NCBI GenBank assembly: GCA_009885955.1
Contig: VFJS01000042.1
Span: 4,623-68,622 of the forward strand
Direction of reading: 5' to 3'
Source: Spirochaetia bacterium
Lineage (GTDB): Bacteria > Spirochaetota > UBA4802 > UBA5550
Length of the DNA: 64,000 nt
Part shown: positions 1 to 64,000 of the stretch, one piece after another
How the letters are laid out: every line of letters starts with the position of its first letter
How positions within the stretch are numbered: position 1 is the first letter of the stretch
Position numbers and translations under genes: made by a program
Notes under the pieces: generated by a model
The model's input: the letters and a program-made list of their open reading frames with translations, nothing else
Told to the model about the DNA's origin: nothing
Databases searched by the model: none

Positions 1-2
1 TA

Positions 3-458
3 TTACTCGGGATAAATTTTTTATATTCAGCCCTATCCGTAGAGAAGAAGGTCAGGGAATTGCTCGCTTCCAAAGACAATGTGAGCCAGAATTTCAAGAA
101 GGCCTATATTTTATTAAGGGACCCGCAGATTTTTGCCAGGCATGAATACTTTGATACCGAACAGGACCTCCACTCCGCATATAAGAGCGCAATTGAGTTA
201 AAACTTGAAAAAAAGGAGGACCTTGATAAAATAATAGGGAGCACATACCCGGGCAGGACAGTAAGGGAGGCGCTGAGATATTTTGACAACAAGGTCTATT
301 ATGGGAAGGAAATCACCTCCGATGAAAAGAGATACCTGGAAGTTCTCCTTGACAGAAGGTATAAAGGCGCAAGGCTTGGAAGAAATACGATGATTTTCAT
401 ACTCCTCCTGTCTGCAGTCAGCGCCTGTCTCTTTTTTGTTGAAAGAAAGATAAGCTGA
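3..458 (+). CDS. hypothetical protein, 5'-truncated at the window edge; C-terminal hydrophobic anchor
   Basis: The frame is open from base 3 and the track's M at 60 is a TTG codon. A C-terminal TM-like stretch (MIFILLLSAVSACLFFV) is present. No recognisable family. Confidence 0.35.
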   Translation, partial: LLGINFLYSALSVEKKVRELLASKDNVSQNFKKAYILLRDPQIFARHEYFDTEQDLHSAYKSAIELKLEKKEDLDKIIGSTYPGRTVREALRYFDNKVYYGKEITSDEKRYLEVLLDRRYKGARLGRNTMIFILLLSAVSACLFFVERKIS

Positions 459-675
459 CTGCGATTATACAGGATTAACCTGATAATCTTAATGTAACGT
501 CCCCTGAAAAAACATTTTTTTCTCTGCACGCGGGAACAACGGGATTGCTGAAAAAGGCATCCTGTTATTCTGCTGATTTCTGATAACGTACCTCCTCACT
601 ACTATGGAAAGAAGCCCCTTTTAGCAGAATTGCCTCCTTTTATTTTACAAGGTCCCCTTATATATATAAAAATTG

Positions 676-704
676 TTGATATTTTAATCAGTGAACTTTA
701 TACT
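676..704 (+). promoter_or_regulatory. sigma70-like promoter (TTGATA, 17-nt spacer, TATACT) upstream of the receiver-PP2C gene
   Basis: A -35 TTGATA at 676-681 and a -10 TATACT at 699-704, 28 nt before the ATG at 733. Confidence 0.35.
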
Positions 705-732
705 GATATTATCATAAGGATAATTTGTAAAA

Positions 733-1836
733 ATGGCCAAAAGGATAATGCTCATCGATGATGAGGAATCTGTACGGAATATCATGGAAAAGATCCTTGT
801 GCGCTCGGGATATACGGTATTTACCGCACAGAATGGAGTTGATGCCCTGAAGAAGCTGAAAGATCATGAAATCGATCTCATCATGCTCGATATGAATATG
901 CCTCAGATGAACGGAATCGAATTTCTCAAGTTCTACAGGATGGAGTTCAGGAGGGAAATTCCGGTGCTCATGGTCACGGGAAATACCGACCAGGAATTGA
1001 GGCTCCAGTGCTACAATCTGGGTGTTTACGACTTCATTGGAAAACCCGAAGACACCGAGGTAATGCTTAAAAGGATTGAGAACGGCCTGAAAATCGGGGA
1101 AATGATAAAGTATAACCGTTCTGTAAGATCCGATCTCATGACTGCAAACAAACTCCAGCGGTACCTCTATCCCCCGCAGTGGGCGGAAATGGACAGGGCC
1201 GAGATTTTCGCCTGGTTCAGGCCCGTAGCAGACATAGGCGGTGACCTCTATGATTATGTTATGCTGGAAGACGGCCGGGTGATATTCTTCGTCTGTGATG
1301 TATCAGGCCACGGCATATCAGCAGCCCTTTTCACAATGCTGGTTAAGATGATATTCCGAAGGGCGCTCGGCAGCACAACATCGCCCGGTGAAATTATGAC
1401 AATTCTGAATAACGAGATTTCAGGGAATATCCCTGTGGAGTCATTTATAACCATGTTCTGCGGATGCTTTGATCCCGTGAACATGACTGTTGAGTATTCA
1501 AACGCCGGGCATCCCATGCCCTTTCTTCTGATGGATGATTCTGTTGATGAGCTCCAGGGGAACGGGCCGTTCCTGGGGCCGATAAAAAATGTGAAATTCA
1601 TAACATACATGAGAGAGGTGGAAAACAGCAGGGCGCTGATTGTTTTCTCCGACGGTGTCATGGATATTACTGATGATAATGATGATGAAAAAATCGGCAA
1701 GAGGCTCCTCCTTGAGGGGCTGGGCGCAAAAAATCTCTCTTTCAAGGATAAGTTCGCGAAGATGAAATATAATCTCACCAGGGATAAGGTCAGAATCAAC
1801 GACGACAGCTCGGTTCTTGTTTTATTCTTCAAGTAG
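733..1836 (+). CDS. response-regulator receiver fused to a PP2C-type (SpoIIE/RsbU-like) serine phosphatase
   Basis: N-terminal REC signature (LIDDEESVR...DLIMLDMNMPQMNG...KP). The C-terminal half has PP2C motifs (IGGDLYDY, FFVCDVSGHGISAAL, FSDGV). Confidence 0.85.
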   Translation: MAKRIMLIDDEESVRNIMEKILVRSGYTVFTAQNGVDALKKLKDHEIDLIMLDMNMPQMNGIEFLKFYRMEFRREIPVLMVTGNTDQELRLQCYNLGVYDFIGKPEDTEVMLKRIENGLKIGEMIKYNRSVRSDLMTANKLQRYLYPPQWAEMDRAEIFAWFRPVADIGGDLYDYVMLEDGRVIFFVCDVSGHGISAALFTMLVKMIFRRALGSTTSPGEIMTILNNEISGNIPVESFITMFCGCFDPVNMTVEYSNAGHPMPFLLMDDSVDELQGNGPFLGPIKNVKFITYMREVENSRALIVFSDGVMDITDDNDDEKIGKRLLLEGLGAKNLSFKDKFAKMKYNLTRDKVRINDDSSVLVLFFK

Positions 1837-1893
1837 TACCCCGGCCCGGACTTCTCACCGGTGAAAATATCATCGCCCCGTATTTCAGGACTT

Positions 1894-2844
1894 TTATTTT
1901 ACCGACAGGAAACCACCGAAGACCCAGCCGGTTTTATGCTTCCACCTGACCCTGCTCCATCTCCCTGTTGTGCCCGAGATTGTAACTTCGTCACCGCTGA
2001 CTTCAAGGAGTTCCACCATGCCGCCTTCCGGTATAAGGTCAATTTTTGTTCCGTTCAAATCAGGTGATTCCCTGAGCCTGAGCCCTCCTTTTGATGTGAC
2101 TACCCTGGATTTCTCCATCGCGGCGTTGTCATGGGTGAGGTCAACCTCCGGGGAGTTTCCCTGCCGGAGGTCGAGCTCTGCAAGTTTTATCTTTCCGAGT
2201 TCCGAATATATCCCGTTTCCGTTTTTGAGCCTGGTGAGGATCTCCCTTGCGGTATCGAAGTCCTTCACCGAGGATGAATTATCGGCCATGATAAACGAGG
2301 CCTCCTCGTAGGCGCAGGCTTCGGGAATCATTTTTTCATCAGTCACAAAGCCGCCCTGAACCCATTTATCCTCGATCCATTTTTTTGTCCCGGTCCCGGT
2401 GTAGATATTGCCGAAGAATATCCGCGTCCAGTTCGCCTTTTCCTCGACTATAAAACCCAGGGCACCCATGGGTATTGTGAAGGATGATTCGCTGCCGGCG
2501 CTGTTCTTCACGTAGGATTTTGTTTCTTCCGTGAAGATTGCGGGCTTCTCCGCCAGGAATTCGGATTTAAGAAAGCCGAGCCTGTCTCCGGAGAGCCTTA
2601 TTCTGGAGACATCAATCTCCCTTTTGTTTATGGAAACCTTTTCAAAGCCCAGAAGGTCAACAGGCTCACCCTTGGATACAGACGTTAAGACTTTTTTCAG
2701 TTCCCTGTCGCCATAGGCGCCGGTCTTGAACCGGGCATATTTTTTTGTCATTGCTCCTTCGTCCCTGATTGTTTCAGGCTCCTTTTTGCACCCTCCGGCT
2801 GTTAGTATCCATGTGATTGCAGTTAATAATAAAAATATTTTCAT
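1894..2844 (-). CDS. lipoprotein with C-terminal bacterial SH3 (SH3b)-like domain
   Basis: Signal peptide plus lipobox (LTAGGC). The C-terminus (GGLRLRESPDLNGTKIDLIPEGGMVELLEV...GRWSRVRWKHKTGWVFGGFL) resembles SH3_3. Confidence 0.55.
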   Translation of the reverse strand: MKIFLLLTAITWILTAGGCKKEPETIRDEGAMTKKYARFKTGAYGDRELKKVLTSVSKGEPVDLLGFEKVSINKREIDVSRIRLSGDRLGFLKSEFLAEKPAIFTEETKSYVKNSAGSESSFTIPMGALGFIVEEKANWTRIFFGNIYTGTGTKKWIEDKWVQGGFVTDEKMIPEACAYEEASFIMADNSSSVKDFDTAREILTRLKNGNGIYSELGKIKLAELDLRQGNSPEVDLTHDNAAMEKSRVVTSKGGLRLRESPDLNGTKIDLIPEGGMVELLEVSGDEVTISGTTGRWSRVRWKHKTGWVFGGFLSVK

Positions 2845-3309
2845 ACATTCTCCGGTGATGTATTGGCTTTAATATAATGACAGCCGATGGGACAGCCGGC
2901 ACTTTTTTAAATGTAACGACTATTTTTCATATGTATTTCATTTTCTGCTGTGTTAATCCGTGTAAATCTGCGGGCAAATTAATTTTTCCAACTTTGTATT
3001 TACCCATGAACAGTATCCCGATTATATCCTGAGAGTCAATAATTTTTAACGGAAGGTGAGCATGATAATATTTTATTGTTGGAGATATAGCAGGCTCATA
3101 CAATTGTTTTCATTTCCCATTAAATCAGTAGGATTCGTTATCAACCCTGATCCCGCAGCCGATTCAGAAAGAATGATTGGATGTAATAAACAAATCTTTT
3201 ATATCAGATTTTATCAATTTTATATTGACAATATTAAAATTTGGTATTAATAATAATTAATCATCTTTTAATTTTATCATAATATATAATTTTTTAATGG
3301 AGCAGCCCC

Positions 3310-5448
3310 ATGGGTGACAATGAAATAAGGCAGGCGTTTTTAACCGAAGCTAAGGAAATTATTGAAAATCTTGAATCGGACATAGTCCAGCTTGAGGAAA
3401 ATGCCGGCGACAGGGAGATTATTAACAGGATATTCCGCTATTTTCATACCCTGAAGGGGAGCTCCGGGATAGCCGGGTTTACCGAGGTTTATGAATTTTC
3501 CCATAAAATTGAAAACCTCCTGGACGCAGTCAGGGGCGGTAAAATTGAGGTTACTGACAGCCTTATTGACCTAATCCTTGACAGCATGGACTGGATACGG
3601 GACTCAATTTTCACCGAGGGGGAAGGCGATGCGGCCATGAATGAGAGGAAATCCATCCTCCTTGGTAAAGTTGGAGAATTCAAAAAGCCCGATGCCTCAG
3701 TTGAAAAACCATTAAAATCCGAAGATGCGGCCAAAGCCCGGGCGGCTGCGCATGAAAAGGAAGATGCCGCGAATAAATACAAGTATTACAGGGTCAGGGC
3801 ATCGTTCATTGAAAAGATTTTTGAATTCGGTATCGATCCGCTCATGGTCATGGAGGACCTGGCCTCGCATGGCCCTATCATAAAAAATATTGTTGATAAA
3901 CAGAACCTTCCCGAATTTGAAGGAATCGATCCTGAAAAGTGCTACCTTTCCTGGGATATCATCATAAAATCAAAATCGGCCCTGAACCAGATAAACGATG
4001 TCTTCATTTTTGTGAAGGATGAAAACAAGATAACCGTGGAGGATGTTACTTCGCAGTACATGAGTGAGGAGAAGCTGCATGCCCCTGTATACGAAAAGAA
4101 GTTAGGCGAAATTATGCTCGAAAGCGGCATTATCAGCGAAAATGAGCTCGATGAGGCCATCGCCCTTCAGAATGTTGAGGGAAAGAGGTTCGGCGATATT
4201 ATTGTAAACAAGGGTTTTGCCTCGGAAGAGGAGGTGGAACACGCCATAAAAGAGCAGGCTATCTTAAAGAAGAAAGTTGAAAACACTACCGTGAGAGTGG
4301 ATACGGTCAGACTCGACAACATACTTAACCTCCTGGGTGAAATTGTCATAGGCCAGTCCTCTCTTTCGAGGATCGCCCATGAGATGGAGAATGATTACGG
4401 GACTCAGCTGAAAAATATCATCTACGGCCTGGACAGGACCACCAGGGAATTCCAGGAGCAGATAATGTCCATCAGGATGATCCCCATTGGCCCCACCTTC
4501 AACCAGTTCCGGAGATTTGTTCGGGACATCGCCCATTCCCTCCATAAGGAGATGAAGTTTGTCCTTGAAGGCGAGGAGACGGAGCTCGATAAAACCGTTA
4601 TTGAAAGGATAGATGACCCGTTGAAGCACATGATACGGAACTCCATCGACCATGGGATAGAGCAACCCGAGGAGAGGGTGAAGGCCGGGAAGGACCCTGC
4701 CGGAACAATAACGCTCAAGGCCTACCACCAGGAGGGGAATGTCTTCATAGAAGTCAATGACGACGGCAAGGGGATCGACGAGGAGAGGGTCAGGGAAAAG
4801 GCCATATCAATGAACCTCATAAAGCCCGACGAGGAGGCATCAAGGGAGAAGCTGCTCTCCTTCCTGTTCATGCCCGGCTTTTCGACGGCAAAGAAGGTGG
4901 GCGACCTTTCGGGCAGGGGCGTGGGCATGGATGTTGTGAAGACGAACATCGAAAGCCTCAGGGGCTCAGTGGAGATCAGGTCCGAGAAGGGGAGGGGTTC
5001 ATCGGTAAAAATTAAACTTCCCCTCACCCTCGCCATCATTGACGGCATGCTTACAAAGACTGGAAACAATACCTATATCATCCCGCTCCTCTCTGTCATG
5101 GAAACCATACGGCCTGCACGGGAGGACATTAAGACTATAGAAGGTAAGGGCGAAGTGGTGTCATACAGGGGCGAGTACCTCTCCCTCATACGGCTGTATG
5201 AAATTTTCAATATAAAGCCCAGGTACGAGAACCCGTGGGAGGCCCTTGTAGTCATTGTGGAATCCGGAAGGACGAAGGTTGGACTCCTGATAGACGACAT
5301 GATCGGCCAGCAGCAGATTGTAATCAAGAGCCTGGACAACTATATAACACAGAGCAGGGCCGTATCCGGCGCTTCAATTCTCGGAGACGGAAAGGTGGCT
5401 CTGATCATTGACATTTTCGGCCTTATGGAAGATGTCGTGAGCGCTTAG
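3310..5448 (+). CDS. cheA: chemotaxis histidine kinase CheA with an inserted tandem MshEN/GSPII_E_N-like segment
   Basis: Hpt motif HTLKGSSG, dimerisation/HATPase motifs (DHGIE, GRGVGMDVV) and a C-terminal CheW-like domain. An SD (GGAG) lies 8 nt upstream. The inserted segment is at aa 264-316 (see findings). Confidence 0.95.
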   Translation: MGDNEIRQAFLTEAKEIIENLESDIVQLEENAGDREIINRIFRYFHTLKGSSGIAGFTEVYEFSHKIENLLDAVRGGKIEVTDSLIDLILDSMDWIRDSIFTEGEGDAAMNERKSILLGKVGEFKKPDASVEKPLKSEDAAKARAAAHEKEDAANKYKYYRVRASFIEKIFEFGIDPLMVMEDLASHGPIIKNIVDKQNLPEFEGIDPEKCYLSWDIIIKSKSALNQINDVFIFVKDENKITVEDVTSQYMSEEKLHAPVYEKKLGEIMLESGIISENELDEAIALQNVEGKRFGDIIVNKGFASEEEVEHAIKEQAILKKKVENTTVRVDTVRLDNILNLLGEIVIGQSSLSRIAHEMENDYGTQLKNIIYGLDRTTREFQEQIMSIRMIPIGPTFNQFRRFVRDIAHSLHKEMKFVLEGEETELDKTVIERIDDPLKHMIRNSIDHGIEQPEERVKAGKDPAGTITLKAYHQEGNVFIEVNDDGKGIDEERVREKAISMNLIKPDEEASREKLLSFLFMPGFSTAKKVGDLSGRGVGMDVVKTNIESLRGSVEIRSEKGRGSSVKIKLPLTLAIIDGMLTKTGNNTYIIPLLSVMETIRPAREDIKTIEGKGEVVSYRGEYLSLIRLYEIFNIKPRYENPWEALVVIVESGRTKVGLLIDDMIGQQQIVIKSLDNYITQSRAVSGASILGDGKVALIIDIFGLMEDVVSA

Positions 5449-5467
5449 GTATAAAAGGAGACTATCC

Positions 5468-5716
5468 ATGATAATTGAAGAGGAAATTTTCGGAATAAAG
5501 CATGTACGCAAATTCTACGGAAATCTGAAGGAAGAATACAAAAGCGGGATTGAATTAATCATCGATTTCAAGAGCGTGAAGAGGGTGGATCTCTCAATAG
5601 TCCAGGTTCTCACCGCTGTCGTACGGATGGCCAGGAAGGACGGCAGGGTTGTGAAGTTCAAATCTCTTTCGGAAGATGTAAAAAATCAGATGATCTTGTG
5701 CGGATTGAAGATCTGA
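5468..5716 (+). CDS. STAS-domain protein (anti-sigma-factor-antagonist-like) inside the che operon
   Basis: 82 aa; the VDLSIVQVLTAV segment resembles the STAS core. A strong SD (AAAAGGAG) precedes the ATG. Confidence 0.55.
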   Translation: MIIEEEIFGIKHVRKFYGNLKEEYKSGIELIIDFKSVKRVDLSIVQVLTAVVRMARKDGRVVKFKSLSEDVKNQMILCGLKI

Positions 5717-5750
5717 TGATCGATATAATGATACTATATTGGAGGTTTTG

Positions 5751-6125
5751 ATGGGGAAGTATATAATGATAATTGATGATTCGCCTACCATAAGGATTAG
5801 CGTTGAATTCGCTATAAAAAATATGGGATACGATATTCAACAGGCGGAGAACGGCGTTGACGCCCTGGAAAAAATCAAAACGATCATAAGCAAGGGGAAC
5901 GAAATATCACTCTGTATCTCCGATATCAACATGCCCCAGATGGATGGAATTACCTTCATCAAGGAGTTCAGGAAAACTGATAAATTTACCCCGGTTATCA
6001 TTCTCACTACGGAATCGGAGGATAACAAGATTAATCAGGGGAAGGAGGCAGGGGCCTCGGGATGGATTATCAAGCCCTTTCAGCCTGCGGAACTCGTCAA
6101 CGTGGTAAAAAAGTTTTTGAAATAG
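5751..6125 (+). CDS. cheY: chemotaxis response regulator CheY
   Basis: REC motifs (IMIIDDSPT, ISDINMPQMDG, TTESE, KPF). Start moved from the track's TTG at 5739 to the ATG at 5751, which has GGAGG 5 nt upstream. Confidence 0.9.
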   Translation: MGKYIMIIDDSPTIRISVEFAIKNMGYDIQQAENGVDALEKIKTIISKGNEISLCISDINMPQMDGITFIKEFRKTDKFTPVIILTTESEDNKINQGKEAGASGWIIKPFQPAELVNVVKKFLK

Positions 6126-6134
6126 GGAGCTTGT

Positions 6135-6638
6135 ATGTCAAAGGCAATAGAAAAAGAATTCGTCGGCAGCAGGATGGCCGACGAGCAGCAGTTCGTCACA
6201 TTTTTTATAGACGGGGATACTTTCGGCATCCAGGCCGGCAAGGTGCAGGAGATCATTGGAATGACAGAGATCACCTATGTCCCCAGAACCCTGTCATACC
6301 TCAAAGGGGTCATCAACCTCAGGGGGGCGGTTGTACCGGTAATCGACATGAGGGCGAAGTTCAGGATTGAGGAGATTGCCTATGTCAGCACCACGGTCAT
6401 CATAATTGTCGAGGTGGAAAGCAGGCTCATAGGCCTCATCGTCGATTCGGTTTCTGATGTACTGAATATTCCGGTAAAGGGGATAAATGAAACGCCGCAC
6501 TTCAGCTCAAGGATCGAAACCGACATTATCGAAAGCATAGGGCAGGTGAACGATAACCTCATAATCATCATAAATGTTGAAATGATAATAACCCAGCGTG
6601 AATTTGAAGAGGTCAAATATTCCGGTAAAAGGGTATGA
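6135..6638 (+). CDS. cheW: chemotaxis coupling protein CheW
   Basis: CheW-like domain (FVTFFIDGDTFGIQAGKVQEI...YLKGVINLRGAVVPVIDMR). SD GGGAG present. Confidence 0.9.
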   Translation: MSKAIEKEFVGSRMADEQQFVTFFIDGDTFGIQAGKVQEIIGMTEITYVPRTLSYLKGVINLRGAVVPVIDMRAKFRIEEIAYVSTTVIIIVEVESRLIGLIVDSVSDVLNIPVKGINETPHFSSRIETDIIESIGQVNDNLIIIINVEMIITQREFEEVKYSGKRV

Positions 6639-6668
6639 TCCGGTGAATATACACAATAAATTTTCAGG

Positions 6669-7268
6669 ATGGCTTTCATGATCAAGAGTGAAAGCAGCAA
6701 GTTCGGCAAACCATTATATATTCTCTATCCCGGCGATTATTTTGCATCGAAGGATGACTGCATCATAGGGACCATAACCGGAACGTGCATTGTAATCTGT
6801 CTCTATGACCCACAGAGGGGCATAGGCGGCATGGGGCATTTTATCGTGCCCGGGTCAATAGGCACTTCGGGGATTATATCCGATGAAATCGCGAGCAGCG
6901 GGGTAACGAGCATAGAATATCTCCTGGGCGAAATTGTGAAGCTCGGCGGTGACCGGCGGTTTCTCAGGGCCAAGGTTTTCGGCGCCGGGTATTTGAATTC
7001 GGGCAAGGCTGAGGAGATAAAACTTTCAGACAGCAATATAAGGTTTATCAATGAATATTTTCTCATTGAAAACATTTCCGTGGAAAGGAGCGACCTGGGC
7101 GGTGATTTCAGGAGAAGGATTTATTTTTCCGTGAAGGACGGCGTGATATACCGGCAGATTCTCCAGAATAATGAAGAATCATCGGAATTTATAAAGCTTG
7201 AACAGGAATATGTGGATATCCAGTTCAGGAACAAGAAAAAGAGCGGCCGGATTATTTTATTTGAGTAG
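6669..7268 (+). CDS. cheD: chemoreceptor glutamine deamidase CheD
   Basis: CheD signature (GTITGTCIVICLYDP...GMGHFIVPG). Confidence 0.85.
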   Translation: MAFMIKSESSKFGKPLYILYPGDYFASKDDCIIGTITGTCIVICLYDPQRGIGGMGHFIVPGSIGTSGIISDEIASSGVTSIEYLLGEIVKLGGDRRFLRAKVFGAGYLNSGKAEEIKLSDSNIRFINEYFLIENISVERSDLGGDFRRRIYFSVKDGVIYRQILQNNEESSEFIKLEQEYVDIQFRNKKKSGRIILFE

Positions 7269-7285
7269 ATGGCAACAGGGATTTC

Positions 7286-8116
7286 ATGATTTTAATCGAG
7301 CTTGGCGATGAGGAGTTTTTAAAATTCAAGGAGTTGATTTATTCCGAGGCGGGGATCAAGCTTTCGGATATGAAAAAGGCCCTTGTCCAGGCAAGGCTCT
7401 CAATGAGGGTAAGGACCCTGGGGCTTAATTCATACAGGGAATATTATGAATACCTCATGAGTAATTACGATTCCGAAAAAATAGATTTTATCAATTCCAT
7501 CACAACCAATAAAACAGAATTTTTCAGGGAAAACAAGCATTTCGAATACATCAAGGAAATATATCTTCCTGAACTCCTCAGTACAAAAGCCTCCAATATC
7601 AGGTTCTGGTGCGCGGGGTGTTCCACAGGAGAGGAGCCCTATTCCCTGGCAATCACGCTCTTCCAATATTTCGGGAAAACAAAATTTCCCGATATCAAAA
7701 TCCTGGCTACTGACATCGATACGAATGTCCTGGAATTTGCCAGGAACGGGATCTACGGCATCAACCAGACGGAAAAGATTGACCCCGCAATTCTGAAAAA
7801 TTATTTTGATAAAGGAAAAGGGGAACAGGATGGGTTTTTCAAGGTAAAGGATTTCGTGAAGGAGAAAATTTCTTTCAGGAGGATGAACCTGCTCGACCAG
7901 GAATATCCGATGAAAAAGGAATTCGATATAATTTTCTGCAGAAATGTTATTATCTATTTTGACAAGGAGACCCAGAAGGAGCTTTTCAAAAAATATTACA
8001 AGTATCTGGCAAGTTGGGGAAGGCTCTTTATAGGGCATTCTGAGAATATTATGAATGTCACAAACCTTTTCTCCCTGGTGGGAAATACGATCTACAGGAA
8101 AAATACCAGCGTTTGA
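7286..8116 (+). CDS. cheR: chemotaxis methyltransferase CheR
   Basis: CheR N-terminal domain plus SAM-methyltransferase motifs (TEFFRE, RFWCAGCSTGEEPYSLAI). Confidence 0.9.
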   Translation: MILIELGDEEFLKFKELIYSEAGIKLSDMKKALVQARLSMRVRTLGLNSYREYYEYLMSNYDSEKIDFINSITTNKTEFFRENKHFEYIKEIYLPELLSTKASNIRFWCAGCSTGEEPYSLAITLFQYFGKTKFPDIKILATDIDTNVLEFARNGIYGINQTEKIDPAILKNYFDKGKGEQDGFFKVKDFVKEKISFRRMNLLDQEYPMKKEFDIIFCRNVIIYFDKETQKELFKKYYKYLASWGRLFIGHSENIMNVTNLFSLVGNTIYRKNTSV

Positions 8117-8145
8117 AAAAAGCTGAGAAAATTTTGCCACAGAGG

Positions 8146-8180
8146 CACGGAGACACACTCTGAGCCTCTGTGTCTCCGTG
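8146..8180. promoter_or_regulatory. perfect 12-bp GC-rich stem-loop (CACGGAGACACA / TGTGTCTCCGTG, 11-nt loop) between cheR and the second cheD; no U-tract
   Basis: The inverted repeat is read directly from the sequence. It is intra-operonic, so it is not a canonical terminator. Confidence 0.5.
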
Positions 8181-8206
8181 GCTGATTATTGAGAAAGGAG
8201 AAGGAT

Positions 8207-8764
8207 ATGTACATAAGGCACAGCAGTAAATTTAACAAGGAAACTAAAATTATTAATCCCGGGGAATTTTATGTTTCCGATAAAGATGAACTCATCGGGA
8301 CTCTCCTGGGGTCATGCATTTCAGTCTGCCTCCATGACCCGGTGAATAAAATTTCCGGCATGAACCACTTTATGCTGCCGGGGAAAATATCATCGAGTGA
8401 TATTTTCCAGGATAAGTCCGCAAGATATGGTATAACCGCCATCAACCAGCTTATGTCCGCTATGATAAATATTGGAGCCGGAAGGAAAAACTTTACGGCT
8501 AAGATTTTCGGCGGTGGGCATGTCCTTGACACGAACAATAATATCACCATACCATCGGAAAACACAAGGCTTGCCATGGTCATGATGGAATTCGAGGACA
8601 TCCATATAGAAAAAAGCGACGTCGGGGACATATACACCAGGAAGCTCCTCATGGATGTCATGACCGGCAAGGTCTATCTGAAGAAGACCACAAGGCAGGA
8701 GGTCCTTGAATCTATTGTTCAGAAGGAGACTGAATTCGCCAAGAGAAGTTTCGCAGGTGGATAA
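8207..8764 (+). CDS. cheD: second CheD paralogue
   Basis: CheD signature (GTLLGSCISVCLHDP...GMNHFMLPG). Start moved from the track's TTG at 8189 to ATG 8207, which has AAGGAG 6 nt upstream. Confidence 0.85.
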   Translation: MYIRHSSKFNKETKIINPGEFYVSDKDELIGTLLGSCISVCLHDPVNKISGMNHFMLPGKISSSDIFQDKSARYGITAINQLMSAMINIGAGRKNFTAKIFGGGHVLDTNNNITIPSENTRLAMVMMEFEDIHIEKSDVGDIYTRKLLMDVMTGKVYLKKTTRQEVLESIVQKETEFAKRSFAGG

Positions 8765-9827
8765 AATAAAAGTCCTTATTGTTGATGACTCGGCCCTCAT
8801 GAGGAAGTATCTTACCGATCTGATTGGCAGGTCGAACAAGATAGAAGTGGTTGGTACTGCCATGGATCCCTATATCGCCGTGACCAAGATACAGAAGCTG
8901 AACCCGGACATTATCACCCTTGACATTGAGATGCCCAGGATGGACGGCCTCACGTTTCTGTCGAAGCTCATGATATCCAATCCGATTCCGGTGATCATGG
9001 TCAGCTCCTTGACCGATGCCGGGGCAAAATCGACAATGAAGGCGCTTGAACTCGGAGCCGTGGACTTTGTCCTGAAACCGAATATCAGCGGCAGCGAAGG
9101 GAGTGATGAATTCTCAAAAATGCTTATTGATAAAATCCTGGCCACGGGGAGGCTGAAGCTGAAAAAGAAGATTTCACGGGTGGAGCCCGGGCACGATATA
9201 AAGCATACCGCGGACATCATACTGGAAAAAAAGGATGCCTCCAGGCTTAAAACATCAAGCCAGAAAGTAATAGCCATAGGCGCCTCAACGGGCGGGACAG
9301 AGGTGATTCACAAAATACTTACCGGGCTATCGGAAAATGTGCCCGGCATTGTCATTACCCAGCACATGCCTGAAAAATTCACCGATGCTTTTGCCCGGAG
9401 GGTGGATGCCGCCTCATCCCTTTATGTAAAAGAGGGGGTTCATGGCGAGCGGCTTTACAGGGGTATGGCTATTGTCGCTCCCGGGGGGAAACACATGCTG
9501 CTCAGGTCCGACAGCAGGGGGTACTTTGTGGAAATTAATGAGGGCCCGCCGGTGAACAGGCATAAGCCGTCAGTGGATGTACTTTTCAGATCGGTGAGCC
9601 AGTGCGCCGGATCTTCGGCAACAGGGATCATATGCACCGGTATGGGGAATGACGGGGCTGCCGGGCTCCTCGAGATGAAACAGGCAGGCGCAAAGACCCT
9701 CGCGCAGAGCGAAAGTTCATGCATAGTCTACGGTATGCCGAAAGAGGCCGTGCTGCTGGGGGCTGTTGACATAGAGACCTCTATTGAAGGAATAATTGAA
9801 CAGATCAAAATGATTAATCCCGATTAA
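8757..9827 (+). CDS. cheB: chemotaxis methylesterase CheB (REC + CheB_methylest)
   Basis: REC (KVLIVDDSALMR...DIEMPRMDG) plus a methylesterase domain (GASTGG, GMGNDGA). A GTG at 8757 is proposed as start, overlapping cheD by 8 nt; the ATG at 8706 is an alternative. Confidence 0.85.
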   Translation: MDKIKVLIVDDSALMRKYLTDLIGRSNKIEVVGTAMDPYIAVTKIQKLNPDIITLDIEMPRMDGLTFLSKLMISNPIPVIMVSSLTDAGAKSTMKALELGAVDFVLKPNISGSEGSDEFSKMLIDKILATGRLKLKKKISRVEPGHDIKHTADIILEKKDASRLKTSSQKVIAIGASTGGTEVIHKILTGLSENVPGIVITQHMPEKFTDAFARRVDAASSLYVKEGVHGERLYRGMAIVAPGGKHMLLRSDSRGYFVEINEGPPVNRHKPSVDVLFRSVSQCAGSSATGIICTGMGNDGAAGLLEMKQAGAKTLAQSESSCIVYGMPKEAVLLGAVDIETSIEGIIEQIKMINPD

Positions 9828-9890
9828 TTATTTGACAAATATCCTGCCTTTTTAGCAATTAAATTTGAACAATTTTTTTTCACAGGATAC

Positions 9891-11528
9891 ATGTCATGTG
9901 AGCCCTTTTTCATTAATATGGAGGATCTGATGAGCTTTAAATATCATCTCTTTATCATGATATTTTTCTTTTCACTAATAACATGGAACGGGCCGGTTTC
10001 CATGCATAACCTGCAAGGTATAGAAGGCGGCGGCGCCGAAACAAAGGAGTCTATTCCAGGTAAGGTAATCAGGAAAGGCGAAGGGATCTCAGAAGAGATT
10101 AAAAAGGATAAAAAACTGAAACTCACGGTGGAGCGGGTTGTAGAGTATCTCCTGAAAAACAACCTGGATGTGAAAAAGGTACTCCTGGACTACAAAGGGG
10201 CATCGTCGGAACTCCTGGACTATAAAAGCAAGTATGACATACATGTAATCGCAAACGGCGCATATTCCATAAATGACAACCCCAACAAGGTTCTGGCGCC
10301 TTATTATGGAAAGACTACGACAACGGGAAATGCCGGAGTAGGGCTCCAGAAACAATTCGATACAGGCACAACAGTAACAACGAGTTATACCGGGATATAC
10401 CAGAAGTTCGACGGTTTGAGTAACAGGTCGCCGTTGTTTTTGAGCAACGAAGGGTATCAGTCGGGCATACGGATTGAGGTAAAGCAGGAACTGCTGAAAA
10501 ATTTCATGGGCCAGTCCGACAGGCTCACTGAAAAGAAGCTGGCCAATTCTGAAAAGATGAACAGGCAGGTTGCCAAGTTCAGGCTTGCCGGCCTTCTGGT
10601 GGATGCGGTAATCGGATACTGGAATGTGGCAATAGCTGAGATGAACCTTGAGACCGGGAAAAAGCATCTGGACAGCACCATCGGCATAAGGGACCTTATT
10701 CAGAGGAACCTTAACCTGGGACTTTCCGAAAGGGAGGAGATCCTTGACTGGGACGGCAGGGTTATGGTTAGCAGAAATAATTTTGAGAGGGCAGGCAAGT
10801 TCCTTTTTGACGCCAGGCTTGGAGTCTACAGGATCCTTGACCTTGATTCAGGGCTCGATATCGAGATAGGGAGGACTTTCAGGACCACTCCCCCGGATGT
10901 TGAATATACCCGTGCGGTAAAGGACGCTTTTTTAAAAAGAATCGACTGGGGAAATCAGCAGACCATGGTGAAAAATGCCGAGCTTGAGTACCGGATCACC
11001 TATTCCGATCTCCTGCCGTCTTTGAGGCTGAAACTCTCTGCCGGCAACCAGGATTATGATCCTTTATATTCAAAGACATTCAATTCAGTAAACAGGGATT
11101 ATTCAGCGGGCTTTGAGATGACCTATCCATTGGAAAATACCAGGGCCGAAGTAAAGCTGAGAAATGCCCGCCTTAATTACATGAAGGCCAGTGTGGATAT
11201 GAAGTCCATGGAGAAATCGATAATTGATGAAATCGCATCTCTTGTCAAGGAGTGCGAGATAAGCTTCAGGATCTATGAACAGACAAGGAAGTCCAGGGAA
11301 TATGCCCAGGAGTACTATTACCAGGTTTACAACAAGTTCAGAAGGGGACGGTACAGCGCAGTCCAGCTTAAACTTGCCCAGGACAGCTTTATCTCTTCCG
11401 AGCAGGAGGAGTTGAAGAACCTCATCAATTACAATATATCGCTGCTGAAAAGGGATTTTGCCAGGAATGTGATCTTTGAAAATCTCGGGATCGATATCGA
11501 TGGAATTTTAAAGCGGGCCGATAACTGA
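9891..11528 (+). CDS. TolC/OEP-family outer-membrane efflux protein
   Basis: N-terminal signal-like segment. OEP-type repeats (LTVERVVEYLLKNNLDV...ELLDYKSKYD). Start uncertain (ATGs at 9891, 9918 and 9930). Confidence 0.55.
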   Translation: MSCEPFFINMEDLMSFKYHLFIMIFFFSLITWNGPVSMHNLQGIEGGGAETKESIPGKVIRKGEGISEEIKKDKKLKLTVERVVEYLLKNNLDVKKVLLDYKGASSELLDYKSKYDIHVIANGAYSINDNPNKVLAPYYGKTTTTGNAGVGLQKQFDTGTTVTTSYTGIYQKFDGLSNRSPLFLSNEGYQSGIRIEVKQELLKNFMGQSDRLTEKKLANSEKMNRQVAKFRLAGLLVDAVIGYWNVAIAEMNLETGKKHLDSTIGIRDLIQRNLNLGLSEREEILDWDGRVMVSRNNFERAGKFLFDARLGVYRILDLDSGLDIEIGRTFRTTPPDVEYTRAVKDAFLKRIDWGNQQTMVKNAELEYRITYSDLLPSLRLKLSAGNQDYDPLYSKTFNSVNRDYSAGFEMTYPLENTRAEVKLRNARLNYMKASVDMKSMEKSIIDEIASLVKECEISFRIYEQTRKSREYAQEYYYQVYNKFRRGRYSAVQLKLAQDSFISSEQEELKNLINYNISLLKRDFARNVIFENLGIDIDGILKRADN

Positions 11529-11539
11529 TATTAGTGTGG

Positions 11540-12037
11540 TCACTGTGCCTGAGCTGTAATATAGTCACCGCTCCCTATGATCAGGGAACCTACTGACGTG
11601 GTGGCAGTAAAATTCAATGTATAGATATCTGCTACTGGTGTAATATTTAATGTTGATGTAGAAACGCCGGTATTGGTATACAGGATATTATCCTTTTTTA
11701 TCGTTATTGTATAATTTGCCTGCGATGCAGCTTTATAAATCATGATATTGAAGCTGGTAGATTTGCCGCTCAACTTCGAATCTGCTGCAAAGGCCTCATA
11801 ACTTTCATTGTTCACTGCCCTGTTGACATAGACTGCTGAGCATGTCGATGATGCTGTGCATGATTCATTGATACTTGCATCGGTAAATGAGTATGCCTTG
11901 AGCGTTGATAAAGGCGTACTGAGGGTAAAATCCACTGTATTAAACCCTGTTACCCTTTTGCTGCTGTGGGATTTGGAACAGCCGGAAATAAAAAATGCAG
12001 CAGCTGATATGATGATGATAAATCCTTTTCTGTTCAT
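11540..12037 (-). CDS. hypothetical lipoprotein
   Basis: Signal peptide with lipobox FISGCS. Ser/Thr-rich mature part. Confidence 0.45.
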   Translation of the reverse strand: MNRKGFIIIISAAAFFISGCSKSHSSKRVTGFNTVDFTLSTPLSTLKAYSFTDASINESCTASSTCSAVYVNRAVNNESYEAFAADSKLSGKSTSFNIMIYKAASQANYTITIKKDNILYTNTGVSTSTLNITPVADIYTLNFTATTSVGSLIIGSGDYITAQAQ

Positions 12038-12321
12038 TAAATAGACGGCTGTCCTTATCGATATAAAAAATCAGTTTAGGTCAAAATATATTCTGCCAAT
12101 TATTTTAGTAAATACAAATTTTTTTGGAACAATTAAAAATCCGGAGTTCATTGGCAATTTTTATCCACCCGTTTAATATAAGCGTTGATAATGGCTATTC
12201 TTATCAAATATGATAAAAATTTCATGAGATTATGACTTTTTCTTGACTGAATCATGTTTTTATATTTTAATTGTACAAGCGATATAATTTTTCTGTTATT
12301 TTAGGTTTGAGGAGACATAAA

Positions 12322-12999
12322 TTGAAAAAATTAGCTGTAATAATCATTATTTTGTTCATTGCTGCTACATCTGCCAGGGCTAATATTTTTTTAGATGTAT
12401 TCGGCCTATACAATAATACCGGATATGCCAATAATCAGACTGCCCCTGGCCTTACACCTCCCTCTGTACCAGGATTTGCCGGAGGATTTAATGTAACCAG
12501 GGATGTAAGCCTTATTTTCAGGGGGTATAGCTCCAATCTCATAACAGATAACAATACCTTTGTAACCAGCGGGACATATACGGGGATGCCAAAAGAGAAA
12601 AAATATTACCATAAAGCATACAACGGCGGGTTGGAATATATTTATCCCATAATCATCCCATCTATAGACCAGGGCCTTGGATGGAGGAGTTCGATTCTTG
12701 CAGGATACTCGCAGACTGAAATTAAGAAATCGTCTAAAACAACGGCGACGCCGGCAGAGATAGCTGCAGGGGCATCTGGTTTTTTTAATGAAACCGAAAG
12801 CGACCGGGGATTGGCATTTCAGATAACAACAGGGATTCAGATCAATATTCTTCAGCATTTATCAGCGTTCCTGGACCTTGGTTATCATAAATCATTTTAC
12901 ATGAACGAATTTGAAAAAAAGAATATCAGCGGCTACCAGGTCATGCTGGGCGTCAGGGTTTATGCATTTAAGTTCAGGTCTATAGGTGAGGATTATTAA
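12322..12999 (+). CDS. hypothetical secreted/outer-membrane protein
   Basis: The probable start is the TTG at 12322 with GGAGA 6 nt upstream, giving the signal peptide KKLAVIIIILFIAATSARA. Beta-strand-like Gly/Tyr-rich composition. Confidence 0.4.
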   Translation: MKKLAVIIIILFIAATSARANIFLDVFGLYNNTGYANNQTAPGLTPPSVPGFAGGFNVTRDVSLIFRGYSSNLITDNNTFVTSGTYTGMPKEKKYYHKAYNGGLEYIYPIIIPSIDQGLGWRSSILAGYSQTEIKKSSKTTATPAEIAAGASGFFNETESDRGLAFQITTGIQINILQHLSAFLDLGYHKSFYMNEFEKKNISGYQVMLGVRVYAFKFRSIGEDY

Positions 13000-13033
13000 A
13001 AAATTATTAAAATTTTTCAATTACCTGTTTTTT

Positions 13034-13072
13034 AGAGACTCAGGGATAATTATAACTGAGTCTTTTTATTTG
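13034..13072 (+). terminator. rho-independent terminator (AGACTCAG / CTGAGTCT stem plus T-run)
   Basis: An 8-bp stem and 12-nt loop followed by TTTTTATTT, 35 nt after the stop at 12999. Confidence 0.55.
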
Positions 13073-13307
13073 TATATGGGATCTTATTTTTTAAGGAATC
13101 CGTGTTAAAAATGTCAATTTTATTTTTTTCATTATTTAATGGATGTTTTTATAAAATTGTCAGTTTTTAAAATCAGTTCAGAAAAAAAATTGAAAAAAAT
13201 TTATTAAAAAAGAGGGCGGCCATATAATTTTTATTTTATAAGGAACAAAAACCATTAAAAATGATCATATATATCAGCTAAATTTTATTATAGGAACGAG
13301 GTTTATT

Positions 13308-14111
13308 ATGAATATAAACATTACCGGAAGGCATATCAACATTTCAAACAGGCTCAAAGAATACTCTGAAAAAAAGATAAAAAAACTGGAAAAATATTTT
13401 CATCAGCTCATTGATGCGCACCTTATTATGTATGTGGAAAAGTTAGAGCACGGTGCGGAAATTATAATAAACGGCGATGGCATCCAGTTTCACGGGAGGG
13501 AAAATGCCGCGGATTTTTTTTCCTCTATTGACCTGCTTTTCGAAAAAATGGAGAAGCAGATTGTAAAATTCAAAGAAAAGCATTCATCCCATAAAAATCT
13601 TCCCTATGATGCGGCCATTCCTCTGGAATTTGAAACTGACCTGGGCAAGGTCATCAATCTGTATCAGGTGAGCAACAAGCCCATTGATAAGATTGAGGCC
13701 TATCTCCAGATGAATCTGGATAAAAAGGATTTTATCCTGTTTAAAAAGGGGATAAACAAGCTTGAATCTGATTTTGATTATTCAAATAAGAGCTACGCCG
13801 TCATGTTTAAGGGCAATAAGGGAACAAAGCTGGTAAAAATTCTCTTTGAAAACATGAAGGAGCATAAGATTGACTTTGATAATTTTGTTGAATATGATCT
13901 CCAGGTGCTTGATGACTCCAGGACCAATCCAAATATTGAATTCAGAAAATGCCCGGATTGTTCAATCAGGAAATTTACCCTTGAAGAGGCGATCAGCAAT
14001 ATTGAGGAGTCAAAGGATCCTTTTATGACATTTTTCAATACTGAATCGCAATTTTTTAATATCATCTATAAGTCGGGCAGGGATTTTAATGTGCTTGTGC
14101 CTGCATTTTAA
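13308..14111 (+). CDS. hpf: ribosome hibernation-promoting factor (long HPF) with an extra, duplicated C-terminal domain
   Basis: N-terminal RaiA/HPF domain (MNINITGRHINIS...KLEKYF). A long-HPF CTD-like segment (IDKIEAYLQMNLDKKDFILFKKG...SYAVMFKGNKG). A second CTD-like segment (FTLEEAISNIEESKDPFMTFFNTESQFFNIIYKSGRDFNVLVP). Confidence 0.8.
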   Translation: MNINITGRHINISNRLKEYSEKKIKKLEKYFHQLIDAHLIMYVEKLEHGAEIIINGDGIQFHGRENAADFFSSIDLLFEKMEKQIVKFKEKHSSHKNLPYDAAIPLEFETDLGKVINLYQVSNKPIDKIEAYLQMNLDKKDFILFKKGINKLESDFDYSNKSYAVMFKGNKGTKLVKILFENMKEHKIDFDNFVEYDLQVLDDSRTNPNIEFRKCPDCSIRKFTLEEAISNIEESKDPFMTFFNTESQFFNIIYKSGRDFNVLVPAF

Positions 14112-14140
14112 ATTGATGCACGTATTTTTATAGAACCGCC

Positions 14141-15088
14141 ATGGAAAAAAAACTGATATTAAAAAATCTGCTTGAGAAGGATCATGATATTAAGCTTCGT
14201 ATTATCGCCGGAAGCGGAGGTTTGAATAAAGAGGTTAAGGTGGGTGATATAAACAGGCCCGGCCTGACCCTGGCAGGTTTTTATGATTTTTTTGCCAGTG
14301 AAAGGATGCAGATATTCGGACTGGGCGAGTATGCCTATATGATGAACCTCTCCAGGGAGGAAAAGATGGAGAAGTATGGAAAATTTTTCTCCTTTAATGT
14401 CCTCTGCTGCGTTTTCACACATAATGAAATGCCCGATGACCTGTTCATTGAATATGCAAACCGGGGCAATACACCAGTCTTCATAACCGAGAGCCAGACC
14501 ACCAGGTTTACAACATCCCTGCTCCATATACTCGATGAGTACTTCGCCCCTTGCGTAACCCTTCACGCGACACTGGTTGATGTCTTCGGGATCGGCGTCC
14601 TCCTCTTTGGTAAGAGCGGTGTCGGTAAAAGCGAAACTGCCCTGGAGCTTATAGAGAGGGGCCACAGGCTGGTTGCCGATGACATGGTGACCATAAGAAA
14701 AATCGGCGAAACACTTCTCAGCGGCAGCAGTTCTCCAATGCTTCAGCACCATATGGAAATCAGGGGCCTCGGCATAATCAACGTGAGAGAAATTTTCGGG
14801 ATCAGGTCAGTGAGAAATGAGAAATGGATAGATATCGTGGTGCTGCTGGAGGAATGGGACAGCAAAAAGGAGTATGACAGACTCGGGTTTGAAGAGAGAA
14901 ATTATACAATCCTCGATGTTGAAATCCCCTATATCATAATACCGGTACGGCCCGGCAGAAATATCCCTGTTCTGATTGAAACAGCTTCATTGAACCAGAG
15001 GCTCAAGAAGCACGGCATATTCTCTGCGATTGAATTTGACAAAAGGATTCAGAACTGGGTTCAGGCAGAGGATGTTATCATAAAATGA
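14141..15088 (+). CDS. hprK: HPr kinase/phosphorylase
   Basis: Walker A (GKSGVGKSE) followed by the HprK signature LVADDMV. ATGA overlap with ptsH. Confidence 0.92.
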   Translation: MEKKLILKNLLEKDHDIKLRIIAGSGGLNKEVKVGDINRPGLTLAGFYDFFASERMQIFGLGEYAYMMNLSREEKMEKYGKFFSFNVLCCVFTHNEMPDDLFIEYANRGNTPVFITESQTTRFTTSLLHILDEYFAPCVTLHATLVDVFGIGVLLFGKSGVGKSETALELIERGHRLVADDMVTIRKIGETLLSGSSSPMLQHHMEIRGLGIINVREIFGIRSVRNEKWIDIVVLLEEWDSKKEYDRLGFEERNYTILDVEIPYIIIPVRPGRNIPVLIETASLNQRLKKHGIFSAIEFDKRIQNWVQAEDVIIK

Positions 15089-15351
15089 ATGAGCGTGAGG
15101 TTGTTGTTAAAAGTAATGCCGGCGTCCATGCCAGGCCTGCGATGATGCTTGTCAGAGAGGCAATGAAATTTCCATGCAGCGTAAAATTAATAAAGGGCGA
15201 GGTTGAAGCTGATTGTAAGTCGATAATGTCGGTACTTGGGCTTGCAATCATTACCGGCACCACGCTGAAAATACGGGCAGAGGGTGAAGGGGAGGATGAA
15301 GTTGTTGCGAATATTGTAAAGCTGATTGAGAGTGACTTCAAGGCCAATTGA
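15085..15351 (+). CDS. ptsH: phosphocarrier protein HPr
   Basis: His15 region GVHARPA and Ser46 region KSIMSVLGL. Confidence 0.9.
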   Translation: MNEREVVVKSNAGVHARPAMMLVREAMKFPCSVKLIKGEVEADCKSIMSVLGLAIITGTTLKIRAEGEGEDEVVANIVKLIESDFKAN

Positions 15352-15373
15352 TAATAAATTTTATCCATTCAGC

Positions 15374-17167
15374 ATGAAAAGAATTTTTTATAAAAGCAGA
15401 ATTAAGTTGGATGAAATTGCCCTGGAGGACTTTATTTTTCTTCTTGGAATTTTCATTTTTTTTACCATTCTTATAATCGGCCTGTTTCCCGGGAGTGAAT
15501 CGGGCCTCGTTCTCAACAGGGATTTTTTTATTTTCACAATAATGACCATCCCGATTATTGCCGCCATATACTTTATCGTCATGTCTTTCCGTAGAACGTT
15601 TTACAGGGAATCGATGTTTGTCGATTCAAGCATCAGGAACAAGATGGCCCTTGCCTTTGTGTTTGTTGCCGTTCTTCCCGCCCTCATCATACTCCTTGTT
15701 TCAAATAATTTTATCAACAAGGCATTTACTAATATTTATACTGATAAGACCAGCAGGGCGCTCAGGGAGTCAATAGTTCTCGCCGAGAAAAATATTGACG
15801 ATTTCATAGATATTTTTGAGGATGAATCGGTTTTACTCAGCAGGTCTCTCAAAAATGAAAAAGCCGGTTACATTTTAAGCTGGGATGCGAGGGAGCAGCT
15901 GAGAAAGAAATATGACGCAAAAAATATTTCAATGCTTTTTTTCATGATTGAAAAAAAGGGGAAGTCGGTTGTCTTCAGGGACCTTGACTCCGGCGGTGAA
16001 CAGGACAGCATGAAAAAGGAGATCATTGATTTTGTTGCGACATCTGATTTTTCGGGTACAGACAGGATAGACAGAGTAAATATCGGCGGCAGGGATATTC
16101 TCATAGATTCAATAATTCAAAGCAATATGGCGTTGACCCTTCACCGGGATATCCCTCCGGACATCATCGGGAAGAGGGATTTTTTTATAAGGTCTTTCAC
16201 GGATTACAAAAGGTATGAAACAATAAAGCTTTTTTTCAAGGAGAATGTCGGAATTTTCATGCTTGTGCTTTCTATCGTTATTGTAGTTGTATCGATCCTG
16301 ATAAGCCTCGCCCTGTCTAAAAACATTACCAGGCCGGTCATGGAACTTGTCGACGCAGCCAAACAGCTCTCATACGGGAATTTCAAGATCAGGCTCTACC
16401 GGAAATCTAATGACGAGCTTGGACTTCTCTACAAAGCATTTAACCACATGGTTATGGAGCTGGACGGCAACAAAAGGCTTATGTACCAGAAACAGAAGCT
16501 GGAGGCCTGGCGTGAAATGGCAACAAAGCTCGTTCATGAGATAAAAAATCCCCTGACGCCAATAAGGCTTTCCGCGGAAAGGATGAGGAGAAGGTTTCTT
16601 GAAAACCATAAGGATATTGATACAATTATTGTTTCCGGTTCTGAGACGATCATAGAGGAGGTTGACGCCCTCATGGCCCTTCTCAAGGAGTTCACGAATT
16701 TTGCCAGGCTTCCGGTGATGAAGCCTGAACAGACCGATATAAACCGCCTCGTCGAGAACTGTGTCAATTTTTTTTCCGGCCATGAAAATATTAAATTCAC
16801 GGTAACCATGGACCCCGGAATTTCTCATGCGAATATCGACAAGATCCTCCTGAGGCAGGCAATTACAAATTTGATTCAGAATTCAATTCATGCGGTGAAG
16901 GAGAGAGGAAACATCTCGGTCATTACTGAGCTTGTAGTTGTCAACTACCTGAAACATGTGAGGATCAGGATTTTGGACGACGGGATCGGCATTGATGAAA
17001 GTGAAATAGAGAAGATATTTGAGCCGGGCTATTCAAAAAAGGCGGGAGGAACGGGCCTCGGCCTTCCGATTGTCGAGATGATTGTATTTGAGCACAACGG
17101 CAAAATTTCCTGCAAGTCGGAGAAGGGGAAGGGAGCCGAGTTCTCTATCGATCTTCCAATTGAATAA
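15374..17167 (+). CDS. membrane sensor histidine kinase (HAMP–HisKA–HATPase)
   Basis: Two TM segments. H-box LVHEIKNPLTPI, N-box QAITNLIQNSIHA, and G-boxes DDGIGI and GGTGLGL. Start moved from the track's TTG at 15326 to ATG 15374. Confidence 0.8.
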   Translation: MKRIFYKSRIKLDEIALEDFIFLLGIFIFFTILIIGLFPGSESGLVLNRDFFIFTIMTIPIIAAIYFIVMSFRRTFYRESMFVDSSIRNKMALAFVFVAVLPALIILLVSNNFINKAFTNIYTDKTSRALRESIVLAEKNIDDFIDIFEDESVLLSRSLKNEKAGYILSWDAREQLRKKYDAKNISMLFFMIEKKGKSVVFRDLDSGGEQDSMKKEIIDFVATSDFSGTDRIDRVNIGGRDILIDSIIQSNMALTLHRDIPPDIIGKRDFFIRSFTDYKRYETIKLFFKENVGIFMLVLSIVIVVVSILISLALSKNITRPVMELVDAAKQLSYGNFKIRLYRKSNDELGLLYKAFNHMVMELDGNKRLMYQKQKLEAWREMATKLVHEIKNPLTPIRLSAERMRRRFLENHKDIDTIIVSGSETIIEEVDALMALLKEFTNFARLPVMKPEQTDINRLVENCVNFFSGHENIKFTVTMDPGISHANIDKILLRQAITNLIQNSIHAVKERGNISVITELVVVNYLKHVRIRILDDGIGIDESEIEKIFEPGYSKKAGGTGLGLPIVEMIVFEHNGKISCKSEKGKGAEFSIDLPIE

Positions 17168-17184
17168 GAAAAAGGTAAAATGAT

Positions 17185-18540
17185 ATGTCAAAATTAATGA
17201 TCATAGATGATGAAATTAATATCATAAAGACGCTCAGATCGATCCTTGAGGATGAGGGGTATGACATTGTTTCAGGCGGGAGCGGAAGCGAGGCATTCTC
17301 AATTCTGGAGGGAGGGGACATCGACCTGGCAATACTCGATATCTGGCTGCCTGATATCGACGGGATCGACCTTCTGCAGAAGATTAAGGAGACCAGAGCC
17401 GATCTTGCGGTGATCATGATTTCCGGCCACGGCTCAATAGACATAGCAGTAACATCAACCAAGATGGGGGCCTTTGATTTCATCGTTAAGCCCCCGTCCA
17501 TGGAGAGGGTCATCACATCAGTTAAGAATGCCCTTGAGCAGACAAGGCTCAAAAAAGAAAATTTAAAACTGAAGCGCAAGTCATATGGCGAGGATGATAT
17601 GATCGGCAGCTCGCCAAAAATAATGGAGATACGGGAAATCATTGAAAAGGCTGCGAAGACCAATGCAAGGGTATTCATCACTGGTGAGAGCGGAACCGGG
17701 AAGGAGCTCATTGCAAGGGCAATATACCAGAATTCCAACAGATCGGAGATGCCTTTCGTAAAGGTGAACTGCGCCGCCATCCCCGATGACCTCATAGAGA
17801 GCGAGCTCTTCGGTCATGAAATGGGTGCATTTACCGGGGCTATAAACAGGAGAAAGGGAAAGTTCGAGGTGGCCAACAAGGGTACTATTTTTCTGGATGA
17901 GGTCTGTGACATGAGCCTGTCAGTTCAGGCCAAGGTGCTCAGGGTATTACAAGAGCAGCAGTTCGAGCGTGTCGGCGGGAACGAGGAGGTCAATGTTGAC
18001 GTACGGGTCATAGCTGCAACGAACATTGACATACGAAAGGCCATTGAGGAGAACAAGTTCAGGGAGGACCTCTATTTCAGGCTCAATGTAATACCTATAC
18101 TGGCCCCTTCCCTTGCCGACAGGGCTGAGGATTTACCGTTTCTTGTAGAATATTTCATGAACAAATTCTCGGTGGAGCACGGGATCGGGCTGAAGGATAT
18201 CGATGAACCGGGGATGAATTTTCTTGTCTCCTATGGTTGGCCGGGAAATGTCCGCGAGCTGAAGAATATTATTGAACGCCTCCTCATCATGGTCCCCAGA
18301 GAGGTCATAACCGGGGCGGATATCAAAAAGTACATTGAGTCCTATGATTATGACGACATCATGGGGAAGGAAATATCATCGCTTAAAAATGCTAGGCAGG
18401 ATTTTGAAAAAAATTACATCATCACTGTTCTGAGAAAAAATGACAGGAATATAACACAGGCCTCAAAGGATCTTGGAATAGAGAGGACCAATCTGCACAG
18501 AAAGATTAAACTCTACAATATTGATCTCGATAAGATATAG
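17185..18540 (+). CDS. sigma-54-dependent response regulator (NtrC family)
   Basis: REC domain. AAA+ domain (GESGTGKE, GAFTGA, ESELFGHE). C-terminal Fis-type HTH. Confidence 0.92.
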   Translation: MSKLMIIDDEINIIKTLRSILEDEGYDIVSGGSGSEAFSILEGGDIDLAILDIWLPDIDGIDLLQKIKETRADLAVIMISGHGSIDIAVTSTKMGAFDFIVKPPSMERVITSVKNALEQTRLKKENLKLKRKSYGEDDMIGSSPKIMEIREIIEKAAKTNARVFITGESGTGKELIARAIYQNSNRSEMPFVKVNCAAIPDDLIESELFGHEMGAFTGAINRRKGKFEVANKGTIFLDEVCDMSLSVQAKVLRVLQEQQFERVGGNEEVNVDVRVIAATNIDIRKAIEENKFREDLYFRLNVIPILAPSLADRAEDLPFLVEYFMNKFSVEHGIGLKDIDEPGMNFLVSYGWPGNVRELKNIIERLLIMVPREVITGADIKKYIESYDYDDIMGKEISSLKNARQDFEKNYIITVLRKNDRNITQASKDLGIERTNLHRKIKLYNIDLDKI

Positions 18541-18549
18541 GACGGGATT

Positions 18550-19185
18550 ATGCTATCGTCAATGTTAAAGCTCAGAATTTCAGGAAGGCTTATCCCCTGT
18601 TTCAGAGGGAGTGACGAGCTTGACTACCTGCACAGCTGGCTCCGCGGCCGGGAGACTGACGCCCCGGAGAAATCCGGGCCTGTTGACATTCCTGCAATGA
18701 TAAAAGGATGCAGCATATGCGGTGACGGACTTGAAAAAAAAGCCGGCATCGGCAGCGGAAACAGCAGGGTCATTATTATCCTGAACCATCCCAGCCTTGT
18801 GAGCATGGATGAAAGAGAGAGGTACAGGAAAGAATCATCAGAGATGATGAAAAAAATGATACACTCCATCGGACTTGACTACAGGGAATGCTATATGACC
18901 AACCTTATTAAATGCGAAATCAGGGATTCCTTTCTCAAACCGAGCAGCCTTCTGGATGCGTGCAGGGGCCTCCTTTGCGCCGAGATTAACAGCATGGACC
19001 CCCTTGTTGCCATTGTTATGGGCGACATAATCCCCATGCAGAAGATTGTATCAGAGTTTTCCGGAATTGCATGGTTCAATGTGGATCACCCGGTGACACT
19101 TATAAAGAATTTAGAATTAAAAAAACGCGCCTGGAGCACCCTGAAGCTTGTCATGGGTAAGCTTGATGAACTTAACCTCCGGTAA
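18550..19185 (+). CDS. uracil-DNA glycosylase superfamily protein (family 4-like, divergent motif A)
   Basis: CSIC motif, TNLIKC (resembles family-4 motif TNxVKCRP) and C-terminal HP; GIGSGN...NHPS occupies the position of GEGP...GEAPG. Confidence 0.45.
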   Translation: MLSSMLKLRISGRLIPCFRGSDELDYLHSWLRGRETDAPEKSGPVDIPAMIKGCSICGDGLEKKAGIGSGNSRVIIILNHPSLVSMDERERYRKESSEMMKKMIHSIGLDYRECYMTNLIKCEIRDSFLKPSSLLDACRGLLCAEINSMDPLVAIVMGDIIPMQKIVSEFSGIAWFNVDHPVTLIKNLELKKRAWSTLKLVMGKLDELNLR

Positions 19186-19223
19186 CAGATTTCACATTAT
19201 CTCATTTCAGGAATAGACTGACC

Positions 19224-21176
19224 ATGTTTGCCGATGTCTACGTATCATCCCCTGTTGAAGGGGTATTCACTTATAGGATACCGGAATCACTGAAGATTTT
19301 GCCGGGCATGAGGGTATTGGTAAATTTCGGAAGACGCACGGCAACAGCTTTTACAATTAATGTTCATGACAATGCCCCTGCGGATGTTGTGATAAAGGAT
19401 ATACTATCGGCAATTGACCCGGGGCCTATTTTTGACGGCAAGCTTGTTGAACTTGCCCGTTTCGTTTCATCGAACTACCTCTCATCACCGGGTGAGGCCC
19501 TGGCAATGGCCCTGCCGTCCGGGCTGAAGCCTTCCGGCAGGCGCAAAACGGAGATCGATTTCAATGGGCCTGCCTCCATCACCCTGTCAGAGGAGCAGGG
19601 CAAAATTTTTAATGTCATACTGGATCTCTATGCAGGCGGGTCGCTCTATCACCTCCTTTTCGGCATCACAGGGAGCGGCAAGACCGAGATTTACATTGAA
19701 ATCTGCAGGCACTTTACCAGGGCGGGAAAATCGGTAATTTTCATGGTGCCGGAAATTTCCCTGTCGTCGCAGATATTTCAGAGGCTCAGCGCCGTATTCG
19801 GCAATGAACTCATCGTGTACCACAGCGGGCTGCCGGCAAGCCAGAGGCTCCATGGCTGGATGCAGTTTTATGCAGGCGAAAAGAAAATTGCCGTGGGGAC
19901 CAGGTCTTCCGTGTTCCTGCAGTGCCCCGGGCTTGGCGCGATAATAATCGACGAGGAGCACGACGGATCATACAAGGAGAACAGCACGCCGAGATACAAT
20001 GCCAGGAGGATAGCCTTCTATAGAACAAAAACCGAAAATTCTCTCCTCCTTCTCGGGTCGGCGACCCCGTCGGTGGAGACGCTGTATGCATCGGAGCGCG
20101 GCAGCCTGAAGCTCCACAGGCTTGAGAAAAGGTTCGGGAATGCGGCGCTCCCTGAAATAGAAATTGTAAAAATTTCATCCATGAAGTCCCCTGTCTCCTC
20201 TCTGCTGAAGCTATATACAAAGAAGGCCGTTGACAGCGGACATCAGGCCATATACCTTCTCAACAGGAGGGGGTTCGCGCCTTTTGTCATCTGCAATTCC
20301 TGCAGCCATGTTATTGTCTGCCCTGACTGCGCCATAAGCCTCAACTATCACCGTGACGGATTTATGCTCTGCCATTACTGCGGTTACCGGAAGCCTCTCC
20401 CGCAGAAGTGCGGGAAGTGCGGTTCAGAAGAATTGGATAAGGTGGGCTCTGGAACACAGAGGGTTGAGGAGCTCATGGAAAAGAACTACAGTGATTTCCG
20501 GATTTTCCGCCTCGACAGGGACAGCGCCAGGAAAAAGGGTACCGCGGCTGATATGATAGGCAAAATGAAAAGGGGCGAGGTGGATATTCTCCTGGGGACG
20601 CAGATGGTGGCAAAGGGGTTTGATTTTCCCGGGGTAACTGTCGTCGGCATTCTCCTGGCCGACATAGGATTGAACATCCCCGACTTCAGGGCATCGGAGC
20701 GGATCTTTTCACTTCTCGTTCAGGTGGCAGGGAGGTGCGGCAGGGGGGAACACCGTGGCAAGGTGGTGCTCCAGACCCTGAATGATGAACTCGATTTTTA
20801 CCGGTTTGTAAAAAATCACGATTATTACGGCTTTTATCAATGGGAGCTCATGAACAGAAAGGCCCTCTCCTATCCTCCCTATTCCAGGATAATCCGACTC
20901 CTTGTACGGGGGTTTGATGAAAAAGTCGTGGCCGATTCCATTAAAATTTTAAAAGGTGAACTGGAGTGTAACATTGCCAGGGCCGGGAGCATCATATCGA
21001 TCATGGGCCCCTCTGCAGCGCCCTTTGCCAGGATCGGAAAAAATTTCCGTCACCACATGCTCCTGAAATCCGTGGATGGGGAGGCCATGAAATCAGCTGT
21101 TTCTGAATCGAGGAAGGTTCTTGCAGGGAAAAGGGTTTATCTTGAGATCGATGTTGACCCCCAGGACATGCTCTGA
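19224..21176 (+). CDS. priA: primosomal protein N' (PriA helicase)
   Basis: Walker A GITGSGKTE, DEEHDGSYK, a CxxC...CxxC zinc-binding insert, and helicase C-terminal motifs. Confidence 0.92.
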   Translation: MFADVYVSSPVEGVFTYRIPESLKILPGMRVLVNFGRRTATAFTINVHDNAPADVVIKDILSAIDPGPIFDGKLVELARFVSSNYLSSPGEALAMALPSGLKPSGRRKTEIDFNGPASITLSEEQGKIFNVILDLYAGGSLYHLLFGITGSGKTEIYIEICRHFTRAGKSVIFMVPEISLSSQIFQRLSAVFGNELIVYHSGLPASQRLHGWMQFYAGEKKIAVGTRSSVFLQCPGLGAIIIDEEHDGSYKENSTPRYNARRIAFYRTKTENSLLLLGSATPSVETLYASERGSLKLHRLEKRFGNAALPEIEIVKISSMKSPVSSLLKLYTKKAVDSGHQAIYLLNRRGFAPFVICNSCSHVIVCPDCAISLNYHRDGFMLCHYCGYRKPLPQKCGKCGSEELDKVGSGTQRVEELMEKNYSDFRIFRLDRDSARKKGTAADMIGKMKRGEVDILLGTQMVAKGFDFPGVTVVGILLADIGLNIPDFRASERIFSLLVQVAGRCGRGEHRGKVVLQTLNDELDFYRFVKNHDYYGFYQWELMNRKALSYPPYSRIIRLLVRGFDEKVVADSIKILKGELECNIARAGSIISIMGPSAAPFARIGKNFRHHMLLKSVDGEAMKSAVSESRKVLAGKRVYLEIDVDPQDML

Positions 21177-21461
21177 GGAGTTTTTGCATGTTTTCTTTGA
21201 CATGGCCCGGTTTTTTTCCTATGTTTACATGTGCCGGACTGTCGATTATTAACTGAGGATACCTGGATTAATAATATCAGGATATCCCTCTTAAACAGCA
21301 GATTATAATAAAAAAAATTGCCTTTTTATTATAATCATATGTAATAAATAAAAGGCATCACTAATAATAATTTTTAATTCCGGGAATTCCTGATATGTGC
21401 GAATTCAATCGTAAATGCTAATTTTTACAGTGATCTAAAAAAATCGATACAGGTAGTACCA

Positions 21462-22853
21462 TTGGGAAAATTAGTTAAAATTCAGGACAACATAAACAGG
21501 AAGAAAAAAGATTCCGAAGCCCTGGTCAGGAGTAAAAATTCCAAAATAAAAGACCTGCAGATGGATGTTCAGAGGCTGAACGGGCAGATCAAGGGTTTAA
21601 CCCAGAGCATTGATACCATAAACGGCCTTTATCTTGAATCGGCACAGGCATCGGTAGACCTGCTGTCAGACCTGGAATACCACAAGTACAAGGCAAGCTT
21701 TGTCGATTATTCAATACGGCACACATCGAGTTATGAAAAGCTCAGGCAATGCATCAACGCCATCATTAAATATTTTCTCCATGAATTGAAATGCTGCAGC
21801 ATATCAATTTCATACACCGGTGTGAATAAGAAAATCATAGAAATCCTGACGAAGAAATCATCAAGAAACCATGGGCATATGCCGGGATTTTCAGGGGAAA
21901 AGTGCAATATTTACAATATGAAATTGGTTGACATCCTGTTTCCTGAAAGGGTCATCGGCAAAATAACCGTGGGCAGGGAGCCCTACAAGGACAGGAGAAA
22001 GGAAAAGGCCTTTGGAATGAAAGTTAAGAAGGAGATCCTTTTTGTCAAAAGGCTGCTGGAAAATCTGATCTCGGAAATACACAACAAGGAGCTTGCAGTA
22101 AAGGATGCCCTTACCGGACTTTACAACAGGAAATACCTTGATGAAAAACTGACTGACAATTTCAACAGCGTTGACCTTTTTTCCGGTCTCGATGCCCAGG
22201 AACATATGGTTTTGAGCATCATCATGGGAAAGGACCCCAAACCCTACAGCATGATCCGCGATCTCTTTTTTGCCGAGAGCAAGGGGAAGGATGAGTTCCT
22301 TCTCCAGAAGATTCTCCTGAAGCTGTCCGGGTTGAACATGATAACAAAGAGCAGCGATAAATACCTTAACCAGCTTACAGATCATTATTCTTTTATCAAT
22401 TCAAAAAAGGATTATACCCTTTATGTGGCCATGTTTGACCTTGACCATTTTAAGGATGTGAACGATAACTGGGGCGGGCACGGCATGGGGGATATGGTCC
22501 TGATAAACTTCGCGTCAATAGTAAAAACTTATATACGGACCACTGATATTGCCGTAAGGCAGGGAGGTGAGGAGTTCATAATAATTTTCAGCCGCGCCAT
22601 GTCCATGACAAAAATCTGGGAGGTCCTGGAAAGGATCAGGCAGGTGTGCGAAAGTTCCTTAATCGTGAAGTACAAGGGGAGGGAGAGGAATGTAACCGTG
22701 TCTATCGGGCTCACGCAGATCAACAAGCTTGATTATAATATCCATCAGCTGACCAGCAGGGTGGACAAGGCCCTTTATATGGCTAAAAAAATGAGAAATA
22801 AGATTGTTGCCGTTGATGAGGATTATGACGGATATTATAAAATTGACATGTAA
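21462..22853 (+). CDS. GGDEF-domain diguanylate cyclase (GGEEF intact) with N-terminal coiled-coil region
   Basis: LTGLYNRKYL, DLDHFKDVND, RQGGEEF and KALYMAKK motifs. The start at 21462 is a TTG; the first in-frame ATG is at 21558. Confidence 0.75.
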   Translation: MGKLVKIQDNINRKKKDSEALVRSKNSKIKDLQMDVQRLNGQIKGLTQSIDTINGLYLESAQASVDLLSDLEYHKYKASFVDYSIRHTSSYEKLRQCINAIIKYFLHELKCCSISISYTGVNKKIIEILTKKSSRNHGHMPGFSGEKCNIYNMKLVDILFPERVIGKITVGREPYKDRRKEKAFGMKVKKEILFVKRLLENLISEIHNKELAVKDALTGLYNRKYLDEKLTDNFNSVDLFSGLDAQEHMVLSIIMGKDPKPYSMIRDLFFAESKGKDEFLLQKILLKLSGLNMITKSSDKYLNQLTDHYSFINSKKDYTLYVAMFDLDHFKDVNDNWGGHGMGDMVLINFASIVKTYIRTTDIAVRQGGEEFIIIFSRAMSMTKIWEVLERIRQVCESSLIVKYKGRERNVTVSIGLTQINKLDYNIHQLTSRVDKALYMAKKMRNKIVAVDEDYDGYYKIDM

Positions 22854-22884
22854 AGGGTATCATCGGGATAAATCCTGTTCCATC

Positions 22885-23295
22885 TTAATTCATTTTATCG
22901 AAAAATTTTCCATCCTTCCACATACCGCTTTTAACCAACCCGTCTGGAAAGGTCATGGTACCGAACCCGTCCATGAGGTTGTTCTTCCATTCCCCTTCAT
23001 ATATTGAACCGTTGGTGAAGCTATATATTCCTTTGCCGGTAATACTACCCCGGGTGAAGTCGCCTTCATAAAAACTGCCGTCACTGATAAATAATCTGCC
23101 ATGCCCGTGCATTGTGTCATCCTTCCAATCGCCTTCATATCTGTTTCCCATGTCCATCTGGAAGATTCCGGTCCCGTCCCTCAAATCGTCCTTGAATGTA
23201 CCTTCATATTTTGATCCGTCCTCAAGATCCAGGGTCCCGAAACCGTTTTTTTTCCCGTTTTTCAGCTCACCCTTGTAAATTCCAGCCTGTTTCAT
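22885..23295 (-). CDS. MORN-repeat protein
   Basis: Five tandem YEGxWKdgxxhGxG repeats. Confidence 0.8.
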   Translation of the reverse strand: MKQAGIYKGELKNGKKNGFGTLDLEDGSKYEGTFKDDLRDGTGIFQMDMGNRYEGDWKDDTMHGHGRLFISDGSFYEGDFTRGSITGKGIYSFTNGSIYEGEWKNNLMDGFGTMTFPDGLVKSGMWKDGKFFDKMN

Positions 23296-23531
23296 TTTTG
23301 CCCCTTTGATTTCATTTAACAGCAGCTTTTAAAAATGTAAGGTTTTGAAAGAGGCGCGTCAATTTAAAATTTAATTTTACGGAAATAAATATTTTCAGTT
23401 AATCAAAAAAAGGCTTGAACATTTACTCCGACAAATAATTTTATATGTTATATAATTATTTGAGGTTCCCTTTTACATTATGTCATAGAGCTGCAGGCAT
23501 AATAAATTTTATTTTGTCTATTTAAATAAAA

Positions 23532-25799
23532 ATGACCATTATTAAACAAATTATTAAATGGATTTTTTCCCATAAAAAAATTGTATTTATATATATTCCC
23601 GCACTCTGCTCTTTTTTATTGTCCCTGTATATTTTTATCATCTATCTGAACTGGAAACAGGACAGGGAAAAAGCAATGGCAGTTCTTTCCCGGTATAAAA
23701 AGCTGATTGACCGTACCGAAGAGCTGAGAAAGGGGCAGATATACAGCTATAGCGATGTGGATCTTACTGCCAAGGTTGTCGATATCCCTACAAGGATTTA
23801 TGACAGGAACAATGAAATAATAGGAGAATTTTTTGAGCAGAAGAGGGAGATTGTTCCATTCAGTTATATTCCCGAATGGCTTGTGAAAGGGGTCATTGCA
23901 AGCGAGGACAGGGAATTTTACAGGCACAATGGAATAAGCTATAAGGGGATTCTCCGCGCTTTTTTTGTGAACATAGCGCATTTCGGCGTTGCCCAGGGAG
24001 GCAGCACCGTAACGCAGCAGCTCGGAAAGGTGCTCTTTACCGATATGGTGAGAAGTTTAAAGAGGAAGGTTTACGAGACTTTTTCCGCCATTGACATTGA
24101 GAAGCTGTATGACAAGCAGGACATCATGTCAATGTATCTCAACCTGATTTATTTCGGGAACGGCGCATACGGCGTGGAATCGGCAGCGAAGATGTTCTTC
24201 GGTACCTCGGTGAAGTCGCTGAGTGAAGTGGAATGCGCCATGATTGTGGCCACCATATCGAGCCCCAGGATCTACTCTCCTCTCCTTAACCTTAATAACT
24301 CGGTGAAAAAAACCAGGCGCATACTGGAGTCCCTTGTGGACGCCGGTTATTTAAAGAGCGCGGCCGCTGAATACCGGTTCAAGCAGTTTATAAAGAAATG
24401 GGACATCAAATTTGACGGAGAGAACAGGGCCCTATCCTCGCTTATCGGCAGATTTGTCTACAGCACCTACCGGGTGAACAGGTCCCCGTTTTTTAATGAG
24501 AGTATCAGGCGGATTCTTGTCAGGAAATTCGGTGAAGAGGTGGTTAAAAAGGGGGGCCTTACCGTATACACCACCATTGAGGCGGAAAAGCAGGATGCCG
24601 CGGTGAAGAGCCTCAGGCTCGGAATAGAGAACCAGAGGAATTACCACTCAGCCCTGGCAAAAAAACTGGGCAATTCGAAAAACGGTGAACTTGAATTAAG
24701 GAAAAGTAAAAAAATAGAAGGGGCCCTTGTGTCGATGAATCCTGAATCCGGCGAGATTATCAGTTATGCCGGCGGATATGAATTCACGGTATCGAGCCAG
24801 CTCGACCATGTTGAACAGGTGGAAAGGTCCCCTGGCTCATCCATAAAACCGGTAATTTATGCCGCAGCCATAGAGAACAGGGACATCACTGCATCTACTA
24901 TATTTGTTGATGAAAAGACCGTATTCAAGGGCGGGTATGCCCCGTCCAATTATGACAGCACCTTTGAAGGGAGGATGATTGTCCGTGAGGCTCTCCGTAA
25001 ATCGGTGAATATCGTAGCAGTAAAGGTCCTTGAAAAGACCGGCTACGACAGGTCCTTTGAAATAATACAGAAGAGCCTCGACCTGCCCGGAGATGAGTTC
25101 GGCAGAAGGTTCAGGAAAACACTCTCCTTTGCGCTTGGAGCTTACGAGCTCTCGCCCCTTGAGAATGCCGTTCTGCACTCCACCATAGTCAACGGAGGCA
25201 AGTTTGTTAAACCCTACGGCATCAGGTTTGTGAAGGACTACAATGGAAACATCGTATGGAACAATGAAGAGGCCGTGCAGGCTGATATCAGCGAAGCGAG
25301 AAAGAGGATCGGGAAGATTATCGACCCCGTTTCCTGTTCCATCATTTTGTCGATTCTTATCGACCCCCCCTATTCTCCGTTACAGGGCAGAAAATTCAAA
25401 TTTGATACAGCGGCAAAGACAGGGACCAGCTCAAACCACAATGACGCCTGGGTTGCGGGTTACGTAAAGGACATGGTTACCGTGGTATGGATCGGAAACA
25501 GTGAAGGGGCCATATCCCTGGGGAATGGAAGGAGCGGCGGCATAGTTGCCGTGCCTGTATGGGCCAATTACCTGGCGGAAATATACCGGAAGGGCGGCCC
25601 TGGAAATTTTGCCCTGGCCGAGGACGGTATTTCAAGGGAGAGAATCTGCCTTGACTCCGGTGAGGTTGCAGGAAAAAATGGGGAATGCCCCAGGGTATTC
25701 CCGGGCCAGCTCTACTATTCAGGAACGGAGCCCGGGAGATATTGCCGCCTGCATGTGAAGGAAGAGGCCGGGGATAAAACATCAGCCCCCGGCAGATAA
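23532..25799 (+). CDS. penicillin-binding protein 1A (bifunctional transglycosylase/transpeptidase)
   Basis: GT51 motifs (EDREFYRHNGI, GGSTVTQQ). Transpeptidase motifs SPGSSIKP and KTGTS. Confidence 0.92.
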   Translation: MTIIKQIIKWIFSHKKIVFIYIPALCSFLLSLYIFIIYLNWKQDREKAMAVLSRYKKLIDRTEELRKGQIYSYSDVDLTAKVVDIPTRIYDRNNEIIGEFFEQKREIVPFSYIPEWLVKGVIASEDREFYRHNGISYKGILRAFFVNIAHFGVAQGGSTVTQQLGKVLFTDMVRSLKRKVYETFSAIDIEKLYDKQDIMSMYLNLIYFGNGAYGVESAAKMFFGTSVKSLSEVECAMIVATISSPRIYSPLLNLNNSVKKTRRILESLVDAGYLKSAAAEYRFKQFIKKWDIKFDGENRALSSLIGRFVYSTYRVNRSPFFNESIRRILVRKFGEEVVKKGGLTVYTTIEAEKQDAAVKSLRLGIENQRNYHSALAKKLGNSKNGELELRKSKKIEGALVSMNPESGEIISYAGGYEFTVSSQLDHVEQVERSPGSSIKPVIYAAAIENRDITASTIFVDEKTVFKGGYAPSNYDSTFEGRMIVREALRKSVNIVAVKVLEKTGYDRSFEIIQKSLDLPGDEFGRRFRKTLSFALGAYELSPLENAVLHSTIVNGGKFVKPYGIRFVKDYNGNIVWNNEEAVQADISEARKRIGKIIDPVSCSIILSILIDPPYSPLQGRKFKFDTAAKTGTSSNHNDAWVAGYVKDMVTVVWIGNSEGAISLGNGRSGGIVAVPVWANYLAEIYRKGGPGNFALAEDGISRERICLDSGEVAGKNGECPRVFPGQLYYSGTEPGRYCRLHVKEEAGDKTSAPGR

Positions 25800-25808
25800 A
25801 GGAAAATT

Positions 25809-26669
25809 ATGACAGACAGAATCCTGATCACCCTATCCCTGATACTCCTGGCCCTGACGAACCTCTCCTTCAGCTGGCCCCTGAGAAACGCGTCCGTTAC
25901 ATCAACCTTTGGCGAATCGAGGTGGGATCATTTTCATGACGGGCTGGATATGATATCGGAGTCCGGAAAGATATATCCCGTTGAACAGGGGAGCCTCCTC
26001 TATTTCTGGGACAAGGCGGCATTTCCCCTGGAAGAATATCCCTGTATCGGTAATTTCAAAGTATTAGGGCATGATGGGGGGAAATTTTCTTTCTACATCC
26101 ATCTCGATGACGGCCATGTTCAGAAAAAATCCTACGGGAAGGATGATAGTTTAGGGCTTGTGGGCAATACGGGCCGCTCATACGGGAGGCATCTCCATCT
26201 TGCAATTTTTGATTCCAAAAACAGGTCATCGGTGAACCCTCTCATGGAATTGCCGGGCATTGCGGACAGGAAGGAGCCGAGGATTGGCGAGATGCTGATA
26301 AAAATCGGCGATAAGTATATAACGCTGAAGAACAATGCCCAGATACGGCTTACACAGCACTTCCCGCTGCTCATAAAAGTTGAGGACAGCATAAGGGGGA
26401 GTGAAAGGCTCGGCGTGTACAGGCTTACCGTATATGCCAATGAAAAAAAGATGGCTGATTATGACTTCAGCAGGGTTGTCCCGTCGGAAAAGGGTTTCCG
26501 GATAAGCGGAGCGGACTATGAAGGCATATACGACCAGATGGGGTACTATAAAGTTGACGGCATCAGGTACCAGCAGGGTAAAAATGAGTTCAGGGTGATT
26601 GCATCGGATTTTGCCGGGAATACTTCGGAAAAAATTTATACTCTGAATGTTAATCTTGATATGAAATAG
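25809..26669 (+). CDS. M23 family metallopeptidase
   Basis: HFHDGLD and GNTGRSYGRHLHLAIF motifs. Signal peptide present. Confidence 0.8.
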   Translation: MTDRILITLSLILLALTNLSFSWPLRNASVTSTFGESRWDHFHDGLDMISESGKIYPVEQGSLLYFWDKAAFPLEEYPCIGNFKVLGHDGGKFSFYIHLDDGHVQKKSYGKDDSLGLVGNTGRSYGRHLHLAIFDSKNRSSVNPLMELPGIADRKEPRIGEMLIKIGDKYITLKNNAQIRLTQHFPLLIKVEDSIRGSERLGVYRLTVYANEKKMADYDFSRVVPSEKGFRISGADYEGIYDQMGYYKVDGIRYQQGKNEFRVIASDFAGNTSEKIYTLNVNLDMK

Positions 26670-26725
26670 GCGTTGGAAGAGGACTGCTCTAACGGGTAAT
26701 CATCATAGTATTCAGGAGGGAATTC

Positions 26726-27136
26726 ATGGCAAATATCCTGCCATATATCAGAAGGAAGATGAATATGAAACAGAATGACCTGGCCAGGGCGCTGAAGGTG
26801 TCGCCCTCATATTTATGCAAAATTGAAAACGGGTCAATGGAACCGAATGAAAAATTCATGGTCAGCTGCGCGGAATATCTGAATATGCCAAGGCTGATAC
26901 TTTTCCCGGAGAAAGTTGTCAGGGAAAAAATAGGGAAAATGGAATCCAGTCTCTCCAATAATATATGGGCAGCCAGGCAGCAGAGGGGGATTAAACAGTA
27001 TGAGCTCGCGCGGCTCCTGGAATGTTCTCCTTCATATCTGTCAAAGATTGAGAAGGGCCTTCAGAAACCGGGCCATGGCTTCAAGGCGAAATGCGCGAAG
27101 ATCCTAAAAAAGAAGATTAATGAACTTTTTATATAA
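26726..27136 (+). CDS. small transcriptional regulator with two tandem XRE-type HTH domains
   Basis: Two HTH_XRE-like segments (KQNDLARALKVSPSYLCKIENG and KQYELARLLECSPSYLSKIEKG). SD AGGAGG present. Confidence 0.7.
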   Translation: MANILPYIRRKMNMKQNDLARALKVSPSYLCKIENGSMEPNEKFMVSCAEYLNMPRLILFPEKVVREKIGKMESSLSNNIWAARQQRGIKQYELARLLECSPSYLSKIEKGLQKPGHGFKAKCAKILKKKINELFI

Positions 27137-27143
27137 ATAAACC

Positions 27144-28403
27144 ATGCAGTCCTATTCCCTGGAAATATTTATCATCATACTTTTTGCGCTGTTATCCGCT
27201 TTTTTTTCAGCATCGGAGACAGCCCTGTTCTCCCTCAAGAGGGCCGACCTCCACAGGTATTCCCATTCGGAATTTTCTCTACTCAGGCAGATTGCCGCAA
27301 TAATGACAAAGCCCCAGAATATCCTTATCACAATATTAATCGGAAACCTTTTTGTGAACTTCATCATTTCGGCGCTTACGACGAAAATCATGCTTGACCA
27401 CTACAGTGAATACGGGCATTTTATTTCCATCGGGATTGTAACGCCGATCATGATCATATTCTGTGAGATATCCCCGAAGATCATCTCCATAAATTTCTAT
27501 GAATCCGTTTCAAAAAAGATATACCCCCTTCTCAATATATTTCATAAATTATTTTTTCCCCTGAGGATTGTCATTTTTCTGGCAATGGACTTTATGATCC
27601 GGGCATTTAAGCTGAAGGGGCAGCAGAAGAAAATTACCGAAGATGAACTCGATATCGCCATAAATGAAGGCGAAAAGGAGGGCATCATTGACAGGGAAGA
27701 GGGGGAATTCATGAAGAATGTTCTCCGCTTTTCAAGGAAAAACGGCGCCAATATCATGTTCCCGAGAAACAGGGCCGTATTCATATCCGTTGACGCAACC
27801 ATAGAAAGCGCAATGAAGGTATTTCTTGATTCCGACATCATCAGGGCTCCGGTATACAAGGATGACATTGACCATGTCGTCGGCATGCTCGATTCAAAGG
27901 AGCTGATCCCCTATTTTCTCGGGATGAAAAAAGCAAAGCTTATCAAAAGGTTTATCCGTAAAATTGAATTTTATCCTTCTTCCATCGAGCTGAACGACCT
28001 CCTGAATGAATTTCTGGAAAAGCGGATCCAGCTTGCCGTGATGGTTGATGAATACGGCGGCACCGACGGGATTGTCTCGCTGAACTCAATACTTTCAGAG
28101 CTCATGGGCAAAAAGTTCAGCAAGTGGGATGTGGATACCAGGCCCGATATAAGGATATCGGCGGATGATGTCTCGGTTATTTCCGGAGAGATGCAGATAG
28201 ATGATTTCAACTTTTTTTTCGGGCAGAAACTCATGAGCAGCGATTCGGACACCGTGGGCGGGTATATTATCGAAAAAGTAAGCAATTTTCCGAAGAGGGG
28301 GGAAAAGATTAAAATAGGGGGATTAACCCTCCGCGTCAGGTTCATCAGAAAGAACAAGATTGAAACAATAGATGTTATTCACAGGAAAACCAGGAAGGAG
28401 TGA
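27144..28403 (+). CDS. CNNM/HlyC/CorC-family transporter (DUF21–CBS pair–CorC_HlyC; TlyC-like)
   Basis: Four N-terminal TM helices, a CBS pair and a C-terminal transporter-associated domain. Confidence 0.85.
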   Translation: MQSYSLEIFIIILFALLSAFFSASETALFSLKRADLHRYSHSEFSLLRQIAAIMTKPQNILITILIGNLFVNFIISALTTKIMLDHYSEYGHFISIGIVTPIMIIFCEISPKIISINFYESVSKKIYPLLNIFHKLFFPLRIVIFLAMDFMIRAFKLKGQQKKITEDELDIAINEGEKEGIIDREEGEFMKNVLRFSRKNGANIMFPRNRAVFISVDATIESAMKVFLDSDIIRAPVYKDDIDHVVGMLDSKELIPYFLGMKKAKLIKRFIRKIEFYPSSIELNDLLNEFLEKRIQLAVMVDEYGGTDGIVSLNSILSELMGKKFSKWDVDTRPDIRISADDVSVISGEMQIDDFNFFFGQKLMSSDSDTVGGYIIEKVSNFPKRGEKIKIGGLTLRVRFIRKNKIETIDVIHRKTRKE

Positions 28404-28406
28404 TTA

Positions 28407-29663
28407 TTGGAAACGTATTATTACAAGCTCATGGTCCCGGTATTGTTCCTGCTCTCACTGTTTTTTTCAGGGGCTGAAACGGCAGTAGTATCAGCAAACA
28501 GGATGAGGCTTGAATCTTTTTTGAGAAACGGGAATAGAAGGGCAGGCAGGGCCATTTTTATCCTGGATAACATTGAGGACGCCGTTGGGATGCTCCTCAT
28601 AGGGAATAACATCGCAAACATCGCTTCTACTGCCTTCATCACATACATCGGGACAAAGGAGTTCATGCTCAATGAACAGCAGCTGGTGGGAGTGACAGTG
28701 ATACAGACCGTGATCTTTCTTATATTCTGCGAAGTGACTCCAAAGGTTATAGCCAGGTCCAAGTCGGAAAAATTTCTTATGTTTTTTTCCTATCCGGTGA
28801 TCATGCTCATGATCATCTTCAAACCCTTCAACAAGGTTTCTCTCTTCTTTGCAAAGATGGTGAAAAAAGCCATGAAGGTCAAGGAATCGAGGAATTTAAT
28901 AGTCAGGTCAAAGGATGAACTCGACTTCCTTTTTAAACTCGGCCACAAGGAGGGGCTTTTTTACGAAGACCACCAGGTATATGTCTCGGAGATACTTTCT
29001 TTCAAGGACCTGAGGGCAATAGAGATTATAACGCCCACTGTGGATATTATTTCCATCAGCCTGGACGGAACCCTGAAAAAGCTCGTTGAGATCATTGATA
29101 ACAGCAGTTTTTCAAGAATTCCCGTGTACCGGGACAGGGTCGACAACATCATCGGCTATATTTTTTACCGGGATATTTTAAAAAAGAAAGGGATACGTTC
29201 ACTATCAGAAATAATGACAAGGCCCTATTATATACCCTCGTCAAAGAACATATTTGAACTCTACCAGGAGATGTATGAAAACTCAATTCCCATTGTTTTT
29301 GTAGTCAATGAACATGGAGGTGTTGTGGGGATGATCACCAAGGAGGATATCGCCGAGGAGGTTGTCGGCGAGATTCAGACCAGCGACCACCACGAAGGTG
29401 AATTGATCATGATGGCCAACGAGAGGAAATACATTTTGTCAGGGGATCTGGATATAGAGTATTTTCAGAGATATTTTTCCATTCCCGTTGAGAAAAAGGG
29501 ATTCGAGACAATTGCAGGATTCATGAGCTATCACCTCAGGAAGATACCTAAAAAAGGCGACCGGCTCAGGTATGGAAACTGTACCTTTATTGTGGATGAA
29601 GCTACAGAGCGTTCCGTGGAAAAAATAATAATTCTTCTTGATGAGAAGAACGGGAAGCCCTGA
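28407..29663 (+). CDS. second CNNM/HlyC/CorC-family transporter paralogue
   Basis: Same architecture as 27144..28403; the two form a tandem paralogue pair. Confidence 0.85.
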   Translation: METYYYKLMVPVLFLLSLFFSGAETAVVSANRMRLESFLRNGNRRAGRAIFILDNIEDAVGMLLIGNNIANIASTAFITYIGTKEFMLNEQQLVGVTVIQTVIFLIFCEVTPKVIARSKSEKFLMFFSYPVIMLMIIFKPFNKVSLFFAKMVKKAMKVKESRNLIVRSKDELDFLFKLGHKEGLFYEDHQVYVSEILSFKDLRAIEIITPTVDIISISLDGTLKKLVEIIDNSSFSRIPVYRDRVDNIIGYIFYRDILKKKGIRSLSEIMTRPYYIPSSKNIFELYQEMYENSIPIVFVVNEHGGVVGMITKEDIAEEVVGEIQTSDHHEGELIMMANERKYILSGDLDIEYFQRYFSIPVEKKGFETIAGFMSYHLRKIPKKGDRLRYGNCTFIVDEATERSVEKIIILLDEKNGKP

Positions 29664-29679
29664 ACCCCCGGAAGGGGTG

Positions 29680-30027
29680 TCAGCCCTTCTTTATCATCGG
29701 CCCCAGGTCCCTGCCGCCGAATATATGGACATGGAGATGAAAGACCTCCTGGTGGGCGTCCCTGCCGTTATTGATGAGGATCCTGTATCCGCTTTCGTCA
29801 ACATCTTTGATCTTCACCACCTCTTTTACTGCAAGGAAGATATCCGACATGATTGCGCTGTTTCCGCTGTTGATATCATTTAAATCAACAATGTGTTCCC
29901 TGGGTATAACCAGTGTATGGGCCGGTGTCAGGGGGTTGATGTCGTCAAAGGCAAGAACCTTTTCATTTTCATAGACTTTTTTTGCCGGTATCTGCCCGGA
30001 AGCAATTTTACAAAAAATACAATCCAT
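29680..30027 (-). CDS. HIT-family (histidine triad) hydrolase
   Basis: MDCIFCKI N-terminus and HLHVHI triad. Start at 30027 with a GGAGACA SD; the track's longer ORF upstream has no coding support. Confidence 0.85.
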   Translation of the reverse strand: MDCIFCKIASGQIPAKKVYENEKVLAFDDINPLTPAHTLVIPREHIVDLNDINSGNSAIMSDIFLAVKEVVKIKDVDESGYRILINNGRDAHQEVFHLHVHIFGGRDLGPMIKKG

Positions 30028-30043
30028 AGATGTCTCCAGAAAT
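29916..30043. repeat. left copy of a 128-bp direct repeat (HIT start codon, SD and first 37 codons)
   Basis: Matches 32583..32710 by eye with a single mismatch (ctgcccgg vs ctgtccgg). Confidence 0.85.
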
Positions 30044-30290
30044 TGCACGCCCTCACCCCCGACTCGTCGAGCGCTTTTCGAACATCGAACAGCAGGATGC
30101 GGTGAATGCCGAAACGCGACAGGACGTCGCAAAAAGCTTTGGCCTGTCCGCGCTCGACACTAAAGCATCCTGCTTGTCGGCAGTGCGCTTTTTCGACCTC
30201 CTGTCGGCGCACTGCACTAAAGCATCCTGCTTGTCGCCTCTCCCAGAATGGGGCGAGGGGAGTCTTTGGCATGTTAATAAAATTTCATTC
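30044..30290. mobile_element. GC-rich MITE-like structured repeat element, copy 1
   Basis: Termini GCCCTCACCCCC ... GGGGCGAGGGG. Internal 22-bp direct repeat CACTAAAGCATCCTGCTTGTCG occurs twice, plus inverted partners. Related sequences at 38514..38694 and 41270..41631. Confidence 0.55.
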
Positions 30291-30496
30291 ATTCACTCAG
30301 AAAATAAAGGATACTATTTCAATCAGAATTAATCAAGCATTTTTTGTTTTAGGAAAAAAAGGAAAAGTAAAATATTTTATGGCCATTTACTGAACTGAAA
30401 GAAATTTGGCTTGACACATGAGAATATTTTGATATATTGTTGACGATGTGTGATACTTCCGTATTGCAAAATATAAAATTAATTTGGAGGAATTGA

Positions 30497-30929
30497 ATGA
30501 AAATATTGTATCAATTAATGAAAAAATTCTCTCTCTCTCTCTCTCATAATCATTTTTTCCAGTTTTAATATCATCGGTTGTGCTACAATAACTAGAGGAA
30601 GTGAAGAAGCATTAGCGATAAATTCAAAACCTACAGGTGCAATGGTTCTAATTAAAAATACTGAAGATGGGACTGAAATATTTAAAGGATTAACTCCAAC
30701 CGCTGTAAAACTTAAAAGAAAAGGTAATTATTCAGTAAGAATTGAAAAAGAAGGTTATGAAACATTGTTAATTAATGTAACAAATCAAAAATCAGATACA
30801 GGAGGGGTAGCAACTGCTGGAAAATGTCTTGCTGGAGGCTGTATAGGATTTGGAATTGACCATAGTACAGGTGCAGGATTAAATCTAATACCCAATCCAA
30901 TAAATGCTGAATTAGTTATTACAAAGTGA
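30497..30929 (+). CDS. phase-variable PEGA-domain lipoprotein gene, currently frame-shifted (OFF) within a (TC)9 tract in its signal peptide
   Basis: GGAGG is 6 nt before ATG 30497. A 23-codon ORF stops at 30566. The downstream frame encodes lipobox IIGC then a PEGA-like domain; one extra TC unit fuses the two frames. The track lists only the internal ORF 30642..30929. Confidence 0.65.
30528..30545. repeat. (TC)9 dinucleotide simple-sequence repeat
   Basis: Counted directly as tctctctctctctctctc. Confidence 0.95.
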
Positions 30930-30937
30930 CCAACGCA

Positions 30938-30975
30938 TCGGCTAAAGCTGAAGGCTTCTGTTTCGGCTTTAGCCG
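30938..30975 (+). terminator. stem-loop (CGGCTAAAGC / GCTTTAGCCG, 10-bp stem) 9 nt after the lipoprotein stop; weak U-tract
   Basis: Inverted repeat read from the sequence; no clear U-tract follows. Confidence 0.4.
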
Positions 30976-31325
30976 AATAAATGTCATCCTCAACCTGAAA
31001 ATTGTCATCTACGGGTTCTTTTCCTTGCTCCTCAATATATTATAGGATGATCTCATCAGTTATATTTCATGATGATACTACAAAATATCCCCGAGTCCAC
31101 AGATGACGACCCCAAAATTGATGACTCAGTTCAATGTATTCTGTTAATAATTTGATGGCGTAACAAACGCCTGACCCTATAAAAAAAGAGCATTCTGATA
31201 AATAACATGCGGCAGCTGACAGCAGCCGGATGAGAAGGTTTTGGCTGCCGCGTTTTCTGATGATTATTAACTTGACATTTCCATTTATTTATGAGAAATT
31301 GATGAAATGGATCTATGGAGGAGTT

Positions 31326-31529
31326 ATGATAATTGAAAATCGAAATAACGAAATAATAATTCGCATTCCGGCGAATATTGACATAAATATATCTCAGGAT
31401 TTTATTGAGTATGTGCATGTAAAGAGTATTCTTTCCGGGAGCAGCGCCTCACAGGAAGATATTGAAAAAATTTCTGATGAAATCAATAAATTATGGTGGG
31501 AAAAAAATAAAACCAGGTTTATTAAATGA
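31326..31529 (+). CDS. putative antitoxin (small protein upstream of and overlapping a PIN toxin gene)
   Basis: 67 aa. GGAGGAG SD. ATGA overlap with the PIN gene. No family recognised. Confidence 0.45.
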   Translation: MIIENRNNEIIIRIPANIDINISQDFIEYVHVKSILSGSSASQEDIEKISDEINKLWWEKNKTRFIK

Positions 31530-31966
31530 GGGTTGTCATTGACACCAATATACTCATAAGCGCTTTAATCAATCCAGCAGGCAAAGAAGCTGATATACTT
31601 TTAAATCCTCTTTACGAATATGAAAAATATAGCTGCTATTTTCTATTTGTTGAAATATTAAAACATAAAGATAAACTTCTTAAGTTTTCGAGTTATAAAG
31701 AAGTGGATTTTCTCGAGCTATATTATTGTATCTTAAGAAAATTGAAATTTATCAACGAAGAGCACATCCCTTTCCGTATCTGGGAGCAAGCTTTATTCAT
31801 TACAAAAGATATAGATGAGAATGATACTCCGTTTGTAGCTCTAACTATTTACTTGGATGGTATTCTCTGGTCGGGTGATAAAAAAATTATGAAATGTCTT
31901 GAAAAAAAGGATTTTAATAAGTATATAACGACAAAAGATTTGATCGTTTTATTGGAAAAAAGGTAA
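31526..31966 (+). CDS. PIN-domain (VapC-like) toxin
   Basis: MRVVIDTNILISAL N-terminus with acidic residues at DENDTPFVAL and LWSGDKK. Confidence 0.7.
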   Translation: MRVVIDTNILISALINPAGKEADILLNPLYEYEKYSCYFLFVEILKHKDKLLKFSSYKEVDFLELYYCILRKLKFINEEHIPFRIWEQALFITKDIDENDTPFVALTIYLDGILWSGDKKIMKCLEKKDFNKYITTKDLIVLLEKR

Positions 31967-31973
31967 ATATTTT

Positions 31974-32201
31974 ATGAAAATACAATATTTTCCTGAAACA
32001 GATTCCCTTGGGATCATGTTTTCCGAGAAGCCTGGCTCCGACTCCTATGAAATAGCGGAAGGAATCACGGTTGATATTGACGATAATAGCAGGCCAGTTG
32101 GTATAGAGTTTGAATCCGCGAAAGGCAGGATCGATCTTTCTGATATCATTCTAAAAGTGCCAACGACACATATCAGTTATGATTCCGTAAAAATAAAATA
32201 A
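31974..32201 (+). CDS. DUF2283-family small protein
   Basis: MKIQYFPETDSLGIMFSE ... VGIEFESAKGRIDLSD matches the DUF2283 pattern. Confidence 0.6.
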   Translation: MKIQYFPETDSLGIMFSEKPGSDSYEIAEGITVDIDDNSRPVGIEFESAKGRIDLSDIILKVPTTHISYDSVKIK

Positions 32202-32477
32202 ATCCTCCTTTTTTTGCTTAACCATAGGAATATTATTAGTAAGTAATAAGACTCATGTTAACGCGGCAGTCGGGCGAGCAAGTTTTGGCTGCCGCATACT
32301 CTATTCTCCACCGGTTTTCAACATATCAATTCAACATGATGGACCCATTGTTATCTTGACATTTCCATTTATTTTTATGAAATTGATGGTATGGATGTTG
32401 AAAAATGTATTTACCCGGCCAATAAAAACATGGATAATTCCCTTATAAAAATTTGTTATTGAGCATGGAAGGTCAAA

Positions 32478-32715
<238 letters not shown>

Positions 32716-32814
32716 TTAATATAGATAACCGATTAGAAATTACTCTGATATCAATTGCTCTAAGTAGTTACACCGGTTATATACATCAATTTGATTATTT
32801 TTAAATATGAATGC

Positions 32815-34308
32815 CTACTTTGTCCACTTATTTTCCAGAATATTATTTATTGAATGATGTACCTTTACTGCGGTCACTGTGCATGGCGCTTCAGCGACTA
32901 CCCTGGAGCACACTTTGCCATGGAAACTGAACACTGTCGAATACCCGGGCGCGCCGATAACTATGTGGTCGACATGGTTTGACCTGGCAAAATCTATTAT
33001 TGCCTCTGCCGGGTCCGGGGATTCCAGGACATGAAAGGATATTTTTCCCGGCGGAATGTTGAGGCCCGCGGCCCACTGCTTCAGTTCAATGAGCCTCTGG
33101 AGATGGAGGTTGTGGCCTTCATTGTCTATGCCGGTGTCAATTCCCACCCTGAGTGTTTTCCGCACGGTAATGCAAGTCAGCCTGGCGCCTCTTTCCGAAT
33201 CAAAAACACGCTGGACAGCTTTTATCAGCGCACTTTTCATCTCTTTGACCCCGTGATGGGTGTCAACAGCAGCCATGATGATGGGGACCGTATCGAGATG
33301 GCGCTCAAGGGAGAGGGCCGTCGGCGCGCCAGTCCTAAAGTAGTTCATCCACCTGCCCGCCGAGGTCCAGAAGGTGTTTCTCCCTGTCCTGTCTGCCCGG
33401 GAAGTGAGAGGCACAGTGTCCGGGTTTTTCAGATCAAAGGCAAGCTGAGCCGCGCTGCCGTGCCGTTTCATGGGATCAGCCTCCAGGCACCGGAGAATGA
33501 TCTCCTGGAGCCAGTCAGGGCAATTTTTGTTTATGGCCTTCGGAGGGTCGGGCAGCTGATAAAGCCTCCTTTTAAATCCTGTTATGCTCACCGGGCTTCC
33601 AAAGGGGAGTTCGCCGGTAATGAGCTCATACAGTATAACGCCAAGGGAAAATATGTCGCTCCGGTGATCGTTCCGCATGCCCAGTACCTGTTCCGGTGAA
33701 ATGTACGGTGCAGTCCCCATGGGGAGATGGTATATCTCCGCCATGAGGTCAGGAAGCTGTTCATGCCTGGACAGCCCTAAATCGATGAGCACCGCATCGC
33801 CGTTTTCACGGAAGAGCACATTGTCCGGAGTGAGATCAAAGTGGATGATATGCTGGCGGTGGATCTCGTGAAGGGCGACGGCAATTTTTGAGCCTATGCC
33901 GGCCGTCTCATCAGGGGGCAGAACTCCCTTTCCAAGCCTGTTTTCCAGGGATTCTCCCGGGATATGCTCCATTACAATGTATGGCTGGGCGGTAAAATCA
34001 CCGGAGGATATGAAACGCGGCACATGTATTCCGGTAACTTCAGGGAGTATCATGAGCTCTACTTCAAAGCATATGATTGATGCCGGATTGTCACCTTCGG
34101 TGAGGCGGGGTATCTTCATTACAGCCGGGATCGATACATCATCACGAGTGACGCTCCAAATGGCGGACATACCGCCGAAGTGTACCAGATTACCAATACT
34201 GAATCCGTCAATCAGCGATCCCGGTTTAATCATTTCGTTATGCATGAGTATTTGTCTCCAATTATATGAATCAGCAGGGGTTGACTGAAAAGTAAGCCAC
34301 AGTGACAC
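32815..34308 (-). CDS. Hanks-type Ser/Thr protein kinase fused to a C-terminal universal stress protein (Usp) domain
   Basis: Kinase motifs: AVMKI (VAIK equivalent), HFDLTPDN (catalytic loop variant), DLG, SPE. Usp-like C-terminus (IIMAAVD...DHIVIGAPG). Confidence 0.85.
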   Translation of the reverse strand: MSLWLTFQSTPADSYNWRQILMHNEMIKPGSLIDGFSIGNLVHFGGMSAIWSVTRDDVSIPAVMKIPRLTEGDNPASIICFEVELMILPEVTGIHVPRFISSGDFTAQPYIVMEHIPGESLENRLGKGVLPPDETAGIGSKIAVALHEIHRQHIIHFDLTPDNVLFRENGDAVLIDLGLSRHEQLPDLMAEIYHLPMGTAPYISPEQVLGMRNDHRSDIFSLGVILYELITGELPFGSPVSITGFKRRLYQLPDPPKAINKNCPDWLQEIILRCLEADPMKRHGSAAQLAFDLKNPDTVPLTSRADRTGRNTFWTSAGRWMNYFRTGAPTALSLERHLDTVPIIMAAVDTHHGVKEMKSALIKAVQRVFDSERGARLTCITVRKTLRVGIDTGIDNEGHNLHLQRLIELKQWAAGLNIPPGKISFHVLESPDPAEAIIDFARSNHVDHIVIGAPGYSTVFSFHGKVCSRVVAEAPCTVTAVKVHHSINNILENKWTK

Positions 34309-34632
34309 CGCGGCAATTTTTGAGTTTTTTGGACAACCCCATTATATCAATATAAACTTTCCCGGCTTCCCGGTATAATAGTTGCAAAACAATTATTAAA
34401 TAATGTTCTTTTAGCTGATATAAAAACGCGCAGATATGGTTTATTCCGTCAAGTAATTATCAGGTATGCAGTTAAAGATGTCTTGATAAAAAGGGATTAT
34501 TGAAATTATTATTCCTGTCCTGAAAATATGATGTTGACATATAATTCATGAAAACGATAATTTTGGATGGATTCAATATGATGATAAAGATCAATGCTTT
34601 TCATTGAATGTTTGAAATGACAAAAGAAAGGG

Positions 34633-35292
34633 ATGGTTATGAAATCACTATTGCTGAAGGATGACATGGAAAAGCTGTATAACAGGGCAATGGCGCTGGG
34701 CCTGATCACAGTGCTGTATAATCTAATAGAAGGGATTGTTTCAATCTATTTTGCCGTAAGCGATAAAACACTGGCACTCCTGGGGTTCGGTGTCGACAGT
34801 TTCGTTGAAGTGATTTCCGGCGCAGGAATACTTCACATGATAATGAGGATTAAAAGGAACCCCTCAGCATCCAGGGATACATTCGAAAAGCATGCCCTCT
34901 ATGTAACAGGTTTCAGCTTTTACCTTCTCTCAGCCGGCCTTGTTGCCGGGGCTGCGATCAATCTTTATAATGACACAAAGCCCGATGCCACAGTCATGGG
35001 TACGGTCATATCAACCATCTCCATTGCAACGATGTGGCTCCTCTATGTTTACAAGCTAAAGGTCGGGAAGGCCCTTGGTTCTCAGCCGATAATCTCCGAT
35101 GCGCAGTGCACAAAGGCATGCCTCTACCTCTCGGTAGTTCTTCTCATATCGAGCCTCCTTTATGAGATTTTCAAGGTAGGATATTTCGATATCGCCGGCG
35201 CCCTGGGGATCTCCTGGTTCTCCTTCAGGGAAGGCAGAGAGGCCATAATGAAGGGGAAAAACAGCAGTTTTCAGTGCTGTTCCGATGACTGA
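34633..35292 (+). CDS. hypothetical integral membrane protein (possibly a cation-efflux-like fragment)
   Basis: Five or six predicted TM helices. Weak resemblance to a CDF N-terminal region (LALLGFGVDSFVEVIS). Confidence 0.35.
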   Translation: MVMKSLLLKDDMEKLYNRAMALGLITVLYNLIEGIVSIYFAVSDKTLALLGFGVDSFVEVISGAGILHMIMRIKRNPSASRDTFEKHALYVTGFSFYLLSAGLVAGAAINLYNDTKPDATVMGTVISTISIATMWLLYVYKLKVGKALGSQPIISDAQCTKACLYLSVVLLISSLLYEIFKVGYFDIAGALGISWFSFREGREAIMKGKNSSFQCCSDD

Positions 35293-35430
35293 TGAAAACC
35301 GGCATTTTTATGGAACCGTGTCAATATTTTTGCTTGAAAAAAAGTAACGAAAAAGTATAGTAACAAAAAGATTCTGCCGTGGCTGACTATATTATTAAGT
35401 TTAAAAAATTAACAACGAAAGGCGGTAACT

Positions 35431-35934
35431 ATGAGTAAGACTGAAGAGAATGTAATGCAGGCATTTGCCGGGGAATCACAGGCAAACAGGAAATATCTTG
35501 CCTTTGCGAAAAGAGCGGAAAAGGATGGATATCCCCAGGTGGCAAAATTATTCAGGGCTGCCGCGTACGCGGAAACGGTCCATGCCCACAGCCATCTCGA
35601 TGTGGTGAATGGTGTGAGCGACACCCTTACTAATCTCAGCAAAGCTGCAGAGGGGGAGTCCCATGAATTTACCTCCATGTACCCTGAATTCATAAAACAG
35701 GCAGAGGCTGACGGAAACAAAAAGGCGAAGAGGAGCTTCGAACTTGCCAATGAAGTCGAAAAGGTGCATGAGAAGCTCTACCAGGGGGCAATAGCCTCGG
35801 TGAAAAACGGGAAGGACCTCGCGGTGAAGGATATCTATGTCTGTGAAATCTGCGGGCATACACACGAGGACCATGCCCCGGACAAGTGCCCGGTCTGCGG
35901 CGCAAAGAAGGAGCTTTTTACAAAGATCGTTTAG
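35431..35934 (+). CDS. rbr: rubrerythrin
   Basis: Ferritin-like di-iron ExxH motifs and a C-terminal rubredoxin-like CEICGH...CPVCG. Confidence 0.9.
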   Translation: MSKTEENVMQAFAGESQANRKYLAFAKRAEKDGYPQVAKLFRAAAYAETVHAHSHLDVVNGVSDTLTNLSKAAEGESHEFTSMYPEFIKQAEADGNKKAKRSFELANEVEKVHEKLYQGAIASVKNGKDLAVKDIYVCEICGHTHEDHAPDKCPVCGAKKELFTKIV

Positions 35935-35938
35935 GATA

Positions 35939-36445
35939 CTACTTCTTCCTGAAAAGGATATTTCCCCGGGAATCGATTATTTCCAGTATGGGGTGTGAAG
36001 GGGATCTCCTGTCAATGACAGCAGGATCCCCGGTATCCTTTTTATCAATCTTCACGGATTCATCTTTTATCACGGGCGATTTCTGAACAAGTTCCTTCTC
36101 TATTTTTTTCTCTTTTTCACCTTTTTCTCTATTTCCTCCATTTTCTGATTTTTCAGGCTTTATGGTTTTTTCCTCTTTTTTTGTTTTTTCTAACATGCCG
36201 GCCAAATCAGGGTGTATGTTTTTTTTAATAAATGGCATATCAGGGTGCAGGGGGTTATCTTCATGCGGTTCCCCGGAGAATATTGCATTCTGCCATATCA
36301 TCGAGTCATATATCTGCGGTTTGCGGCATGTTCTGATTAAAAATATGCAAAACAGAAGGAGCAGGACTATAATGAAAATCAGGAGCCCTTTTTTTTTATC
36401 GTTCCTATTATTATTGTTCTTTTTTTGTTTTTTTACAGCCTTCAT
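35939..36445 (-). CDS. hypothetical membrane-anchored Lys/Glu-rich protein
   Basis: N-terminal TM helix followed by low-complexity KE-rich sequence. Confidence 0.35.
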   Translation of the reverse strand: MKAVKKQKKNNNNRNDKKKGLLIFIIVLLLLFCIFLIRTCRKPQIYDSMIWQNAIFSGEPHEDNPLHPDMPFIKKNIHPDLAGMLEKTKKEEKTIKPEKSENGGNREKGEKEKKIEKELVQKSPVIKDESVKIDKKDTGDPAVIDRRSPSHPILEIIDSRGNILFRKK

Positions 36446-36674
36446 TTGTCTGCTCTTTACCTGATTACGCTAATTTCCTTCTGCTTCCCGAATGAATAAT
36501 TGTATTGTTTGTAATTTAAGCAGTGTTGAAAATAATTTCAATTAATAGTTAAATTATATTGACAATATTTTAATGTATTGCCATGCTGCTGTGTATGATA
36601 ATTAATTTATATTTATCATATAATTTTAAATTATAAAACCATGGATGATACATACATTGAAATCTGATAACAAC

Positions 36675-36743
36675 ATGATGCCCGGGAAGGCGCTGCTTTT
36701 ATCCCTTCTCCTATCTCTTGATATAAACAGGACCGGTTCGTGA
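36675..36743 (+). CDS. candidate leucine-rich leader peptide (MMPGKALLLSLLLSLDINRTGS)
   Basis: 22 codons, 7 of them Leu within 9 residues, using 5 different Leu codons. An intrinsic terminator follows and leuA lies downstream. Weak SD. Confidence 0.4.
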   Translation: MMPGKALLLSLLLSLDINRTGS

Positions 36744-36773
36744 TGTCTTTGAAATATTAGTCTGATTAAAAAA

Positions 36774-36808
36774 GGCCGTCACGAAAAAGAGTGACGGCCT
36801 TTTTTTTT
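36774..36808 (+). terminator. intrinsic terminator/attenuator (GGCCGTCAC / GTGACGGCC stem plus T9) about 100 nt upstream of leuA
   Basis: Perfect 9-bp stem, 8-nt loop, nine T residues. Confidence 0.6.
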
Positions 36809-36912
36809 ATAAAATAACCCCCCCATACTCAACCACTCAGTGGAGTATAGTAGGGGCGAGGATATTCTGGAATATGTAAAATAAATTTCATTAAAAAAAG
36901 GATGGCAGTACA

Positions 36913-38490
36913 ATGAAAAAAAATGACAGGATAATAATTTTCGACACAACCCTGAGGGACGGAGAGCAGTCTCCCGGATTCAGCATGAATATAGAGGAAA
37001 AGCTTCTCATCGCCGACCAGCTTGAGAGCCTGAATGTGGATGTCATTGAAGCCGGCTTCCCGGTAATATCAGATGGCGACTTTGAGGCTGTCCAGAGGAT
37101 CTCGGAACGGGTGAAGAAGGCCCAGGTGGCAGGGCTTGCCAGGGCCAATGGACCGGACATAGATGCTGCATGGAAGGCGCTGAAGAATGCCAGGAAGCCC
37201 AGGATTCACACATTCATATCCAGCTCGGACATACACATAAAGCACCAGCTTAAAAAAACCAGGGCCGAAGTGCTTAAAATCGCCATTGAATCAGTGAAGA
37301 AGGCGAAATCATATACTGCCAATGTGGAATTTTCGCCCATGGACGCCACAAGGAGCGACATCGGGTTCCTTGCGGAAATGGTACACGCCGTCATCGAGGC
37401 CGGGGCAACCACGATCAACATCCCCGACACCGTGGGGTATACCATCCCATCGGAATTTCATTTTATCATAAAACATCTCTACGAACATGTGCCTGGCATA
37501 CACAATATAATAGTATCGGTCCACTGCCACAATGACCTGGGCCTTGCCGTGGCAAATTCAATTGCAGCAGTGCAGGCAGGGGCACGGCAGATCGAGTGCA
37601 CCATAAACGGCATAGGCGAACGGGCCGGGAACACGGCCATGGAGGAGATCGTAATGGCCATCAAGACCAGGAGCGATATGTTCAGGGTGACTACCGGCAT
37701 CAATACGAAGCAGATCATGTCAGCGAGCAAACTCCTTACCCATATCACCGGCGTATCAGTGCAGCCCAACAAGGCAATCGTGGGCGACAACGCTTTTGCC
37801 CATGAATCCGGGATACACCAGGACGGGATACTCAAAAATTCCATGACCTATGAAATCATGAAGCCCGAGGACGTGGGCATAAGCAAGTCGACCCTGGTGC
37901 TCGGCAAGCATTCCGGCAGGCATGCAGTCGTGGACAGGCTGAAGACCATGGGCTACAAGCTGAAAAAGGATGAAGTGGACCGTTTTTTCAAATACTTCAA
38001 GAACCTTGCAGACAAGAAGAAACAGATTTTCGACGAGGACCTCATCGCCATCGTGGGGGAGTCCATATACAAGGAGGAGCAGAAGAGGAGGTACAAGGTG
38101 GAGAACGTCCAGATATCCACGGGTATGTTCTCGCCTCCCATGAGCATGGTCACCCTGAAAGACCATGATGACGACAACAAAATATCCTTTGAGGTGCAGC
38201 ACGGGAACGGCGGGGTCGATGCCGGGGTCAACGCGGTGAGGAAGATGACCGGAACCAAAGCGGTCATAAAGGCCTTTTCATTGACAGCCATTACCGGCGG
38301 GTCCGACGCCCTCTGCGAGGTTTCGGTTACGGCAGTGGAAAACTTCAAGGGAAGGGAACTGAAGGTATTCGGCAGCGGCGTGAGCATCGACATCTCCATC
38401 GCAGGCATTTTTTCCTTTGTCGACGCACTGAACAAGATCGAGTACTTGAAGAAGATGGGTCATGCGAGGAAGATTTCGGAAAAAGTTTAG
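36913..38490 (+). CDS. leuA: 2-isopropylmalate synthase (LeuA/CimA family)
   Basis: DTTLRDGEQSPG N-terminal motif, HxH metal-binding site (HCHND) and C-terminal LeuA-dimer regulatory domain. Confidence 0.85.
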   Translation: MKKNDRIIIFDTTLRDGEQSPGFSMNIEEKLLIADQLESLNVDVIEAGFPVISDGDFEAVQRISERVKKAQVAGLARANGPDIDAAWKALKNARKPRIHTFISSSDIHIKHQLKKTRAEVLKIAIESVKKAKSYTANVEFSPMDATRSDIGFLAEMVHAVIEAGATTINIPDTVGYTIPSEFHFIIKHLYEHVPGIHNIIVSVHCHNDLGLAVANSIAAVQAGARQIECTINGIGERAGNTAMEEIVMAIKTRSDMFRVTTGINTKQIMSASKLLTHITGVSVQPNKAIVGDNAFAHESGIHQDGILKNSMTYEIMKPEDVGISKSTLVLGKHSGRHAVVDRLKTMGYKLKKDEVDRFFKYFKNLADKKKQIFDEDLIAIVGESIYKEEQKRRYKVENVQISTGMFSPPMSMVTLKDHDDDNKISFEVQHGNGGVDAGVNAVRKMTGTKAVIKAFSLTAITGGSDALCEVSVTAVENFKGRELKVFGSGVSIDISIAGIFSFVDALNKIEYLKKMGHARKISEKV

Positions 38491-38513
38491 GAAAAATTGC
38501 TCACGGAAAACGA

Positions 38514-38694
38514 TGCCCTCACCCCCGGCCCACTTCGACAGGCTCAGTGCACCGCCTCTTCCGAAATAGGGAGAGGGGTTGTAGGCAATCAAGAACAAGG
38601 AGCTTAAGCCCATTGTTCTGTATAAGAAACCCTCGCCTGATCCCTGAGCGGAGCCGAAGGGCGGGAGAGGGTGCGCAGAGCGCGGGTGAGGGCA
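38514..38694. mobile_element. GC-rich MITE-like element, copy 2
   Basis: Termini GCCCTCACCCCCG ... CGGGTGAGGGC form an 11-bp TIR. Internal AGGGAGAGGGGTTGTAGG motif is shared with copy 3. Confidence 0.55.
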
Positions 38695-38713
38695 TAAAGT
38701 TCATCTGAATAAC

Positions 38714-39598
38714 TTGAAGGTGTTGAATATGAAAAAAATCGCAGTGGTCCTGTTTCTTGTATTCCTGATTCTGCCCGGATGCCGGGAGAAAATACCCGGT
38801 GCGGAAATAAGCACTATCCAGGACGATGCCGACTGGTCCTTTGTGCTCCTGGGGGATATCCGTACGGGGTATGATGTGTACCGGCAGCATATCAAGGTCA
38901 TCAAACATGTGGCCCCTCCGCCGTCATTTGTAATGATTACCGGTGACCTGGTTTCAAAACCGGGAAAGGAGGATGAGTGGAAGGAGTACAGGGAGATATC
39001 CTCGGCAATCCCGGAGTCCATACCCCTCTATGTCGTTGCCGGGAACCATGATGTGAACAGCCGGGAGACAAATGACATGTACATGGCCTATACGAATATG
39101 CCCGGTAATAAAATGTATTATTCCTTCACCCGCAGGGGGGTCCGCTTTATATGCCTGCACACGGAACTTCCCGGCGAGGCCGGCAGGATCACAGGCGGGC
39201 AGTACCGGTGGCTGGCCGACCCGGTGAGCGGTGAACTGGCAAAGGCCCAGGCCGACACATCCATAGAGTCCATAGTAATTTTCATGCACCGGCCCCTTTA
39301 TCCACAGGGGAGATACAAAGGGAGGAAATCAATAGAAAATGCCGACGGCCTTCATGCACTCTTTGAATCAATGGGGAAGGTAAGGCTTGTCGTGGCGGGC
39401 CACGAGCACCAGTTTTTTTATTTCAAGAAGAACGGAATACACCATATCATATCAGGCGGCGGCGGTGCTCCACTGTATAATGAAAATGGAGGAGATTTTT
39501 ATCACCTGGTGAAGATCGGGATGTATGGTAAAATAAAGGCCATGAAGGCAAGGGTCTACGGGCTGGACGGGAAGGTGATACGGGAGTTTGAGATGTAG
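38714..39598 (+). CDS. calcineurin-like metallophosphoesterase lipoprotein
   Basis: Lipobox LILPGC. Motifs GDIR, GDLV, VAGNHD and AGHEHQ. Confidence 0.8.
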   Translation: MKVLNMKKIAVVLFLVFLILPGCREKIPGAEISTIQDDADWSFVLLGDIRTGYDVYRQHIKVIKHVAPPPSFVMITGDLVSKPGKEDEWKEYREISSAIPESIPLYVVAGNHDVNSRETNDMYMAYTNMPGNKMYYSFTRRGVRFICLHTELPGEAGRITGGQYRWLADPVSGELAKAQADTSIESIVIFMHRPLYPQGRYKGRKSIENADGLHALFESMGKVRLVVAGHEHQFFYFKKNGIHHIISGGGGAPLYNENGGDFYHLVKIGMYGKIKAMKARVYGLDGKVIREFEM

Positions 39599-39827
39599 GG
39601 CCGTTTCTTTTCTGCCCTTGAGCTGTTATTGACCACGCATAAATCAGTTCGAATGTTTTATTGAGCTTTTGTTGCGCTTCAGGTGTTCGCCGGTACAATT
39701 CCGCACAACAATGAAACAATAATTTTTAAATAATAAATACATTGCCCCTTGATTATTTATCAATTCCTATATAAATTATGAATGAATGTATATTTGATAC
39801 ATGGATGTAACAGTTTATTATTAAAAT

Positions 39828-40154
39828 ATGGAGATTAATATGAAGGGTGAGATATTACTGCAGAATGTATTTTATCTGTTTATACTGGCCATCATACTTG
39901 AAGCCTCGGTCATGGCAATATTTTCAATATCCTACGTGAAAAGATTCAGCAGCAGGATGCCGGTGGAAACGGCAAGGGATGTCCTGATTATCATATTATC
40001 CTTTGTCGTATGTCATCAGGAAAAATTTCTGACGCTGTTCCGCGATACGGGCATAAAATTCCCTCCACTCCTTGATGTCATCATCAGTGCCCTTGTGCTG
40101 GCCCGGATGACTTTTTTTATCAGGGAATTTTTAAGTAAAATGAAACATGAATAA
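39828..40154 (+). CDS. hypothetical small membrane protein
   Basis: Three predicted TM helices. No recognisable family. Confidence 0.3.
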   Translation: MEINMKGEILLQNVFYLFILAIILEASVMAIFSISYVKRFSSRMPVETARDVLIIILSFVVCHQEKFLTLFRDTGIKFPPLLDVIISALVLARMTFFIREFLSKMKHE

Positions 40155-40222
40155 CCGGTAACGGCCTGATGGTGCGTAAGAACTGGATGTAAGATCTTGG
40201 CTTCGGATATATTGATGTATTC

Positions 40223-41257
40223 ATGAGATATTATCTTATTATCATACTTATTATTATTTCTTCAAACCTCGCTGCTGCCGGTGAAAATGTAGCAATGGAT
40301 GATGGAACTCCTGCCGGTGAAAAAAATATTCTCAGCCGGGATAAAACATTTAACCTGTCCCTCTCGGCCGGTGTTTCCCTGATGCAGGGGAGTACAACGT
40401 ACCAGATAGGAGGGCATGTATCAACTCCGACCGGGTCTGACAAAGTCCAGTTCCCGCTGAGCGAGCTTGAGTTTCCACTCAATGTTTACATGGCAAATAT
40501 TAAAGCAGGCCTGGAATACGGGGGGAAATGGAGGCTGAACACGGGATTGAAAAAAAACATTTCCAGGGATGGCGGGAGGATGAAGGATTCCGACTGGGGG
40601 ATCCCCTGGGAAGACCCGCCCGGATCAGGGACGTATTACTGGTATGGCCCAGACCACCTGGACATATATTCCGAAAGCAAAACCAGGGCCGATGCCGTTA
40701 TAGCCGATGCAGAGTTAATGTACAGGTTCAAGGAGATGGAGTACGGAACCGCGCGGATATCATTCTACGGCGGGTTAGGTTACCGGTATCAGAATTACTC
40801 CTATGAATGCAGGCTCATCAGGCAGAGGGATTACCGGGCAGCCGCCCCTCCATGGGAGAAGCAGGATGCGCAGGGTGACGGCAGGGTCGGATTGACCTAT
40901 ACTGTCATATCCTATATACCCTATATAAAATTCAGCCCGGAAATAAAAGTACATGATTTTATTTATTTTGAGGCAGGTGTCGGGTATTCGCCTTTTGTTA
41001 AATTAAAAGACAGGGATAATCATATCCTCCGATCAAAAATTTCCAAAGGGGAGTGTGAAGGATATGCCCTGATGTTTTCCATTTCGGCCCGTGCGGTTTT
41101 CAGGAATTTTTTCATGGAAATCGTATATGCCTATGATTTCATATATGCGAAAGGAAAGCAGAAGCAGTATGATAGCGGTGTATGGTCAGCGACCATTGAG
41201 CAGAAGAATTTCAGCACGGCTCGGACTGCGGGAGTTTCTATAGGATATAATTTTTAA
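40223..41257 (+). CDS. putative outer-membrane beta-barrel protein
   Basis: Signal peptide, alternating amphipathic strands and a C-terminal ...GYNF. Confidence 0.45.
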   Translation: MRYYLIIILIIISSNLAAAGENVAMDDGTPAGEKNILSRDKTFNLSLSAGVSLMQGSTTYQIGGHVSTPTGSDKVQFPLSELEFPLNVYMANIKAGLEYGGKWRLNTGLKKNISRDGGRMKDSDWGIPWEDPPGSGTYYWYGPDHLDIYSESKTRADAVIADAELMYRFKEMEYGTARISFYGGLGYRYQNYSYECRLIRQRDYRAAAPPWEKQDAQGDGRVGLTYTVISYIPYIKFSPEIKVHDFIYFEAGVGYSPFVKLKDRDNHILRSKISKGECEGYALMFSISARAVFRNFFMEIVYAYDFIYAKGKQKQYDSGVWSATIEQKNFSTARTAGVSIGYNF

Positions 41258-41269
41258 CAACAGAGCATG

Positions 41270-41631
41270 CTTTCATGCTGATTTTTGGTCCATGCACCGA
41301 ATGGGTTTTGTGCGGGCTGCCACACGGTAAGTATGTCCAGTGGCCTGGACTGGTTCATGATAGGGGGCGTCTCCCGACGGCCGCCCCCTATCGACCCCCG
41401 CGTCGCTCTTGCAGAGGGCTGACTTTTCTTTACATCGACTTGTTTGTGTCGCCTGCGGATGGGCCTCCTGCCCGTCCTCGGCGCATTTCGCTCGACATCC
41501 TGTCTCGCTCACTGGTTGTCAGAAACATGATTATTTCTGCTACACCCCCCTCTCCTGCCAGGAGAGGGGACGGGGGTGAGGTCACGGATGTCCGAAAAGC
41601 GCTCGACGGGACAGAGGTGAGGTCAGGAACT
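41270..41631. mobile_element. GC-rich structured repeat region, copy 3 of the same family (reverse orientation; composite)
   Basis: Shares CGTCGAGCGCTTTTCG(A/G)ACATC with copy 1 and CCTCACCCCCG...GGAGAGGGG(G)TGTAG with copy 2. Contains perfect hairpins GATAGGGGGCG/CGCCCCCTATC and CCCCTCTCCTG/CAGGAGAGGGG. Confidence 0.5.
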
Positions 41632-42726
41632 TCATCGCCCCATGCTTATCCCTATGGCCTCGGCGCACTGAATGAGCTGCGAGTCCACGGGCACAACGCG
41701 CACTTTCCCGGCCAGGTCCGCCAGGGGCACAAGCACGATGTCGGGCATCTTCAGGGCCACCATGTTCCCGAAATTTCCTTCTGCAGCGGCGCGCACCGCG
41801 TGGCTTCCGAGCCTTGTACCCAGGACCCGGTCAAAGGCGCACGGGGAGCCTCCGCGCTGAATGTGGCCCAGAACGGTGCAGCGCACCTCAAGGTCAATCC
41901 GTTTTTTTATCTCCTCAGCAAGGTATGAACCCACGCCGCCGAGCTGCGGCACTCCCTGAAGCCGTGTCGATGCCGTGGCCTGGGTTATCACATCGCCCCC
42001 CTCCTCCTTCGCGCCTTCGGCAACCATGATGATGCTGTAGGGGCTTCCGCCTTTTGCCCGGGCTTTTATCTTTTCCACGATACGGTCAATATTGTAGGGG
42101 ATCTCGGGGATGATGATGATGTGCGCCCCGCCTGCAATGCCCGATTCCATGGATATCCAGCCCGCGGTCCTTCCCATGACCTCGAGAATCATGACGCGCT
42201 GGTGGCTCTTCCCGGTGGTATGCAGGCGGTCAAGGGCGTCGCATGCCACCTCCACGGCTGTCTGGAACCCGAAGGTGTAGTCGGTTTTATCGAGATCGTT
42301 GTCTATGGTTTTGGGTATGCCGATGACATGGGCCCCTTTTTTTGCGAATTTGTAGCCTATCTCCAGTGTCCCCTCACCGCCGACGACGAAGAGGCAGTCC
42401 AGGCCCAGCCTTTTATACGTCTCCATGGCCCTGTCGGAATAATCGCTCACGCTTATGGAGCCGTCAGGGCGGAGTTCCCGGTACTCGAAGGGGTTTCCCT
42501 TATTCGTGGTGCCCAGGATGGTGCCGCCCAGGGTAAGGATGTCCCGTGTTGCCCGGATGGAGAGTTCCTGGGTCTGCCCGCTTATCAGCCCTTCGAATCC
42601 CCCCTCTATTCCCACCACTTCAGCCTTATACCCGATAATCGCAGTGCGCGTCACCCCCCGGATGACTGCGTTGAGCCCTGAACAATCGCCGCCGCCTGTG
42701 AGAATACCGACCTTTTTTAGTGCCAT
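41632..42726 (-). CDS. pfkA: 6-phosphofructokinase
   Basis: GILTGGGDCSGLN, GGEGT and MGR motifs. Confidence 0.92.
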   Translation of the reverse strand: MALKKVGILTGGGDCSGLNAVIRGVTRTAIIGYKAEVVGIEGGFEGLISGQTQELSIRATRDILTLGGTILGTTNKGNPFEYRELRPDGSISVSDYSDRAMETYKRLGLDCLFVVGGEGTLEIGYKFAKKGAHVIGIPKTIDNDLDKTDYTFGFQTAVEVACDALDRLHTTGKSHQRVMILEVMGRTAGWISMESGIAGGAHIIIIPEIPYNIDRIVEKIKARAKGGSPYSIIMVAEGAKEEGGDVITQATASTRLQGVPQLGGVGSYLAEEIKKRIDLEVRCTVLGHIQRGGSPCAFDRVLGTRLGSHAVRAAAEGNFGNMVALKMPDIVLVPLADLAGKVRVVPVDSQLIQCAEAIGISMGR

Positions 42727-42972
42727 GACAAACCTCCTGGGAATGCATTTTTATTTAAATTTAATACTTATAAAATTATTAGTCAAGAAATAGCAGTTTT
42801 TTGATAGATAGAAGAAAGAATAACCACGAAAATCACGAAAGGCACGAAAGAAGAGGGTTGTTCTTTTAGAGACATTCGTTGTTACTCTTTTTAAAATTAA
42901 AGGAGATAGAACGTAAAACCTTGGCCCTGGCAATTTTGAAGTCTTTTGAAATATCTACAGAAGAATGTCCGG

Positions 42973-43014
42973 AGTGCCGACGATTTTTTGCACGTCCTGT
43001 GCATCGTCGGCACT
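42973..43014. other. perfect 12-bp inverted repeat (AGTGCCGACGAT / ATCGTCGGCACT) with 18-nt structured loop
   Basis: Read directly. A 3x 9-bp tandem CACGAAAnn lies at 42823..42849. Confidence 0.5.
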
Positions 43015-43339
43015 GCGACATCCTGCCGGGAGTGTTCTTCATTGATGATTCAGGAAACTATTTTTTCTTTTCTTGCTGACAGGGAAATCAAAAAATTGAA
43101 TAAAACACATTTTATTATTAAAGTGGTCGAATCCTTATCGCACATCCTTTGCGGCTTCGCCGTTTGTTTATTCTTGAACATTATCATCCATTCCTCATAA
43201 ACAAGAGAACAGAAAATCAATTCCTCCATGACGGAAATTCGGGTTTCTAAATTTGCATAAAATTATTGACATTAATTAAATGGTTAATATATTAAAAATA
43301 TACAGAAGAGGTATGTCTTTTCATTTTGTGGGGTGATGC

Positions 43340-43436
43340 AAATTTTAAGGCAGTGTGTATGGATTTGCTTCTTTGTAATGAATATGCAGTTTCCGATATA
43401 CACCATTCTGTCTCTTGAATAGGGTTGCATGAAATA
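43340..43436. repeat. composite intergenic repeat: unit A (AATTTTAAGGCAGTGTGTAT) plus unit B (TGAATATGCAGTTTCCGATATA...GAAATAC)
   Basis: Unit A recurs at 44530..44549. Unit B recurs at 45629..45687 (first 22 nt identical, about 75% overall). Confidence 0.7.
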
Positions 43437-43512
43437 CTATATGTTTTTGTAACGTTTTCAGGGATCAGTTTTTTATCATTTATTTTGGGAATTTCCAATA
43501 TGTCAAATTCTG

Positions 43513-44427
43513 ATGAAATTTAAAATCACTCCTGCAGTCCTATTTTGTGCCTCTTTCTCCAGCGCTCCTCTCATGGGGCAAAACGTTGGAGGAACAACAT
43601 CCTCCATTCAAATCGACTGGTGGGAGATGTTCCCATTTATATGTATCCCCATCGCATTTTTTCTCTTCTCTGCTGTGGTCTCCGCCGATGCCGAACGGGA
43701 AAAAAAGCGCACGTTCATTCTTTCCGCGCTTATGGTTTTTGTTGGATGTGCATTATTCTTTGTTTCGGCGATTTCAGATCAAAAAACAGTCAGCCTGACC
43801 GCTGCTATTATGGGCCTGATCTATGCCGGTACCGGACTATGGTTTCTTTCCTTAAAAGACAGGTATTCTTCTAAATTCAAAGCTCTCCGTGAACTTCCTT
43901 TAACCGCTCAAAAGTACGGCTTAACGTATATTGAAAGCCAAACCTTCGATACTCCCGGAGACATGCAAGGCATGTATGCCAACTACAAAGTGGAAATATT
44001 GCCCGATGGCAATTCCAGGGACGGACGTTTTATTGTTTATCTAAAAAAAAATATCGGCAAATGTGAAATTTCATTTTCTAAAACGGTGTACAGGCCCGCG
44101 GAGGGTTTAGTTGAATTTTATACCGGCAATTCATTGTTTGATTCGTGCTTTAAAACCCGCTATGCGACGCAAAATTTGGCCGAGAAGCTTCGAACTGCCA
44201 GGGATAATCTCGCTCCAATTTTAAATTTTATTAAAAAATGGCAAATCACGCACTGGTGGATTTTCGGTATATGGGGTCGCAGCTGGCTTACTATCGAAGG
44301 AAACACAATCAGGTATTCCGATGTTCCTGTCAAAGGCGGCCCCTATGTTCTATCGGCTGCGCGCGTAGAACAGGTCCTGCCGGATATCATCGCCCTGGCA
44401 CGAACCTTGGAGAAAATCGCTGATTAG
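43513..44427 (+). CDS. hypothetical membrane protein
   Basis: Three N-terminal TM helices and a soluble C-terminal domain. No SD before 43513, so the start is uncertain. Confidence 0.4.
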   Translation: MKFKITPAVLFCASFSSAPLMGQNVGGTTSSIQIDWWEMFPFICIPIAFFLFSAVVSADAEREKKRTFILSALMVFVGCALFFVSAISDQKTVSLTAAIMGLIYAGTGLWFLSLKDRYSSKFKALRELPLTAQKYGLTYIESQTFDTPGDMQGMYANYKVEILPDGNSRDGRFIVYLKKNIGKCEISFSKTVYRPAEGLVEFYTGNSLFDSCFKTRYATQNLAEKLRTARDNLAPILNFIKKWQITHWWIFGIWGRSWLTIEGNTIRYSDVPVKGGPYVLSAARVEQVLPDIIALARTLEKIAD

Positions 44428-44586
44428 GCGTATGAAAAAAAAATTCTTGATGCCGACGGAACATACTGTAAATTAGAGAACATTTATTTGAGGGGAGTTA
44501 AATTCCAGAAGTAGGGAATCAATTTGACAAATTTTAAGGCAGAGTGCATATATCTGCGGAAATTTATAGTTATAATAGGAGGCCTT

Positions 44587-45609
44587 ATGAAATATGTTCT
44601 TGCTCTCATATTTATTATGAGTATTACGGTTCAGTTGTATCCGCAAATCAGCGAGACGAAAGAAAAAACTACAGACGCGACTGAACCCGTTGCAAATTCC
44701 AACGCAGGCATATCAATCATTCCTTTTACCTCCTGGCGTTTTATTAATTTCGGAAATGAAGACCTCAAGTATACATTTGATAATACAAAGTCGACGACAT
44801 ATGAGACAAATTTCCACATAGGATATTTTTCGTTTGGCGGGGCTGCCACGGTAAACGATATGGCATTTGGTAAAGTTGACAATGTCCTGGGATATCTGGG
44901 CTTTTCGTCATTTTCTCTCAAAATGTCACAGGCCCATATGCGGGGGACCGGCACCTGGTCGGGTGATCAAGTGGGAGGCATGAAAAGTAAATTTTCATTT
45001 GATAACACGATCCGTAATTATGATCTTATTTATAATGGAGGCAATGATGTACTGGAAGGGCTGAAGAGCTGGTATGCAGGCATTTCATATACCAGGCTGT
45101 CAATGCCCATGGAGTTTCAAGTTAGTGTTCATCCCCCGAACAGAAAATATCACGAGGATGGCAAATCCGTATATGATGAAAAATTTTCCCTCGAATCTTT
45201 CGGGATAACATTCGGATTTGACATGTTGAAAGATAAATCGCGCAGGCCCGGCTTGGATGTCTTCGGAGTATCCCAGGACAGATTCGGCATTTATAATACA
45301 TCTTCATTAAGCAATGCCGCAGTATCCAGGTTAATTGTTCTAAATCCGGGATATGGTTCCCCTAAAAAAAACGGGAGGAGCTGGTTTCCTAACACGCCTG
45401 CTTATCTTGACAATGAATCGGCAGTTGGTCTCAGCTGGACACATGTATTTCCTGAGGGGTGGATTATTTTCGCGGTCGGCTATGATCTGATCTGGGGTTT
45501 GATTGGCGGACCATATGAAACGGCCAGTATGGGTAGAATGGGGATAGAGGGAAGCGCGAATATGTTTTTCCGTCATGGAATAATATTCCGGGTGTATGGG
45601 GCATGGTAA
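44587..45609 (+). CDS. hypothetical secreted/outer-membrane protein
   Basis: Start at ATG 44587 with AGGAGG 4 nt upstream. Signal peptide MKYVLALIFIMSITVQLYPQ. Beta-rich composition. Confidence 0.45.
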   Translation: MKYVLALIFIMSITVQLYPQISETKEKTTDATEPVANSNAGISIIPFTSWRFINFGNEDLKYTFDNTKSTTYETNFHIGYFSFGGAATVNDMAFGKVDNVLGYLGFSSFSLKMSQAHMRGTGTWSGDQVGGMKSKFSFDNTIRNYDLIYNGGNDVLEGLKSWYAGISYTRLSMPMEFQVSVHPPNRKYHEDGKSVYDEKFSLESFGITFGFDMLKDKSRRPGLDVFGVSQDRFGIYNTSSLSNAAVSRLIVLNPGYGSPKKNGRSWFPNTPAYLDNESAVGLSWTHVFPEGWIIFAVGYDLIWGLIGGPYETASMGRMGIEGSANMFFRHGIIFRVYGAW

Positions 45610-45628
45610 TATCCCTCCTTATTTGTCA

Positions 45629-45687
45629 TGAATATGCAGTTTCCGATATAGTTCATTCTGGCCCATGAATGGGGTCTTCTGAAATAC
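45629..45687. repeat. second copy of repeat unit B
   Basis: See 43378..43436. Confidence 0.7.
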
Positions 45688-45858
45688 ATTCAGTTTTAAA
45701 GATTCCCGGGGTCTGTTTTTCTCATTTATACGCGCAGGTTCCTTGAAAGAAAAGAAAAATACCTGGTTCTTTGAAGGAATTCATATTGGGAAAAATCAGA
45801 GCTCCCCCCCTATCCTCCAGACAGGAGGAAATACAAATGGGGGAGCAAGGAGGATTTA

Positions 45859-46232
45859 TGGATAAAGTCGTTCATTTTGAAATACCCTATGACAACAAGG
45901 ACCGTGCATCGAAATTCTATTCGGGGATATTCGGTTGGAAGCTCATTGATATACCCGAGATGGAGTACACCCTGGTCCATGCCGCTGAAACTGACGGGAA
46001 CAATATGGTTTCTGAAAAGGGCGCCATCAACGGAGGATTATTTCTCCGTGATGAAACAGCCAGTAAGCCCATGGTGGTAATCGGCGTCAGGTCCATTGAC
46101 GAAACCATAAAGAAAGTCATTGCAGCCGGCGGGAAGGTAGTCGCTCCCAAACAGCCCATTCCAAACGGTTCTTATGCCCGGATTGCCGATTGCGAAGGGA
46201 ATATCATCGGCATTGCTGATGAATCAAAATAA
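45859..46232 (+). CDS. VOC/glyoxalase-family protein
   Basis: VHFEIPYDNKDRASKFYSGIFGW N-terminal βαβββ motif. AAGGAGG lies 7 nt before ATG 45859. Confidence 0.65.
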
Positions 46233-46396
46233 GAGGAATTTTATTATACTACACAAAAATATAGTATTTTTTACTTGACATAATAAAGAATTTTTTATTA
46301 CTTTACAAATAATGCCACATAATATTTTTTTATTTGATTTTATCGGCATGTTCATCGTATATATTATAATGAAACAAAAATGAAAGGGGTTTGGAA

Positions 46397-47614
46397 ATGA
46401 CTGAACAAAACAGCGCGGAAAAGAAAAATCAGGTCCTGGAGGCTGCGATTCAGCAGATTGAGAAGCAGTTCGGCAAGGGCTCAATCATGAGGCTCGGGGA
46501 TAATAACCCCAAATTTGAAATACCCTGCATATCTACAGGTTCCCTTGAACTGGACATAGCCCTGGGCCTGGGGGGAGTTCCAAGGGGGAGGATTATTGAA
46601 ATATACGGGCCCGAATCGTCGGGGAAAACTACTCTCACCCTCCACATAGTGGCAGAAGCTCAGAAGGCCGGCGGCGTTGCGGCATTCATCGATGCCGAGC
46701 ATGCCATGGACCCCGGTTATGCCAAGAAGCTGGGCGTGAACACCGATGAGCTCCTTGTATCACAGCCCGACACCGGGGAAGAGGCCCTTGAAATCGCCGA
46801 AGCCCTTGTGAGGTCAGGAGCCGTGGATATCATCGTGATAGATTCCGTGGCCGCACTTGTGCCCAAGGCTGAAATTGACGGCGAAATGGGCGATTCCCAC
46901 ATGGGTCTCCAGGCAAGGCTCATGAGTCAGGCCATGAGAAAACTTGCAGGCATCATATCGAAATCCAAGACAAGCATGATTTTTATCAACCAGATCAGGT
47001 ATAAAATAGGGGTCATGTTCGGTTCCCCGGAAACGACTACCGGGGGCAATGCCCTCAAATTCTATGCATCGGTACGCCTTGACATACGGAAGGTGGAGAC
47101 ACTGAAGAACGGTGAAGATGCCATTGGCAACAGGGTCAGGGTAAAGGTGGTGAAAAACAAGGTGGCGCCACCGTTCAAGCAGGCGGAGTTCGATGTAATT
47201 TTTGACTCCGGCATATCCAGGGAGGGGGGAATCGTGGACCTTGCAGTAAAGTACGACATCATTAAGAAATCGGGAACATGGTATGCCTATGGTGAAGAGC
47301 GTATCGGCCAGGGCAGGGAGAACGCAAAGAAATTCCTCATAGAAAATCCCAAACTGAGTTCGGAGATTGAAAAAAATGTCAGGATAAAGTCCGGACTTAT
47401 AAAAGATGCTAAAGATGCTAAAAGTGCTAAGGATGTGAAGGAAGGAAAAGATATTAAAGATATAAAGGACGCCAGGGAAGGAAAGGATGTCAAGGACGTT
47501 AAGGCAGGAAAAGAAGTCAGGGATATGAAAGATATCAGGGAAGCCAAAGATGATAATGATGACTCAAAGATGAACAACACCAATGACAAGGAAAAGAAGG
47601 CAGCCCAGGCTTAG
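46397..47614 (+). CDS. recA: recombinase RecA with a C-terminal 16x tripeptide (D/E-x-K/R) repeat tail
   Basis: Walker [10 protein letters not shown] and the L1/L2 regions. Start at ATG 46397 (the track's 46391 is a TTG). Tandem 9-bp repeats at 47405..47548. Confidence 0.95.
47405..47548 (+). repeat. 16 tandem degenerate 9-bp repeats (GAT-nnn-AAR) encoding (D/E-x-K/R)16
   Basis: Counted directly. The antisense track ORF 47287..47589 is an artefact of this repeat. Confidence 0.9.
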
Positions 47615-47630
47615 AAAAAATTTTGATAGA

Positions 47631-48389
47631 ATGAGGAAAAGCGGAATTAGGCTGAAGAGCCCGGACGATATAAAGAGAATCAGGGAGTCAGGAATCATAT
47701 TATCGGAATTGTTCAGCCTGATTTCCCGGATGGACCTTGATGGCATTACGACCTGGGATATCGATTCCTTTGCTGATGACTTTATCATGAAAAGGAAGGG
47801 CCGTGCAGCCTTTAAGACGATCACGGATTACAACTATGCCTCTTGTATCTCCATTAACAGTGAAGCTGTCCACGGCATACCATCGAGAAAAAGAAAGGTT
47901 CAGCAGGGTGACCTGGTCAAGATAGATTCAGGTGTTGCCCTGAATGGTTACTTCTCAGATGCCTGCCATACATTCCCGGTTGGAAAGGCATCCCCTGAAG
48001 CAGAGAAACTTGTTGCGTCATGCAGGAAGGCACTTATGGCCGGTATTGGTTTTGCCTTAGCCGGATTTACTACAGGCGACATGGGTTATGCGGTATCAGA
48101 ATCGGCCAGTGATGATGATTTCAGCATAGTGAAAAAATTGGCAGCCCATGGTACGGGATTTTCCCTCCATGAACCCCCGAGGATTCCCCATTACGGAGCC
48201 AGGGGAGGAGGGCTGATTCTTATGGAAGGGCTTGTTTTTACATTGGAACCGATAATGAATGCAGGAAAGCCCGATGTGGTTAAATCAGAAAACAGATATA
48301 CCCTTGTCTCAGCAGACGGTAGCCTCTCAGCCCAGTTTGAGCATACTATTGCCATAACAGGCGAAGGGCCCGTCATTTTAACTGCCTGA
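47631..48389 (+). CDS. map: methionine aminopeptidase, type I
   Basis: Pita-bread fold motifs (HGIPS, DSGVALNGY, FTLEPIM, EHTIAIT). Start at ATG 47631 rather than the track's 47583. Confidence 0.88.
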   Translation: MRKSGIRLKSPDDIKRIRESGIILSELFSLISRMDLDGITTWDIDSFADDFIMKRKGRAAFKTITDYNYASCISINSEAVHGIPSRKRKVQQGDLVKIDSGVALNGYFSDACHTFPVGKASPEAEKLVASCRKALMAGIGFALAGFTTGDMGYAVSESASDDDFSIVKKLAAHGTGFSLHEPPRIPHYGARGGGLILMEGLVFTLEPIMNAGKPDVVKSENRYTLVSADGSLSAQFEHTIAITGEGPVILTA

Positions 48390-48544
48390 AGTAAGCTAAT
48401 GTATTTTTTTTTCAGTAAACTTCCTGAATAAAAGAATAACGCCATTCCTGTTATTAATATCAAATACACATTGACACCATGATTTTTTTATTGTAGATTG
48501 TCTATTGGAATCAGTATTCATAAAGAAGTCTTTTTATATATTAT

Positions 48545-49612
48545 ATGAATAGAGTTATTAAAATATTAATCATGTCTGCAGTCATTATTGTTATTCAAAC
48601 AGCAATAATTTACGGGAAAACTACAATTAATCAGGCAGGGGTAGTTGATGTTACAAATTCCGGATTTTCTGATATGGAGAAGCTGATACAGAATACCTCA
48701 GATTTCCTGGGGCCCGGTATTTCCAATGCCTTTGCCATGGCAAATATCGGCGGTTATCCTGTCGGCTCAGCATACCTGGGCTCCTTCCCCAGTCTTTTTG
48801 TAGGTGTATATGCGAGCGCAGGATTGACCAACATGGAATATTTTGATAAAACGAAAGATCTCCCTGACGGAAGATACCCCGGGGCCGGGATTAATACAGG
48901 CGCCTATTTCGGTCTTGGCATGGGAAAGGGGATAGATATCATGGGCAGACTCATGACATATAGCACCGGCATGTATAACCCGCCGTATAATAATAAAATG
49001 GTGAGCCTTGAAAAAATGAACCTCTACGCAGCCGGCGGGAAAATCAGGTATAACATGGTCGGGAAAAAAACCATTCTTCCGGGACTCTTCGATTTTGGAG
49101 GTGTTACGGTGGGGCTTGGCGGTGATTTTCTTAAGGGTTATATAAAAGTCGGAGGAGCCATGGAATATCCCATGGATTCCATAGAGGCAAATATCGGCGG
49201 CATACCAACGAGCATAAAATTAAATTTTAAATCCGAATATTCCGCTGAGGTTTCCTGGTACGTGATATCGGGAAATTCACAGATAACGGCTTATTTCGAT
49301 TTCCTCTGGCTTTTCGATTTTTATACGGGATTGGGCCTGACAATGAATTACGGCAAGTTCAACCTGAAGCTGAAGGGCAATGGGACGCTCTCAACAACAG
49401 ACAGTAACTACCTTCTTTTTAATCCCACAGGTGATCTCGGCACACTTACATTGACATCTTCAAATGGATATAGATCGGATATATATATCCCGGTTTACAT
49501 TGTGGGGTTTGATATAAGGCTGATTGTCATCTGCATTACCTTTGAATCAATGGTCAACCTGAGAAATAAAAAAGATATAAACCTTCAGTTCGGGGCAAGG
49601 CTGCAATTCTGA
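48545..49612 (+). CDS. hypothetical outer-membrane beta-barrel protein
   Basis: Signal peptide. Gly/Tyr-rich strands. C-terminal ...RLQF. Confidence 0.4.
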   Translation: MNRVIKILIMSAVIIVIQTAIIYGKTTINQAGVVDVTNSGFSDMEKLIQNTSDFLGPGISNAFAMANIGGYPVGSAYLGSFPSLFVGVYASAGLTNMEYFDKTKDLPDGRYPGAGINTGAYFGLGMGKGIDIMGRLMTYSTGMYNPPYNNKMVSLEKMNLYAAGGKIRYNMVGKKTILPGLFDFGGVTVGLGGDFLKGYIKVGGAMEYPMDSIEANIGGIPTSIKLNFKSEYSAEVSWYVISGNSQITAYFDFLWLFDFYTGLGLTMNYGKFNLKLKGNGTLSTTDSNYLLFNPTGDLGTLTLTSSNGYRSDIYIPVYIVGFDIRLIVICITFESMVNLRNKKDINLQFGARLQF

Positions 49613-49703
49613 TAATCTTCCAGTTCCCATTATTCTATTTAACTCCATTAAAAAAAATTTGACATATTTAATAATTTAAACAACAGATGATTTTTATAAT
49701 ATA

Positions 49704-51107
49704 ATGGAGTGTATTTTTATGAGGCTGTTTTTCCTTTTGGTTTCAATTGTTTCTATTCTCATTTTTTCAGGCTGCAAAAGCGATGGCGATATCTTCGCCG
49801 TATATAATGAAGGGAATATTTCCCGCGGAGAATTTTATAAGTGGCTTGAATCAAGACGATATACAAAGGCGACGGTTTTACAGCAAAAAGTTGATCAGAA
49901 AATAAAGTTGAGGCAGCTCGCAATTGACAAGCTTTCTTATAATGAGGCGCTAAAGGCAGGGTTTGATAAAAATATGGACTTAGCTGAAATACTTGAATTG
50001 TCCAGGGAGAATTTCATGTCGGGATTTTTCATTCGTAAGCAGAAAAACAACCTGGAGTTTAATGAAAAAGGAGTCAGGGTAAAAATAATTAAATTGACGA
50101 TAAAAAATTTTAAAATGGAAAATAATAAAAGAGTCAATTTTTCAAAATCCGAACAGGAGGCCGAAATAAAAAATCAGGAAGGGAGGGTAAGTGAAATAAT
50201 TGAAAAACTGGGCACGAATGAAAGCTTTGAAAAACTTGCGTTAGAATATTCTGATGATCCTTCAAAGATGAAAGGGGGCGATCTGGGTTATATTATGGCA
50301 GGAATGAGGGAGCCCCAGGTGGTAAATGCTGCTTTTGTGCTGAAACCAGGTGAATTTACCAGGGCGCCTGTCAGGGTAAATGATTCCATATACTTTATTA
50401 AAGCAGAAGACAGGAAGGAAATATCTGATAAAAATATTGAATCAATTATCGGTGATAAATCTAAAGCCGATGCAATAAAAAAAAGGTTCCAGTTTAACAG
50501 GGGCAGAATGATTGAGAATGATCTTGTGAATGCTTCGGATGTTAAAAATAATATTGAAAATGCTAAATTCAGGGATGAAAACGAGGTTTTGTTTCAAATC
50601 GGGGGCCAGGATTTTAAATACTCTCATTTCATCAAAATATTTGAATTTAACAATAAGAAGAGGAAAGATTCAAGTTCATCCCCTGGTTCCATGGCGATTG
50701 AGAAAAAGAAGCAGTTTTCAAAGAGGATTCTGAGTCAAAAACTCATAATGAGGGAGGCTCTCAAGCAGGGCATGGACAGGGATATTGATTTCCTGGCAGA
50801 ATGGAACAATATCAGGATCTTTACAATCGGCAACGAATATTTAAACTCTATTCTGTATAATGACTTAAAAGTTACAGAGCCCGAGATCAAAGAAGAGTAT
50901 GAGAGAAACAAGGACCGCGCATACAGGAAGAAGATTGCAAGGGGGACTGCTTCAGTGGATGAAGTTCAGCCTTTAGGCGAGGTACGGGAAAGAATTTTAT
51001 CTATGCTTACAGACAGGAAAAAGTCACAGGCCAGGAAGAACTGGGAAGAGGAGATACTTAAAAAGAGCGGATTTAAGATACATGATGACAGGCTTGAAGG
51101 GAAATAG
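49704..51107 (+). CDS. PpiC-type peptidyl-prolyl isomerase lipoprotein (SurA/PrsA-like)
   Basis: Lipobox LIFSGC. Parvulin domain (GGDLGYIMAGMREPQVVNAAFVLKPGEFTRAPVRVNDSIYFIK). Confidence 0.7.
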   Translation: MECIFMRLFFLLVSIVSILIFSGCKSDGDIFAVYNEGNISRGEFYKWLESRRYTKATVLQQKVDQKIKLRQLAIDKLSYNEALKAGFDKNMDLAEILELSRENFMSGFFIRKQKNNLEFNEKGVRVKIIKLTIKNFKMENNKRVNFSKSEQEAEIKNQEGRVSEIIEKLGTNESFEKLALEYSDDPSKMKGGDLGYIMAGMREPQVVNAAFVLKPGEFTRAPVRVNDSIYFIKAEDRKEISDKNIESIIGDKSKADAIKKRFQFNRGRMIENDLVNASDVKNNIENAKFRDENEVLFQIGGQDFKYSHFIKIFEFNNKKRKDSSSSPGSMAIEKKKQFSKRILSQKLIMREALKQGMDRDIDFLAEWNNIRIFTIGNEYLNSILYNDLKVTEPEIKEEYERNKDRAYRKKIARGTASVDEVQPLGEVRERILSMLTDRKKSQARKNWEEEILKKSGFKIHDDRLEGK

Positions 51108-51158
51108 AATTTAACCGGGCCTGAGGCTAGGCCCAGGAGTAAGGTCCGATCAAAACAT

Positions 51159-51413
51159 TCAGTTTATTGTCTCATTTATATCATGGAACATTTTGGATAT
51201 TTCAGGTTTTTTAGACTCGCCGTCCACCATGATTTCGTGAAGGTTTTCCACGTCGAGCCCCAGTTCTTTTGCCGAATCAATGTAAAAATAGATAACGCTT
51301 TGAATTCTTTTCAGCGCTTCATTTTTGTTTGAACCGTAACAGTTTATATCAAGCTCAGGGCAGTTTGCAATATATTCATTATCCATTTTAATAAGATTTA
51401 CAGTAATTTTCAT
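51159..51413 (-). CDS. HicB-like (UPF0150) antitoxin-fold protein, apparently orphan
   Basis: YIANCPELDINCYGSNKNEALKRIQSVIYFYI matches the HicB N-terminal domain pattern. No adjacent HicA-like ORF seen. Confidence 0.5.
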   Translation of the reverse strand: MKITVNLIKMDNEYIANCPELDINCYGSNKNEALKRIQSVIYFYIDSAKELGLDVENLHEIMVDGESKKPEISKMFHDINETIN

Positions 51414-51723
51414 GTATGATTCCTCTGGTGAAATTTTTTATATGATGGCTCAATTATCGTCAAAATTTTAAAAGGCCATAAAATAATATTGCCCCCCATA
51501 TCTATTTTTTGGCAACCGCACTGAACAGTATGCCTTTCGAAGCCCATTTTATTACATTTTAATCATATAATGAGACGTAATGCGGGAATATGTAGAATTC
51601 CATCAGCCCGATTTTCATTCTCATTCAAGTGATAAAAACAATTGACAGTTCCCATCCTGAGTTTTGGAATTAACCGAAGTTGCCTGATATATTCATCCTC
51701 TGTCTTCGGGCGCGAATGATTGA

Positions 51724-51975
51724 TTGAAAAAGGTTCCATTGAATAAAACAGTTTTCTCACAGATCTCCATCGGGCTACAGCTGGCGCTGACTGTAATTGT
51801 ATTTATTTTTGCCGGGAAATGGCTTGATGATTATTTTGATAAATCGCCGTTGTTTCTTATAACAGGCATGTTTATCGGCATGGGAATTGGCTTCTACTTT
51901 CTTATGAAGGAACTTTTTAATCATCATAGGGATGATGACAAGGTCAGGGATGATAAAACCGGAAAATGGATGTAA
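51724..51975 (+). CDS. atpZ: AtpZ/AtpI-like small membrane protein preceding the atp operon
   Basis: Two TM helices and a GLQLALTVIVFIFAGKWLDDYF motif. Located upstream of atpB. Confidence 0.55.
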   Translation: MKKVPLNKTVFSQISIGLQLALTVIVFIFAGKWLDDYFDKSPLFLITGMFIGMGIGFYFLMKELFNHHRDDDKVRDDKTGKWM

Positions 51976-52335
51976 AGGAACAAAAAAAAATTTTATCGAG
52001 AGATTTTTTTATTAGTATAAATCTTGGGATATTCCGGAATTTCTAATTTTTTATTTGATAAAATTTCTGATTATTTTAATGGCAGCTATAAATTAAAAAA
52101 AAGCTTGACAGGGATTTTAATAATTGGAATCCACTATTAGTAATATGAAACAGGTTCAGATTTATTGAAAAAAATTGAATCCTGATATTTAAACATCTTT
52201 TTTCAAATAGTAATTGATTTCATAGAGCAATATTTTACTGTGGTTTTAATTTAATAGTACCGGGCGTTTACTGAATATCAGAATTTTTGCTGCAAGCTGA
52301 TATTTATCAATAAATTTTCCGAGGTTTTATTTTCA

Positions 52336-53190
52336 ATGCTTCGATTTTTGCAATTCATTAACGGCTCCATAACATCCGGCGGCGGCGGCGAAGAGTCGCT
52401 TTATGATATTGTTCTGCACCATATCACTGACCATCCCATAGAACATGGATTTATCGGCGAAATAAATAAGCTTTTTTTTGATGAGAAGATTTTCGGGATC
52501 TTTGATATGAGGATAACCAAGTGGGTTCTCATGCTCTGGCTTACCATGGCGCTTTCACTTCTGGTTTTTATCCCGCTCGCAATGAAAATTAAAAAATCTT
52601 CCATGGGATCAAAGTCAAGATGGGTAAATTTCTGGGAGGCCCTCATCGGATTTATCCATGATGAAATAGTTCAGCCTAATTTTGACCATCATTATATAAA
52701 AACTGCCATGCCTTATTTTTGCGGCCTTTTTTTCTTTATTCTTTTTGCCAACTTTATCGGGCTTGTACCGGGTCTTGCCACTGCAACCGGAAACCTGGCA
52801 GTAACCGGAGGCCTTGCGATTCTCACATTCCTGGGAATGGTTTTAATCGGCACCATAAAACAGGGGCCCCTGTGGATAATAAAAGGAATAGTTCCTCATG
52901 GAATTCCGGTATTTCTTTTTCCACTGCTCTGGGTGATAGAGCTTATTGGCCTATTGATAAAACCCGTAGTACTCACTGTCCGACTCTTTGCGAACATGAC
53001 AGCCGGTCATATTGTTATAATAATATTTCTATATCTATCCATCATGTTTCATAACTACTTTGTCGGCATTGGTTCGGTTACGGGGTCGCTGATGATTTAT
53101 ATGCTGGAACTTCTTGTTTCATTTATACAGGCATACATATTCGCCTCTCTGTCGGCAATGTACATTGGCGCTTCAATGCATGCGCATTAG
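52336..53190 (+). CDS. atpB: F0F1 ATP synthase subunit a
   Basis: RLFANMTAGH motif. Multi-pass membrane protein. Confidence 0.9.
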   Translation: MLRFLQFINGSITSGGGGEESLYDIVLHHITDHPIEHGFIGEINKLFFDEKIFGIFDMRITKWVLMLWLTMALSLLVFIPLAMKIKKSSMGSKSRWVNFWEALIGFIHDEIVQPNFDHHYIKTAMPYFCGLFFFILFANFIGLVPGLATATGNLAVTGGLAILTFLGMVLIGTIKQGPLWIIKGIVPHGIPVFLFPLLWVIELIGLLIKPVVLTVRLFANMTAGHIVIIIFLYLSIMFHNYFVGIGSVTGSLMIYMLELLVSFIQAYIFASLSAMYIGASMHAH

Positions 53191-53315
53191 ATTTTAATGA
53201 TTCATGACTGAATCATTATTGAGTTGCTTAAAATGTTCTTTTTATATCATGAATATATAAAGAACAATAAGATTATATAGCTAATTTATTACTATAAGTC
53301 ATTTAGGAGGATTAA

Positions 53316-53543
53316 ATGGAAAAAGCATTGGCATACTTGGCATCTGGATTAGGGGCTGGGATAATTGTTATGGGAGCTGCAATGGGTATCGGCAAGCTCG
53401 CTTCAGCAGCAATGGAAGGAATGGCCCGTCAGCCGGAAGTCAGCGGAGATCTGAGAACAGCTATGATCATTGCTGCGGCTCTTATCGAAGGTTTTACATT
53501 TTTCGCCCTTGTTGTAACCTTTATGCTGGCAACACTTAAATAG
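53316..53543 (+). CDS. atpE: F0F1 ATP synthase subunit c
   Basis: Hairpin proteolipid with conserved Glu (ALIEGFTFFALV). GGAGG SD. Confidence 0.9.
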   Translation: MEKALAYLASGLGAGIIVMGAAMGIGKLASAAMEGMARQPEVSGDLRTAMIIAAALIEGFTFFALVVTFMLATLK

Positions 53544-53582
53544 CCAGGGAAAATTAAATAGTCAGATAAAATGGTAAGATAA

Positions 53583-54092
53583 ATGGATTTTCTTAAGGAA
53601 GGATTATTAAAAACTGATCCGGGATTGTTCTTATGGACAATAATTACATTCCTGGTACTCCTTTTAATTCTATGGAAGGCTGCCTGGAAGCCGATTGTTG
53701 AGGCCCTGGATTCAAGGGCTGAAAGAATCAGAGGCGATCTGTCCAATGCTGACAAATCGCGCCAGGAAGCTGAACAACTCCTTGTCAAACACAAGGAGTT
53801 AATGGACAGGGCAAAAGCCGAGGCCTTAGAAGTCATAGAAAAAGGAAGGCAGGAGGCTGACAAGGTCAGGAATGAAATAATTGAAAAGGCGAACAGGGAT
53901 TCAAGAGAGATTGTTGACAAGGCAAAGAATGAGATCATGAGAGCAAAGGAAAACGCTCTTGCGGAAATAAAATCGGAAATCGTTGTTATTTCCACAGAAA
54001 TTGCTTCCAGGCTAATCAACAAGCATCTGAATCCTGATGATCAGAAGGCTTTCATCGAAGAAACAATGAATAAAATAAAGACAGTTCAGTAG
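53583..54092 (+). CDS. atpF: F0F1 ATP synthase subunit b
   Basis: N-terminal TM helix followed by a long charged coiled coil. Confidence 0.8.
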   Translation: MDFLKEGLLKTDPGLFLWTIITFLVLLLILWKAAWKPIVEALDSRAERIRGDLSNADKSRQEAEQLLVKHKELMDRAKAEALEVIEKGRQEADKVRNEIIEKANRDSREIVDKAKNEIMRAKENALAEIKSEIVVISTEIASRLINKHLNPDDQKAFIEETMNKIKTVQ

Positions 54093-54142
54093 TATCGAAC
54101 TGTCTCATTTCATTATAAATTTCATAATTGTAAGGTTTTACC

Positions 54143-54712
54143 GTGGCCGGGAAAAATATAGCAAAATTATATGCTTCGTCACTCGTTGAAATTTCTCACA
54201 AAGGCAACATACTTGCCCAGGTGGAAGAAGAAATTCAGTATATACATGAATTATTCAGTGAAAATGCTGAATTATTCGGATTTTTCACAGCCAGGGGAAT
54301 CTCAAAGGTCAGGAAAAGAAATATTGTAAAAAATGTTTTCGGTGATAACCTGGGGAAATTTACGGTTAACCTATTAAATATAATGATAGATAATGACCGT
54401 GAATCAGAAATATTGAAACTGAGGGATGAGTTTAAGGAAGAGATCGATAGAATAAAGAACATCCAGAAAGTGACCATTGTATCAAGCACGGAACTCTCTT
54501 CCCAGATAAAGGACAAAGTAATTAATATTTTCAAGGAAAAACTTAAAAAGGATATTTCGCTGCAGGAGAATACCGATAGTGCAATTCTCGGCGGCATAAT
54601 TATAAAGTACGATGACCTTGTAATAGACGGGTCTCTGGCCAAGGATTTAAAAAAGCTAAAAAATAATCTGCTAAACAGCAAAATTGGGAGTGAAGTGGCA
54701 TATGAAGATTAA
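54143..54712 (+). CDS. atpH: F0F1 ATP synthase subunit delta (OSCP)
   Basis: Sits between atpF and atpA; OSCP-like length and composition. GTG start. Confidence 0.75.
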
Positions 54713-56213
54713 AACCAGTGAAATTAAATCTTTATTAAAAAAAGAGATAGAAGGATATATATCTGAGCTGGATATAAATGAGGTTGGTACCGTTTTTCAG
54801 GTTGGTGACGGTATTGCCAAGGTATTCGGCCTCAGGAATGCCATGTCAGCAGAAATGGTTGAGTTCCAGAACGGGGTTCAGGGTATGATTCTAAACCTTG
54901 AGGAGGATTCTATCGGAGTCGCCATTCTCGGGGATTACCTGAAAATAGAAGAGGGACATTCTGTTAAGCGGTTAAATAAAATTCTTGCTGTTCCTGTAGG
55001 GGAAGAGATGCTGGGCAGGGTTGTTGATCCCCTGGGAGTTCCAATTGACGGGAAGGGCCCTATCAATACAACAAAATTGAGACCGGTGGAATATCTTGCC
55101 CCCGGGATAGCCGACAGGCAACCTGTTAAGGAGTCCCTGCAGACCGGAATCAAGGCTGTTGACTCCATGATACCCATAGGGCGGGGCCAGCGTGAGCTGA
55201 TCATCGGTGACAGGAAGACCGGAAAAACTGCAATTGCTATTGATACCATCATCAACCAGAAAGGAAAAAATGTTACCTGTGTATATGTTGCCATAGGCCA
55301 GAAAGCCTCGACTGTGGCTGCTGTCGTTCAGAAACTAAAGGACACCGGGGCCATGGATTACACTATTGTCGTTGTAGCAACAGCATCGGATCCTGCGCCA
55401 CTTCAGTACATCGCACCTTATGCCGGCGCTGCGATGGCTGAGTATTTCATGTACGAAAAAAAGGGGCATACCCTTTGCATATATGATGACCTTTCAAAAC
55501 AGGCCAATGCATACAGGGAGCTGTCGCTTCTCCTCAGAAGGCCTCCGGGACGGGAAGCATACCCCGGTGACATTTTTTACTGCCACTCCAGGCTGCTGGA
55601 GAGGTCATGCAAGCTTTCCGATGCTAACGGGGGCGGTTCGCTTACAGCCCTGCCGATTATTGAGACACAGGAAGGAGAGGTTTCGGCATATATTCCGACG
55701 AATGTTATTTCAATTACAGACGGTCAGATTTATCTTCTCCCGAACCTTTTTGCTTCAGGTATACGGCCTGCTGTAGATGTAGGCATATCGGTATCGAGGG
55801 TAGGGGGAAATGCTCAGATTAAAGCAATGAAAAAATATGCAGGTTCACTCAGGCTCGACCTGGCACAGTTCAGGGAACTTGAGGCATTTTCACAAATGGG
55901 GACAGAGCTCGATCCGGCAACACAGCGTCAGCTCGACAGGGGAATCAGGCTTGTGGAAATTCTCAAGCAGGGTCAGTATGTTCCTATGAACGTGGAGGAG
56001 CAGGTTGCCATTATTTTTGCAGGTACACAGGGTCTTCTTGACAAGATTCCAGTTGATAAGATTAAGGATTTTGAAAGTAAATTTCTTAAATTCATGAAGG
56101 AATCCAATTCCGAGCTGCTGAAAGGGATAGTTACAACAGGCGAATTGAAGGAGCCTGATAAATTGACTCAGATAATAACCCAGTTCGTCGAAAAATATCT
56201 AACTGGAAATTAA
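54702..56213 (+). CDS. atpA: F0F1 ATP synthase subunit alpha
   Basis: Walker A GDRKTGKT. Start at ATG 54702 ([10 protein letters not shown]) rather than the track's 54684. Confidence 0.95.
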
Positions 56214-56255
56214 TACAGAAAGGAATGAAGACAAACTAAACCAGAGGAATTCCAA

Positions 56256-57134
56256 GTGGCCAATCAGAGAAATATAAAAAACAGAATCAAATCCATTAAA
56301 AATACCAAAAAGATCACAAGTACAATGGAAATGGTTGCCAGTGCCAAGATGAAGAAGGTTCAGCACAGGCTTGAAATGTCAAATCAGTATGAACTTAAGA
56401 TAAATGACATAATGAAAAATATCCTCCGTTACAATACCGGGGATATCCGTGATCCACTACTGGCCGAGTATGCAGAACCGAAAAAAATTCTGATTGTACA
56501 GATTGTCGGGAACAGGGGGCTCTGCGGCAGTTTTAACACGAACGTCATCCATAACTCCATGACATTCGCGGAAAAGATGGCTGCCCAGAAAAAAGAGATT
56601 GTTAATTATGTCATTGGAAAGAAAGGGATTAACTATTACAGATTTATAAATGAGCCTGTATTCAGGACTAAAATGAATCCCGAGGACAAGGTATCCCTAG
56701 AGTATGCTACGGATTTCTGCAATGAACTGAGGGAGCTCTTTATCAACGGCGAGGTGCATGAGGTCTACATCTCCTATACAAAAGTTTTTTCAAGGTCATC
56801 GCAAAAACCGCATATATTCAAACTCCTGCCTATTTCAGCTGAAATTGAGGATGAGGCAAACAGCAGCACAGCGGGATCGAGTTATGTGTATGACCCTGAT
56901 CCTGTTAAGATCCTTACCTATCTTCTACCCCTTTACCTGAACGTAAAGGTTTTTAACAGCTTCCTTGAGTCATCCTACTCGGAACAGTTTGCCAGAAGGG
57001 TGGCAATGAAGAATGCAACGGATGCATCGGTTGATATAATAAAGGATCTCACAATTACATACAACAGGGCAAGGCAGGCTAAGATTACAAATGAAATTGC
57101 TGAAATAGTCGGCGGAGCAGCTGCGCTTGAGTAA
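56256..57134 (+). CDS. atpG: F0F1 ATP synthase subunit gamma
   Basis: N- and C-terminal conserved helices (ITSTMEMVASAKM ... ITNEIAEIVGGAAAL). Confidence 0.9.
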   Translation: MANQRNIKNRIKSIKNTKKITSTMEMVASAKMKKVQHRLEMSNQYELKINDIMKNILRYNTGDIRDPLLAEYAEPKKILIVQIVGNRGLCGSFNTNVIHNSMTFAEKMAAQKKEIVNYVIGKKGINYYRFINEPVFRTKMNPEDKVSLEYATDFCNELRELFINGEVHEVYISYTKVFSRSSQKPHIFKLLPISAEIEDEANSSTAGSSYVYDPDPVKILTYLLPLYLNVKVFNSFLESSYSEQFARRVAMKNATDASVDIIKDLTITYNRARQAKITNEIAEIVGGAAALE

Positions 57135-57157
57135 AAATAAATTTGAATAATGAGTGA

Positions 57158-58591
<1,434 letters not shown>

Positions 58592-58593
58592 GT

Positions 58594-58998
58594 ATGGCAA
58601 AGAAGATTATTTGCAGCATCAAGACCCCTGAAAAAAATGTGTATGATGGTGAAGCGGATCATACGGTAATTGAAGCCCATGACGGAAAAAGAGGTTTTTT
58701 AATTAACCATACGCCATTTATTACAACTCTGGGGAACGGAGAGGTGCGAATTCATAATGATGATAACGTCCGTTCCTTTTATGTTGAAGGGGGTATTGTT
58801 GAAATGCTGGATAACCGTCTTTCGGTTCTTGCTGAGAATTCATATTCAAAGGAACAGCTGAACAGGGATGAGATTAATGGAAAATTAATCAGTCTTGTGG
58901 AGACCAGCAAAGGCAAGGATCCTCTCTCTGATGAAGGGAATAGAGTTCAGAGTGAATTAGCACGATTAAAGGCTAGAAAGATGTTTATATCAAAATAA
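58594..58998 (+). CDS. atpC: F0F1 ATP synthase subunit epsilon
   Basis: Epsilon N-terminal beta-sandwich pattern. Sits after atpD. Confidence 0.85.
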   Translation: MAKKIICSIKTPEKNVYDGEADHTVIEAHDGKRGFLINHTPFITTLGNGEVRIHNDDNVRSFYVEGGIVEMLDNRLSVLAENSYSKEQLNRDEINGKLISLVETSKGKDPLSDEGNRVQSELARLKARKMFISK

Positions 58999-59027
58999 AA
59001 ATAGAATAAAATTAAAAAATATATATA

Positions 59028-59057
59028 AAAGATGCTCTTTCGGGCATCTTTTTTTTT
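59028..59057 (+). terminator. rho-independent terminator of the atp operon (AAAGATGC / GCATCTTT plus T9)
   Basis: 8-bp stem, 8-nt loop, nine T residues; about 30 nt after the atpC stop. Confidence 0.65.
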
Positions 59058-59391
59058 ATTCTACAACTAAAATTTTTCCGATAATATATTGAAATAATAT
59101 AAAGGAATCCTGAAGGTTAATGTTAAGGTGTTCTATTATAGAAATCAATATTAGGAAAAGTCAGCAATTTATAATATTTTATTAATATTAAAATCGGGTT
59201 TTTGAGTTGTCTATAATATCATATGGGTTGTATTAAATTATTTGTATTAAAGAATGAATATTTTTATAGGTGATTAGGGGCACTGGAATTTTATCATATC
59301 TGGAATATAAACAGGGATAAAATAGTTGATGAATAGCTGACAACTTATGAAAAATGGACATAAAGGCTAAGGGAAAAATATCAGGTAAAAC

Positions 59392-61179
59392 ATGAAAAGC
59401 AGTCTACCGGAAAATTTTAACATAAACGATATCGGCAGAATAAATTTAAAGGAAGCCGAGGAAGTTGCGAATGAAAATATTCTGTTTCTTACAGAAGATG
59501 ATCTTATTGAAGGTTTGGAAGACTTTGACCTGATTCCGCTGAAAGATGAGGCTGGTGAAGATGGTAAGTTTCAAAAAATTCATGATGATTATCTTGATAA
59601 ATCCTTCCATGAAACCCGCCGAATGGGCGATAAAAAAGCTGATAGCATAAAGGCAAAGGATGAAACTGTCCTGGATGATGGCAAAGGCATCAAGGAAAAC
59701 ACTGTAACTGATGAACATCCGGACAGTATTGAGGACTTTCATTCAATTGTGAATAATATTTTGTCCGAAATAATTCCAGAGGGAATTGGAACAACAGTCA
59801 CAGGGACAGTAACAGATTCCATTGGGCCAGGAGAAGAATCAATTGCCCATGAAGGGGATGAAATAAAAGGAACAGGAACTATTCCTTCTGCTTCAGACGA
59901 TGATAAAAAGACATATGAAAGAAAGGGGCCCTCGGAACCATTTATATTGAGTGATTCCCGCGTTTCAGATCATAAAGTTGATATCGGGACTGTGTCGATC
60001 CCGGACGCTTTGATGAATCTGGAAAAGAAAAGGGGAAATACTCTTTTCATTGATGACATCTCAGATGAATCACAAACACTGACAAAGAAAATCTTTGAAG
60101 AAAACGTCCTGGAAAAATCTGCAACTGATATCATTGAGATTTCAAGTAAAAATGTTAAGCTCCTTACTGAAGCAGGAATGGACATGGCCATTGTAGGGTA
60201 CCGTTTTTTATCAATGGTAAAGGAAACAACCCAGGAACAGCACGATTTTATGCTGGATTTCATAGATGCCGATTACAAGTACAGGGACACTGAGCTTGAC
60301 TTTGTTGATGACTCCATATTTGATGAGGACTATTCAAGGTTCATCCGTGAGATCGATGAATTCTATGATGATGACAAGGGGAAGATTGTTTCATCGGCCG
60401 TTGAAATTTTTGGAATCGATAATGAAGAGGGTTTTATAATTTCAGACAGGCTGTTCTCAGATGAGTATAAACATATTGACCTGGACAAGGAGATTGACCT
60501 TTTTAAATCTGATCAGGGAATTATAGATTTTGCCCTCACCAAAGAGAGATATTTTAATTATCTTGTAACAAAAGATGAGAGCCTGAGCGAATATGAAAGG
60601 CTCTCTATTGAAGAGGACATATCCTCAAAGGGAGCCGTTATTTTTGAAGAGGATATTGAAGATATAAAGAAGCTCTACGGCAAGGATATATCGCGTTCAA
60701 CGAAGGACAAAAAAGTTATTATCGAGCAGATCACATCTGACAAGGTTTTCGAAGATGAATTCGGTATAGCAATTGATATACATGAAGAGGATGAAATACG
60801 TGAGATAGATGAGATAGGGTCCAGAGTGTATGACGAGGTTCCTGATGGAGAGGGACTAATCTCAGCCGGTGTTGCCGTTGAAGATATGCCGGGAAATATG
60901 GATGATAAAGACCGGTACATGAGAGATGGTGTTGAGGCAATAGAGGATACTACAGAGGCAATCCTTAACATAACTGATAAAATTGTGATACTTGAAGACG
61001 AACTCGATATTGACAGGTTCATAAAAGAGTTCCCTGAAAAGAAAGGTACCGATTTGAAAGGACTTCTTAAATATCTTGACGGGCTTTTTGAAAAATTGCC
61101 TGAGAGTACAATAAGGAGTTTTGCAAACTCAGAATATTTCGATCTTTATGTTAAAATACTTAAAGATCTCGGTATTTAA
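59392..61179 (+). CDS. hypothetical highly acidic (Asp/Glu-rich) protein
   Basis: 595 aa of low-complexity acidic sequence. No recognisable domain. Confidence 0.4.
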   Translation: MKSSLPENFNINDIGRINLKEAEEVANENILFLTEDDLIEGLEDFDLIPLKDEAGEDGKFQKIHDDYLDKSFHETRRMGDKKADSIKAKDETVLDDGKGIKENTVTDEHPDSIEDFHSIVNNILSEIIPEGIGTTVTGTVTDSIGPGEESIAHEGDEIKGTGTIPSASDDDKKTYERKGPSEPFILSDSRVSDHKVDIGTVSIPDALMNLEKKRGNTLFIDDISDESQTLTKKIFEENVLEKSATDIIEISSKNVKLLTEAGMDMAIVGYRFLSMVKETTQEQHDFMLDFIDADYKYRDTELDFVDDSIFDEDYSRFIREIDEFYDDDKGKIVSSAVEIFGIDNEEGFIISDRLFSDEYKHIDLDKEIDLFKSDQGIIDFALTKERYFNYLVTKDESLSEYERLSIEEDISSKGAVIFEEDIEDIKKLYGKDISRSTKDKKVIIEQITSDKVFEDEFGIAIDIHEEDEIREIDEIGSRVYDEVPDGEGLISAGVAVEDMPGNMDDKDRYMRDGVEAIEDTTEAILNITDKIVILEDELDIDRFIKEFPEKKGTDLKGLLKYLDGLFEKLPESTIRSFANSEYFDLYVKILKDLGI

Positions 61180-61181
61180 TC

Positions 61182-63299
61182 ATGGGTCTTCTATCAAAAG
61201 CTTTGCGATACAGAGAAAACCGTAAAGGGGTTGATGATGAGGGAGACAAAAAAGATTCTGCCGGTGATTCAGATTTAAAACTGAAATCCGAGGATGAGAA
61301 GGATCTGGTAAATACAGGTGGTTCATGGAATGATGATGCAGGAAACCATCAAATTGCAGATGATAAATCTTTCGAAGTTATTGATCAGGATGATATTAAA
61401 AAAGCCGTGAGTGATAATACGGCGTTTACAGGAGACCGGGGTGAGATAACAGATGGTACACTAAAGCTTGTGGAAAGCCCCATATTTAATGAAGAAATTA
61501 AAATCCTTGATCATGTGGAGTATGTCACAGAACATAATACAATAGAAGATAAAAATGGCAGGATTGAAGGGACTGCCGGTATAACCAATAAGGTACATGA
61601 AGCTCCCGGCCTGGAAAAAACCGGCGGTACTGGAGATCCCAACCCGACGGCAGAAAATGTGGCATCACAGATTAACAGGAAGATAGAAACAATGGAAAAA
61701 GGAACCGACAGCAGGGCAGATGTGAAACAGGGATTAAATAAAAAAAATATTAATTCTGACTTTGCCGGTATTGAGAAGGTATCTGCATATGACTCTGAGG
61801 CAGATGCAATTGATGATTCATTTTCTGAGGATGTTTCCGGGGATGAGCTGAAGTTCAGCGATTTCATGCTGCTCTATGAAATCCAGAAAGAGATTGCCAG
61901 GGCGAATACCAATGATGAATTATACGATGCAATTCTATTTTCACTCATGGGGCAAATAGGCGCATCTTCATCATCCATAATGGTGAGGTCCGGCAATAAT
62001 GTGCATAAATGGGTTATCGTAAAATCCATTGGTGTAACTATAAACAATGAAGATTTATACTTTAATCCATCAGGTGGAATCCTAAAGGAGCTCTTTAACA
62101 GGAAGAAAATAATTGATATCGATGAATTTAAGAATAATCTGGAATTAATTGATGACTACTATAAATATATCTCAATTGATGCAAAAATTCTTGTCCCATT
62201 AATTCAGGGGTATGAAATTATCGGCACTGTAATTCTCGGAGAGAAACTTGATTCAGGAGATTACACCGATGAGGACAGGGAGTTCCTCAATTTTGTCGGT
62301 GAGGTTTCGGCAATTGCCCTGAATAATATAAATACGATGGAAATGATTATGAAAGTCAATGAAAATCTCAGCAGAGATTTCGGATATATAAGGGATGTTG
62401 ACAGGTTTAAAAAGAAGATCTTCAGTAACATGAACCTGTCCAGGGCTGAAACTGATCTTGCCTCAGAGTTTGACGGAATGGGGATCACTGGTTACGCTGT
62501 CTTTGTTAAAAATCAGGATGATAAGACATTCACCCCCCTTTTTATAGATAAAATTGATAATCTGAAAATAAGGGAAACAGGAATCACCTTCACCGAAAAA
62601 AGCAGTTTTATTAAATATATGAACAAGACTGAAATTCCGGTAGTAATTTTTAATCCGAAGGAATCGGATTTGATAAATGAAATTTTTAAAGTTGAACAGT
62701 TATTAAGAATTTCAATATTCAGGATATTTCCCTTTATCATGGGAAATAATGTATATGGATTTATATTGGTCTATAAAATTTCCGAAAGTGCTGTACTCGA
62801 TGAAATCGATAAGAAACTTTCGAGAATCTCGGAATTTTTATTCACACATACACAGAACATACAGCACTTTAATATAAGGCAGTCAAATTATATAGATACA
62901 GTAGAGATTCTTTTCAAGAGAATAGAAGAGGAGATCCTTAACGTTAAAAGCCTGGGAATACCTCTGACTATTGTCATGTTATCTGTTAAAAATTACAAGA
63001 GGTACTACGGTCTTTTCGGCAGCAGTGCCTACCAGAAGCTTGTAGACGGCCTTGAATCTGTTATTAGAAGAAGGATTTCGGACAGTGATTTTTCAATAAG
63101 GTACAGCAGGCAAAAAATACTTCTTGTCCTCCCCGGCAAAGACAAAAAATATGCCGCGCCCATGGCAAATTCCATAATTAATGAAATAACGGGAGCGTTC
63201 AACAGCAGGGAGATACAGTTGCTCATTACATCTCTGTCTGCTGAATATCCTGCAGATGGCAATGACCTGAACAGCCTTATTGATATTGTAGATTATTGA
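61182..63299 (+). CDS. acidic N-terminal region + two GAF-like domains + degenerate GGDEF domain (RYSRQKI in place of RYGGEEF)
   Basis: GAF-like segments around aa 215-330 and 400-520. The C-terminus (LTIVMLSVKNYKRYYGLFGSSAYQKLVDGL...RYSRQKILLVLPG) aligns to GGDEF but lacks the active-site motif. Confidence 0.55.
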   Translation: MGLLSKALRYRENRKGVDDEGDKKDSAGDSDLKLKSEDEKDLVNTGGSWNDDAGNHQIADDKSFEVIDQDDIKKAVSDNTAFTGDRGEITDGTLKLVESPIFNEEIKILDHVEYVTEHNTIEDKNGRIEGTAGITNKVHEAPGLEKTGGTGDPNPTAENVASQINRKIETMEKGTDSRADVKQGLNKKNINSDFAGIEKVSAYDSEADAIDDSFSEDVSGDELKFSDFMLLYEIQKEIARANTNDELYDAILFSLMGQIGASSSSIMVRSGNNVHKWVIVKSIGVTINNEDLYFNPSGGILKELFNRKKIIDIDEFKNNLELIDDYYKYISIDAKILVPLIQGYEIIGTVILGEKLDSGDYTDEDREFLNFVGEVSAIALNNINTMEMIMKVNENLSRDFGYIRDVDRFKKKIFSNMNLSRAETDLASEFDGMGITGYAVFVKNQDDKTFTPLFIDKIDNLKIRETGITFTEKSSFIKYMNKTEIPVVIFNPKESDLINEIFKVEQLLRISIFRIFPFIMGNNVYGFILVYKISESAVLDEIDKKLSRISEFLFTHTQNIQHFNIRQSNYIDTVEILFKRIEEEILNVKSLGIPLTIVMLSVKNYKRYYGLFGSSAYQKLVDGLESVIRRRISDSDFSIRYSRQKILLVLPGKDKKYAAPMANSIINEITGAFNSREIQLLITSLSAEYPADGNDLNSLIDIVDY

Positions 63300-63308
63300 G
63301 AAACACCA

Positions 63309-64000
63309 GTGACGCTAAACCCCGGAGATTTTACTCTGGTTCATGGGGGGTGCTATTTTATCGGCATACCTTCGCAGGCATTGGAAAAACTTCACCCGGC
63401 AATTCACGGCAGTTCCATTAAAAAAGAATATCTGCAAACCTCCTCACCCCGGCATGAGATCAATATTAACGACGTTTGCATATCACAGAGGCTTGTGACA
63501 TGCTCGGATTTCGGGGATTTCTCAATAGAAACCGGCTATAAAACAGAGGCGGAAGCAGATGGCTGGGGCTGGGTATGGGAGAGGGGATGGGAGAAAAGAA
63601 AAGGAGCAAACTGGAAAAATCCTTTCGGATGCAATCGGGATGATATGTACAGGGAGGGGGGAAGGTATATTCCCGTTTTACAAATAACATGGAATGATTC
63701 AATGGAATATTGCAGATGGCTTTCAGGAAAATCAGGCAGGAATGTGCGGCTTCCCGGTGAAGGGGAATGGGAAGTATTTGCCGGTATGTGCGGCGCAGGT
63801 AATATTGACACCTTGATTGAATTGGATAAAGAAATGATAGGAGAGAAAAAAATAGGGGAAGATTATTTTTTTTTGGAAGTCAAACGATTCAATCCATTTA
63901 TTTTGCCAGGGCTCATTTGGGAATGGACCATGGACTGGTTTAATGCTTATCCCGGCGGGGAACCCCACAGGGATTTTGGCCTTGTCTACAAGGTCCTCAG
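63309..64000 (+). CDS. FGE-sulfatase (SUMF1/EgtB-like) family protein, 3'-truncated at the window end
   Basis: GTG start. Motifs VTCSDF..TGYKTEAEADGWGWV, RLPGEGEWEVFAG and WEWTMDWF. Not in the ORF track because it has no ATG and no in-window stop. Confidence 0.65.
   Translation, partial: MTLNPGDFTLVHGGCYFIGIPSQALEKLHPAIHGSSIKKEYLQTSSPRHEININDVCISQRLVTCSDFGDFSIETGYKTEAEADGWGWVWERGWEKRKGANWKNPFGCNRDDMYREGGRYIPVLQITWNDSMEYCRWLSGKSGRNVRLPGEGEWEVFAGMCGAGNIDTLIELDKEMIGEKKIGEDYFFLEVKRFNPFILPGLIWEWTMDWFNAYPGGEPHRDFGLVYKVL

Follow-up and report, generated by a model that had tools for sequence, protein, structure and literature searches.

We find that a gene for a small PEGA-domain lipoprotein appears to be disrupted by one thing only, the length of a dinucleotide tract in the part that codes for its signal peptide. 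This gene belongs to a 64-kb window, by which we mean the whole stretch of DNA that was analyzed. Its tract is a perfect (TC)9 at 30528-30545 on the plus strand, occupying codons 11-17 of the open reading frame (ORF) opened by ATG 30497. The best reading, to which we would give an even chance of being right, is that this is a slipped-strand phase-variable lipoprotein gene caught OFF. We favor it because the tract is long and pure, its site in the signal peptide should tolerate in-frame changes in length, the rest of the gene is intact, and the same design is proven in oipA of Helicobacter pylori. The arrangement is mechanistically textbook; what is mildly unusual is the probable environmental host, together with a protein family that has no member of known function.

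The TC tract and the reading frames around it

The features of the locus, and of the insert in which it lies, are given below in window coordinates.

29916-30043, no strand assigned: left copy of a 128-nt direct repeat, comprising the first 112 nt of the HIT gene (minus strand) and 16 nt upstream of it (Pfam HIT domain)
30044-32582, no strand assigned: 2.5-kb low-GC insert, 2,539 bp (GC bins, Pfam matches, repeat boundaries)
30411-30438, plus strand: promoter-like site TTGACA, 16 nt, TG-TATATT (consensus match only)
30486-30490, plus strand: Shine-Dalgarno sequence GGAGG, 6 nt upstream of ATG 30497 (sequence read directly)
30497-30568, plus strand: truncated 23-codon ORF of the n = 9 (OFF) frame, MKILYQLMKKFSLSLSHNHFFQF*, with its TAA stop at 30566-30568
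30528-30545, plus strand: (TC)9 simple sequence repeat, coding in the ON frame for (SL)n of the signal-peptide hydrophobic core (sequence)
30546-30929, plus strand: rest of the lipoprotein gene in the +1 frame, with the end of the signal peptide, the lipobox IIGC, the mature protein, and TGA 30927-30929 (translation, homologue alignment)
30612-30794, plus strand: PEGA domain, a beta-sandwich (Pfam PF08308; AlphaFold2)
30795-30875, plus strand: Gly-rich segment with two Cys (GGVATAGKCLAGGCIGFGIDHSTGAG), conserved across the PEGA lipoprotein family
30938-30976, plus strand: strong hairpin immediately past the stop, which lacks a T-run but could act as a terminator (RNA fold)
32583-32710, no strand assigned: right-hand copy of the 128-nt repeat (99% identity to the left one), an orphan 5' HIT fragment (sequence comparison)

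An earlier note on this DNA had described the GGAGG, the start at ATG 30497, and a 23-codon ORF running through (TC)9, and we found each of these in place. A second ATG at 30518 is in frame with the first and could serve as an alternative start, with a more canonical n-region (MKKF). Further upstream, the promoter-like site matches the consensus at 11 of 12 positions and has the extended -10 TG, which gives it the top score within 29900-32800, in a scanned region whose total of such sites was not above the shuffle expectation. At the other end of the gene, RNA folding of 30925-30990 gave -29 kcal/mol (z = -6.5), and none of 200 shuffles was as stable.

Beyond the tract, it is the +1 frame that continues. 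This frame is free of stops all the way to TGA 30927-30929, reading ...SLSLSLIIIFSSFNIIGC|ATITRGSEE..., with the Cys codon at 30579-30581, which amounts to 127 stop-free codons downstream of the tract in DNA of ∼33% GC. It contains no ATG, GTG, or TTG before 30642, so the lipobox part can be translated only via ATG 30497 or ATG 30518, and we could rule out an independent start for the +1 frame upstream of the lipobox. When the tract length was changed in silico, n = 7, 10, and 13 each gave a single ORF (142, 144, and 146 amino acids, respectively), so that one TC unit more or two fewer restores the gene, as the earlier note had worked out. The lengths n = 5, 6, 8, 9, 11, and 12 gave a truncated ORF in every case, with a stop after 23 codons at n = 9 and a still earlier one, after 14-18 codons, at the other truncating lengths tested.

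The frameshift also has a consequence for annotation. The public protein for the locus (P0001, in NCBI and Logan) is only the internal 95-aa ORF at 30642-30929, which begins at Met 50 of the repaired protein, and the frameshifted 5' part with the signal peptide is missing from the public annotation. The public record thus overlooks a frameshifted 144-aa lipoprotein gene behind the 95-aa ORF.

The tract itself exceeds chance. It is the sole dinucleotide repeat of more than 5 units in the 64-kb window, where 200 first-order Markov simulations of 64 kb led us to expect 0.37 tracts of at least 5 units and reached a maximum of 6 units. A scan of 909,744 bases of unrelated bacterial loci found no dinucleotide tract of at least 6 units. 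In prokaryotes, selection generally acts against mono- and dinucleotide repeats that reach ∼10 bp or more, and the enrichment of repeats near N-termini has been taken as a signature of phase variation (PMC3315296). Since (TC)9 stands alone in 64 kb, there is no sign here of a genome-wide set of contingency loci.

The repaired lipoprotein and its family

With the frame repaired, the ORF begins with a positively charged n-region (MKK), followed by a hydrophobic core and the lipobox IIGC, whose Cys aligns with the invariant lipobox Cys of the homologues; the mature protein includes the stretch CATITRGSEEALAINSKPTGAMVLIK.... Residues 40-100 match the Pfam PEGA family (PF08308; E = 5.5e-9, 36.2 bits against a cut-off of 20.8). 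The lipobox, PEGA domain, and Gly/Cys-rich tail that the earlier note had recognized in the next frame are therefore borne out, by translation, by Pfam, and by a Gly-rich segment with two Cys, respectively. The product is predicted to be exported and lipid anchored, a small beta-sandwich protein and a component of the envelope.

The AlphaFold2 model of the repaired protein (mean pLDDT, 77.7) has a signal helix at residues 2-26 and a beta-sandwich at residues 37-99, with mean pLDDT of 88-97 per 10-residue block over residues 41-100. After these come a Gly-rich loop at residues 104-124, where pLDDT is below 50, and two C-terminal strands at residues 129-139. A Foldseek search of the PDB returned only generic transthyretin-like or CnaB-like sandwiches, none at an E value of 1e-3 or better, and NCBIfam gave no significant match (the best was LEPBI_I2678, with 18 bits against a cut-off of 240). 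The literature on PEGA-domain lipoproteins that we found consists of proteome lists, with no characterized member.

The family is very large. Among 1.84 billion cluster representatives, a profile search picked out 187 proteins at E ≤ 1e-30, 3,429 at 1e-10, and 12,690 at 1e-3, the weakest of these last including unrelated multi-PEGA proteins, and a word-indexed protein search gave 3,427 homologues at 1e-10. Nearly all homologues are named "PEGA domain-containing protein" or "hypothetical protein" at their source, apart from two stray labels, "translation initiation factor 2" and "uncharacterized protein YceK." In species-representative genomes, there are 252 matching loci, including those of Paracoccus, Lysobacter, relatives of Thiothrix, Opitutaceae, and Poribacteria; the window's own genome is absent among the 80 of these loci that were returned. 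Clustering of neighbors at 80 homologous loci revealed no conserved neighbor gene, and its two largest clusters were antisense shadow ORFs of the PEGA gene itself. At the window locus, the tblastn match covers 30579-30926, and the 64-kb window holds no paralogue of the gene.

The homologues carry much of the argument for a frameshift. All 76 homologous genes scanned are contiguous, and none is out of frame: each has an in-frame signal peptide ending G-C-A-T-I-T-R-G-[ST], a PEGA domain, a Gly-rich segment, and a PNP motif, although the length of the signal peptide differs among them. These homologues have an in-frame signal peptide leading into GCATITRG, from which it follows that the window gene is frameshifted and that its true N-terminus lies upstream of the tract. 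The window copy retains 23 of the 23 invariant residues of a 46-sequence alignment, where the tract has to be repaired before the ATG is in frame with its N-terminal part. Among these residues are G28, C29, A30, T33, R34, and G35 around the lipobox Cys; G103, A108, G109, G114, G115, I117, G118, and D122 in the Gly-rich segment; and N134 and P135. In all, the window copy shares with its family (41-60% identity) the signal peptide, lipobox Cys, ATITRG[ST], PEGA beta-sandwich, Gly-rich segment, and PNP, and it differs from the 76 homologues scanned in having the repeat tract and the frameshift.

None of these 76 genes has a dinucleotide repeat of at least 5 units in or near the signal-peptide region. 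The earlier note had named homologues that lack the repeat as one half of what would speak against a switch, reads with exactly nine units being the other, and on the first half the evidence goes against it: with no repeat in 76 homologues, the closest relative included, the switch is not a trait of the family. On the sequences compared, the tract is private to the window copy. That closest relative (L003, on a WOR-3 metagenome-assembled genome [MAG] chromosome, 60% identity) has a short signal peptide without a repeat, MRCIYGIVTLVALIGC. It shares with the window protein a Cys-x4-Cys pair in the Gly-rich segment (AGKCLAGGCIG in the window protein, AGNCIAGGCIG in L003, 5230-5330), and both are without the PEGA-domain Cys residues (…C.TPC…) present in most family members. 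The Cys pattern puts the two in a subgroup, perhaps one with a relocated disulfide.

The host is probably an environmental, uncultivated member of the Spirochaetota not known as a pathogen. RecA encoded in the window has 76-80% identity to RecA labeled as from Spirochaetota MAGs and up to 87% to metagenome proteins, and the window also contains an M23 peptidase gene of the treponemal TP_0781 Pfam family. The earlier note had gone on to suggest a surface antigen; this label may suit the protein, though its family has no characterized member and its host is apparently an environmental spirochete rather than a pathogen.

Proposed phase variation and its alternatives

The locus is a single gene, encoding a small lipoprotein of ∼115 mature residues with (TC)n inside the hydrophobic core of its signal peptide. 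In the proposed switch, slipped-strand mispairing at replication would alter the length of (TC)n. At n = 3k+1 (7, 10, 13), ATG 30497 would be in frame with the lipobox, and the lipoprotein would be made, exported, and lipidated (ON); at any other n, translation would stop early and no exported protein would result (OFF). The sequenced allele, with n = 9, would be an OFF allele. In-frame changes in length are probably harmless at this site, the h-region of a signal peptide whose length varies among homologues. For this to be a working switch, the tract would have to change length at a high rate in the organism, ON cells would exist in the population, and switching would be selected, for example, as an escape from phage or predators that recognize an envelope lipoprotein.

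This design has precedents. The H. pylori outer-membrane genes hopZ and sabB have a CT-repeat switch in the signal-peptide region, and H. pylori is not known to have canonical mismatch repair. In the same species, oipA (hopH) is turned on and off by CT repeats within the 5' stretch that codes for its signal peptide, with length polymorphism recorded in hundreds of strains (29 CT patterns), and sabA and babA are also under slipped-strand mispairing (PMC10564699). The CT-repeat genes of H. pylori are like the window gene in that a CT or TC tract in the signal-peptide 5' coding region sets the frame by its length, the OFF allele yields a short peptide, and the tract codes for Ser/Leu-type residues of the core. 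However, they encode Hop-family beta-barrels of a host-restricted pathogen, whereas the window gene encodes an unrelated small PEGA lipoprotein, probably of an environmental member of the Spirochaetota. Their length polymorphism is documented, while the window locus has n = 9 in every assembly. The earlier note had matched the window gene to the Helicobacter switches, and the match is good for the mechanism, as oipA illustrates; it does not extend to homology with the Hop family. We rejected membership of that H. pylori outer-membrane family because a Pfam scan (E up to 1) gave PEGA only, and we rejected a beta-barrel because the AlphaFold2 model is a small beta-sandwich instead.

Two other systems are worth comparing. 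In Neisseria, the opa genes encode beta-barrel adhesins and form a multigene family. Their CTCTT pentamer repeats lie where the signal peptide is encoded, and their switching has been shown experimentally. Like the window gene, opa has a pyrimidine-rich repeat in the hydrophobic part of the signal sequence, with translational ON/OFF control by slipped-strand mispairing; the unit is a pentamer in opa and a dimer in the window. Treponema pallidum, from the same phylum as the window's host, carries poly-G tracts close to tpr genes, and the effect of these tracts is mostly on transcription. There, as proposed here, a simple-sequence switch acts on envelope proteins, but the T. pallidum tracts are homopolymeric G, whereas the window tract is a dinucleotide repeat inside coding sequence.

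Does the tract vary? Two distinct Logan contigs, L001 (common to three samples, including SRR8670877) and L002 (SRR8670876), carry the 95-aa ORF, as does the NCBI contig of 136,891 bp. All of them have n = 9, and the Logan contigs come from four runs (SRR8670876, SRR8670877, SRR8670878, and SRR9952633). Assemblies report the majority allele only, and the neighboring run accessions probably belong to one study, so the uniform n = 9 is compatible with a minority of ON cells. Ten exact look-ups of ON-length proteins (n = 4, 7, 10, 13, and 16, from either ATG) found none among 15 billion proteins, and a protein search found no near-identical full-length protein. In JGI metagenome contigs, an exact-pattern scan with the 29 nt downstream of the tract found no copies, and a protein-guided scan of JGI metagenomes found only relatives of ≤53% identity over the matched segment. 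A search for literature citing the sequencing runs found none. Thus, of the earlier note's central claim, a phase-variable gene switched OFF, the part that stands is a frameshift by (TC)9 at the signal-peptide region; variation in length was not seen, either in the assemblies or as a protein of ON length.

The main alternative is that the gene is simply a recent pseudogene, and to this we give rather less than an even chance. A dispensable, horizontally acquired gene would have suffered a one-unit slip at the TC run, been fixed OFF, and begun to decay; its tract might go on slipping, but with no selection for switching. The single tract length in all assemblies and the failure to find an ON variant fit this account, as do the absence of the repeat from homologues (0 of 76) and of any other contingency-type repeat from the window. 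The setting fits as well, since the 2.5-kb low-GC insert, with its toxin-antitoxin-like genes, the truncated ORF 32478-32606, and the orphan HIT fragment, is a place where decay is common. However, the gene has no second lesion. Its promoter-like site, GGAGG, ATG, lipobox, all family-invariant residues, and the hairpin past the stop are intact besides the frame, and 127 codons remain open. Under ordinary purifying selection, a gene would moreover not readily build up a pure nine-unit tract, since every one-unit step shifts the frame, and old pseudogenes would be expected to show interrupted tracts. A frameshift at such a tract is also intrinsically reversible, which means that "pseudogene" and "switch" differ only in whether selection acts.

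Could the missing unit be an artifact, with a real tract of (TC)10, an intact gene, and one unit lost by stutter or miscall? Dinucleotide repeats are prone to one-unit stutter loss in amplification, and the source is probably a metagenome-assembled genome. Even so, we think this unlikely, because Logan contigs made with another assembler from at least four runs have exactly n = 9, in agreement with the NCBI contig. A single short read also spans the 18-bp tract with room to spare, and stutter products, normally in the minority, leave the consensus unchanged. Recoding of the n = 9 allele into full-length lipoprotein, by programmed +1 ribosomal frameshifting or transcriptional slippage, is very unlikely: repetitive tracts do cause RNA polymerase or ribosome slippage in some systems, but known bacterial transcriptional slippage needs homopolymers, at known +1 sites (prfB) a specific slippery codon must be combined with a stop and an internal Shine-Dalgarno sequence, we found no stimulatory element at the locus, and 76 of the 76 homologues scanned are simple in-frame ORFs.

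Returning to the phase-variable gene, a fuller scenario can be drawn in which a free-living, uncultured member of the Spirochaetota keeps a selected contingency locus, with a minority of ON cells, TC slippage under pressure from phage or predators, and a switch acquired with a small mobile insert. Taken as a whole, this scenario is speculative, and we lean against it. To our knowledge, dinucleotide-repeat phase variation has so far been described almost only in host-adapted pathogens. If the scenario is true, this classical mechanism reaches environmental lineages, and the PEGA lipoprotein family would gain its first phenotype, e.g., as a phage receptor. If the tract switches, it offers a clean, easily tested contingency locus outside the usual pathogens and a handle on a lipoprotein family of thousands; if it does not, what we have is an ordinary frameshifted accessory gene.

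The low-GC insert and other repeats in the window

The gene had been placed by the earlier note in an accessory island, which is a fair description of the low-GC segment at 30044-32582 given its base composition, the 128-nt direct repeats on either side, and its gene content. Over 30001-33000, the 1-kb bins have a GC of 0.32-0.375; both bins just to the left are at ∼0.45, and the next one to the right is at 0.55. According to Pfam and the ORF list, the insert contains the PEGA gene, a 99-aa ORF with a PIN_2 gene, a DUF2283 gene, and a truncated ORF. The two copies of the repeat differ by one mismatch and have sharp edges. The right copy cuts off the 42-aa ORF at 32478-32606, and a minus-strand ORF of 39 residues lies there at 32575-32694. 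We found no integrase or transposase inside the insert, which looks like the product of a single homologous crossover that joined a circular DNA with a HIT fragment to the chromosome, rather than of a transposon or integrase event.

The flanks are chromosomal, with housekeeping genes for CheA, PriA, a class A PBP, CNNM/CorC paralogues, HIT, and a Ser/Thr kinase with a Usp domain, as well as rubrerythrin, a LeuA/CimA-like protein, PFK, and RecA. The CNNM/CBS/CorC_HlyC transporter genes are tandem paralogues at 27144-28403 and 28407-29663, directly upstream of the HIT gene.

The two Logan contigs, although from different runs, both begin exactly at 30451, ∼30 nt before the Shine-Dalgarno sequence. 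An identical start in two runs implies a branch in the assembly graph, and the stretch up to ∼30480, with the promoter and 5' leader, may be polymorphic or may recur at another place in the genome. Within the window, we found no second copy of the promoter region.

Several other repeats occur in and around the insert, and a search of the 64-kb window for Rfam families gave none. One module is present in two copies (31222-31312 and 32266-32396; 78-86% identity), each with a GC-rich hairpin GCAGCCGG...GGCTGCCGC followed by TTGACATTTCCATTTATTT. Each copy precedes a small ORF, the 99-aa partner of PIN_2 in one case and the 42-aa ORF 32478-32606 in the other, and the modules look like repeated cassette promoters of toxin-antitoxin-like genes. 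Short GC-rich repeats of 36-37 nt (CCTGTC.GCGC....CACTAAAGCATCCTGCTTGTCG) mark the left edge of the insert and come back ∼12 kb away: those at 30143-30179 and 30200-30236 recur at 42996-43032, and the one at 30051-30086 recurs in inverted orientation at 41587-41622. All of these may be REP-like or miniature elements.

Farther to the right, 30-nt and 80-nt repeats (79-83% identity) at 43339-43447, 44528-44557, and 45618-45697 surround three genes, the first two of which have no Pfam match. ORF 43513-44427 is membrane-protein-like, and ORF 44524-45609 has a hydrophobic start resembling a signal peptide, which by eye makes it a candidate outer-membrane protein. The 30-nt and 80-nt repeats may be regulatory regions shared by these genes.

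What the first reader, a model, noticed from the sequence alone, without database searches (positions are those of the whole stretch)
36675..36808. Leucine-rich leader peptide plus terminator upstream of leuA (transcription attenuator)
A 22-codon ORF, MMPGKALLLSLLLSLDINRTGS, has 7 Leu in 9 residues using 5 different Leu codons. It ends 30 nt before a perfect intrinsic terminator (9-bp GC stem plus T9) that lies about 100 nt upstream of leuA. The ORF's last codons (GTTCGTGA, 36736..36743) can pair with TCACGAAC (36779..36786) inside the terminator's 5' arm, which gives a plausible antiterminator. This is the classic ribosome-stalling attenuator design known for enterobacterial leuL. It is worth confirming in this lineage.
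Basis: partly seen in the sequence, partly recalled or inferred. Interest (0 to 1): 0.55.

Follow-up and report, generated by a model that had tools for sequence, protein, structure and literature searches.

The report
Leucine-sensing leader-peptide attenuator before leuA
A short leucine-rich leader ORF plus a switchable terminator sits upstream of the leucine-biosynthesis gene leuA; it is a textbook ribosome-stalling attenuator, but conserved in an uncultured spirochaete lineage where no such element appears to have been catalogued.

Summary
The window contains a 22-codon ORF (36675-36743, 7 Leu in 9 codons), a 9-bp GC hairpin plus T9 (36774-36808), and a bona fide leuA 104 nt downstream. One detail is wrong: 36779-36786 reads TCACGAAA, so the core antiterminator is 7 bp, not 8.

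Comparative data strongly support the attenuator reading:
- Each of 36 related sequences (the window plus 35 Spirochaetota species) has one copy with the same layout: TTGACA promoter box, an LLLxLLLxL leader, an invariant UGA stop inside the switch helix, a 24-30 nt spacer, a terminator, then leuA.
- None of 39 non-spirochaete leuA loci has such an ORF.
- The terminator and the antiterminator (ORF 3' end pairing with the terminator's 5' arm and loop) both show compensatory changes.
- Leader Leu codons are enriched about 14-fold for the rare CUA codon, as in enterobacterial leuL.
- A motif-only metagenome scan recovered 31 more copies, all upstream of leuA. It also found related leaders ahead of an ilvN-like gene in other contigs.

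Rfam 15, Pfam and NCBIfam have no matching model, and the literature searches found no spirochaete Leu leader.

Verdict: a real, ordinary-mechanism attenuator that is a new member of a known kind. An upstream anti-antiterminator is weak in the window copy. No transcript data exist.

The parts
36559..36564 (+). TTGACA, a -35-like promoter box preceded by an A/T-rich tract
   Evidence: An exact TTGACA lies 46-116 nt upstream of the leader ATG in 36/36 sequences. The background is 4.9% per 160 nt. Its function as a promoter is inferred.
36582..36587 (+). Possible weak -10 (CATGCT) 17 nt after the TTGACA. An alternative -10 is TATAAT at 36619-36624.
   Evidence: Position read from the sequence. 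The scan tool's best hit is ATGATA-18-TATAAT at 36595-36624. The TSS is not determined.
36675..36743 (+). Leader ORF MMPGKALLLSLLLSLDINRTGS* (an in-frame ATG at 36645 would give 32 aa)
   Evidence: Homologous ORFs of 20-30 aa with the LLLxLLLxL(L) motif occur in the window and 35 related species.
36693..36719 (+). Regulatory Leu-codon block: CTG CTT TTA tcc CTT CTC CTA tct CTT
   Evidence: Across the leaders, CTA makes up 20.2% of Leu codons against 1.4% in the adjacent leuA genes (odds ratio 17.7, p = 3e-29). CTA is 1.3% of Leu codons in 8 window genes.
36737..36743 (+). Region 2: TTCGTGA, the 5' strand of the antiterminator, which includes the UGA stop codon
   Evidence: The stop codon is UGA in 36/36 sequences. 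The core helix is 92.3% paired, with 3 pairs changed on both sides.
36744..36773 (+). 30-nt spacer ending in A6. It forms the loop of the antiterminator.
   Evidence: Spacer length is 24-30 nt in all 36 sequences.
36774..36799 (+). Terminator hairpin GGCCGTCAC / GAAAAAGA / GTGACGGCC. Region 3 (TCACGAA, 36779-36785) lies in its 5' arm and loop.
   Evidence: The hairpin is 98.1% paired across 36 sequences, with 4 pairs changed on both sides. RNAalifold finds the same helix independently. The hairpin with its U-tract folds at -19.3 kcal/mol.
36800..36808 (+). T9 tract of the intrinsic terminator
   Evidence: A T run of 4-9 follows the stem in all 36 sequences.
36809..36912 (+). 104-nt linker to leuA, with a local hairpin (CCCCATACTC 36821-36830 / GAGTAT..GGGG 36843-36856) and the leuA ribosome-binding region
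   Evidence: No + strand promoter-like site is listed here. The hairpin is not conserved in relatives.
36913..38490 (+). leuA, 2-isopropylmalate synthase (525 aa), the regulated gene
   Evidence: It passes the NCBIfam equivalog cut-offs. The next gene (38714-39598) is a phosphoesterase-like protein and not a leu or ilv gene.

Best explanation
This is a leucine-responsive, ribosome-mediated transcription attenuator that controls a stand-alone leuA gene.

Proposed mechanism:
1. Transcription starts downstream of the conserved TTGACA box, and a ribosome translates the short leader ORF.
2. When Leu-tRNA is plentiful, the ribosome runs through the Leu codons to the UGA stop. The stop is itself part of the sequence TTCGTGA (region 2). 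A ribosome sitting there masks region 2, so the downstream GGCCGTCAC/GTGACGGCC hairpin plus T9 forms and RNA polymerase terminates before leuA.
3. When charged tRNA-Leu is scarce, the ribosome stalls on the Leu block, especially on rare CUA/UUA codons. The block lies 7 codons before the stop here and 6-12 codons before it in relatives.
4. The stalled ribosome's footprint leaves region 2 free. Region 2 pairs with TCACGAA in the terminator's 5' arm and loop (region 3) before the 3' arm is transcribed. This pre-empts the terminator and polymerase reads into leuA.

What is shown: the elements, their conservation, the compensatory changes in both alternative helices, and the codon bias.
What is inferred: the promoter, translation of the ORF, stalling, and termination or read-through.

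Many relatives also have an upstream strand (region 1, at the ORF start, consensus GACATCAC) that can pair with region 2 (GTGATGTC). This would give a three-state design, but that pairing is weak in the window copy.
For: - Anatomy in the window.
- leuA identity.
- Small Leu-rich ORFs lie upstream of leuA in 33/37 spirochaete loci at the threshold of at least 6 Leu in 9. This compares with 0/39 non-spirochaete leuA loci and 1.7% of random windows.
- The layout is constant: UGA stop in 36/36, spacer 24-30 nt, T run in all.
- Terminator: 98.1% of cells paired, 4 pairs with double changes, 0/500 shuffles reach the covariation score. RNAalifold predicts the same helix.
- Antiterminator core: 92.3% paired, 3 pairs with double changes (C-G to U-A in 7 sequences, U-A to G-C in 7).
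- Each locus's ORF 3' end pairs better with its own terminator arm and loop than with those of other loci: -12.6 vs -9.18 +/- 0.35 kcal/mol, 0/5000 permutations.
- In transcripts truncated before the 3' arm, the antiterminator is in the MFE in 33/36 sequences with a ribosome footprint on the first Leu codon, and in 29/36 with the footprint on the last. It is in the MFE in 0/36 with a ribosome on the stop codon (that case masks region 2 by construction). The terminator and antiterminator domains have similar energies, mean -18.4 and -17.8 kcal/mol.
- Rare-codon bias: CTA is 20.2% of leader Leu codons vs 1.4% in leuA (p = 3e-29), and 30/36 leaders have at least one CTA. This matches the role of rare CUA codons in the Salmonella leu leader, as discussed in PMC1183508.
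- Exact TTGACA upstream in 36/36.
- Covariance model R1 finds exactly one forward-strand copy in the 64-kb window (70.1 bits) and one upstream of leuA in each spirochaete locus, and none in loci L038-L080.
- A metagenome scan for the RNA motif alone gave 39 hits with a Leu-rich ORF ending at the UGA. Of these, 31 lie directly upstream of leuA.
Against: - There are no transcript, termination or translation data for this or any related locus.
- The window's leader has no recognisable Shine-Dalgarno sequence and an ambiguous start (36675, 36678 or 36645).
- The -10 element after the TTGACA is poor.
- The window's contiguous antiterminator is only 7 bp. Its duplex energy is -8.7 kcal/mol and the whole 2:3 domain is -14.3, against -19.3 for the terminator. 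Read-through would therefore depend on kinetics.
- Region 1:2 pairing is not better than shuffles in the window (z = -0.44). It is in the ribosome-free MFE in only 13/36 sequences, whereas the antiterminator forms there in 27/36. The untranslated default state is therefore unclear.
- The terminator stem is so conserved in sequence that 4 of its 9 pairs never vary.
- Whether this lineage's RNA polymerase terminates efficiently at such hairpins is not known.
Confidence: 0.86

Rival explanations
1. The same elements act, but not by the classical three-hairpin scheme. One option is a two-state switch with no anti-antiterminator. Another is control that also involves Rho, translation of the downstream short ORF seen in relatives, or an RNA-binding protein. 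Leader translation would still sense leucine, but the decisive step would differ.
For: Region 1:2 pairing is weak in the window (z = -0.44) and is in the MFE in only 13/36 ribosome-free folds. A second conserved element (GGAGGTG, then ATG, then a short ORF) lies between the terminator and leuA in 27/36 sequences and is unexplained. The linker to leuA is long, 36-335 nt.
Against: The terminator, the antiterminator and their geometry relative to the Leu codons and the stop codon suffice for a simple attenuator. Both helices show compensatory changes. The second element is absent from the window, L001, L004 and L033, which keep the attenuator.
Confidence: 0.08
2. The small ORF encodes a functional hydrophobic micropeptide with its own terminator. 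leuA would be transcribed independently from a promoter in the 104-nt linker.
For: The peptide is hydrophobic and its Leu-rich core is conserved at the amino-acid level. The hairpin plus T9 looks like an ordinary gene-end terminator.
Against: - Residues outside the Leu block vary freely, and the peptides match no Pfam or NCBIfam family.
- The ORF's 3' end co-varies with the terminator loop, which a coding constraint does not explain.
- Leu codons are biased towards the rarest codon, the opposite of what an expressed protein would favour.
- Linkage to leuA holds in all 31 spirochaete-type motif-only metagenome hits.
- No promoter-like site is listed between 36808 and 36913 on the + strand.
Confidence: 0.03
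3. The hairpin is a constitutive or bidirectional terminator or insulator between divergent genes, and the Leu-rich ORF is incidental.
For: A6 precedes and T9 follows the stem, so it looks bidirectional. The covariance model also scores the reverse strand at 39.3 bits. Eighty-one of the 120 metagenome hits to the bare hairpin pattern have no Leu ORF.
Against: The upstream neighbour (35939-36445) is on the minus strand, pointing away. leuA is on the plus strand, so no gene ends at this hairpin on either strand. The Leu ORF, the UGA stop, the spacer and the hairpin are conserved as a unit in 36 sequences.
Confidence: 0.02
4. It is a T-box or another known riboregulator of leucine genes.
For: T-boxes control leu and ilv genes in Firmicutes (general knowledge).
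Against: No Rfam family reaches its gathering score in the window or in 22 related loci. The sub-threshold hits (Thr_leader, Phe_leader, ncr1175) are aligned mainly on the terminator hairpin. As a positive control, the same tool finds E. coli Leu_leader at 145.8 bits.
Confidence: 0.01

Closest known systems
Enterobacterial leu operon leader (leuL; Rfam RF00512 Leu_leader)
   Same: Both have a short leader ORF with a run of Leu codions rich in the rare CUA codon. Both place an intrinsic terminator between the leader and leuA, with an alternative pairing that overlaps the terminator's 5' arm. E. coli leuL, read here, is MTHIVRFIGLLLLNASSLRGRRVSGIQH with four CTA codons and a terminator 22 nt after the stop.
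   Different: - There is no sequence or structure homology. RF00512 scores 145.8 bits on E. coli but gives no hit in the window even at E <= 10, and the peptides match no Pfam or NCBIfam model.
- Here the Leu run is split (LLLxLLLxL) and uses up to 5 different codons.
- The stop is always UGA and is part of the switch helix.
- The Leu block is 6-12 codons from the stop, against 15 in E. coli.
- The regulated unit is leuA alone, not leuABCD.
Leader-peptide attenuators in general (trpL, hisL, thrL, pheL, ilvL)
   Same: The logic is the same: the ribosome's position on regulatory codons selects between an antiterminator and a terminator.
   Different: The lineage is different (Leptospirales-like Spirochaetota). 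A 2010 survey stated that leader-peptide systems were then known only from Proteobacteria and Actinobacteria, apart from its own Firmicutes finds (PMC2965389). The anti-antiterminator is not clearly present in the window copy.
Actinobacterial LEU element upstream of leuA (Seliverstov et al. 2005, PMC1262725)
   Same: Both have a Leu-codon uORF upstream of leuA in a non-proteobacterial phylum.
   Different: The LEU element is described as a pseudoknot in which the Leu codons pair with the leuA Shine-Dalgarno sequence, and it often lacks a terminator. Here there is a clear hairpin plus U tract, located 36-335 nt from leuA.
Leucine-rich attenuator peptide of the Staphylococcus aureus ilv-leu operon (PMC5794164)
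   Same: A Leu-rich leader peptide controls BCAA biosynthesis genes outside the Proteobacteria (from the paper's title and abstract as listed).
   Different: It is a different phylum and operon. I did not compare the sequences.
Leptospira ilvB motif WRC-14-1 (Brewer et al. 2021, PMC8632094)
   Same: It is a conserved 5' element of a BCAA biosynthesis gene in the same phylum.
   Different: It lies upstream of ilvB, is known from 7 Leptospira sequences, and was proposed as a riboswitch candidate. No sequence was available to me, so any relation is untested.

Membership tests
Ribosome-mediated (leader-peptide) transcription attenuator | A short ORF with clustered codons for the end-product amino acid of the regulated pathway | tested here: met
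   The window ORF has 7 Leu in 9 codons. The LLLxLLLxL motif is conserved in the window and 35 related species. The regulated gene is leuA.
Ribosome-mediated (leader-peptide) transcription attenuator | An intrinsic terminator (GC hairpin plus U tract) between the leader ORF and the structural gene | tested here: met
   A 9-bp stem plus T9 at 36774-36808. It is 98.1% paired with 4 doubly changed pairs across 36 sequences, and RNAalifold agrees. Actual termination was not tested.
Ribosome-mediated (leader-peptide) transcription attenuator | An antiterminator that is mutually exclusive with the terminator and whose upstream strand is masked by a ribosome that completes the leader | tested here: met
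   TTCGTGA (which includes the stop codon) pairs with TCACGAA in the terminator's 5' arm. The helix is 92.3% paired with 3 doubly changed pairs. Own-versus-cross duplex test: 0/5000 permutations. The Leu block lies 6-12 codons before the stop, so a stalled ribosome leaves region 2 free.
Ribosome-mediated (leader-peptide) transcription attenuator | An anti-antiterminator or pause hairpin (1:2) that gives termination without translation | tested here: inconclusive
   Across the 36 sequences the mean z is -1.9, and 17/36 have z < -2. The pairing usually involves GACATCAC at the ORF start with GTGATGTC. The window scores z = -0.44. The pairing is in the ribosome-free MFE in only 13/36.
Ribosome-mediated (leader-peptide) transcription attenuator | A promoter upstream of the leader, so that leader and gene are co-transcribed | tested here: inconclusive
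   An exact TTGACA is present in 36/36 sequences against a 4.9% background, but the -10 is weak and no TSS data exist. No promoter-like site is listed in the linker.
Ribosome-mediated (leader-peptide) transcription attenuator | Read-through increases when the cognate charged tRNA is limiting | not testable with these tools
   This needs term-seq, reporter assays or in vitro coupled assays.
Rfam RF00512 Leu_leader / Pfam and NCBIfam leu leader peptide (enterobacterial leuL) | A match to the family's covariance model or HMM | tested here: not met
   There is no RF00512 hit in the window at the gathering threshold or at E <= 10. The control E. coli locus scores 145.8 bits. The leader peptides hit no Pfam or NCBIfam model at E <= 10.
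T-box leader (Rfam RF00230) | A match to the T-box model (specifier loop, T-box sequence) | tested here: not met
   No hit in the window or in 22 related loci.

The most novel reading that the evidence does not exclude
This is the founding example of an uncatalogued, ancient attenuator RNA family that is absent from Rfam 15, Pfam and NCBIfam. The family has a 'frozen' design: a UGA stop embedded in the switch helix, a GCCGUCAC/GUGACGGC terminator, and a spacer of about 27 nt. It is conserved throughout a Leptospirales-like spirochaete clade. Relatives in other, GC-richer soil lineages sit in front of ilvN-ilvB-leuA or of an ACT-domain protein plus an acyl-CoA dehydrogenase. Under this reading, the spirochaete leuA arrangement arose by loss of ilvN/ilvB, leaving a conserved short second uORF as a remnant or a co-opted element.
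Probability: 0.5. Interest if true: 0.45.

Novelty: new member of a known kind. Interest (0 to 1): 0.38.

Why it matters
The result extends leader-peptide attenuation, including its rare-CUA-codon hallmark, to a spirochaete lineage where RNA-level control of amino-acid synthesis is little described. It provides a clean alignment of 36 sequences, with covariation in both alternative helices, that could seed a new Rfam family and improve annotation of these MAGs. It also shows leuA, the committed and feedback-sensitive step, being regulated alone. The mechanism is textbook, so the gain is breadth and annotation, not a new principle.

Tried and rejected
- The consensus terminator and promoter scan listed no terminator here and only a weak promoter. 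I judge the terminator miss to be an artefact of the scan rule (A6/T9 extend the stem).
- Rfam at gathering threshold on the window and on 22 loci found nothing. Sub-threshold hits are aligned mainly on the terminator hairpin.
- Pfam and NCBIfam searches with six leader peptides found nothing.
- Six completed full-text literature searches (a seventh call failed on a term error) and five papers gave no report of a spirochaete Leu leader. The supplement of PMC8632094 held no ilvB-motif sequences.
- Region 1:2 pairing in the window is not better than shuffles.
- RNAalifold on the second conserved motif gave no structure.
- The covariance-model search for extra copies in the window and loci found none beyond the leuA copy, plus one decayed copy in L036.
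- I ran no further search on finding cultured Leptospira leuA loci.

Full report
**1. Observation.** The sequence at 36675-36808 is as described.
- A 22-codon ORF, MMPGKALLLSLLLSLDINRTGS, has seven Leu in nine residues encoded by CTG, CTT (x3), TTA, CTC and CTA.
- Thirty nucleotides after its TGA stop lies a hairpin: GGCCGTCAC, loop GAAAAAGA, GTGACGGCC.
- T9 follows the hairpin, and the next ORF starts 104 nt later at 36913.
- That ORF passes the curated NCBIfam cut-offs for 2-isopropylmalate synthase (NF002086 736.6 bits vs 532; TIGR00973 693.4 vs 598.7).
- The gene stands alone. The next gene downstream is a phosphoesterase-like protein. The upstream neighbour is a divergent minus-strand ORF.

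36779-36786 is TCACGAAA, not TCACGAAC, so the contiguous antiterminator is TTCGTGA with TCACGAA, 7 bp. An in-frame ATG at 36645 would lengthen the peptide to 32 aa. The consensus scan listed no terminator. I attribute this to the A6/T9 flanks extending the stem past the tool's tail rule.

**2. Known families.** No known family matches.
- No Rfam 15 family reaches its gathering score in the 64-kb window.
- At E <= 10 the region gives only sub-threshold hits aligned mainly on the terminator hairpin (Thr_leader, Phe_leader, ncr1175), and none to Leu_leader RF00512.
- As a positive control, the same tool finds RF00512 at 145.8 bits in E. coli.
- The leader peptides hit no Pfam or NCBIfam model.

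**3. Orthologous loci.** A scan of one genome per species with the LeuA protein returned 37 Spirochaetota loci at 67-79% identity. They are MAGs labelled Spirochaetota, Leptospirales, Leptospiraceae or Leptospira. Hits from other phyla were at 54-61%.
- Upstream of leuA, 33 of the 37 spirochaete loci have a small ORF with at least 6 Leu in 9 residues. It follows the pattern ..N-LLL-(G/S)-LLL-(S/C)-L(L)-x(5-8)-stop.
- None of 39 non-spirochaete loci has one, and only 1.7% of random 600-nt windows do.
- The layout is fixed:
  - an exact TTGACA 46-116 nt before the leader ATG in 36/36 sequences, against a 4.9% background;
  - a leader of 20-30 codons;
  - the stop always UGA, inside (G)TT(T)CGTGA;
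  - a spacer of 24-30 nt;
  - the stem GCCGTCAC/GTGRCGGC followed by a T run;
  - then 36-335 nt to leuA.

**4. Alternative structures.** On the 36-sequence alignment A1, both helices are supported.
- Terminator: paired in 98.1% of cells, with four pairs changed on both sides (U-A to C-G, C-G to U-A, G-C to A-U). No shuffle reaches its covariation score. RNAalifold predicts the same helix independently.
- Antiterminator core (alignment columns 17-24 with 60-67): paired in 92.3% of cells, with three pairs changed on both sides.
- In many loci the antiterminator pairing extends into the terminator loop, for example GGGGTTTCGTGA with CACGGAAACCCC, AGAGGG with CCCTCT, and CCCGGG with CCCGGG.
- Each locus's ORF end pairs better with its own arm and loop than with those of other loci. 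The means are -12.6 and -9.18 +/- 0.35 kcal/mol, with 0 of 5000 permutations as low.

**5. Geometry and folding.**
- The last Leu codon of the block lies 6-12 codons before the stop, and 7 codons before it in the window.
- I folded transcripts truncated before the terminator's 3' arm. The antiterminator is in the MFE in 33/36 sequences with a 30-nt footprint on the first Leu codon, and in 29/36 with the footprint on the last.
- With the footprint on the stop codon it is in the MFE in 0/36, because region 2 is then masked by construction.
- The terminator and antiterminator domains have similar stability, with means of -18.4 and -17.8 kcal/mol. In the window they are -19.3 and -14.3.
- An upstream strand at the ORF start (consensus GACATCAC) can pair with region 2 plus the following bases (GTGATGTC). 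The mean z is -1.9, and 17/36 sequences have z below -2.
- In the window this pairing scores only z = -0.44. It is in the ribosome-free MFE in only 13/36 sequences.
- The third (anti-antiterminator) state is therefore plausible for the family but not established for this copy.

**6. Codon bias.** In the 36 leaders, CTA makes up 20.2% of Leu codons, against 1.4% in the adjacent leuA genes (odds ratio 17.7, p = 3e-29). TTA is also enriched, at 10.8% vs 4.1%. Thirty of 36 leaders carry at least one CTA. In eight window genes CTA is 1.3% of Leu codons. Rare CUA codons are the classical sensitivity device of the Salmonella leu leader (Carter et al. 1986, as discussed in PMC1183508). This argues against the ORF being an ordinary expressed protein.

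**7. Specificity and breadth.**
- Covariance model R1 finds one forward-strand copy in the window (70.1 bits) plus a reverse-strand shadow of the palindromic hairpin.
- It finds one copy upstream of leuA in each spirochaete locus and none in L038-L080.
- L036 keeps the TTTTGTGATGTC box and the terminator but has lost the Leu run, so it appears to be a decayed copy.
Of these, 39 have a Leu-rich ORF ending at the TGA, and 31 lie directly upstream of a leuA 69-79% identical to the window's.
- Seven soil contigs carry a related leader (..VSNLLVLGLLLSPSG*). In those with enough downstream sequence it is followed by an ACT-domain, ilvN-like small protein and an acyl-CoA dehydrogenase.
- One contig (L138) has a leader followed by an ilvN-like gene, ilvB and leuA.
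- The design therefore reaches beyond the spirochaete clade. Whether this reflects common descent or convergence is open.

**8. Literature.** Six completed full-text searches found no description of a Leu leader or leuA attenuator in Spirochaetota. I read five papers for context.
- A 2010 survey stated that leader peptides were then known only from Proteobacteria and Actinobacteria, besides its own Firmicutes cases (PMC2965389).
- The actinobacterial leuA LEU element is a pseudoknot/SD-pairing design (PMC1262725).
- The L. interrogans TSS map does not mention leuA or attenuation. It reports many leaderless mRNAs, so the lack of a Shine-Dalgarno sequence before the window's leader is not disqualifying (PMC5243855).
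- A Leptospira-only 'ilvB motif' was proposed as a riboswitch candidate (PMC8632094). I could not obtain its sequence.

**9. Verdict.** The element works like the enterobacterial leu attenuator but is not a member of that family by sequence or structure. I rate it a new member of a known kind, with about 0.86 confidence in the mechanism class. Interest is modest, because the principle is textbook and no experiment exists yet.

Noticed in passing
L002-L052 (e.g. L013:3830-3875, L021, L018); absent from window 36809-36912: In 27/36 sequences a second conserved element lies 6-99 nt after the attenuator terminator. It is GGAGGTG, then ATG at a fixed +12 to +14, then a short ORF M-x-(F/L/V)-P-(Y/F/C/R)-(R/M/S)-L of 7-25 codons. 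It has no Rfam hit and no RNAalifold structure. It may be a remnant or a co-opted start of an ilvN-like gene (compare L090 and L138).
   Followed up: partly
L090:396-461, L121, L124, L113, L135, L139, L146 (metagenome contigs): A related Leu leader (..VSNLLVLGLLLSPSG*, stop UGA in GGGTGA pairing with TCACCC of the same GCCGTCAC terminator) is found on these contigs. Where downstream sequence is available, it precedes a 98-aa ACT-domain (ilvN-like) protein and an acyl-CoA dehydrogenase. On L138 it precedes an ilvN-like gene, ilvB and leuA. The taxon was not determined.
   Followed up: partly
L036:3763-3880: This looks like a decayed copy. The TTTTGTGATGTC box and the GCCGTCAC/GTGACGG terminator are kept (41.3 bits with R1), but the upstream ORF (MTASVNVQFRLYVSVKKTD*) has no Leu run and ends at TAA before the box.
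   Followed up: partly
window 36821-36856: There is a local hairpin, CCCCATACTC...GAGTAT-AGTA-GGGG, between the terminator and leuA. It is not shared with relatives, and its function is unknown.
   Followed up: no
L047, L050, L055, L065, L074 (about 90-120 nt upstream of leuA): A tiny reading frame, MLP(A/V/L)LRSNR, recurs upstream of leuA in Desulfobacterales loci. This hints at a different conserved 5' element in that lineage.
   Followed up: no
window 47400-47614 (3' end of recA, 46391-47614): RecA carries an unusual C-terminal tail of about 70 aa that is Lys/Asp/Glu-rich and repetitive ([44 protein letters not shown]...).
   Followed up: no
window 30000-32000 and 12000-14000: Both stretches have low GC (0.35 and 0.34, against about 0.44 elsewhere). 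The first holds an ORF (31526-31966) whose N-terminus MRVVIDTNILISAL looks PIN-domain-like. That is my reading and was not tested.
   Followed up: no
window 35939-36445 (-): The divergent upstream ORF (168 aa) is Lys/Glu-rich with one hydrophobic segment and has no NCBIfam match. Whether it is a real gene was not checked.
   Followed up: no
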